Origin: a virus
Virus genome (UHGV): UHGV-1974939
Length of the DNA stretch: 11,546 nt
Reading direction: 5' to 3' (one strand)
Part shown: piece after piece, positions 1 through 11,546 of the stretch
Layout of the letters: every line of letters starts with the position of its first letter
How positions within the stretch are numbered: the first letter of the stretch is position 1
The notes under the pieces: generated by a model
Databases searched by the model: none
Told to the model about the DNA's origin: nothing
Seen by the model: the letters and a program-made list of their open reading frames with translations, nothing else
Translations under genes and position numbers: made by a program

Positions 1-1275
1 GAGGTTGAAGCGGCATGGAAAGAGTTTGCCGAGGATGACTGCTGCTGCATTGACGTTGAGCGAAAACGCACGTTTACCATGATGATTCGGGAAGGTGTGG
101 CCATGCACGCCTTTAACGGTGAACTGTTCGTTCAGGCCACCAGGGATACCAGTCCGTCGCGGCTTTTCCGGACACAGTTCCGGATGGTAAGCCCGAAGCG
201 CATCAGCAACCCGAACAATACCGGCGACAGCCGGAACTGCCGTGCCGGTGTGCAGATTAATGACAGCGGTGCGGCGCTGGGATATTACGTCAGCGAGGAC
301 GGCTATCCTGGCTGGATGCCGCAGAAATGGACATGGATACCCCGTGAGTTACCCGGCGGACGCGCCTCGTTCATTCATGTTTTTGAACCCGTGGAGGACG
401 GGCAGACCCGCGGTGCAAATGTGTTTTACAGCGTGATGGAACAGATGAAGATGCTCGACACGCTGCAGAACACGCAGCTGCAGAGCGCCATTGTGAAGGC
501 GATGTATGCCGCCACCATTGAGAGTGAGCTGGATACGCAGTCAGCGATGGATTTTATTCTGGGCGCGAACAGTAATGAGCAGCGGGACAAGCTGACCGGC
601 TGGATTGGTGAAATTGCCGCGTATTACGCCGCCGCGCCGGTCCGGCTGGGAGGCGCAAAAGTGCCGCACCTGATGCCGGGTGACTCTCTGAACCTGCAGA
701 CGGCTCAGGACACGGATAACGGCTACTCCGTGTTTGAGCAGTCACTGTTGCGGTATATCGCTGCCGGGCTGGGTGTCTCGTATGAGCAGCTTTCCCGGAA
801 TTACGCCCAGATGAGCTACTCCACGGCACGGGCCAGCGCGAACGAGTCGTGGGCGCACTTTATGGGGCGGCGAAAATTCGTCGCATCCCGTCAGGCGAGT
901 CAGATGTTTCTGTGCTGGCTGGAAGAGGCCATCGTTCGCCGCGTGGTGACGTTACCTTCAAAAGCGCGCTTCAGTTTTCAGGAAGCCCGTAGTGCCTGGG
1001 GGAACTGCGACTGGATAGGCTCCGGTCGTATGGCCATCGATGGTCTGAAAGAAGTTCAGGAAGCGGTGATGCTGATAGAAGCCGGGCTGAGTACCTACGA
1101 AAAAGAGTGTGCAAAACGCGGCGATGACTATCAGGAAATTTTTGCCCAGCAGGTCCGTGAAACGATGGAGCGTCGTGCAGCCGGTCTTAAACCACCCGCC
1201 TGGGCGGCTGCGGCATTTGAATCCGGGCTGCGACAATCAACAGAGGAGGAGAAGAGTGACAGCAGAGCTGCGTAA
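1..1275 (+). CDS. B: Portal protein, 5'-truncated by the window edge
   Basis: Frame 1 is open from nt 1 with no stop before the listed ATG at 79, and ends at TAA 1273-1275. The 398-aa ORF-track product is recognisable as the C-terminal part of lambda gpB. It is followed by C, Nu3, D and E in lambda head-gene order. Confidence 0.93.
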   Translation, partial: EVEAAWKEFAEDDCCCIDVERKRTFTMMIREGVAMHAFNGELFVQATRDTSPSRLFRTQFRMVSPKRISNPNNTGDSRNCRAGVQINDSGAALGYYVSEDGYPGWMPQKWTWIPRELPGGRASFIHVFEPVEDGQTRGANVFYSVMEQMKMLDTLQNTQLQSAIVKAMYAATIESELDTQSAMDFILGANSNEQRDKLTGWIGEIAAYYAAAPVRLGGAKVPHLMPGDSLNLQTAQDTDNGYSVFEQSLLRYIAAGLGVSYEQLSRNYAQMSYSTARASANESWAHFMGRRKFVASRQASQMFLCWLEEAIVRRVVTLPSKARFSFQEARSAWGNCDWIGSGRMAIDGLKEVQEAVMLIEAGLSTYEKECAKRGDDYQEIFAQQVRETMERRAAGLKPPAWAAAAFESGLRQSTEEEKSDSRAA

Positions 1276-2575
1276 TCTCCCGCATATTGCCAGCATGGCC
1301 TTTAATGAGCCGCTGATGCTTGAACCCGCCTATGCGCGGGTTTTCTTTTGTGCGCTTGCAGGCCAGCTTGGGATCAGCCGCCTGACGGATGCGGTGTCCG
1401 GCGACAGCCTGACTGCCGGAGAGGCACCCGCGGCGCTGGCGTTATCCGTTGATGATGACGGACCACGACAGGCCCGCAGTTATCAGGTCATGAACGGCAT
1501 CGCCGTGCTGCCGGTGTCCGGCACGCTGGTCAGCCGGACGCGGGCGCTGCAGCCGTATTCGGGGATGACCGGTTACAACGGCATTATCGCCCGTCTGCAA
1601 CAGGCTGCCAGCGATCCGATGGTGGACGGCATTCTGCTGGATATGGACACACCGGGCGGGATGGTGGCGGGAGCATTTGACTGTGCTGACATCATCGCCC
1701 GTGTGCGAGACATAAAACCGGTATGGGCGCTGGCCAACGACATGAACTGCAGTGCAGGTCAGCTGCTTGCCAGCGCCGCCTCCCGGCGTCTGGTCACGCA
1801 GACCGCCCGGACAGGCTCCATCGGCGTCATGATGGCTCACAGTAATTACGGTGCTGCGCTGGAGAAACAGGGCGTGGAAATCACGCTGATTTACAGCGGC
1901 AGCCATAAGGTGGATGGCAACCCCTACAGCCATCTACCGGATGATGTCCGGGAAACACTGCAGTCCCGGATGGATGCAACCCGCCGGATGTTTGCACAGA
2001 AGGTGTCGGCATATACCGGCCTGTCCGTGCAGGCTGTGCTGGATACCGAGGCTGCAGTGTACAGCGGTCAGGAGGCCATTGATGCCGGACTGGCTGATGA
2101 ACTTGTTAACAGTACCGATGCGATCACCGTCATGCGTGATGCACTGGATGCACGTAAATCCCGTCTCTCAGGAGGGCGAATGACCAAAGAGACTCAATCA
2201 ACAACTGTTTCAGCCACTGCTTCGCAGGCTGACGTTACTGGCGTGGTACAAGCGACGGAGGGCGAGAACGCCAACGCTGCGCAGCCGGACGTGAACGCGC
2301 AGATCACCGCAGCGGTTGCGGCAGAAAACACTCGCATTATGGGGATCCTCAACTGTGAGGAGGCTCACGGACGCGAAGAACAGGCGCGCGTTTTGGCAGA
2401 AACCCCCGGTATGACCGTGGAAACGGCCCGCCGCATTCTGGCCGCAGCACCACAGAGTGCACAGGCGCGCAGTGACACTGCGCTGGATCGTCTGATGCAG
2501 GGTGCACCGGCACCGCTGGCTGCAGGTAACCCGGCATCTGATGCCGTTAACGATTTGCTGAACACACCAGTGTAA
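1256..2575 (+). CDS. C: Head maturation protease / minor capsid protein C (S49/ClpP-like serine protease family)
   Basis: The ORF-track frame 1109..2575 contains the lambda gpC sequence starting at VTAELRNLPHIASMAF. The proposed start is GTG 1256, preceded by GGAGGAG at 1244-1250, and it overlaps the end of B by 20 nt as in lambda. The DTPGG and NCSAGQLLASAA segments are typical of S49-type peptidases. Stop is TAA 2573-2575. The exact start codon is less certain than the gene identity. Confidence 0.88.
   Translation: MTAELRNLPHIASMAFNEPLMLEPAYARVFFCALAGQLGISRLTDAVSGDSLTAGEAPAALALSVDDDGPRQARSYQVMNGIAVLPVSGTLVSRTRALQPYSGMTGYNGIIARLQQAASDPMVDGILLDMDTPGGMVAGAFDCADIIARVRDIKPVWALANDMNCSAGQLLASAASRRLVTQTARTGSIGVMMAHSNYGAALEKQGVEITLIYSGSHKVDGNPYSHLPDDVRETLQSRMDATRRMFAQKVSAYTGLSVQAVLDTEAAVYSGQEAIDAGLADELVNSTDAITVMRDALDARKSRLSGGRMTKETQSTTVSATASQADVTGVVQATEGENANAAQPDVNAQITAAVAAENTRIMGILNCEEAHGREEQARVLAETPGMTVETARRILAAAPQSAQARSDTALDRLMQGAPAPLAAGNPASDAVNDLLNTPV
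1970..2575 (+). CDS. Nu3: Capsid scaffolding protein Nu3, translated from an in-frame internal start within C
   Basis: ATG at 1970 is in the same frame as C and shares its stop. The product begins MDATRRMFAQKVSAY, matching my recollection of lambda Nu3, which is nested in the 3' third of C. The Ala/Gln-rich, charged C-terminal composition fits a scaffold. Confidence 0.8.
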   Translation: MDATRRMFAQKVSAYTGLSVQAVLDTEAAVYSGQEAIDAGLADELVNSTDAITVMRDALDARKSRLSGGRMTKETQSTTVSATASQADVTGVVQATEGENANAAQPDVNAQITAAVAAENTRIMGILNCEEAHGREEQARVLAETPGMTVETARRILAAAPQSAQARSDTALDRLMQGAPAPLAAGNPASDAVNDLLNTPV

Positions 2576-2584
2576 GGGATGTTT

Positions 2585-2917
2585 ATGACGAGCAAAGAAA
2601 CCTTTACCCATTACCAGCCGCTGGGCAACAGTGACCCGGCTCATACCGCAACCGCGCCCGGCGGATTGAGTGCGAAAGCGCCTGCAATGACCCCGCTGAT
2701 GCTGGACACATCCACCCGTAAGCTGGTTGCGTGGGATGGCACCACCGACGGTGCTGCCGTTGGCATTCTTGCGGTTGCTGCTGACCAGACCAGCACCACG
2801 CTGACGTTCTACAAGTCCGGCACGTTCCGTTATGAGGATGTGCTCTGGCCGGAGGCTGCCAGCGACGAGACGAAAAAACGGACCGCGTTTTCCGGAACGG
2901 CAATCAGCATCGTTTAA
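2585..2917 (+). CDS. D: Head decoration protein D
   Basis: ORF-track frame 2579..2917; the product from ATG 2585 ([12 protein letters not shown]...AISIV) is recognisable as lambda gpD, about 110 aa. AGGGA lies just upstream and the stop is TAA 2915-2917. Confidence 0.95.
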
Positions 2918-2934
2918 CTTTACCCTTCATCACT

Positions 2935-2959
2935 AAAGGCCGCCTGTGCGGCTTTTTTT
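2935..2959 (+). terminator. Intrinsic-terminator-like hairpin plus U-tract in the D-E intergenic region
   Basis: ggccgc (2938-2943), loop ctgt (2944-2947), gcggc (2948-2952), then seven T at 2953-2959. AAA at 2935-2937 can extend the stem by pairing with the first T residues. It sits 18 nt after the D stop and before the E start. Confidence 0.55.
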
Positions 2960-2972
2960 ACGGGATTTTTTT

Positions 2973-3998
2973 ATGTCAATGTACACAACCGCCCAGCTGC
3001 TGGCGGCAAATGAGCAGAAATTTAAGTTTGATCCGCTGTTTCTGCGTCTCTTTTTCCGTGAGAGCTATCCCTTCACCACGGAGAAAGTCTATCTCTCACA
3101 AATTCCGGGACTGGTAAACATGGCGCTGTACGTTTCGCCGATTGTTTCCGGTGAGGTTATCCGCTCCCGTGGCGGCTCCACCTCTGAATTTACGCCGGGA
3201 TATGTCAAACCCAAGCATGAGGTGAATCCGCAGATGACCCTGCGTCGCCTGCCGGATGAAGATCCACAGAATCTGGCGGACCCGGCTTACCGCCGCCGTC
3301 GCATCATCATGCAGAACATGCGAGACGAAGAGCTGGCCATTGCTCAGGTCGAAGAGATGCAGGCCGTTTCTGCCGTGCTCAAGGGCAAATACACCATGAC
3401 CGGTGAAGCCTTCGAGCCGGTTGAGGTGGATATGGGCCGCAGTGCGGCGAATAACATCACACAGTCCGGCGGCACGGAGTGGAGCAAGCGTGACAAGTCC
3501 ACGTATGACCCGACCGACGATATCGAAGCCTACGCGCTGAACGCCAGCGGTGTGGTGAATATCATCGTGTTTGATCCGAAAGGCTGGGCGCTGTTCCGTT
3601 CCTTCAAAGCCGTCAAGGAGAAGCTGGATACCCGTCGCGGCTCTAATTCCGAGCTGGAGACAGCGGTAAAAGACCTGGGCGAAGCGGTGTCCTATAAGGG
3701 GATGTATGGCGATACGGCGATCGTCGTGTATTCCGGACAGTACGTGGAAAAAGACGTCAAAAAGAACTTCCTGCCGGACAACACGATGGTGCTGGGGAAC
3801 ACTCAGGCACGCGGTCTGCGCACCTATGGCTGCATTCAGGATGCGGACGCACAGCGCGAAGGCATTAACGCCTCTGCCCGCTACCCGAAAAACTGGGTGA
3901 CCACCGGCGATCCGGCGCGTGAGTTCACCATGATTCAGTCTGCACCGCTGATGCTGCTGGCTGACCCTGATGCGTTCGTGTCCGTACAACTGGCGTAA
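2973..3998 (+). CDS. E: Major capsid protein E (HK97-fold)
   Basis: ORF-track frame 2946..3998; the product from ATG 2973 (MSMYTTAQLLAANEQKFKFDPLF...) is recognisable as lambda gpE, 341 aa. The ORF-track start at 2946 lies inside the upstream hairpin and is rejected. Confidence 0.95.
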   Translation: MSMYTTAQLLAANEQKFKFDPLFLRLFFRESYPFTTEKVYLSQIPGLVNMALYVSPIVSGEVIRSRGGSTSEFTPGYVKPKHEVNPQMTLRRLPDEDPQNLADPAYRRRRIIMQNMRDEELAIAQVEEMQAVSAVLKGKYTMTGEAFEPVEVDMGRSAANNITQSGGTEWSKRDKSTYDPTDDIEAYALNASGVVNIIVFDPKGWALFRSFKAVKEKLDTRRGSNSELETAVKDLGEAVSYKGMYGDTAIVVYSGQYVEKDVKKNFLPDNTMVLGNTQARGLRTYGCIQDADAQREGINASARYPKNWVTTGDPAREFTMIQSAPLMLLADPDAFVSVQLA

Positions 3999-4000
3999 TC

Positions 4001-4024
4001 ATGGCCCTTCGGGGCCATTTTCTC
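4001..4024 (+). terminator. Stable UUCG-tetraloop hairpin with a T-rich tail immediately downstream of E
   Basis: atggccc (4001-4007), loop ttcg (4008-4011), gggccat (4012-4018): a 7-bp stem with five G-C pairs closing a UUCG tetraloop, followed by tttctct. It starts 3 nt after the E stop and ends just before the FI ribosome-binding site. The T-tract is interrupted, so this may be an RNA-stability or attenuator element rather than a strong terminator. Confidence 0.45.
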
Positions 4025-4037
4025 TGTGGAGGAGTCC

Positions 4038-4433
4038 ATGACGAAAGATGAACTGATTGCCCGTCTCCGCTCGCTGGGTGAACAACTGAACCGTGATGTC
4101 AGCCTGACGGGAACGAAAGAAGAACTGGCGCTCCGTGTGGCAGAGCTGGAAGAGGAGCTTGATGACACGGATGACGCAGCCGGTCAGGACTCGTCTGTCA
4201 GCCCGGAAAATGCGCTGACCGGACATGAAAATGAGATGGTATCAGCACAGACGGATACCGTGACTGATACGGCTGCTCTGGTCACGGTTGTGGCACTGGT
4301 GACGCTGCATACCGATGCACTTCACGCCACGCGGGATGAACCTGTGGCATTTGTGCTGCCGGGAACGGCGTTTCGTGTCTCTGCCGGTGTGGCAGCCGAA
4401 ATGACAGAGCGCGGCCTGGCCAGAATGCAATAA
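4038..4433 (+). CDS. FI: DNA packaging / head assembly protein FI
   Basis: ORF-track frame 4026..4433; ATG 4038 is preceded by GGAGGAG at 4028-4034. The product MTKDELIARLRSLGEQLNRD...ERGLARMQ is recognisable as lambda gpFI, with a divergent central linker. Stop is TAA 4431-4433. Confidence 0.9.
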   Translation: MTKDELIARLRSLGEQLNRDVSLTGTKEELALRVAELEEELDDTDDAAGQDSSVSPENALTGHENEMVSAQTDTVTDTAALVTVVALVTLHTDALHATRDEPVAFVLPGTAFRVSAGVAAEMTERGLARMQ

Positions 4434-4444
4434 CGGGAGGCGCT

Positions 4445-4798
4445 GTGGCTGATTTCGATAACCTGTTCGATGCTGCCATTGCCCGCGCCGATGAAACGAT
4501 ACGCGGGTACATGGGAACGTCAGCCACCATGACATCCGGTGAGCAGTCCGGTGCTGTGATACGTGGTGTTTTTGATGACCCTGAAAATATCAGCTATGCC
4601 GGACAGGGCGTGCGCGTTGAAGGCTCCAGCCCGTCCCTGTTTGTCCGGACTGATGATGTGCGGCAGCTGCGGCGCGGCGACACGCTGACCATCGGTGAGG
4701 AAAACTTCTGGATAGACCGGATTTCGCCGGATGATGGCGGAAGCTGTCATCTCTGGCTTGGGCGTGGCGTGCCGCCTGCCGTTAACCGTCGCCGCTGA
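4445..4798 (+). CDS. FII: Head-tail connector / head completion protein FII
   Basis: GTG start at 4445 preceded by GGGAGG at 4435-4440. The 117-aa product (MADFDNLFDAAIARADETIRGY...) is recognisable as lambda gpFII. Stop is TGA 4796-4798. Confidence 0.9.
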   Translation: MADFDNLFDAAIARADETIRGYMGTSATMTSGEQSGAVIRGVFDDPENISYAGQGVRVEGSSPSLFVRTDDVRQLRRGDTLTIGEENFWIDRISPDDGGSCHLWLGRGVPPAVNRRR

Positions 4799-4809
4799 AA
4801 GGGGGATGT

Positions 4810-5388
4810 ATGGCCATAAAAGGTCTTGAGCAGGCCGTTGAAAACCTCAGCCGTATCAGCAAAACGGCGGTGCCTGGTGCGTCAGCAATGGCCATTAACC
4901 GCGTTGCTTCATCCGCGATATCGCAGTCGGCGGCACAGGTTGCCCGTGAGACAAAGGTACGCCGGAAACTGGTAAAGGAAAGGGCCAGGCTGAAAAGGGC
5001 CACGGTCAAAAATCCGCAGGCCAGAATCAGGGTTAACCGGGGGGATTTGCCCGTAATCAAGCTGGGGAATGCGCGGGTTGTCCTGTCCCGCCGCAGGCGT
5101 CGTAAAAAGGGGCAGCGTTCAGCCCTGAAAGGTGGCGGCAGCGTGCTTGTGGTGGGAAACCGTCGTATTCCCGGCGCGTTTATTCAGCAACTGAAAAATG
5201 GCCGCTGGCATGTCATGCAGCGTGTGGCCGGGAAAAACCGTTACCCCATTGATGTGGTGAAAATCCCGATGGCGGTGCCGCTGACCACGGCGTTTAAACA
5301 GAATATTGAACGGATACGGCGTGAACGTCTTCCGAAAGAGCTGGGCTATGCGCTGCAGCATCAACTGAGAATGGTAATAAAGCGATGA
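4810..5388 (+). CDS. Z: Tail completion protein Z
   Basis: ATG 4810 preceded by GGGGG at 4801-4805. The 192-aa basic product (MAIKGLEQAVENLSRISKTAVPG...) is recognisable as lambda gpZ. Stop TGA 5386-5388 overlaps the U start. Confidence 0.92.
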   Translation: MAIKGLEQAVENLSRISKTAVPGASAMAINRVASSAISQSAAQVARETKVRRKLVKERARLKRATVKNPQARIRVNRGDLPVIKLGNARVVLSRRRRRKKGQRSALKGGGSVLVVGNRRIPGAFIQQLKNGRWHVMQRVAGKNRYPIDVVKIPMAVPLTTAFKQNIERIRRERLPKELGYALQHQLRMVIKR

Positions 5389-5780
5389 AACATACTGAAC
5401 TCCGTGCAGCCGTACTGGATGCACTGGAGAAGCATGACACCGGGGCGACGCTTTTTGATGGTCGCCCCGCTGTTTTTGATGAGGCGGATTTTCCGGCAGT
5501 TGCCGTTTATCTCACCGGCGCTGAATACACGGGCGAAGAGCTGGACAGCGATACCTGGCAGGCGGAGCTGCATATTGAAGTTTTCCTGCCTGCTCAGGTG
5601 CCGGATTCAGAGCTGGATGCGTGGATGGAGTCCCGGATTTATCCGGTGATGAGCGATATCCCGGCACTGTCAGATTTGATCACCAGTATGGTGGCCAGTG
5701 GCTATGACTACCGGCGCGACGATGATGCGGGCCTGTGGAGTTCAGCCGATCTGACTTATGTCATTACCTATGAAATGTGA
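5385..5780 (+). CDS. U: Tail terminator protein U
   Basis: ATG 5385 overlaps the Z stop as ATGA. The 131-aa product ([31 protein letters not shown]...) is recognisable as lambda gpU. Confidence 0.95.
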
Positions 5781-5787
5781 GGACGCT

Positions 5788-6528
5788 ATGCCTGTACCAA
5801 ATCCTGTAATGCCGGTGAAAGGTGCCGGGACCACCCTGTGGGTTTATAAGGGGAGCGGTGACCCTTATGCGAATCCGCTTTCAGACGTTGACTGGTCGCG
5901 TCTGGCAAAAGTTAAAGACCTGACGCCCGGCGAACTGACCGCTGAGTCCTATGACGACAGCTATCTCGATGATGAAGATGCGGACTGGACCGCGACCGGG
6001 CAGGGGCAGAAATCTGCCGGAGATACCAGCTTCACGCTGGCGTGGATGCCCGGAGAGCAGGGGCAGCAGGCGCTGCTGGCGTGGTTTAATGAAGGTGATA
6101 CCCGTGCCTATAAAATCCGCTTCCCGAACGGCACAGTCGATGTGTTCCGCGGCTGGGTCAGCAGCATCGGTAAGGCGGTGACAGCGAAGGAAGTGATCAC
6201 CCGCACGGTGAAAGTCACCAACGTGGGACGTCCGTCGATGGCAGAAGATCGCAGCACGGTAACAGCGGCAACCGGTATGACCGTGACGCCTGCCAGCACC
6301 TCGGTGGTGAAAGGGCAGAGCACCACGCTGACCGTGGCATTCCAGCCGGAGGGCGCAACCGACAAGAGCTTCCGTGCGGTGTCTGCGGATAAAACAAAAG
6401 CCACCGTGTCGGTCAGTGGTATGACCATCACCGTGAACGGTGTTGCTGCAGGCAAGGTCAACATTCCGGTCGTATCCGGTAATGGTGAACTTGCTGCTGT
6501 TGCAGAAATCACCGTCACCGCCAGTTAA
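5788..6528 (+). CDS. V: Major tail tube protein V with a C-terminal Ig-like (Big_2-type) domain
   Basis: ORF-track frame 5758..6528; ATG 5788 is preceded by GAGGA at 5779-5783. The product [30 protein letters not shown]... is recognisable as lambda gpV, 246 aa. The C-terminal ~85 residues ([64 protein letters not shown]) have the alternating beta-strand pattern of a bacterial Ig-like domain. Confidence 0.93.
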
Positions 6529-6543
6529 TCCGGAGAGTCAGCG

Positions 6544-6966
6544 ATGTTCCTGAAAACCGAATCATTTGAACATAACGGTGTGACCGTCACGCTTTCTGAA
6601 CTGTCAGCCCTGCAGCGCATTGAGCATCTCGCCCTGATGAAACGGCAGGCAGAACAGGCGGAGTCAGACAGCAACCGGAAGTTTACTGTGGAAGACGCCA
6701 TCAGAACCGGCGCGTTTCTGGTGGCGATGTCCCTGTGGCATAACCATCCGCAGAAGACGCAGATGCCGTCCATGAATGAAGCCGTTAAACAGATTGAGCA
6801 GGAAGTGCTTACCACCTGGCCCACGGAGGCAATTTCTCATGCTGAAAACGTGGTGTACCGGCTGTCCGGTATGTATGAGTTTGTGGTGAATAATGCCCCT
6901 GAACAGACAGAGGACGCCAGGCCAGCAGAGCCTGTTTCTGCGGGAAAGTGTTCGACGGTGAGCTGA
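6544..6966 (+). CDS. G: Tail assembly chaperone G
   Basis: ATG 6544 preceded by GGAGAG at 6531-6536. The 140-aa product (MFLKTESFEHNGVTVTLSELSALQRIEHLALMKRQ...) is recognisable as lambda gpG. Stop is TGA 6964-6966. Confidence 0.93.
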   Translation: MFLKTESFEHNGVTVTLSELSALQRIEHLALMKRQAEQAESDSNRKFTVEDAIRTGAFLVAMSLWHNHPQKTQMPSMNEAVKQIEQEVLTTWPTEAISHAENVVYRLSGMYEFVVNNAPEQTEDARPAEPVSAGKCSTVS

Positions 6967-7382
6967 GTTTTGCCCTGAAACTGGCGCGTGAGATGGGGCG
7001 ACCCGACTGGCGCGCCATGCTTGCCGGGATGTCATCCACGGAGTATGCCGACTGGCACCGCTTTTACAGTACCCATTATTTTCATGATTTTCTGCTGGAT
7101 ATGCACTTTTCCGGGCTGACGTACACCGTGCTCAGCCTGTTTTTCAGCGATCCGGATATGCATCCGCTGGATTTCAGTCTGCTGAACCGGCGCGAGGCTG
7201 ACGAAGAGCCTGAAGATGATGTGCTGATGCAGAAAGCGGCAGGGCTTGCCGGAGGCGTTCGTTTTGGCCCGGACGGGAATGAAGTTATCCCCACTTCCCC
7301 GGATGTGGCGGACATGACGGAGGATGACGTAATGCTGATGACAGTATCAGAAGGGATCGCAGGAGGAGTCCGGTATGGCTGA
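6544..7382 (+). CDS. T: Tail assembly chaperone G-T fusion, made by programmed -1 ribosomal frameshift at 6942-6948
   Basis: The -1 frame relative to G is open from 6948 to TGA 7380-7382 (ORF track 6948..7382, product FDGELSFALKLAREMGRPDWRAMLAGMSSTEYADWHRFY...) and has no independent start with a ribosome-binding site. A G GGA AAG heptamer sits in the G zero frame seven codons before the G stop. This is the textbook lambda G/G-T arrangement. Confidence 0.85.
6942..6948 (+). other. Slippery heptanucleotide G_GGA_AAG for the G to G-T -1 frameshift
   Basis: The sequence gggaaag at 6942-6948 has GGA and AAG as zero-frame codons of G (codon starts 6943 and 6946), an X_XXY_YYZ pattern. The -1 frame continues in-frame into the T ORF. 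Confidence 0.85.
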
Positions 7383-9957
7383 ACCGGTAGGCGATCTGGT
7401 CGTTGATTTAAGTCTGGATGCGGCCAGATTTGACGAGCAGATGGCCAGAGTCAGGCGTCATTTTTCCGGTACGGAAAGTGATGCGAAAAAAACAGCGGCA
7501 GTCGTTGAACAGTCGCTGAGCCGACAGGCGCTGGCTGCACAGAAAGCGGGGATTTCCGTCGGGCAGTATAACGCCGCCATGCGTATGCTGCCTGCACAGT
7601 TCACCGACGTGGCCACGCAGCTTGCAGGCGGGCAAAGTCCGTGGCTGATCCTGCTGCAACAGGGGGGTCAGGTGAAGGACTCCTTCGGCGGGATGATCCC
7701 CATGTTCCGGGGGCTTGCCGGTGCGATCACCCTGCCGATGGTGGGGGCTACCTCGCTGGCGGTGGCGACCGGAGCGCTGGCGTATGCCTGGTATCAGGGC
7801 AACTCAACCCTGTCCGATTTCAACAAAACGCTGGTCCTTTCCGGTAATCAGGCAGGACTGACGGCAGATCGTATGCTGGTCCTGTCCAGAGCCGGGCAGG
7901 CGGCAGGGCTGACGTTTAACCAGACCAGCGAGTCACTCAGCGCACTGGTTAAGGCGGGAGTAAGCGGTGAGGCTCAGATTGCATCCATCAGCCAGAGTGT
8001 GGCGCGTTTCTCCTCTGCATCCGGCGTGGAGGTGGACAAGGTCGCTGAAGCCTTCGGGAAGCTGACCACAGACCCGACGTCGGGGCTGACGGCGATGGCA
8101 CGCCAGTTCCATAACGTGACGGCGGAGCAGATTGCGTATGTCGCTCAGTTGCAGCGTTCCGGCGATGAGGCAGGGGCATTGCAGGCGGCGAACGAGGCCG
8201 CAACGAAAGGGTTTGATGACCAGACCCGCCGCCTGAAAGAGAACATGGGCACGCTGGAGACCTGGGCAGACAGGACAGCGCGGGCATTCAAATCCATGTG
8301 GGATGCGGTGCTGGATATTGGTCGTCCTGATACCGCGCAGGAGATGCTGATTAAGGCAGAGGCTGCGTTTAAGAAAGCAGACGACATCTGGAATCTGCGC
8401 AAGGATGATTATTTTGTTAACGATGAAGCGCGGGCGCGTTACTGGGATGATCGTGAAAAGGCCCGTCTTGCGCTTGAAGCCGCCCGAAAGAAGGCTGAGC
8501 AGCAGAGTCAACAGGACAAAAATGCGCAGCAGCAGAGCGATACCGAAGCGTCACGGCTGAAATATACCGAAGAGGCGCAGAAGGCTTACGAACGGCTGCA
8601 GACGCCGCTGGAGAAATATACCGCCCGTCAGGAAGAACTGAACAAGGCACTGAAAGACGGGAAAATCCTGCAGGCGGATTACAACACGCTGATGGCGGCG
8701 GCGAAAAAGGATTATGAAGCGACGCTGAAAAAGCCGAAACAGTCCGGCGTGAAGGTGTCTGCGGGAGAGCGTCAGGAAGATCGAGCACATGCAGCTCTTC
8801 TTGCGTTACAAGCTGAACTAAAAATGCTTGAGCAGCATAGCGGAGCGAATGAAAAAATCAGCCAGCAGCGCCGAGATTTGTGGACAGCCGAAAGCCAGTA
8901 TGCCGTGTTGCATGAGAAGTTGTCTGCTGACGTTCTGGATGGACAGAAGAAATCGCTAAGTATCGAGGAAAAATCTCTTCTTGCTCATGAAAAAGAGACG
9001 CTGGAGTACAAACGTCAGCTGGCTGCACTTGGCGATAAGGTTGAACACCAGAAACGGCTGAACGAACTGGTACAGCAGGCGGATAAATTCGCACAGCAAC
9101 AACGGGCAAAACGGGCAGCCATTGAGGCGAAAAGCCGGGGACTGACTGACCGGCAGGCAGCGCGGGAAGCCATGGAACAGCGCCTGAAGGAACAGTATGG
9201 CGATAATCCGCTGGCGCTGAATAACGTCATGTCAGAGCAGAAAAAGACCTGGGCGGCTGAAGACCAGCTTCGCGGGAGCTGGATGGCAGGCCTGAAGTCC
9301 GGCTGGAGTGAGTGGGAAGAGAGCGCCACGGACAGTATGTCGCAGGTAAAAAGTGCAGCCACGCAGACCTTTGATGGTATTGCACAGAATATGGCGGCGA
9401 TGCTGACCGGCAGTGAGCAGAACTGGCGCAGCTTCACCCGTTCCGTGCTGTCCATGATGACAGAAATTCTGCTTAAGCAGGCAATGGTGGGGATTGTCGG
9501 GAGTATCGGCAGCGCCATTGGCGGGGCTGTTGGTGGCGGCGCATCCGCGTCAGGCGGTACAGCCATTCAGGCCGCTGCGGCGAAATTCCATTTTGCAACC
9601 GGAGGATTTACGGGAACCGGCGGCAAATATGAGCCAGCGGGGATTGTTCACCGTGGTGAATTTGTCTTCACGAAGGAGGCAACCAGCCGGATTGGCGTGG
9701 GAAATCTCTACCGGCTGATGCGCGGCTATGCCACCGGCGGTTATGTCGGTGGCACCGGAAGTCCGGCGCAAATGCGGCGTTCAGAGGGTATCAGGTTTGA
9801 GCAGAACAACAACGTGGTGATTCAGAACGACGGTACGAATGGTCTGCCAGGTCCACAGATGATGAAGGCAGTGTATGACATGGCCCGCAAGGGTGCCCGT
9901 GATGAAATTCAGACACAGATGCGTGATGGTGGCCTGTTCTCCGGAGGTGGACGATGA
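7375..9957 (+). CDS. H: Tail tape measure protein H
   Basis: ATG 7375 preceded by AGGAGGAG at 7361-7368 and overlapping the T stop by 8 nt. The 860-aa product is recognisable as lambda gpH. It has an N-terminal hydrophobic segment (GLAGAITLPMVGATSLAVATGALAYAW), a long charged Ala/Gln/Lys/Glu-rich helical centre and a Gly-rich C-terminal region (GSIGSAIGGAVGGGASASGG). Confidence 0.95.
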   Translation: MAEPVGDLVVDLSLDAARFDEQMARVRRHFSGTESDAKKTAAVVEQSLSRQALAAQKAGISVGQYNAAMRMLPAQFTDVATQLAGGQSPWLILLQQGGQVKDSFGGMIPMFRGLAGAITLPMVGATSLAVATGALAYAWYQGNSTLSDFNKTLVLSGNQAGLTADRMLVLSRAGQAAGLTFNQTSESLSALVKAGVSGEAQIASISQSVARFSSASGVEVDKVAEAFGKLTTDPTSGLTAMARQFHNVTAEQIAYVAQLQRSGDEAGALQAANEAATKGFDDQTRRLKENMGTLETWADRTARAFKSMWDAVLDIGRPDTAQEMLIKAEAAFKKADDIWNLRKDDYFVNDEARARYWDDREKARLALEAARKKAEQQSQQDKNAQQQSDTEASRLKYTEEAQKAYERLQTPLEKYTARQEELNKALKDGKILQADYNTLMAAAKKDYEATLKKPKQSGVKVSAGERQEDRAHAALLALQAELKMLEQHSGANEKISQQRRDLWTAESQYAVLHEKLSADVLDGQKKSLSIEEKSLLAHEKETLEYKRQLAALGDKVEHQKRLNELVQQADKFAQQQRAKRAAIEAKSRGLTDRQAAREAMEQRLKEQYGDNPLALNNVMSEQKKTWAAEDQLRGSWMAGLKSGWSEWEESATDSMSQVKSAATQTFDGIAQNMAAMLTGSEQNWRSFTRSVLSMMTEILLKQAMVGIVGSIGSAIGGAVGGGASASGGTAIQAAAAKFHFATGGFTGTGGKYEPAGIVHRGEFVFTKEATSRIGVGNLYRLMRGYATGGYVGGTGSPAQMRRSEGIRFEQNNNVVIQNDGTNGLPGPQMMKAVYDMARKGARDEIQTQMRDGGLFSGGGR

Positions 9958-10283
9958 AAACCTTCCGCTGGAAAGTGAAACCCGGTATGGATGTGGCTTC
10001 GGCCCCTTCTGTAAGAAAGGTGCGCTTTGGTGATGGCTATTCCCAGCGAGCGCCTGCCGGGCTGAATGCCAACCTGAAAACGTACAGCGTGACGCTTTCT
10101 GTCCCCCGTGAGGAGGCCACGGTACTGGAGTCGTTTCTGGAAGAGCACGGGGGCTGGAAAGCCTTTCTGTGGACGCCGCCTTATGAGTGGCGGCAGATAA
10201 AGGTGACCTGCGCAAAATGGTCGTCGCGGGTCAGTATGCTGCGTGTTGAGTTCAGCGCAGAGTTTGAACAGGTGGTGAACTGA
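9954..10283 (+). CDS. M: Tail tip assembly protein M
   Basis: ATG 9954 overlaps the H stop as ATGA and is preceded by GGAGGTGG at 9943-9950. The 109-aa product (MKTFRWKVKPGMDVASAPSVRKVRFGDGYSQRAP...) is recognisable as lambda gpM. Confidence 0.93.
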   Translation: MKTFRWKVKPGMDVASAPSVRKVRFGDGYSQRAPAGLNANLKTYSVTLSVPREEATVLESFLEEHGGWKAFLWTPPYEWRQIKVTCAKWSSRVSMLRVEFSAEFEQVVN

Positions 10284-10981
10284 TGCAGGATATCCGGCAG
10301 GAAACACTGAATGAATGCACCCGTGCGGAGCAGTCGGCCAGCGTGGTGCTCTGGGAAATCGACCTGACAGAGGTCGGTGGAGAACGTTATTTTTTCTGTA
10401 ATGAGCTGAACGAAAAAGGTGAGCCGGTCACCTGGCAGGGGCGACAGTATCAGCCGTATCCCATTCAGGGGAGTGGTTTTGAACTGAATGGCAAAGGCAC
10501 CAGTACGCGCCCCACGCTGACGGTTTCTAACCTGTACGGTATGGTCACCGGGATGGCGGAAGATCTGCAGAGTCTGGTCGGCGGAACGGTGGTCAGGCGT
10601 AAGGTTTACGCCCGTTTTCTGGATGCGGTGAACTTCGTCAACGGAAACAGTGACGCCGATCCGGAGCAGGAGGTGATCAGCCGCTGGCGCATTGAGCAGT
10701 GCAGCGAATTGAGCGCGGTGAGTGCCTCTTTTGTACTGTCCACGCCGACGGAAACGGACGGCGCTGTTTTTCCGGGACGTATCATGCTGGCCAACACCTG
10801 CACCTGGACCTATCGCGGCGATGAGTGCGGTTATCACGGTCCGGCGGTCGCGGATGAATATGACCAGCCAACGTCCGATATCACGAAGGATAAATGCAGC
10901 AAATGCCTGAGTGGCTGTAAGTTTCGCAATAACGTCGGCAACTTTGGCGGCTTCCTTTCCATTAACAAACTTTCGCAGTAA
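10283..10981 (+). CDS. L: Tail tip protein L with a C-terminal cysteine cluster (Fe-S binding type)
   Basis: ATG 10283 overlaps the M stop in TGATG. The 232-aa product (MQDIRQETLNECTRAEQSASVVLWEIDLTEVGGERYFFCNEL...) is recognisable as lambda gpL. Five Cys lie in the last ~60 residues (TCTW, DECGY, KCSKC, SGCK). Confidence 0.95.
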   Translation: MQDIRQETLNECTRAEQSASVVLWEIDLTEVGGERYFFCNELNEKGEPVTWQGRQYQPYPIQGSGFELNGKGTSTRPTLTVSNLYGMVTGMAEDLQSLVGGTVVRRKVYARFLDAVNFVNGNSDADPEQEVISRWRIEQCSELSAVSASFVLSTPTETDGAVFPGRIMLANTCTWTYRGDECGYHGPAVADEYDQPTSDITKDKCSKCLSGCKFRNNVGNFGGFLSINKLSQ

Positions 10982-10986
10982 ATCCC

Positions 10987-11546
10987 ATGACAGAGACAGA
11001 ATCAGCGATTCTGGCGCACGCCCGGCGATGTGCGCCAGCGGAGTCGTGCGGCTTCGTGGTGAGAACGCCGGAAGGGGAAAGATATTTTCCCTGCGTGAAT
11101 ATCTCCGGTGAGCCGGAGGATTATTTCCGGATGGCTCCGGAGGACTGGCTGCAGGCAGAAATGCAGGGTGAGATTGTGGCGCTGGTCCACAGCCACCCCG
11201 GTGGTCTGCCCTGGCTGAGTGAGGCTGACCGGCGGCTGCAGGTGCAGAGTGATTTGCCGTGGTGGCTGGTCTGCCGGAGGACGATTCATAAGTTCCGCTG
11301 TGTGCCGCATCTCACTGGGCGGCGCTTTGAACACGGGGTGACGGACTGTTACACGCTGTTCCGGGATGCTTATCATCTGGCGGGGATTGAGATGCCGGAT
11401 TTTCATCGCGAGGATGACTGGTGGCGTCACGGTCAGAATCTCTATCTGGATAATCTGGAGGCCACAGGGCTGTATCAGGTGCCGTTGTCATCAGCACAAC
11501 CGGGCGATGTGCTGCTGTGCTGTTTTGGTTCATCGGTGCCGAATCA
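10987..11546 (+). CDS. K: Tail tip assembly protein K (JAMM/MPN plus NlpC/P60 two-domain protein), 3'-truncated by the window edge
   Basis: Not in the ORF track because the frame has no stop inside the window. Hand translation from ATG 10987 in frame 1 gives MTETESAILAHARRCAPAESCGFVVRTPEGERYFPCVNISGEPEDYFRMAPEDWLQAEMQGEIVALVHSHPGGLPWLSEADRRLQVQ...GVTDCYTLFRDAYHLAGIEMPDF..., open to nt 11546. It contains an H-x-H-x7-S-x2-D JAMM signature at 11188-11229 and follows L by 5 nt, as K does in lambda. The start could instead be ATG 11131, which has GGAGGA upstream. Confidence 0.85.
   Translation, partial: MTETESAILAHARRCAPAESCGFVVRTPEGERYFPCVNISGEPEDYFRMAPEDWLQAEMQGEIVALVHSHPGGLPWLSEADRRLQVQSDLPWWLVCRRTIHKFRCVPHLTGRRFEHGVTDCYTLFRDAYHLAGIEMPDFHREDDWWRHGQNLYLDNLEATGLYQVPLSSAQPGDVLLCCFGSSVPN

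What the first reader, a model, noticed from the sequence alone, without database searches (positions are those of the whole stretch)
2935..4024. Terminator-like hairpins bracket the major capsid gene E inside the late operon
A GC stem with a T7 tract (2935-2959) precedes E, and a 7-bp stem with a UUCG tetraloop (4001-4018) follows it. Late transcription in lambda comes from pR' under Q antitermination, so intrinsic terminators inside the operon should be read through. These structures more likely act as RNA-stability or processing barriers, or as attenuators that help set the high E and D output relative to downstream genes. The first hairpin also overlaps the region just upstream of the E start and could affect its translation initiation.
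Basis: seen in the sequence. Interest (0 to 1): 0.45.

Follow-up and report, generated by a model that had tools for sequence, protein, structure and literature searches.

The report
Conserved hairpins flanking lambda capsid gene
Two small RNA hairpins sit just before and just after the major capsid gene of this lambda-like phage; they are real and conserved in distant relatives, but database records already annotate them as an ordinary feature of phage late operons, and I found no measurement of what they do.

Summary
They fill the two largest non-coding gaps of the window, D-E and E-FI. As short segments they fold far better than shuffles (z -3.5 and -4.0), but equally stable hairpins occur by chance inside genes. 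The case therefore rests on position and conservation. In 234 loci with an E-family capsid gene, down to about 40% protein identity, a GC hairpin sits at both positions. Stem sequences differ between lineages, with compensatory changes and plus-strand G.U wobbles.

The two elements differ. The D-E element keeps stem plus U-tract (62/62 enteric, 14/15 Pseudomonas-group sequences) with a free loop, the form of an intrinsic terminator. The E-FI element keeps the stem and a C(UNCG)G tetraloop (53/59) but not the U tail (0/15 in the Pseudomonas group), as expected of an mRNA decay barrier.

The feature is already known. The mEp237 record calls the D-E hairpin a rho-independent terminator. The P22 record notes a stem-loop after its coat gene [quoted passage not shown]. 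HK97 carries several such annotations. I found no measurement of function. Interest is low.

The parts
2585..2917 (+). Gene D (head decoration protein), the cistron immediately 5' of hairpin 1
   Evidence: ORF and translation starting MTSKE. It corresponds to lambda D 5747-6079. A D-like gene (C-terminus ...AFVGTPISLQLP) also precedes the hairpin in distant loci.
2935..2956 (+). Hairpin 1: AAAGGCCGC-CUGU-GCGGCUUUU. The GC core is 2939-2943 paired with 2948-2952.
   Evidence: Fold -12.2 kcal/mol, z -3.48. The core pairs are unchanged in 54-56 of 58 distinct relatives, and 5 of the exceptions are U.G wobbles. There are 33 different loops among 59 sequences.
2953..2959 (+). U7 tract abutting hairpin 1; its first four U also pair with the A-tract
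   Evidence: At least 5 T in the 8 nt after the GC core in 62/62 enteric and 14/15 Pseudomonas-group unique sequences.
2960..2972 (+). E leader: ACGGGA (weak SD-like GGGA at 2962-2965) followed by a second T7 run (2966-2972)
   Evidence: Sequence. T7-ACGGGA is nearly invariant in the enteric relatives.
2973..3998 (+). Gene E (major capsid protein), 341 codons plus stop
   Evidence: ORF; corresponds to lambda E 6135-7160; used as query for the related loci.
4001..4018 (+). Hairpin 2: AUGGCCC-UUCG-GGGCCAU, a C(UUCG)G tetraloop hairpin
   Evidence: Fold -12.9 kcal/mol, z -4.00; listed as terminator-like. The core GGCCC/GGGCC is unchanged in 58/59 enteric sequences and the basal pairs covary. UNCG loops occur in 53/59. 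Different stems with compensatory changes occur in other lineages.
4019..4025 (+). U-rich tail UUUCUCU of hairpin 2 (lambda itself reads UGUUUCUCU)
   Evidence: The tail is not conserved: at least 5 T of 8 in 17/18 lambda-close sequences, 26/53 other enteric sequences and 0/15 Pseudomonas-group sequences.
4028..4433 (+). FI ribosome-binding site (GGAGGAG 4028-4034) and gene FI (ATG 4038)
   Evidence: A weak second hairpin at 4026-4039 pairs part of the SD and the AUG.

Best explanation
Both elements are cis-acting hairpins of the plus-strand late polycistronic mRNA, and they are two different kinds of element.

The D-E element has the complete form of an intrinsic terminator: A-tract, 5-bp GC stem, free loop and U7. 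Inferred: it stops RNA polymerase that has not been modified by Q, so E and everything downstream depend on antitermination. Q-modified polymerase reads through it during lytic growth.

Once transcribed, it persists in the mRNA as a 3' cap on the D segment. It also leaves a U-rich, unstructured leader for E.

The E-FI element is a hyperstable C(UNCG)G-capped stem. Inferred: its main role is post-transcriptional. It blocks 3'-to-5' exonucleases after downstream endonucleolytic cleavage, so the D-E part of the transcript outlives the FI-FII-Z part. D and E encode the two most abundant head proteins. In lambda-like phages it may also terminate weakly.

Shown here: existence, position, RNA-level selection, and the different conservation signatures of the two elements. 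Inferred: every activity (termination, read-through, decay block).
For: Position: these are the only plus-strand hairpins at or below -9 kcal/mol outside coding sequence, and they fill the two largest gaps of the window.

Conservation: a hairpin at or below -8 kcal/mol lies upstream of E in 62/62 enteric, 15/15 Pseudomonas-group and 5/7 marine-group unique sequences. One lies downstream of E in 73/73, 15/15 and 6/7. The lineages carry roughly 7 different upstream stems and 14 different downstream stems.

Covariation in the downstream helix: 33 cells changed on both sides against 8.3 +/- 2.6 in shuffles; score 0.421 against at most 0.091 when the partner is slid.

RNA level, plus strand: G.U and U.G wobbles are tolerated, and these would be A.C mismatches on the other strand. 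The loop of hairpin 2 is UNCG in 53/59 sequences, and only its second position varies freely.

Terminator form of hairpin 1: the U-tract is co-conserved with the stem and the loop is free, with 33 variants. The same GCCGC-N4-GCGGC-T7 module occurs in many unrelated phage contexts: 46 of 81 sampled occurrences were not next to an E-family gene. The mEp237 record annotates it as a rho-independent terminator.

Decay-barrier reading of hairpin 2: the stem is kept without any U tail and directly abuts the next SD in 15/15 Pseudomonas-group sequences.

Precedents: stem-loops at the 3' ends of abundant cistrons set subunit stoichiometry in the cip-cel operon (PMC4423207). Terminators inside long antiterminated operons suppress spurious transcription (PMC8955417). 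Late transcription depends on Q antitermination (PMC7547250; PMC8022706).
Against: No transcript 3' ends, half-lives or mutants were available, so all activities are inferred.

From memory (Sampson et al. 1988, which could not be retrieved): differences in lambda late-protein yield were attributed mainly to translation initiation, not mRNA amount.

Lambda has no hairpin next to the abundant tail gene V. It does have hairpins around the low-copy gene J. So the link to protein abundance is imperfect.

Hairpin 2 starts 2 nt after the E stop codon, so terminating ribosomes would repeatedly melt it.

The conserved U-tract of hairpin 1 could instead serve E translation.

Confidence: 0.5

Rival explanations
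1. Translation-initiation elements. Hairpin 1 locks the upstream sequence into a local fold and presents its U7 tract, plus the A/U-rich spacer, as an unstructured S1-binding or standby platform. This would give the weak SD of E (GGGA) a very high initiation rate. Hairpin 2 insulates or tunes the FI ribosome-binding site.
For: The distance from hairpin 1 to the ATG is held at 15-23 nt across families. U7-ACGGGA is nearly invariant in enteric relatives. In the Pseudomonas group hairpin 2 directly abuts the SD of the next gene. The same hairpin-U-tract-SD-ATG layout precedes the HK97 major tail gene and tape-measure gene. From memory, late-gene yields in lambda are set largely at translation initiation (Sampson 1988).
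Against: A translational enhancer would not need the U-run to abut the stem, yet it does in nearly every sequence. The same module occurs in many contexts with no gene start nearby. The UNCG selection in hairpin 2 argues for stability of the hairpin itself. Neither hairpin pairs with an SD or an AUG.
Confidence: 0.18
2. Pure transcriptional insulators. Both hairpins exist only to stop polymerases that were not loaded with Q, meaning spurious initiation inside the roughly 25-kb operon or read-in in the lysogen. They have no role in mRNA stability or expression ratios.
For: Hairpin 1 has canonical terminator form. Internal terminators combined with processive antitermination are a described strategy against spurious transcription (PMC8955417). 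PMC8022706 offers this as one of two possibilities. Lambda and HK97 carry several such elements along the late operon.
Against: Hairpin 2 lacks a U tail in whole lineages yet is strictly kept (0/15), so termination cannot be its conserved activity. This reading does not explain why the elements sit next to the capsid gene in every lineage, or why hairpin 2 selects a UNCG loop.
Confidence: 0.15
3. Partial attenuators that work even on Q-modified polymerase. A fraction of transcripts ends at each hairpin, which creates a stepwise drop in transcript level along the operon.
For: Both score as terminator-like in this window. The window's E-FI tail (TTTTCTCTG) is more U-rich than lambda's (TTGTTTCTCTG). 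From memory, partial termination after a capsid gene is known for T7 Tphi.
Against: Termination at the D-E element would lower E relative to D, although both are needed in about equal and maximal amounts. From memory, Q-modified polymerase is highly resistant to intrinsic terminators. Abundant tail proteins (V) are encoded downstream. The U tail of hairpin 2 is not conserved.
Confidence: 0.12
4. No RNA function. The hairpins are chance inverted repeats, or DNA-level elements such as recombination linkers at module joints or protein-binding palindromes.
For: Equally stable hairpins occur by chance inside genes of the window. The stem cores are nearly invariant within the enteric phages, as a DNA sequence signal would be.
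Against: Position is conserved with different stem sequences across lineages. There is compensatory change and strand-specific G.U tolerance. The UNCG loop signature has meaning only in plus-strand RNA.
Confidence: 0.03

Closest known systems
Annotated stem-loops and putative terminators inside lambdoid late operons (HK97, P22, mEp237 records)
   Same: Same place and same form. The P22 record has a stem_loop at 6102-6119 just after coat gene 5, noted as 'similar in location to stem-loops in phage HK97 and phage lambda'. HK97 has a putative terminator at 5192-5213 just after the major head gene, and others after the portal gene and on both sides of the major tail gene. mEp237 annotates the homologue of hairpin 1 as a rho-independent terminator.
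   Different: Nothing essential; the window carries the lambda versions. The classical lambda record J02459 does not annotate them. Their roles are stated to be unknown (PMC8022706).
Intrinsic (rho-independent) terminators bypassed by processive antitermination (lambda tR' with Q; pLS20-type conjugation operons)
   Same: Hairpin 1 has a GC stem, a short loop, an abutting U7 and an upstream A-tract. It lies inside an operon transcribed by antiterminated polymerase.
   Different: It is not at the end of a transcription unit, and termination activity was not measured. Hairpin 2 meets the form only in lambda-close phages.
Intercistronic mRNA decay-barrier stem-loops / selective RNA processing and stabilization (cip-cel operon, PMC4423207; from memory also the Rhodobacter puf operon and REP elements in malEFG)
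   Same: A stable stem-loop immediately 3' of the cistrons needed in highest amount, within a polycistronic mRNA. It is conserved without needing a U-tract.
   Different: No processed 3' ends or differential half-lives have been shown for lambda D/E. The stems are short (5-7 GC pairs).
C(UUCG)G hyperstable tetraloop hairpins in phage intercistronic regions (from memory: Tuerk et al. 1988, phage T4)
   Same: Hairpin 2 has the exact C(UUCG)G motif. Relatives keep U-N-C-G with a C-G closing pair in 53/59 sequences.
   Different: That description is of a structural motif, not a function.
Terminator directly after the capsid gene in unrelated phages (SPP1 gene 13; from memory T7 Tphi after gene 10)
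   Same: SPP1 has a predicted terminator at 8775-8815 that begins at the stop codon of the major capsid gene (ends 8777).
   Different: The capsid families and transcription systems are unrelated. T7 Tphi acts on T7 RNA polymerase and is a measured partial terminator.

Membership tests
Intrinsic (rho-independent) terminator | GC-rich stem of at least 5 pairs with a 3-8 nt loop | tested here: met
   Hairpin 1 has 5 G-C pairs plus 4 further pairs and a 4-nt loop. Hairpin 2 has 7 pairs (5 G-C) and a 4-nt loop.
Intrinsic (rho-independent) terminator | U-tract (at least 5 of 8) immediately 3' of the stem, conserved together with the stem | tested here: met
   This row is for hairpin 1. The window reads TTTTTTTA. 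The criterion holds in 62/62 enteric, 14/15 Pseudomonas-group and 3/5 marine-group sequences.
Intrinsic (rho-independent) terminator | The same U-tract criterion, applied to hairpin 2 | tested here: inconclusive
   Met in the window (5 T of the 8 nt after the GC core) and in 17/18 lambda-close sequences. It holds in only 26/53 other enteric, 0/15 Pseudomonas-group and 2/6 marine-group sequences.
Intrinsic (rho-independent) terminator | Transcripts end there, shown by RNA 3' ends in vivo or release in vitro | not testable with these tools
   No 3'-end data were reachable. The Sakai Term-seq data (PMC7547250) sit in GEO, and the paper does not state that the culture was induced for it.
mRNA decay-barrier stem-loop (selective RNA processing and stabilization) | Stable stem-loop at the 3' side of the more abundant cistron of a polycistronic mRNA | tested here: met
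   The hairpins follow D and E directly. That D and E are the most abundant head proteins is established knowledge, not tested here.
mRNA decay-barrier stem-loop (selective RNA processing and stabilization) | Structure conserved independently of any terminator U-tract | tested here: met
   Met for hairpin 2. Not met for hairpin 1, whose U-tract is co-conserved with its stem.
mRNA decay-barrier stem-loop (selective RNA processing and stabilization) | Processed 3' ends at the hairpin base and a longer half-life of the upstream segment | not testable with these tools
   This needs Rend-seq or a Northern blot with a rifampicin chase.
UNCG tetraloop hairpin | U-N-C-G loop closed by a C-G pair | tested here: met
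   The window has C(UUCG)G. Relatives have UUCG 30, UGCG 16, UCCG 6 and UACG 1 of 59. Hairpin 1 has none (0/59).
Any curated Rfam RNA family | Covariance-model match | tested here: not met
   The whole window was searched at E <= 1. Only two chance microRNA-model hits appeared, elsewhere in the window; nothing at 2935-2959 or 4001-4018.

The most novel reading that the evidence does not exclude
The two hairpins act together as a cassette that carves a selectively stabilised capsid message (D-E or E alone) out of the late transcript. They would thereby set capsid stoichiometry at the RNA level across the whole D/E capsid family. In addition, the canonical terminator kept directly in front of E would be a safety lock against leaky capsid-protein synthesis in lysogens, for example to avoid triggering capsid-sensing abortive-infection systems. 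Neither idea is excluded by the evidence here, and neither was tested.
Probability: 0.1. Interest if true: 0.5.

Novelty: already known. Interest (0 to 1): 0.2.

Why it matters
The value is mainly calibration. A terminator-like hairpin inside a phage late operon does not mark the end of an operon and is not a discovery.

A modest open question remains. Experts state that the roles of such intra-operon terminators are unknown (PMC8022706).

The comparative contrast found here gives a concrete, cheap hypothesis to test in lambda. The element before the capsid gene keeps stem plus U-tract with a free loop. The element behind it keeps stem plus UNCG loop with a dispensable U tail.

It is also relevant to engineering expression ratios in phage-derived operons.

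Tried and rejected
- Rfam at a permissive threshold found nothing at either hairpin.
- Thermodynamics as the sole criterion was rejected. Comparable hairpins are as frequent in the window as in shuffles, and many lie inside genes.
- I first took the L-K 'gap' of the classical lambda annotation, which folds strongly (z -3.07), for a third structured intergenic region. The K reading frame is open from ATG 10987, 5 nt after the L stop, so the region is coding.
- The first viral-contig scan with lambda E returned only sequences about 99% identical. Diversity came from genome contigs and from re-querying with distant E homologues.
- MAFFT cannot align the hairpins of distant lineages. For one search I used loop-anchored 18-nt segments. 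This is partly circular, because the best hairpin was picked in each sequence, and two rows were shifted in the alignment.
- I asked whether the near-invariant GCCGC/GCGGC core marks a sequence-specific element. Of 81 sampled GCCGC-N4-GCGGC-T7 occurrences in viral contigs, 46 are in unrelated contexts. It is a generic terminator module.
- Literature: Sampson 1988, Casjens & Hendrix 2015 and Liu 2013 are not held. No paper with lambda late-operon 3'-end mapping was found. The Sakai Term-seq data (PMC7547250) are in GEO only, and the paper does not state that the culture was induced for it.
- A minus-strand terminator role was rejected. The minus-strand tail is CTTTAGTG and the fold is weaker.

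Full report
CONTEXT. The window is the head-tail part of the late operon of a lambda-like phage. It is 96.6-97.9% identical in DNA to lambda, HK630, mEp332 and 2H10. C/Nu3 ends at 2575. D is 2585-2917, E is 2973-3998 and FI is 4038-4433. The non-coding gaps of the window are D-E (55 nt), E-FI (39 nt) and six others of 5-15 nt. The 148-nt L-K 'gap' of the 1982 lambda annotation is coding, because the K frame is open from ATG 10987.

Hairpin 1 (2935-2956) is AAAGGCCGC-CUGU-GCGGCUUUU, with a T7 run at 2953-2959. Its MFE is -12.2 kcal/mol and z is -3.48. Hairpin 2 (4001-4018) is AUGGCCC-UUCG-GGGCCAU with tail UUUUCUCUG. Its MFE is -12.9 and z is -4.00. In wider 51-61 nt contexts the z-scores fall to -1.3 and -2.2.

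The consensus scan lists hairpin 2 as terminator-like. It does not list hairpin 1. My guess is that it extends that stem into the T-run. Counted from the GC core, the tail of hairpin 1 is TTTTTTTA.

Energy alone does not set the two apart. The window has about 26 distinct plus-strand stem-loops at or below -9 kcal/mol (37 entries), against 26.8 +/- 6.5 in block shuffles. However, these two are the only ones outside coding sequence, and they occupy the two largest gaps. My rough estimate, from the hairpin density, is that this has a probability below about 0.01. That figure is inference, not a formal test.

CONSERVATION. I collected 234 loci with a complete E-family gene, giving 131 unique flank pairs. 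They include:
- enteric prophages with 87-100% E protein identity;
- Erwinia (75%) and a 68% relative;
- a Pseudomonas group at about 41%;
- a marine gamma-proteobacterial group at about 40%;
- a more remote group (L179-L184).

In the distant groups the gene in front is still D-like.

A hairpin at or below -8 kcal/mol lies within 70 nt upstream of E in 62/62 enteric, 15/15 Pseudomonas-group, 5/7 marine-group and 4/6 remote-group unique sequences. One lies within 70 nt downstream in 73/73, 15/15, 6/7 and 5/5.

Stem sequences differ between lineages. Upstream examples are GCCGC/GCGGC, CCGCGC/GCGCGG, GCGGCTG/CAGCCGC and CTGGCGGC/GCTGCCAG. Downstream examples are GGCCC/GGGCC, GGCGCGC/GCGCGCC, GGCGCAC/GTGCGCC, GGCCCGGC/GCCGGGCC, GGGTGCCC/GGGCACCC and GGGGCGC/GCGCCCC.

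In 30 lineage representatives the flanking 60-nt windows mostly rank in the best 1-9% of all windows of the locus.

TWO DIFFERENT SIGNATURES.
- Hairpin 1. Within a 59-sequence alignment the five core pairs are unchanged in 54-56 of 58 distinct rows, and five of the exceptions are U.G wobbles. The A-U/G-U/G-C basal pairs covary: 20 cells changed on both sides against 1.4 +/- 0.9 in shuffles. The loop is free: 33 different loops, none UNCG or GNRA, at 1.7-1.9 bits per position. The U-tract abutting the stem is as conserved as the stem. This is the signature of an intrinsic terminator.
- Hairpin 2. The enteric core is unchanged in 58/59 sequences and the basal pairs covary (UA 33, CG 8). Across lineages, 33 cells change on both sides against 8.3 +/- 2.6 in shuffles. 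The covariation score is 0.421 against 0.110 in shuffles and at most 0.091 when the partner is slid. One caveat applies: the segments were chosen as the best hairpin in each sequence. The loop is UNCG in 53/59 sequences, and only its N position varies freely. The U tail is dispensable: at least 5 T of 8 in 17/18 lambda-close, 26/53 other enteric and 0/15 Pseudomonas-group sequences. In the Pseudomonas group the stem runs straight into the next SD. This is the signature of a structure selected for its own stability, not for termination.

The G.U wobbles and the UNCG loop have meaning only in plus-strand RNA. The minus strand folds less well and has no T tail.

THE GCCGC/GCGGC CORE IS NOT A SPECIAL SIGNAL. 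Several are again followed by an SD and a start codon. It is a generic terminator module. A 5-bp stem can hardly drift except through U.G intermediates, which are observed.

ALREADY KNOWN.
- The mEp237 record annotates the homologue of hairpin 1 as a 'rho-independent terminator'.
- The P22 record carries a stem_loop just after coat gene 5, noted as 'similar in location to stem-loops in phage HK97 and phage lambda'.
- The HK97 record annotates putative terminators after the portal gene, after the major head gene, on both sides of the major tail gene, and before the tape-measure gene.
- SPP1 has a predicted terminator starting at the stop codon of its capsid gene.
- In lambda itself, every late-operon gap longer than 40 nt holds such an element: D-E, E-FI, I-J and J-lom.
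[quoted passage not shown] It offers partial termination, or stopping spurious non-antiterminated transcription, as possibilities (PMC8022706).

MECHANISM (INFERRED). Late transcription depends on Q antitermination at pR'/tR'. From memory, Q-modified polymerase ignores intrinsic terminators. So hairpin 1 can stop only unmodified polymerase. It would make E and everything downstream strictly Q-dependent, in line with the terminator-plus-antiterminator strategy described for long operons (PMC8955417).

Once read through, both hairpins remain in the mRNA. Hairpin 2 most plausibly blocks 3' exonucleases, and so does hairpin 1 for the D segment. That would prolong the life of the D-E part of the message, as in selective RNA processing and stabilization (PMC4423207). 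The U7 and A/U-rich leader left by hairpin 1 may also help the weak SD of E.

Points against:
- there are no transcript data;
- from memory, Sampson et al. 1988 attributed late-protein ratios mainly to translation initiation;
- there is no hairpin by gene V, yet there are hairpins around low-copy gene J;
- hairpin 2 starts only 2 nt after the E stop codon.

I put about 0.5 on the dual terminator-lock plus decay-barrier reading. The rivals get 0.18 (translation-centred), 0.15 (pure insulator) and 0.12 (attenuation under Q). Chance or a DNA-level role gets about 0.03.

VERDICT. Its function is still unmeasured, which leaves a small, easily testable question.

Noticed in passing
window 1322-1343 (+): A terminator-like hairpin, GAACCCGC-ctatgc-GCGGGTTT followed by TCTTTTGT, lies inside gene C, 47 nt after the stop of portal gene B (1275). 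It is identical in lambda. HK97 has a putative terminator annotated at the end of its portal gene.
   Followed up: partly
window 4026-4039 (+): A small second hairpin (GUGGA-GGAG-UCCAU) pairs part of the FI Shine-Dalgarno sequence and the FI AUG. It could damp FI translation.
   Followed up: no
window 10982-11133 (+): The classical lambda record starts K 148 nt after L, and this stretch folds strongly (-65.7 kcal/mol, z -3.07). However, the K frame is open from ATG 10987, 5 nt after the L stop. The 'gap' is most likely an annotation artefact and the region is coding.
   Followed up: yes
L270 (lambda J02459) 15445-15504 and 18904-18964: The I-J and J-lom gaps of lambda, outside the window, also hold GC hairpins with T-rich tails. 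The I-J one has a UGCG loop. So J is bracketed in the same way as E.
   Followed up: partly
window 3999-4037 compared with L002 2000-2040: The E-FI spacer of the window is 2 nt shorter than lambda's. Its tail reads TTTTCTCTG instead of TTGTTTCTCTG, which makes it a better U-tract than in lambda.
   Followed up: partly
L006-L021, L034, L038-L057, L060-L074 (genome contigs): Lambda E at 94-100% identity appears on short, often low-coverage contigs of assemblies from unrelated bacteria (Pseudoxanthomonas, Bradyrhizobium, Neobacillus, Kitasatospora, an Akkermansia MAG and others). This looks like lambda DNA contamination of the assemblies.
   Followed up: no
window 9729-9754 (+): The strongest simple hairpin of the window (-19.1 kcal/mol, TGCCACCGGCG-gtta-TGTCGGTGGCA) lies inside tape-measure gene H.
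   Followed up: no
L268 (HK97) 3693-3733 and 5399-5438; several loci: The layout 'GC hairpin, then U-tract, then SD, then ATG' recurs in front of the HK97 major tail gene and tape-measure gene. It also recurs in front of unrelated genes in viral contigs, for example GCGGCTTTTTTTATGGGCGAAATATG.
   Followed up: partly

What the first reader, a model, noticed from the sequence alone, without database searches (positions are those of the whole stretch)
6942..7382. Programmed -1 frameshift joining G to T at G_GGA_AAG
The T reading frame (6948..7382) has no start codon with a ribosome-binding site and overlaps the last seven codons of G in the -1 frame. A canonical slippery heptamer sits exactly where the two frames meet. 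This is the conserved tail-assembly-chaperone frameshift of long-tailed phages, which yields G and a low-abundance G-T fusion. I did not see an obvious strong downstream stimulatory hairpin, consistent with the low-efficiency lambda case.
Basis: partly seen in the sequence, partly recalled or inferred. Interest (0 to 1): 0.5.

Follow-up and report, generated by a model that had tools for sequence, protein, structure and literature searches.

The report
Lambda G/GT tail-chaperone frameshift site
This is the well-known programmed -1 ribosomal frameshift of phage lambda, in a close lambda relative: a few percent of ribosomes slip at G_GGA_AAG and make a G-T fusion protein needed for tail assembly, so the finding is correct but ordinary.

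Summary
GGGAAAG lies at 6942-6948 and reads G_GGA_AAG in the frame of G (6544-6966). The T frame (6948-7382) is the -1 frame. The window is a lambda-like phage or prophage: 98.5% identical to lambda 9567-10667 here and 96.6% over all 11.5 kb. The slip site and its surroundings are identical to the experimentally characterised lambda G/GT site.

New comparative evidence agrees:
- T is in the -1 frame of G in all 58 relatives examined.
- A shift-prone motif ending in A_AAG or A_AAA sits at the homologous place in each.
- In the most compact relatives the two frames are both open for only 10-13 nt, essentially the heptamer.
- The -1-frame peptide just after the site (xFxGELxFxLKLARE[M/F]GRPDWR) is conserved, although most relatives have no start codon there.
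- The nominal GTG "start" at 6948 lacks a usable Shine-Dalgarno sequence and is lost in natural variants.
- Substitutions just 3' of the site are silent in T and replacing in G.

A first hint of a conserved downstream RNA structure failed an independent test on 35 further sequences. This fits the published view that no stimulator is involved.

Verdict: already known, interpretation supported, low interest.

The parts
6532..6537 (+). Shine-Dalgarno sequence (GGAGAG) of gene G. It serves both G and the G-T fusion.
   Evidence: Anti-SD duplex of -6.6 kcal/mol at a spacing of 7 nt from ATG 6544. The homologous site is annotated as an RBS in Lambda imm21.
6544..6966 (+). Gene G, the tail assembly (tape-measure) chaperone: 140 aa, 0 frame.
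   Evidence: ORF. Pfam PF06894 Phage_TAC_2, E 1.2e-61, covering residues 1-125. Three nucleotide differences from lambda G, one of them replacing (G126R).
6906..6966 (+). Zone where the G frame and the -1 (T) frame are both open (61 nt). The shift must occur here.
   Evidence: In relatives this zone shrinks to 10-13 nt around the heptamer (L156-L158).
6942..6948 (+). Slippery heptamer G_GGA_AAG (Gly134-Lys135 of G), the site of the tandem -1 slip to GGG_AAA.
   Evidence: It is the only in-phase X_XXY_YYZ in G. It is invariant in 80 of 80 close relatives although neighbouring bases vary. It is identical to the lambda site.
6948..7382 (+). T segment, -1 frame: 144 codons plus stop. It is translated only as the C-terminal part of the 279-aa G-T fusion, join(6544..6948, 6948..7382).
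   Evidence: Pfam PF06223 Phage_tail_T, E 1.9e-14. PHROG 32165, a 290-position profile, matches G at positions 1-142 and T at 140-285, so it is a family of fused G-T proteins. The fusion is 279 aa and 31.3 kDa.
5758..6528 (+). Context: major tail tube gene V, immediately upstream. The annotated start of relatives corresponds to 5788.
   Evidence: PF16461 Phage_TTP_12, E 2.6e-70, plus Big_2. Annotations.
7375..9957 (+). Context: tape measure gene H, immediately downstream. Its ATG overlaps the end of T (ATGGCTGA), and its own strong SD (AGGAGGAG, 7361-7368) lies inside T.
   Evidence: PF06791 TMP_2, E 8e-70, and PF09718. Anti-SD duplex of -10.3 kcal/mol.

Best explanation
This is the phage-lambda-type programmed -1 ribosomal frameshift that makes two tail assembly chaperones from one translation start.

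Ribosomes start at the G ATG (6544). Most of them read through to the TGA at 6964-6966 and release gpG (140 aa). A small fraction behaves differently, about 4% in lambda by published measurement; this was not measured here. With tRNA-Gly on GGA and tRNA-Lys on AAG, these ribosomes slip back one base and re-pair on GGG and AAA. They then read GTG (6948-6950) as Val and continue in the T frame to 7382, producing a 279-aa G-T fusion (...PVSAGK|VFDGELSF...).

The slip is driven by the heptamer itself. E. coli's single tRNA-Lys (anticodon mnm5s2UUU) pairs poorly with AAG. No downstream RNA stimulator is needed.

By the published lambda work, both products bind the tape measure protein H through the G part. 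The rare T part recruits the tail tube protein V. Neither protein ends up in the virion.

Shown here: the sequence anatomy, near-identity to lambda, family membership, and comparative conservation of the frame relation, the shift motif and the -1 peptide. Taken from the literature or inferred: the efficiency, the tRNA mechanism and the assembly role.
For: - Identity to lambda. The segment 6400-7500 is 98.5% identical to lambda 9567-10667 with no indels. The whole window is 96.6% identical to lambda. The 22 bases before the heptamer and the 64 after it match lambda exactly.
- Gene order. G = PF06894, T = PF06223, V (tail tube) upstream, H (tape measure) downstream.
- Fusion family. PHROG 32165 is a fused G-T family matched by both halves. 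The phi80 record annotates a joined 'gpG-T' CDS, and the N15 and phi80 records annotate a 'slippery sequence for -1 translational frameshift' at the homologous place.
- Frame relation. T is in the -1 frame of G in 12 of 12 diverse phages and 46 of 46 loci drawn from a one-genome-per-species collection.
- Shift motif at the same position in each: G_GGA_AAG, A_AAA_AAG, G_GAA_AAG (the majority), G_GGA_AAA, G_GCA_AAA or C_CCA_AAA.
- Overlap size. The double-open zone is only 10-13 nt in L156-L158, which pins the site.
- Conserved -1 peptide. The peptide starting right at the slip site is conserved (xFxGELxFxLKLARE[M/F]GRPDWRAML), while the first start-like codon in that frame lies 15-70 nt further downstream in the 11 more distant phage relatives checked.
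- The GTG at 6948 is not a credible start. It has no usable SD. It is replaced by GTC or GCA in the PhiR12_2 and Stx clades and by GTT or GCG in 3 close relatives.
- Selection on the T frame. Five kinds of substitution were seen at 6949-6959 among lambda-type sequences. Four are synonymous in T and all five are replacing in G (codon assignment).
- Literature. Lambda makes gpG and gpGT by -1 frameshifting at G_GGA_AAG. The 0 frame is kept about 96% of the time, giving a molar ratio of 30:1. [quoted passage not shown]
Against: Nothing in the sequence argues against it. The limits are these:
- No protein or reporter data exist for this particular variant.
- It differs from lambda at 6919 (G126R, GGG to the rare codon AGG) and at 6924, which lie 23 and 18 nt upstream of the heptamer. 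An effect on efficiency is untested.
- The bare heptamer is not statistically rare in the window.
- Many database records still annotate T as a separate CDS starting at the GTG. That is an annotation habit, not evidence.
Confidence: 0.97

Rival explanations
1. T is an independent gene. Ribosomes initiate at GTG 6948, or reinitiate at ATG 6993 (Met16 of T) after terminating at the G stop, and no frameshift is involved.
For: A GTG exists at 6948 and an in-frame ATG at 6993. Many records, including RefSeq lambda and PGAP prophage annotations, list T as a stand-alone CDS. One record even marks GGG at the homologous 6942-6944 as an RBS.
Against: - The best anti-SD pairing upstream of 6948 is -4.3 kcal/mol, and it ends 1 nt from the start. 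This is no better than a third of random 20-mers.
- The GTG is lost in the PhiR12_2 and Stx clades and in 3 of 80 close relatives.
- Met16 is Phe in most of the family, where the motif reads LAREF.
- The 15-23 residues upstream of the first possible start are conserved as protein in relatives.
- The T frame is always -1 to G, with overlaps as short as 10 nt that contain a shift motif. Independent genes would not need this.
- Published lambda work identifies the product as a G-T fusion.
Confidence: 0.02
2. The frame change is made at the RNA level. RNA polymerase slips on the A run of GGGAAAG and makes a fraction of transcripts with one base more or fewer. These encode the fusion in one frame.
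For: Transcriptional slippage is a known alternative route to trans-frame products and can coexist with ribosomal shifting (PMC5009743). Stx-type relatives carry a longer run, AAAAAAG.
Against: - The run here is only three A's and three G's. From general knowledge, productive slippage needs much longer homopolymers.
- The conserved feature across the family is the codon phase of the motif (X_XXY_YYZ or N_NNA_AAG in the G frame), which matters to ribosomes and not to polymerase.
- Frameshift level in lambda responds to tRNA-Lys modification (PMC3296357).
Confidence: 0.01
3. The frameshift is ribosomal but is helped by a downstream mRNA structure. A long-range helix starts 8 nt 3' of the heptamer (about 6957-6963 with 7019-7025) and encloses a GC-rich hairpin (about 6982-6996 with 7003-7017).
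For: - The 100 nt after the site fold to -40.6 kcal/mol, z = -1.99, with 7 of 200 shuffles as good.
- On 13 relatives, RNAalifold finds the same two helices.
- On those sequences the pair counts exceed all 500 shuffles: 6 pairs with double changes against 2.5, and a covariation score of 0.213 against 0.091.
Against: - That structure was derived from the same 13 sequences it was scored on.
- With the structure fixed and tested on 35 further distinct relatives, only 75% of cells pair (71% when shuffled).
- In that test, pairs with double changes number 6 against 6.7 shuffled (444 of 500 as high), and further pair types 19 against 18.4 (246 of 500).
- A +1 slide gives an equal covariation score, 0.165 against 0.150. 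The window's own MFE structure does no better.
- The first 50 nt fold worse than shuffles, z = +1.99.
- The RNAalifold covariation term is only -0.21 kcal/mol.
- The GC-rich arms encode the conserved peptides LAR and WRA, which explains their conservation.
- The review literature states that no stimulator is involved.
- Rfam has no match.
Confidence: 0.04

Closest known systems
Bacteriophage lambda G / G-T programmed -1 frameshift (Levin, Hendrix & Casjens 1993; Xu, Hendrix & Duda 2004, 2013, 2014)
   Same: Same genes, same order (V-G-T-H), same heptamer G_GGA_AAG at the same codons (Gly134-Lys135), the same 61-nt double-open zone, and the same 140-aa and 279-aa products. Nucleotide identity is 98.5% over 1.1 kb with no indels.
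   Different: Only point differences: G126R plus two silent changes in G, V48F and A116T plus four silent changes in T. The window is a lambda relative (96.6% overall), not lambda itself. For example, its tape measure is 7 aa longer.
N15 / phi80 / mEp043-type and enterobacterial prophage G-T frameshift at G_GAA_AAG
   Same: Homologous G and T proteins (T 55-62% identical), the same -1 relation, the shift motif at the homologous position a few codons before the G stop, and the same A-site A_AAG Lys codon. The motif is annotated as a slippery sequence in the N15 and phi80 records.
   Different: The P-site codon is GAA (Glu), which would re-pair on GGA with a G:U at the middle position. That heptamer is therefore non-canonical, whereas the window has the canonical X_XXY_YYZ form. 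T is shorter and lacks the second AGGVR[F/Y]G copy.
Stx-converting lambdoid phages, G-T frameshift at A_AAA_AAG
   Same: Homologous G and T (T 63-70% identical), the same architecture and position.
   Different: Heptamer A_AAA_AAG (Lys-Lys) instead of G_GGA_AAG, and no GTG at the junction.
E. coli dnaX -1 frameshift (A_AAA_AAG, gamma subunit)
   Same: Tandem -1 slippage on a heptamer ending in A_AAG, exploiting E. coli tRNA-Lys (PMC5009743).
   Different: dnaX uses an upstream Shine-Dalgarno-like stimulator and a downstream stem-loop and reaches very high efficiency. Here no conserved stimulator is detectable and the published efficiency is about 4%. The product here is an extension, not a truncation.

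Membership tests
Conserved tail-assembly-chaperone (G/GT-type) programmed frameshift of long-tailed phages | Two overlapping ORFs lie between the major tail (tube) gene and the tape measure gene. | tested here: met
   V (PF16461 tail tube) 5758-6528, G 6544-6966, T 6948-7382, H (PF06791 tape measure) 7375-9957.
Conserved tail-assembly-chaperone (G/GT-type) programmed frameshift of long-tailed phages | The downstream ORF is in a shifted frame (-1 here) relative to the upstream one and overlaps its 3' end. | tested here: met
   -1 frame, double-open zone 6906-6966. The same relation holds in 12 of 12 phage relatives and 46 of 46 genome loci.
Conserved tail-assembly-chaperone (G/GT-type) programmed frameshift of long-tailed phages | A shift-prone (slippery) sequence lies in the correct codon phase inside the overlap. 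| tested here: met
   G_GGA_AAG at 6942-6948, the only in-phase X_XXY_YYZ in G. G_GGA_AAG is listed as highly shift-prone in E. coli (PMC5009743).
Conserved tail-assembly-chaperone (G/GT-type) programmed frameshift of long-tailed phages | The downstream ORF has no translation start of its own. | tested here: met
   The GTG at 6948 has no usable SD and is not conserved. The conserved -1 peptide precedes the first start-like codon in relatives. This is computational evidence only.
Conserved tail-assembly-chaperone (G/GT-type) programmed frameshift of long-tailed phages | Both a short and a long (fusion) protein are made, at a high short:long ratio. | not testable with these tools
   Published for lambda, whose site is identical: about 96% to 4%, a 30:1 ratio. 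Not measured for this variant.
Lambda gpG / gpT protein families | Sequence membership in Pfam PF06894 (Phage_TAC_2) and PF06223 (Phage_tail_T) above the gathering thresholds. | tested here: met
   206.5 bits against a cut-off of 27, and 54.3 bits against 25.9. PHROGs 42, 39 and the fused family 32165 also match.
Stimulator-dependent -1 PRF (dnaX / IS / retroviral type) | A conserved RNA hairpin or pseudoknot lies 5-9 nt 3' of the heptamer. | tested here: not met
   The first 50 nt are unstructured. The candidate structure is not supported on 35 independent relatives. No Rfam family matches.

The most novel reading that the evidence does not exclude
In the lambda-type clade only, the stable GC-rich hairpin (about 6982-7017), nested in a helix that begins 8 nt after the heptamer, tunes the G:GT ratio. 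Alternatively, the window-specific rare AGG codon at 6919, 23 nt upstream, tunes it. In either case the 'stimulator-free' lambda frameshift would have a weak, lineage-specific modulator. My data do not support this across the family, but they cannot exclude a clade-restricted effect.
Probability: 0.04. Interest if true: 0.3.

Novelty: already known. Interest (0 to 1): 0.07.

Why it matters
The G/GT frameshift sets the roughly 30:1 ratio of two chaperones that coat the tape measure protein and recruit the tail tube protein. Lambda cannot build tails correctly if the ratio is disturbed. For this window it matters mainly for annotation. T should be annotated as the -1 frameshift extension of G, join(6544..6948, 6948..7382), and not as a free-standing gene. 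Many records, including RefSeq lambda and PGAP prophage calls, still annotate it as free-standing. Nothing new about the biology follows from this instance.

Tried and rejected
- **Downstream stimulatory structure.** The single-sequence fold and the RNAalifold and pair counts on 13 relatives looked promising. I fixed the structure and tested it on 35 new, distinct sequences. The support vanished, so I rejected it as an artefact of deriving and scoring a structure on the same related, protein-constrained sequences.
- **Independent start for T.** The anti-SD calculation and the loss of the start codon in relatives reject it.
- **Other slippery sites.** There are none in the overlap or anywhere else in G.
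- **Solved structures.** A sequence search of the GT fusion against the PDB gave no hit.
- **Rfam.** The scan of the window gave no hit.
- **Viral-contig scan with T.** It returned only 98-99% identical relatives. These were useful for micro-variation but not for deep conservation. The phage tblastn and the genome-contig scan with a T alignment supplied the diversity.
- **Xu et al. 2013 (PMC3762263).** The paper is not held. Statements about Levin 1993 and Xu 2004-2014 therefore rest on how open-access reviews and papers describe them.
- **Structure prediction and the large protein searches.** Not run, because they could not change the verdict.

Full report
**1. What is in the sequence**

Positions 6940-6949 read gcGGGAAAGt. 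Gene G runs from ATG 6544 to TGA 6964-6966 and encodes 140 aa. In its frame the codons are GCG GGA AAG. The heptamer at 6942-6948 is therefore G_GGA_AAG in the X_XXY_YYZ phase that tandem -1 slippage requires.

The ORF 6948-7382 (144 codons) is in the -1 frame. That frame is already open from 6906, so both frames are open over 6906-6966.

A -1 slip on the heptamer gives ...PVSAGK|VFDGELSF..., a fusion of 279 aa and 31.3 kDa. G alone is 15.7 kDa.

**2. Is it more than chance?**

The heptamer as a bare string is not unusual. It occurs 3 times on both strands against 1.5 expected, and 38 of 200 shuffles give at least 3. Its placement is unusual:
- Among 3533 codons of the window's long forward ORFs there are 8 in-phase X_XXY_YYZ heptamers. 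Two of them lie upstream of the real start of E.
- About 0.04 would be expected in the 19-codon double-open zone.
- The G heptamer is the only one in G.
- It is the only one followed by a long -1 ORF (144 codons; the others have at most 59).
- It sits 6 codons before the 0-frame stop.

**3. Identity of the region**

The 1.1 kb around the site is 98.5% identical to lambda 9567-10667 with no indels. The whole 11.5-kb window is 96.6% identical to lambda from B to K. The best E. coli complete-genome prophage is 97.4% identical. The module, at varying identity, occurs in 4600 of 5426 complete E. coli genomes.

The protein families fit:
- G is Pfam Phage_TAC_2, 'lambda tail assembly chaperone protein G' (E 1e-61).
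- T is Phage_tail_T (E 2e-14).
- The upstream gene is the tail tube protein V, and the downstream gene is the tape measure H.
- PHROG 32165 is a 290-position family of fused proteins. G matches its first half and T its second half.

Against lambda, G carries G126R plus two silent changes, and T carries V48F and A116T plus four silent changes. From 6925 to 7012, a stretch that includes the heptamer, the two sequences are identical.

**4. Comparative tests done here**

I collected 12 diverse phages by tblastn: lambda, PhiR12_2, three kinds of Stx phage, N15, mEp043, phi80, Fels-1, mEp460 and Vibrio HY01. I then collected 46 further loci from a one-genome-per-species collection, using an alignment of T proteins as the query.

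*Frame and motif.* T is in the -1 frame of G in every one of these relatives. Each has a shift-prone motif in phase at the homologous position, a few codons before the G stop:
- G_GGA_AAG: the lambda type, E. albertii and Edwardsiella.
- A_AAA_AAG: the Stx phages.
- G_GAA_AAG: the majority. The N15 and phi80 records annotate it as the slippery sequence.
- G_GGA_AAA, G_GCA_AAA and C_CCA_AAA in the remaining loci.

The constant element is the A-site Lys codon preceded by A. In three loci both frames are open over only 10-13 nt, essentially the heptamer, and this maps the shift site.

*Conserved peptide.* The peptide read in the -1 frame directly from the site is conserved across the family (xFxGELxFxLKLARE[M/F]GRPDWRAML). 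In the 11 more distant phage relatives the first start-like codon of that frame lies 15-70 nt further downstream.

*Close relatives.* Among 80 close relatives the heptamer never varies, although bases on both sides do. Five kinds of substitution occur at 6949-6959 in lambda-type sequences. Four are silent in T and all five are replacing in G. Three of them destroy the GTG at 6948. So directly after the heptamer, selection acts on the T frame, and the nominal start codon is dispensable.

*Ribosome-binding site.* The GTG has no usable ribosome-binding site. Its best anti-SD pairing is -4.3 kcal/mol and ends 1 nt from the codon, which is no better than a third of random 20-mers. G scores -6.6 and H -10.3 at a spacing of 7.

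**5. Mechanism**

The best explanation is the published one for lambda:
- tRNA-Gly and tRNA-Lys slip together from GGA_AAG to GGG_AAA in about 4% of passages.
- The slip is favoured because E. coli's single tRNA-Lys (mnm5s2UUU) pairs weakly with AAG.
- The result is gpG and gpGT at about 30:1.
- Both bind the tape measure through the G part, and the T part recruits the tube protein.
- Neither protein is in the virion.
- The ratio is critical and responds to tRNA thiolation.

I did not measure the efficiency, the tRNA mechanism or the assembly role. They are taken from the literature for a site of identical sequence.

**6. Downstream structure: a lead that failed**

The 50 nt after the site fold worse than shuffles, z = +2. 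The 100 nt after the site fold to -40.6 kcal/mol, z = -2. In that fold an outer helix starts 8 nt after the heptamer and encloses a GC-rich hairpin.

RNAalifold on 13 relatives found the same helices. Pair counts on those sequences exceeded all 500 shuffles. But that structure came from the same sequences it was scored on.

I then fixed the structure and tested it on 35 new, distinct relatives:
- 75% of cells pair, against 71% when shuffled.
- Pairs with double changes number 6, against 6.7 shuffled (444 of 500 shuffles as high).
- A one-column slide scores as well as the true register.
- The window's own MFE structure fares no better.

The GC-rich arms encode the conserved peptides LAR and WRA, which explains their conservation. 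Rfam has no match. I conclude that there is no conserved 3' stimulator. [quoted passage not shown]

**7. Rivals**

- Independent initiation of T, at GTG 6948 or at ATG 6993 after termination of G, is contradicted by the missing SD, by the non-conservation of both codons (Met16 is Phe in most relatives) and by the conserved upstream peptide.
- Transcriptional slippage is unlikely on runs of three bases. It also does not explain why the codon phase of the motif is conserved.
- A structure-assisted variant of the ribosomal mechanism is not supported (section 6).

**8. Comparison with what is known, and verdict**

Every computationally testable defining feature of the G/GT tail-chaperone frameshift family is met: position between the tube and tape measure genes, the -1 overlap, an in-phase slippery heptamer, no own start for T, and Pfam membership. 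Only protein-level production could not be tested here.

This is the textbook lambda case in a 98.5%-identical relative. The practical consequence is for annotation: T should be written as join(6544..6948, 6948..7382), whereas RefSeq lambda and PGAP still list a separate T CDS.

Noticed in passing
L096-L109, L120, L126, L143 (genome-contig loci): Draft 'genomes' of unrelated organisms (Neobacillus, Oceanobacillus, Kitasatospora, Chromatium, Leeuwenhoekiella, Shewanella, Tardiphaga, Psychrobacter and others) contain contigs about 98% identical to lambda G-T. For those whose names carry a coverage value, it is mostly about 1x. This looks like lambda DNA contamination or spike-in carried into public assemblies, not real prophages.
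   Followed up: no
window 7248-7268 and 7359-7379 (T residues 101-107 and 138-144): The C-terminal part of T carries two copies of the motif AGGVR[F/Y]G. The N15, phi80, Fels-1 and Vibrio-type T proteins end after the first copy (alignment A2). The second copy lies at the very end of T, where H's ATG (7375) overlaps the end of T; H's Shine-Dalgarno sequence (7361-7368) lies within it. This could be an internal duplication in the lambda and Stx lineage. Its function is unknown.
   Followed up: partly
window 7375-9957 (H), residues about 470-600 and 790-830: The tape measure is 860 aa against 853 in lambda. There is a 7-aa insertion near residue 515 inside a locally divergent patch, and a second divergent patch lies near the C-terminus. 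The rest is nearly identical (93% overall). This is a mosaic pattern. Because tape measure length sets tail length, a marginally longer tail would be predicted.
   Followed up: partly
window 6919-6921: Codon 126 of G is the rare Arg codon AGG (G126R). None of the 80 close relatives has it; they have GGG or GGT. It lies in the variable linker after the Pfam G domain, 23 nt upstream of the heptamer. No effect is known.
   Followed up: no
window 10987-11546: An ORF starting at ATG 10987, 6 nt after the end of L, runs off the window end. Mechanical ORF listing therefore missed it. It corresponds to the full-length K protein, which PGAP annotates as a 'C40 family peptidase' in a 97%-identical prophage.
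   Followed up: partly
window 5154-5160 (Z) and 9699-9705 (H): Two other in-phase heptamers of the G_GGA_AAN type occur: G_GGA_AAC in Z and G_GGA_AAT in H. Their -1 frames stay open for only 30-31 codons. They are probably chance and would give truncated products. Conservation was not examined.
   Followed up: no
L084, L087, L090, L092-L094 and L159: Public annotations of the T homologue are inconsistent. T is started at internal ATG or GTG codons that cut off 5-23 conserved residues, or it is listed as a stand-alone CDS. Only phi80 has a joined G-T CDS, and only phi80 and N15 mark the slippery sequence.
   Followed up: yes

What the first reader, a model, noticed from the sequence alone, without database searches (positions are those of the whole stretch)
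8760..9010. Low-GC patch inside the tape-measure gene H, possibly a recombinationally exchanged segment
By hand count, 8761-8880 is about 51% G+C and 8881-9000 about 46%, against about 65% for 9481-9600 in the same gene. The encoded stretch (LLALQAELKMLEQHSGANEKISQQRRDLWTAESQYAVLHEKLSADVLDGQKKSLSIEEKSLLAHEKETLEYKRQ) uses AT-rich codons. The H product here is 860 aa against the 853 aa I recall for lambda H, so a short in-frame indel exists somewhere in H and I suspect it lies in this patch. Tape-measure length sets tail length, and lambdoid phages are mosaic, so a swapped block here is plausible but unproven.
Basis: partly seen in the sequence, partly recalled or inferred. Interest (0 to 1): 0.45.

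Follow-up and report, generated by a model that had tools for sequence, protein, structure and literature searches.

The report
Swapped low-GC block in tape-measure gene
A roughly 300-400 bp stretch in the middle of this lambda-like prophage's tail tape-measure gene H was replaced by recombination with a divergent, AT-richer allele carrying 7 extra codons, which is a real but ordinary case of lambdoid phage mosaicism.

Summary
The observation and the interpretation both hold. H (7375-9957, 860 aa) is 98-100% identical to lambda H on both sides. Between 8766 and 9173 (dense core 8781-9072) identity falls to 48-85%. Synonymous divergence rises from 0.02-0.05 to 0.76-1.2, and third-position GC drops to 0.44-0.48 against 0.65-0.68 in lambda.

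The only length difference from lambda, 21 nt (7 codons), lies inside this block at about 8920-8967.

The same block occurs at 95% identity or more in about 62 of 5,426 complete E. coli genomes and in several IMG/VR and metagenome contigs. It is absent from all 50,697 sequenced phage records. It assorts independently of other polymorphic H blocks, and one strain (MB06173) carries only its right half, with the junction at 8874-8885.

No donor lineage was found.

The block lies between the two Pfam domains, in the helical, unresolved part of gpH*. Seven residues add about 1 nm, roughly a quarter of one tail-tube ring, so a change in tail length is unlikely.

Verdict: a genuine recombinant allele of a well-known kind, of low interest.

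The parts
7375..9957 (+). Gene H, tail length tape-measure protein, 860 aa, intact ORF
   Evidence: ORF list and translation. Pfam TMP_2 at aa 54-256 and Tape_meas_lam_C at aa 634-708. Full-length match to lambda gpH, PDB 8iyk_H. 93.8% nt identity to J02459 H overall.
8766..9173 (+). Block B, the whole divergent (exchanged) segment relative to lambda, phage 21 and PhiR49_1 (aa 464-600)
   Evidence: Mismatch list and alignment. dS 0.76 against 0.02-0.05 in the flanks, with dN/dS 0.2. GC3 0.47 against 0.65 in lambda.
8766..8853 (+). Sub-block B1, the left half. It has the lowest GC3 (0.40) and saturated synonymous divergence.
   Evidence: It is lambda-type in strain MB06173, although that strain has the B-type right half.
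8854..8884 (+). Conserved 31-nt island (KISQQRRDLW) inside the block. It served as a crossover site in a related allele.
   Evidence: Only one mismatch to lambda, at 8874. The MB06173 junction lies between 8874 and 8885.
8885..9072 (+). Sub-block B2, the right half with dense divergence
8905..8967 (+). Barely alignable core (aa 511-531) that holds the 21 extra nucleotides (7 codons, LSADVLD at aa 516-522 in the protein-guided alignment)
   Evidence: 42% nt identity to every non-B allele, and 21 aa here against 14 aa in the others. The gap is placed at 8945-8965, 8924 onward, or aa 516-522. In the AF2 model, the residues right after the extra heptad (aa 523-529) form a break between two long helices.
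9073..9173 (+). Right-hand tail of the block with sparse mismatches to lambda, itself sub-mosaic among carriers
   Evidence: Mismatches at 9099, 9117, 9126, 9141, 9161-2 and 9173. Carriers differ from one another here.
9751..9870 (+). Block D, a second and independent mosaic patch in H. The window carries the phage-21 type, not the lambda type.
   Evidence: 60% nt identity to lambda and 99% to phage 21 and USMARC-51408.

Best explanation
Shown: the central part of H (8766-9173) is a recombinant block. An otherwise lambda-like H gene carries about 300-400 bp of a long-diverged H allele.

Inferred mechanism: the block was acquired by homologous or homeologous recombination (gene conversion) between lambdoid phages or prophages. 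Crossovers would fall in short conserved stretches, to the left of 8766 and to the right of 9072-9173. An internal island at 8854-8884 was used in another lineage.

The imported allele evolved under purifying selection (dN/dS about 0.2) in a context with lower third-position GC. It carries one extra heptad-sized insertion at a predicted helix-break-helix junction.

Inferred function: the block encodes part of the helical ruler region of gpH*, between the TMP_2 and Tape_meas_lam_C domains. There, length and helicity probably matter more than exact sequence, so the swap is tolerated. The extra 7 aa add about 1 nm, or 0.25 of a tube ring, so the tail probably keeps 32 gpV rings.
For: Outside the block the gene is 98-100% identical to lambda. 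Inside it identity is 48-85%, and the only indel is there.

dS is 0.046 and 0.023 in the flanks, 0.76 across the block and 1.23 in its core. Substitution density differs with Fisher p = 1e-48.

GC3 is 0.48-0.51 in every carrier of the block and 0.65-0.71 in every other allele type examined, while the flanks are equal.

The block combines freely with other variable parts of H. It occurs with the 75-aa or the 81-aa form of block A, the lambda-type or 21-type form of block D, and the MAEPVGDL or MSQPVGDL N-terminus. MB06173 carries only the right half.

The block is present at 95% identity or more in about 62 complete E. coli genomes. The exact 860-aa protein is found on 13 public contigs, so it is not an artefact. 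E. coli genomes carry a median of 2 and up to 8 H-like copies, which gives ample opportunity for exchange.

The block lies outside both Pfam domains. An AF2 model (mean pLDDT 66) predicts long helices with a break at aa 523-529.

The lambda tail has 32 rings with 42 A rise (PMC10721106). Most of gpH* is unresolved in the tube lumen (PMC12617516).

Rad52-like phage recombinases generate such mosaics from diverged substrates (PMC3945230).
Against: No donor lineage was found, that is, no H gene that is uniformly diverged and carries this block. The phage records, the GTDB species representatives, IMG/VR and the metagenome contigs yielded only relatives with 95% or higher identity, or alleles at about 75%. 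The direction and age of the exchange are therefore inferred from composition and flank identity.

The right border is gradual rather than sharp, which implies several events.

The functional neutrality of the +7 aa is inferred, not tested. gpH* also forms the trans-envelope channel (PMC12617516), so sequence-specific roles cannot be excluded.

The AF2 model has only moderate confidence.
Confidence: 0.88

Rival explanations
1. The block is a functional specificity cassette. Exchange of this gpH* segment is selected because it changes how the ejected tape-measure protein interacts with the host envelope, for example ManYZ dependence, or because it escapes DicB-type or superinfection-exclusion blocks. 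On this reading it is not a neutral ruler spacer.
For: gpH* forms at least part of the trans-envelope DNA channel, and segment 320-691 is modelled as part of it (PMC12617516). Lambda needs ManYZ for DNA entry, and host factors such as DicB block it (PMC6832061). That paper also cites Cumby et al. 2015, which links the HK97 tape-measure protein to inner-membrane PtsG. The core at aa 511-531 shows more non-synonymous than synonymous change, although the alignment there is unreliable. Several discrete allele types persist at this segment.
Against: Over the alignable part of the block dN/dS is about 0.2, so selection is purifying rather than diversifying. Much of the difference is synonymous (32 synonymous against 28 non-synonymous codon changes). 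The allele is rare, in about 1% of genomes. No experiment or co-variation with other genes was tested.
Confidence: 0.08
2. The divergence arose in place by local hypermutation or relaxed constraint, for example a diversity-generating retroelement target or a mutational hotspot, without any exchange.
For: The core is very divergent and varies in length.
Against: Synonymous sites are saturated while the flanks are nearly identical. GC3 shifts uniformly. The identical block is found in different H backbones, and half of it in MB06173. H holds no template-like repeat; the best direct repeat is 47 nt at 70%. The rest of the window aligns collinearly with the lambda morphogenesis genes, with no inserted gene.
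Confidence: 0.02
3. The low-GC patch reflects a hidden nucleotide-level element inside H, such as an internal promoter, a small RNA, an antisense gene or a moron, or it is an assembly artefact.
For: AT-richer DNA inside a GC-rich gene can mark such elements. A mechanical 83-aa ORF lies on the minus strand at 8858-9109.
Against: No promoter-like site was found in 8500-9400. Rfam gave no match below E = 0.5. The antisense frames contain stops in the window and are not conserved relative to lambda. The extra DNA is only 21 nt and is in frame. The block recurs in more than 60 independent complete genomes.
Confidence: 0.02

Closest known systems
Bacteriophage lambda gpH (J02459 10542-13103; PDB 8IYK chain H), 853 aa
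   Same: Same gene position (G/T - H - M). Same Pfam architecture. 98-100% nt identity outside blocks B and D. Same N- and C-termini.
   Different: Block B is 77% nt identical (42% in the core), 7 aa longer, and has GC3 0.48 against 0.65. Block D (9751-9870) is 60% identical.
E. coli prophage tape-measure proteins carrying the same block: WP_097561024.1 (strain 382634_2f, 860 aa), WP_113842064.1 (MS1657, 866 aa), WP_072971418.1 (strain 190, 866 aa)
   Same: Block B is 97.6-99.3% nt identical, including the 21-nt insertion.
   Different: They differ elsewhere in H. The 866-aa forms have the alternative 81-aa block A (+18 nt at 8442). All three carry the lambda-type block D, whereas the window has the 21-type.
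O157/O145-type lambdoid prophage H (for example WP_025404275.1, RM13514, 859 aa; MSQPVGDL N-terminus)
   Same: In parts of block B the protein resembles this family more than it resembles lambda (ERQEDRAHAALLAL; EKSLLAHEKETLEYKRQLA.LGDKVEHQKRLNEL).
   Different: Only 72-73% nt identity in the block. It lacks the 7-aa insertion, and its GC3 is 0.68-0.71. It is therefore not the donor.
Katsura's engineered in-frame deletions and duplications of lambda H (Katsura 1987, Nature 327:73, cited in PMC10721106)
   Same: They also change the length of the central region of H.
   Different: As I recall, those changes spanned tens to hundreds of residues and shifted tail length measurably. This is a natural change of 7 residues, less than one ring equivalent.
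Homology-driven mosaics among temperate coliphages (De Paepe et al. 2014, PMC3945230)
   Same: A short divergent segment bounded by near-identical sequence, exchanged among lambdoid phages and prophages.
   Different: Here the exchange is intragenic, only about 0.3-0.4 kb long, and no donor has been identified.

Membership tests
Lambda gpH-type tail tape-measure protein | N-terminal TMP_2 domain (PF06791) | tested here: met
   aa 54-256, E = 8e-70
Lambda gpH-type tail tape-measure protein | Tape_meas_lam_C domain (PF09718) | tested here: met
   aa 634-708, E = 3.8e-21
Lambda gpH-type tail tape-measure protein | Full-length collinear similarity to lambda gpH | tested here: met
   phmmer against 8iyk_H gives aa 1-860 against 1-853 with E = 0. 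The nucleotide alignment has a single indel.
Lambda gpH-type tail tape-measure protein | Gene lies between the G/T chaperone pair (with slippery GGGAAAG) and M | tested here: met
   ORFs at 6544-6966 (G), 6948-7382 (T) and 9954-10283 (M). GGGAAAG at 6942. Same order on contigs that carry the identical protein.
Lambda gpH-type tail tape-measure protein | Protein length sets tail length | not testable with these tools
   Needs electron microscopy of virions. The expected change is 7 aa x 1.5 A, about 1 nm, against a 42 A ring rise.
Recombinant mosaic block (lambdoid modular exchange) | Abrupt change of divergence, including at synonymous sites, relative to the flanks | tested here: met
   dS 0.76-1.23 against 0.02-0.05; Fisher p = 1e-48
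Recombinant mosaic block (lambdoid modular exchange) | Near-identical flanking sequence that could support homologous crossover | tested here: met
   Flanks are 98-100% identical. The internal island 8854-8884 served as a junction in MB06173.
Recombinant mosaic block (lambdoid modular exchange) | Independent assortment with other polymorphic segments (incongruence) | tested here: met
   Block B is found with both forms of block A, both forms of block D and both N-terminal types.
Recombinant mosaic block (lambdoid modular exchange) | Identifiable donor lineage | tested here: not met
   Phage records give at best 78% nt and 74% aa identity. GTDB representatives gave none. IMG/VR and metagenomes gave only copies with 95% or higher identity.
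Diversity-generating retroelement variable region | A template repeat elsewhere, plus a reverse transcriptase | tested here: not met
   No long repeat of the block within H (the rest of the window was not scanned for repeats). Apart from blocks B and D the window aligns with lambda morphogenesis genes at 89% identity or more per 100 nt, with no inserted gene.
Moron or embedded gene | Own ORF with its own promoter or terminator | tested here: not met
   Only 21 in-frame nt are extra. No promoter-like site. Antisense frames are not conserved.

The most novel reading that the evidence does not exclude
Block B is one of several interchangeable specificity cassettes in gpH*. It would tune how the ejected tape-measure channel engages inner-membrane host factors (ManYZ-type) or evades prophage-encoded entry blocks. 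Its foreign codon composition would mark import from an unsampled lambdoid lineage of a lower-GC host.
Probability: 0.08. Interest if true: 0.55.

Novelty: new member of a known kind. Interest (0 to 1): 0.2.

Why it matters
The finding gives a clean, well-bounded example of intragenic mosaicism in a structural phage gene. H in E. coli prophages is built from small, independently assorting blocks, and length modules of +6, -2, +7 and -4 aa give proteins of 853-866 aa. This allele is absent from all sequenced phage isolates. It would be a convenient natural variant for testing how tolerant the lambda ruler is to sub-ring length changes, and whether the central gpH* region has sequence-specific roles in DNA entry. 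It does not change current understanding.

Tried and rejected
- **Donor search, exact match.** The exact 39-mer of the insertion gave 0 hits in the GTDB species representatives.
- **Donor search, peptide.** A peptide-pattern scan of the same collection returned mostly lambda-type copies. Many sit on tiny low-coverage contigs of unrelated taxa, which suggests lambda DNA contamination, and none was a donor.
- **Donor search, degenerate pattern.** A back-translated ADVLDGQKK pattern in IMG/VR and the metagenomes found only relatives with 95% or higher identity, plus two chance hits.
- **Protein homologue search.** The search for homologous proteins with the 137-aa block returned only short Escherichia and Shigella fragments, which say nothing about a donor.
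- **Tandem heptad duplication as the origin of the insertion.** For KSLSIEE against KSLLAHE the best 21-mer self-match was 12 of 21, which is not convincing.
- **Heptad-register scoring.** The region showed no clear coiled-coil phase in either allele.
- **DGR-like template repeat.** None found within H.
- **Promoter, terminator and Rfam scans.** Nothing meaningful.
- **Antisense ORF at 8858-9109.** Not conserved.
- **AF2 model of aa 434-660.** Only moderate confidence (pLDDT 66). I used it only for helix and break positions, and ran no fold search.

Full report
**Observation**

The window is the left (morphogenesis) arm of a lambda-like prophage. H is the ORF at 7375-9957 and encodes 860 aa.

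8761-8880 is 0.508, 8881-9000 is 0.458 and 9481-9600 is 0.633. 8760-9010 is 0.482, against 0.571 for H and 0.574 for the window. Only 1.2% of 251-nt windows in the whole 11.5 kb are this low, and the only other such place is near 2852-2917. The H minimum is at 8795.

Raw GC in 120-nt windows is only a moderate outlier, since 8340-8459 is 0.475 in both this window and lambda. Third-position GC reaches its gene-wide minimum here (0.375 at 8755; gene mean 0.63, sd 0.11).

**Comparison with lambda**

Lambda H (J02459 10542-13103, 853 aa), phage 21 H and PhiR49_1 H align with the window H with a single length difference that all three share, 21 nt at 8945-8965; PhiR49_1 also lacks 1 nt at 7665.

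Identity per 60 nt is 57-60 of 60 from 7375 to 8754. It then drops to 45, 48, 34, 28, 51, 54 and 54 between 8755 and 9174, and returns to 59-60. The first clustered mismatch is at 8766. The dense core is 8781-9072, and a sparse tail runs to 9173.

Across the whole window, only 8701-9100 (minimum 48%) and 9701-9900 (70-80%) fall below 85% identity to lambda.

Substitution density is 85 in 387 nt in the block against 24 in 1,968 nt in the flanks (Fisher p = 1e-48).

Nei-Gojobori estimates:

| Region | dS | dN/dS |
|---|---|---|
| Left flank | 0.046 | not calculated here |
| Downstream flank | 0.023 | not calculated here |
| Whole block | 0.76 | about 0.2 |
| Block core | 1.23 | about 0.17 |

Codon changes in the block are 32 synonymous and 28 non-synonymous. 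GC3 is 0.47 (0.44 in the core) against 0.65 (0.68) in lambda, while the flanks have equal GC3. The low GC is therefore largely a matter of synonymous codon usage, as expected for DNA with a different evolutionary history.

**Position of the indel**

The protein-guided alignment places the extra heptad at aa 516-522, LSADVLD, nt 8920-8940. The nucleotide alignments place it at 8945-8965 or from 8924.

All placements lie within a 21-aa core (aa 511-531, nt 8905-8967). That core is only about 42% identical in nucleotides to any other allele, so the exact position cannot be determined.

**Evidence for recombination**

I aligned fourteen H alleles. H proved to be a patchwork of small blocks:

| Block | Window coordinates | Variant forms |
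|---|---|---|
| A | 8335-8557 | 75 aa or 81 aa, about 50% nt identity between forms |
| B | 8766-9173 | this finding |
| 12-nt indel | 9523-9534 | present or absent |
| D | 9751-9870 | lambda-type or 21-type |
| E | about 7915-7975 | variable |

Block B occurs with either form of A and either form of D. It also occurs with either the lambda-type (MAEPVGDL) or the O157-type (MSQPVGDL) N-terminus.

Strain MB06173 has lambda-type sequence up to 8874 and B-type sequence from 8885. The crossover therefore lies within the conserved island 8854-8884, which encodes KISQQRRDLW.

All carriers of block B have GC3 of 0.48-0.51 in the block. All other allele types have 0.65-0.71.

Taken together, this is independent assortment, a compositional signature and a visible internal junction. 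The block is a recombinational module and not a product of in-place divergence.

**Distribution**

- No record in the phage collection (50,697 records) matches the block above 78% nt or 74% aa identity.
- Among 5,426 complete E. coli genomes, 62 carry the block at 95% identity or more, and 5 more at 90-95% (MB06173-like half blocks). In contrast, 3,674 records carry only alleles at 60-80%.
- Genomes hold a median of 2 and up to 8 H-like copies, so partners for gene conversion are common.
- The exact 860-aa protein is on 13 public contigs of 5-50 kb, with a complete lambda-like late operon on the four contigs read.

**Donor search**

An exact 39-mer, a peptide-pattern scan of the GTDB species representatives, and a degenerate ADVLDGQKK pattern in IMG/VR and the metagenomes all gave the same result. 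They returned either copies with 95% or higher identity in lambda-like H genes, or unrelated and lambda-type sequences.

At the protein level, parts of block B resemble the O157/O145-type H family. The nucleotide identity to that family is only 72-73%, and it lacks the insertion. The donor lineage therefore remains unsampled.

**What the block encodes**

Block B lies between TMP_2 (aa 54-256) and Tape_meas_lam_C (aa 634-708), in a region with no Pfam domain.

In solved lambda structures only gpH residues 818-842/849 are resolved. The remainder sits unresolved in the tube lumen (PMC10721106; PMC12617516). The 2025 Ur-lambda study models residues 320-691 as a hexameric tube that contributes to the trans-envelope channel.

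I built an AF2 model of aa 434-660 on a shallow alignment (mean pLDDT 66). It predicts a 60-residue helix (aa 463-522), a break at aa 523-529 (GQKKSLS) and further long helices. The extra heptad would then extend the end of a helix next to a break, which is a tolerant position.

The lambda tube has 32 gpV rings with about 42 A rise each. That corresponds to about 1.6 A per H residue. Seven residues give about 1 nm, or 0.25 ring, so I infer no change in ring number, or at most an occasional one.

**Mechanism**

The mechanism is inferred. Homology-driven exchange that tolerates divergence is the experimentally supported route to such mosaics among lambdoid phages and prophages, and it is promoted by Rad52-like phage recombinases (PMC3945230). 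The conserved flanks and the internal island fit this route.

**Rivals**

- **In-place hypermutation or DGR.** Rejected. Synonymous sites are saturated, the block is shared across backbones, there is no template repeat within H, and the window aligns collinearly with the lambda morphogenesis genes with no inserted gene.
- **Hidden element or artefact.** Rejected (recurrence).
- **Functional specificity-cassette role.** This cannot be excluded. gpH* is involved in DNA entry, lambda depends on ManYZ and DicB can block entry (PMC6832061). Against it, dN/dS of about 0.2 and the rarity of the allele argue against strong diversifying selection.

**Verdict**

The block's right edge needs correcting, from 9010 to 9072-9173, and the implied effect on tail length is probably negligible. 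This is a new allele of a textbook phenomenon and is of low interest.

Noticed in passing
window 9751-9870: A second mosaic patch in H (block D). It is 60% nt identical to lambda but 99% identical to phage 21 and E. coli USMARC-51408, and it assorts independently of block B.
   Followed up: partly
window ~10987-11546 (gene K), difference at ~11120: K reads as one open frame from the ATG just after L, the 247-aa Prok-JAB + NlpC/P60 form seen in related prophages. Lambda J02459 has 1 nt fewer at about 11120, which splits this frame, and it annotates K as 199 aa from an internal Met. The lambda reference K therefore looks 5'-truncated by a frameshift.
   Followed up: partly
L004 and L005 (E. coli MS1657 and strain 190), equivalent to window 8335-8557: An alternative block A in H, 81 aa instead of 75 aa (+18 nt at window 8442), only about 50% nt identical to the window and lambda form. 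It is also present in O157-type H genes. H length in E. coli prophages ranges from 853 to 866 aa through such modules.
   Followed up: partly
L009-L033 (GTDB genome-contig hits): Lambda-type H sequence sits on small, often very low-coverage contigs in assemblies of unrelated taxa such as Paenibacillus, Pseudomonas, Kitasatospora, Bradyrhizobium and Corynebacterium. This is most likely lambda control-DNA contamination of those assemblies.
   Followed up: no
L002 (PV340568.1, phage PhiR49_1), equivalent to window 7665: A 1-nt deletion splits H into two annotated CDS in this phage record. It is either a sequencing error or a genuinely frameshifted tape-measure gene in an isolated phage.
   Followed up: no
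L004 3347-5962 (E. coli MS1657): An IS66-family element (ISCro1) is inserted between U and V of a prophage that carries block B, so that carrier is probably defective.
   Followed up: no
L052 22383-22583 (GCA_021653575.1 contig, 45 kb): A contig that encodes the identical H protein has a SopB_HTH partition-type gene downstream of the tail-fibre genes. This hints at a lambda-like phage-plasmid (N15-style) background for one carrier.
   Followed up: no
window 4018-4300 (gene FI region): Identity to lambda is 89-91%, with 2-nt and 3-nt indels at 4018 and 4265. This is the next most divergent stretch of the window after blocks B and D.
   Followed up: no
window 8461-8507 and 8794-8840: A 47-nt direct repeat within H at 70% identity (ARLALEAARKKAEQQ against ALLALQAELKMLEQH). 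It probably reflects an old internal repeat or similar helical sequence in the ruler region.
   Followed up: no

What the first reader, a model, noticed from the sequence alone, without database searches (positions are those of the whole stretch)
10987..11546. K gene is absent from the ORF track and encodes a two-domain JAMM/MPN plus NlpC/P60 protein with an ambiguous start
The ORF track shows nothing on the + strand for the last ~430 nt because this frame has no stop before the window ends. Hand translation reveals an intact JAMM metalloprotease signature (HSHPGGLPWLSEAD, nt 11188-11229) and a downstream D-C-Y (11344-11349) that could be the NlpC/P60 nucleophile; that domain pairing has been described for lambda K. 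Two starts are possible: ATG 10987 has no obvious Shine-Dalgarno but is needed to encode the N-terminal part of the MPN fold, while ATG 11131 has GGAGGA at 11115-11120 and matches the classical shorter K annotation as I recall it. The sequence cannot say which form is made, or whether both are.
Basis: partly seen in the sequence, partly recalled or inferred. Interest (0 to 1): 0.6.

Follow-up and report, generated by a model that had tools for sequence, protein, structure and literature searches.

The report
Lambda tail gene K, long start
The end of the window holds the first 186 codons of the well-known lambda tail-assembly gene K, a protein with two peptidase domains, and comparison with relatives shows it starts at the upstream ATG, so the finding is real but ordinary.

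Summary
The + frame is open from 10966 to the window end, with ATG at 10987 and 11131, a perfect JAMM motif at 11188-11229 and a D-C-Y at 11344-11352. The window is a lambda-like late operon (about 97% identical to lambda, HK630 and mEp332), and this ORF is gene K, directly after L.

The start is not really ambiguous. The long form (ATG 10987; 247 aa in full-length relatives) is supported by several lines of evidence:
- Pfam Prok-JAB scores 54 bits over the whole profile; the short form scores 24 bits, below the cut-off.
- 95 of 98 distant homologues align from residues 1-15.
- The catalytic Glu19 is conserved in 187 of 188 homologues, and Gly22 and Asn38 are invariant.
- dN/dS in codons 2-48 equals that of the rest of the gene.
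- An AlphaFold model (pLDDT 96.6) builds residues 1-48 into the MPN core.
- Met49 is Ile or Leu in most relatives.

The classical 199-aa lambda K exists because the 1982 reference (J02459/NC_001416) lacks one G just upstream of that ATG. Independently sequenced lambda copies carry it.

The domain pairing has been published since 2003-2006, and recent records already annotate 247 aa. This is already known and of low interest.

The parts
10283..10981 (+). Gene L (tail tip protein L), immediately upstream. Its TAA stop at 10979-10981 lies 5 nt before the K start.
   Evidence: Pfam Phage_tail_L, 335 bits; ORF list; annotated as L in phi458, phage 21 and lambda.
10987..11546 (+). Gene K, 5' part: codons 1-186 plus the first two bases (CA) of the His187 codon. 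It is cut by the window end; full length is 247 aa in relatives.
   Evidence: Translation; 98% nucleotide identity to phi458 and 97-98% to phage 21 and lambda relatives; 247-aa homologues.
10987..10989 (+). Start codon of the long (full) form. It has no Shine-Dalgarno sequence and is probably translated by coupling to L termination.
   Evidence: Anti-SD duplex +0.7 kcal/mol. The start lies 5-11 nt after the L stop in all relatives examined. The N-termini of distant homologues coincide with it.
10993..11298 (+). JAB/MPN (JAMM) metallopeptidase domain, residues 3-104.
   Evidence: Pfam Prok-JAB PF14464, 54.4 bits, profile positions 4-112 of 114. Foldseek matches to PfJAMM1 5ld9/5lda, AMSH, Rpn11 and CSN5.
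11041..11043 (+). Glu19, the upstream catalytic glutamate of the JAMM motif. It is encoded only by the long form.
   Evidence: Glu in 187 of 188 homologues; nearly invariant in alignments A2 and A3.
11115..11120 (+). GGAGGA, Shine-Dalgarno-like, inside codons P43-E44-D45.
   Evidence: Anti-SD duplex -9.5 kcal/mol. It is retained in E. albertii and E. ruysiae copies that have no ATG at codon 49, and lost in Citrobacter copies that keep the ATG.
11131..11133 (+). Internal ATG (Met49), the start of the classical 199-aa annotation.
   Evidence: Equivalent to lambda 14276. The residue is Ile in 39 of 56 homologues at 70-90% identity, and Met in only 7 of 91 below 50% identity.
11188..11229 (+). JAMM zinc-binding motif H68-S-H70-x7-S78-x2-D81.
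   Evidence: H68, H70 and D81 are invariant and S78 is nearly invariant.
11317..11544 (+). NlpC/P60 (C40) papain-like peptidase domain, N-terminal two thirds (residues 111-186).
   Evidence: Pfam NLPC_P60 scores 19.8 bits on the truncated piece, profile positions 1-59 of 105, and 49.2 bits over 1-105 of 105 in the full-length 97%-identical P0006. Foldseek matches to MepS/Spr, LytE and Acd autolysins.
11347..11349 (+). Cys121, the predicted NlpC/P60 nucleophile (D120-C121-Y122).
   Evidence: D120 is invariant, and C121 is Cys in 90 of 91 distant homologues. The partner residues H187 and H199 are invariant in A3 but lie beyond the window.

Best explanation
Positions 10987-11546 are the first 186 codons of lambda-type gene K (tail tip assembly protein K). 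The full protein is 247 aa and has an N-terminal JAB/MPN (JAMM) zinc metallopeptidase domain fused to a C-terminal NlpC/P60 (C40) cysteine peptidase domain. Shown here: the gene identity, the two domains, the intact catalytic signatures (E19, H68, H70, S78, D81; C121, with H187 and H199 just past the window), and that the conserved coding region begins at ATG 10987. Inferred: ATG 10987 has no Shine-Dalgarno sequence and lies 5 nt after the L stop codon, so it is most likely read by ribosomes that have just terminated on L, as in the tightly packed H-M-L genes. The GGAGGA plus ATG at 11115-11133 is an accident of the codons P-E-D...M in the close lambda group. Inferred from the literature (about 40% confidence for this step): K acts catalytically during tail-tip assembly and is not kept in the virion. 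The published prediction is that its JAB domain cleaves the ubiquitin-like N-terminal domain from the neighbouring protein I, whose C-terminal part (residues 135-223) ends up as the plug in the tail tip.
For: Identity and context:
- The L-K region is 98.3% identical to phage phi458 and 97-98% identical to many lambda relatives.
- The whole window is 96.6-96.8% identical to mEp332, HK630 and lambda.
- The genes upstream are portal, C, D, E, V, G, H, M and L by Pfam.

Domains:
- Prok-JAB scores 54.4 bits against a cut-off of 25 for the long form. The short form scores 24.2 bits and covers only profile positions 63-112.
- Full-length P0006 (97% identical) has Prok-JAB at 51.9 bits and NLPC_P60 at 49.2 bits over the complete profile.
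- The AlphaFold2 model of P0006 has pLDDT 96.6 and pTM 0.90. Residues 1-48 form helix 3-15 and strands 21-27 and 30-36 at pLDDT 97-98.
- Foldseek against the PDB finds JAMM enzymes (PfJAMM1 5ld9/5lda, rmsd 2.5-2.7 A; AMSH; Rpn11; CSN5) and NlpC/P60 enzymes (MepS, LytE, Acd33800).

Start codon:
- Of 98 representatives at 34-54% identity and 200-300 aa, 95 align from query residue 15 or earlier. Their N-termini lie within 8 residues of the long start in 93% of these.
- E19 is conserved in 187 of 188 homologues, and G22 and N38 are invariant.
- dN/dS for codons 2-48 is 0.10 against 0.11 for codons 49-186 (window versus E. albertii, pS 0.45). It is 0.10-0.14 in comparisons among the distant enterobacterial copies.
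- Met49 is replaced by Ile, Leu or Val in most relatives. The SD-like sequence and the ATG do not co-occur outside the close lambda group.
- The short start would leave a 149-nt gap in an operon where H/M overlap by 4 nt, M/L by 1 nt and L/K are 5 nt apart.

Source of the short annotation:
- J02459/NC_001416 lacks one G (GAGGC-TATTTCC) that is present in resequenced lambda LC730321, PV340536 and DE3, and in about 20 lambda contaminant contigs.
- The deletion allele has no match in viral contigs or metagenome contigs and no 100% match in 5,426 E. coli genomes.

Literature:
- TAPK = JAB + NlpC/P60, predicted to process the ubiquitin-like TAPI (PMC1779556).
- gpK was not detected in virions by mass spectrometry, and only gpI residues 135-223 are seen in the tail tip (PMC10721106).
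Against: No experimental start-site data were available here, neither N-terminal sequence nor ribosome profiling. ATG 10987 has no Shine-Dalgarno sequence, whereas ATG 11131 has a strong one at about 10 nt spacing. Gene callers therefore choose 11131 in a sizeable minority of cases: about 8.8 thousand member sequences in 199-aa clusters against about 50.8 thousand in 247-aa clusters among the listed hits. The NlpC/P60 Pfam score within the window alone (19.8 bits) is below the cut-off of 23, because the window cuts the domain. Peptidase activity of K and cleavage of protein I have not, to my knowledge, been shown biochemically.
Confidence: 0.88

Rival explanations
1. Both forms are made. The long K comes from 10987 by coupling to L. 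A shorter 199-aa form comes from internal initiation at ATG 11131, driven by the GGAGGA, and consists of an NlpC/P60 domain with a crippled JAB remnant. This would be a dual-start gene, like lambda S107/S105.
For: The internal site has a strong predicted SD pairing of -9.5 kcal/mol at workable spacing. SD plus ATG is present throughout the close lambda group. Automatic gene callers often pick it.
Against: The combination is not conserved. E. albertii and E. ruysiae copies keep GGAGG but have ATC or CTG at codon 49. Citrobacter copies keep ATG but lose the SD. Distant relatives have neither. The GGAGG is explained by the conserved P-E codons. A product starting at Met49 would lack helix 3-15, strands 21-27 and 30-36, and Glu19 of the MPN core.
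Confidence: 0.09
2. Only the short 199-aa K from ATG 11131 is made, as in the classical lambda annotation, and 10987-11130 is untranslated or a separate small ORF.
For: The NC_001416, J02459, DE3 and phi458 records annotate K this way. There is a strong SD at 11115-11120 and none at 10987.
Against: Codons 2-48 are under the same purifying selection as the rest of the gene. They carry invariant or near-invariant residues including the JAMM glutamate, are needed for a Pfam-significant JAB hit, and match the N-termini of 95 of 98 distant homologues. The short annotation traces to a missing base in one reference sequence.
Confidence: 0.03

Closest known systems
Bacteriophage lambda gpK (tail tip assembly protein K; TAPK of Iyer, Burroughs & Aravind 2006)
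   Same: The same gene in the same position (after L; I and J follow in the 98%-identical phi458). The protein is about 96-97% identical to resequenced lambda K, with the same JAB + NlpC/P60 architecture and the same catalytic residues.
   Different: It differs from the GenBank reference annotation (199 aa, start 14276) only because that reference lacks one G between 14266 and 14267, which breaks the long frame. There are a few amino-acid substitutions, for example D45 and A50 here against A and S in lambda.
Archaeal JAMM1 desampylases (P. furiosus JAMM1, PDB 5ld9/5lda; Haloferax HvJAMM1) and eukaryotic JAMM deubiquitinases (AMSH, Rpn11, CSN5)
   Same: The same MPN fold (Foldseek TM 0.66 on the target, rmsd 2.5-2.7 A) and the same E...HxHx7SxxD zinc site. 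There is a weak NCBIfam hit to desampylase. They probably also share the logic of cutting after a ubiquitin-like domain (PMC1779556).
   Different: Sequence identity is only 21-24%. K scores far below the desampylase family cut-off (30 bits against 130), so it is not a member of that equivalog. K is fused to a second peptidase domain and works in phage tail assembly. Its substrate has not been demonstrated.
NlpC/P60 (C40) peptidases such as E. coli MepS/Spr and B. subtilis LytE
   Same: The papain-like fold and a Cys-His-His arrangement (C121, H187, H199).
   Different: There is no signal peptide or cell-wall-binding module. K is not found in the virion (PMC10721106), so a role in cutting peptidoglycan at infection is unlikely. 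The substrate is unknown.

Membership tests
JAB/MPN+ (JAMM) metallopeptidases, Pfam Prok-JAB PF14464 | Profile match above the curated cut-off | tested here: met
   54.4 bits against a cut-off of 25 for window 10987-11544, covering profile positions 4-112 of 114. The short form alone scores 24.2 bits and fails.
JAB/MPN+ (JAMM) metallopeptidases, Pfam Prok-JAB PF14464 | JAMM motif: Glu ... H-x-H-x7-S-x2-D | tested here: met
   E19, H68, H70, S78 and D81 are present and conserved in 83-100% of 188 homologues.
JAB/MPN+ (JAMM) metallopeptidases, Pfam Prok-JAB PF14464 | MPN fold | tested here: met
   The AF2 model of the 97%-identical P0006 has pLDDT 96.6. Foldseek hits include 5ld9, 5lda, 2kks, AMSH, Rpn11 and CSN5. 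There is also a sequence hit to the 2kks MPN protein.
JAB/MPN+ (JAMM) metallopeptidases, Pfam Prok-JAB PF14464 | Zinc-dependent (iso)peptidase activity | not testable with these tools
   This needs biochemistry.
NlpC/P60 (C40) peptidases, Pfam PF00877 | Profile match above the curated cut-off | tested here: inconclusive
   The window fragment scores 19.8 bits against a cut-off of 23, because only profile positions 1-59 of 105 lie inside the window. The full-length 97%-identical homologue scores 49.2 bits over 1-105 of 105.
NlpC/P60 (C40) peptidases, Pfam PF00877 | Catalytic Cys followed by His and a third polar residue (His) | tested here: met
   C121 is in the window and nearly invariant. H187 and H199 are invariant in homologues. 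The window ends with CA, the first two bases of the His187 codon.
Lambda-type tail tip assembly protein K | Position in the tail operon: directly after L and before I and J | tested here: met
   L is directly upstream in the window. I and J follow K in the 98%-identical phi458 and in phage 21 and lambda. The downstream side is outside the window.
Lambda-type tail tip assembly protein K | High sequence identity to lambda K | tested here: met
   95-97% protein identity to 247-aa E. coli prophage and lambda K clusters, and 97-98% nucleotide identity.
Desampylase equivalog NF041370 | Score above the equivalog cut-off | tested here: not met
   30 bits against a cut-off of 130. The fold and motif are related, but K is not a member.

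The most novel reading that the evidence does not exclude
In the close lambda group only, the strong GGAGGA plus ATG at 11115-11133 might drive a second, N-terminally truncated K isoform. It would have an intact NlpC/P60 domain and an inactive JAB remnant, with a role of its own in tail-tip assembly. That would make K a dual-start gene.
Probability: 0.08. Interest if true: 0.35.

Novelty: already known. Interest (0 to 1): 0.12.

Why it matters
It matters mainly for annotation. The 199-aa K in the lambda reference records, copied into DE3, phi458 and many gene-caller outputs, removes the catalytic glutamate and a third of the JAB domain. That hides the fact that K is a complete two-peptidase protein. 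Using the 247-aa form is necessary for any structural or biochemical test of the long-standing prediction that K processes the ubiquitin-like protein I during tail-tip assembly. Nothing here changes the biology as specialists already understand it. Recent expert annotations (lambda PV340536, phage 21 OL657228) already use the long form.

Tried and rejected
1. I looked for a published statement on the K start or on the reference error. Full-text searches and reading PMC12315714 and PMC3059205 gave nothing explicit. The Casjens & Hendrix 2015 review and the Liu et al. 2013 lambda ribosome-profiling paper are not held.
2. I tested whether the 199-aa protein clusters reflect a real frameshift allele. 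They do not. In L009-L011 the upstream frame is open with the usual N-terminus, so these are gene-caller choices. Only L012 has a genuine TAG at codon 46.
3. I tested whether the lambda-reference deletion allele circulates. It has 0 exact matches in viral contigs and metagenome contigs and no 100% match in E. coli complete genomes. It appears only in J02459, NC_001416, OR474059 and OR974322.
4. I considered programmed frameshifting at the GGGAAAG at 11075-11081 inside the N-terminal extension. I rejected it: the heptamer is out of register with the K frame, 3 copies per window is within chance, and the frame is simply continuous here.
5. dN/dS for the most diverged pairs was saturated (pS above 0.75) and gave no number, so only the unsaturated pairs are quoted.

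Full report
**What is in the sequence**

The frame containing position 10987 is open from 10966 to the last base of the window, 193 codons. The ORF listing shows nothing on the + strand after 11111 only because it omits ORFs that run off the end. Translation from ATG 10987 gives 186 codons.

- HSHPGGLPWLSEAD is at residues 68-81, nt 11188-11229. This JAMM pattern occurs once in the six-frame translation, against 0.003 per shuffled window.
- D120-C121-Y122 lie at 11344-11352.
- Met49 is ATG 11131, preceded by GGAGGA at 11115-11120.
- Predicted pairing with the 16S rRNA 3' end is -9.5 kcal/mol for the internal site and +0.7 kcal/mol upstream of 10987.

**What it is**

The whole window is 96.6-96.8% identical to lambda-like phages mEp332, HK630 and lambda itself. 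The L-K segment is 98.3% identical to phi458. Pfam identifies portal, protease C, D, E, V, G, H, M and L upstream. L ends at 10981, 5 nt before ATG 10987, so the ORF is gene K.

The long form matches Pfam Prok-JAB at 54.4 bits (cut-off 25) over profile positions 4-112 of 114. It also matches the first 59 of 105 positions of NLPC_P60 at 19.8 bits, where the window cuts the domain. A 97%-identical full-length homologue (P0006, 247 aa) has Prok-JAB at 51.9 bits and NLPC_P60 at 49.2 bits over the complete profile.

An AlphaFold2 model of P0006, built with a 78-sequence alignment, has pLDDT 96.6 and pTM 0.90. Foldseek against the PDB returns two sets of hits:
- JAMM enzymes: P. furiosus JAMM1 alone and with SAMP2, AMSH, Rpn11 and CSN5.
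- NlpC/P60 enzymes: MepS/Spr, LytE and C. difficile Acd autolysins.

The catalytic residues are E19, H68, H70, S78 and D81 for the JAB domain, and C121 for the NlpC/P60 domain. Its partners H187 and H199 are invariant in homologues. The window ends with CA, the first two bases of the His187 codon.

**Which start**

They do.

- An exhaustive HMMER search of 1.84 billion representatives gave 2,223 hits. Of 98 representatives at 34-54% identity and 200-300 aa, 95 align from query residue 15 or earlier. In 93% of these the N-terminus is within 8 residues of the long start.
- In alignments A2 and A3, the segment before residue 49 contains invariant G22 and N38 and near-invariant P17, E19, C21 and F47. 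E19 is Glu in 187 of 188 homologues.
- Codons 2-48 evolve under the same purifying selection as the rest of the gene. dN/dS is 0.10 against 0.11 for the window versus an E. albertii copy at pS 0.45, and 0.10-0.14 in comparisons among the distant enterobacterial copies.
- In the model, residues 1-48 form helix 3-15 and strands 21-27 and 30-36 of the MPN core at pLDDT 97-98.
- Residue 49 is Met only in close lambda relatives. It is Ile in 39 of 56 homologues at 70-90% identity, and Met in only 7 of 91 below 50% identity.
- The SD-like sequence and the ATG do not travel together. E. albertii and E. ruysiae copies keep GGAGG but have ATC or CTG at codon 49. Citrobacter copies keep ATG but have CCG ACC instead of the SD. 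Distant copies have neither.
- A start at 11131 would leave a 149-nt gap in an operon where H/M overlap by 4 nt, M/L overlap by 1 nt and L/K are 5 nt apart. In every relative examined, K starts 5-11 nt after the L stop.

I conclude that the protein starts at 10987. I infer, but have not shown, that it is translated by coupling to L.

**Why the classical annotation is short**

Aligning the window, phi458, phage 21 and NC_001416 shows that the lambda reference lacks one base: GAGGC-TATTTCC against GAGGCGTATTTCC. The gap falls between J02459 positions 14266 and 14267, 9 nt before the short ATG. This puts the upstream ATG out of frame, so only the 199-aa ORF could be annotated.

- Independently sequenced lambda carries the G: LC730321 (48,503 bp), PV340536 (an MG1655 lysogen, which annotates a 744-nt K), and DE3 in BL21(DE3).
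- So do about 20 low-coverage lambda contaminant contigs in genomes of unrelated bacteria, which are effectively independent resequencings of laboratory lambda DNA.
- The deletion allele has no exact match in 2.9 million viral contigs or 241 million metagenome records. It has no 100% match among 10,687 places in 5,426 complete E. coli genomes.
- It appears only in J02459, NC_001416 and two records that are identical to them in this stretch.

The most economical reading is an error in the 1982 sequence, or a private mutation of the sequenced stock. I found no paper in the held library that says so.

The 199-aa protein clusters in public data are gene-caller choices. In three of the four contigs checked the upstream frame is open with the normal N-terminus, and the fourth has a real TAG.

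**How it probably works**

The architecture has been in the literature since Anantharaman & Aravind 2003 and Iyer, Burroughs & Aravind 2006. The latter call it TAPK and predict that its JAB domain releases the ubiquitin-like N-terminal domain of the neighbouring protein I (PMC1779556).

Cryo-EM and mass spectrometry of lambda virions did not detect gpK. They resolved only residues 135-223 of gpI as a plug in the tail-tip lumen (PMC10721106). This is consistent with, but does not prove, processing of I by a non-structural K. I rate that mechanistic step at about 40%. The role of the NlpC/P60 domain is unknown.

**Verdict**

The identity and domain pairing are supported. The supposed ambiguity of the start is resolved in favour of 10987. 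A minor internal initiation product in lambda-type phages cannot be excluded from sequence (about 8-9%).

This is a known gene with a known architecture, and current expert annotations already use the long form. Interest is low. Its practical value is as an annotation correction.

Noticed in passing
L002:1267-1268 (NC_001416/J02459 between 14266 and 14267); corresponds to window 11121: The lambda reference sequence lacks one G that is present in resequenced lambda (LC730321, PV340536, DE3), in every other relative examined, and in about 20 lambda contaminant contigs. This breaks the long K frame and explains the 199-aa annotation. The deletion allele was not found in viral, metagenome or E. 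coli genome collections.
   Followed up: yes
L015-L028, L030, L037, L038, L040, L041, L046 (genome-contig hits): Near-identical lambda DNA turns up as low-coverage contigs, some about 48.5 kb at about 1x coverage. The assemblies are of unrelated organisms (Neobacillus, Psychrobacter, Pseudoxanthomonas, Shewanella, Bradyrhizobium, Enterococcus, Kitasatospora and others). This is almost certainly laboratory lambda control DNA contaminating those assemblies.
   Followed up: partly
window 6942-6948: GGGAAAG heptamer at the end of the G ORF (6544-6966), with the overlapping T-frame ORF at 6948-7382. It is the expected site of the lambda G/GT -1 programmed frameshift. A second copy at 11075-11081 inside K is out of register and looks like chance.
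   Followed up: partly
L002:1774-2445 versus L006:1475 onward and L001:3945-4517: The start of gene I (downstream of the window) is also annotated in two ways. The lambda reference gives 223 aa, overlapping K by about 100 nt. PV340536 and phi458 give 190 aa, starting at an ATGA overlap with the K stop. The cryo-EM paper numbers gpI on the 223-aa form.
   Followed up: no
window 10800-10935 (C-terminal part of L): A cluster of cysteines (CTWTYRGDECGY ... CSKCLSGC) in the L C-terminus, the region reported to bind an iron-sulfur cluster in gpL (mentioned in PMC10721106).
   Followed up: no
L012:70-80; L053, L063, L064 (E. coli and Shigella prophages): Some K copies are truly damaged. One has a TAG at codon 46 in a metagenome contig. 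Others are frameshifted or truncated K ORFs (35-144 aa) in prophages of E. coli ECMA0423 and Shigella flexneri. These are presumably decaying prophages.
   Followed up: partly
window 7375-9957: The tape-measure gene H encodes 860 aa here, against 853 aa in the lambda reference (10542..13103). This is a small length difference in a protein that sets tail length.
   Followed up: no
E. coli genome search: The L-K junction sequence is present in 4,332 of 5,426 complete E. coli genomes, at a median of 2 and up to 12 places per genome. This shows how common lambda-type tail modules are in E. coli prophages.
   Followed up: no
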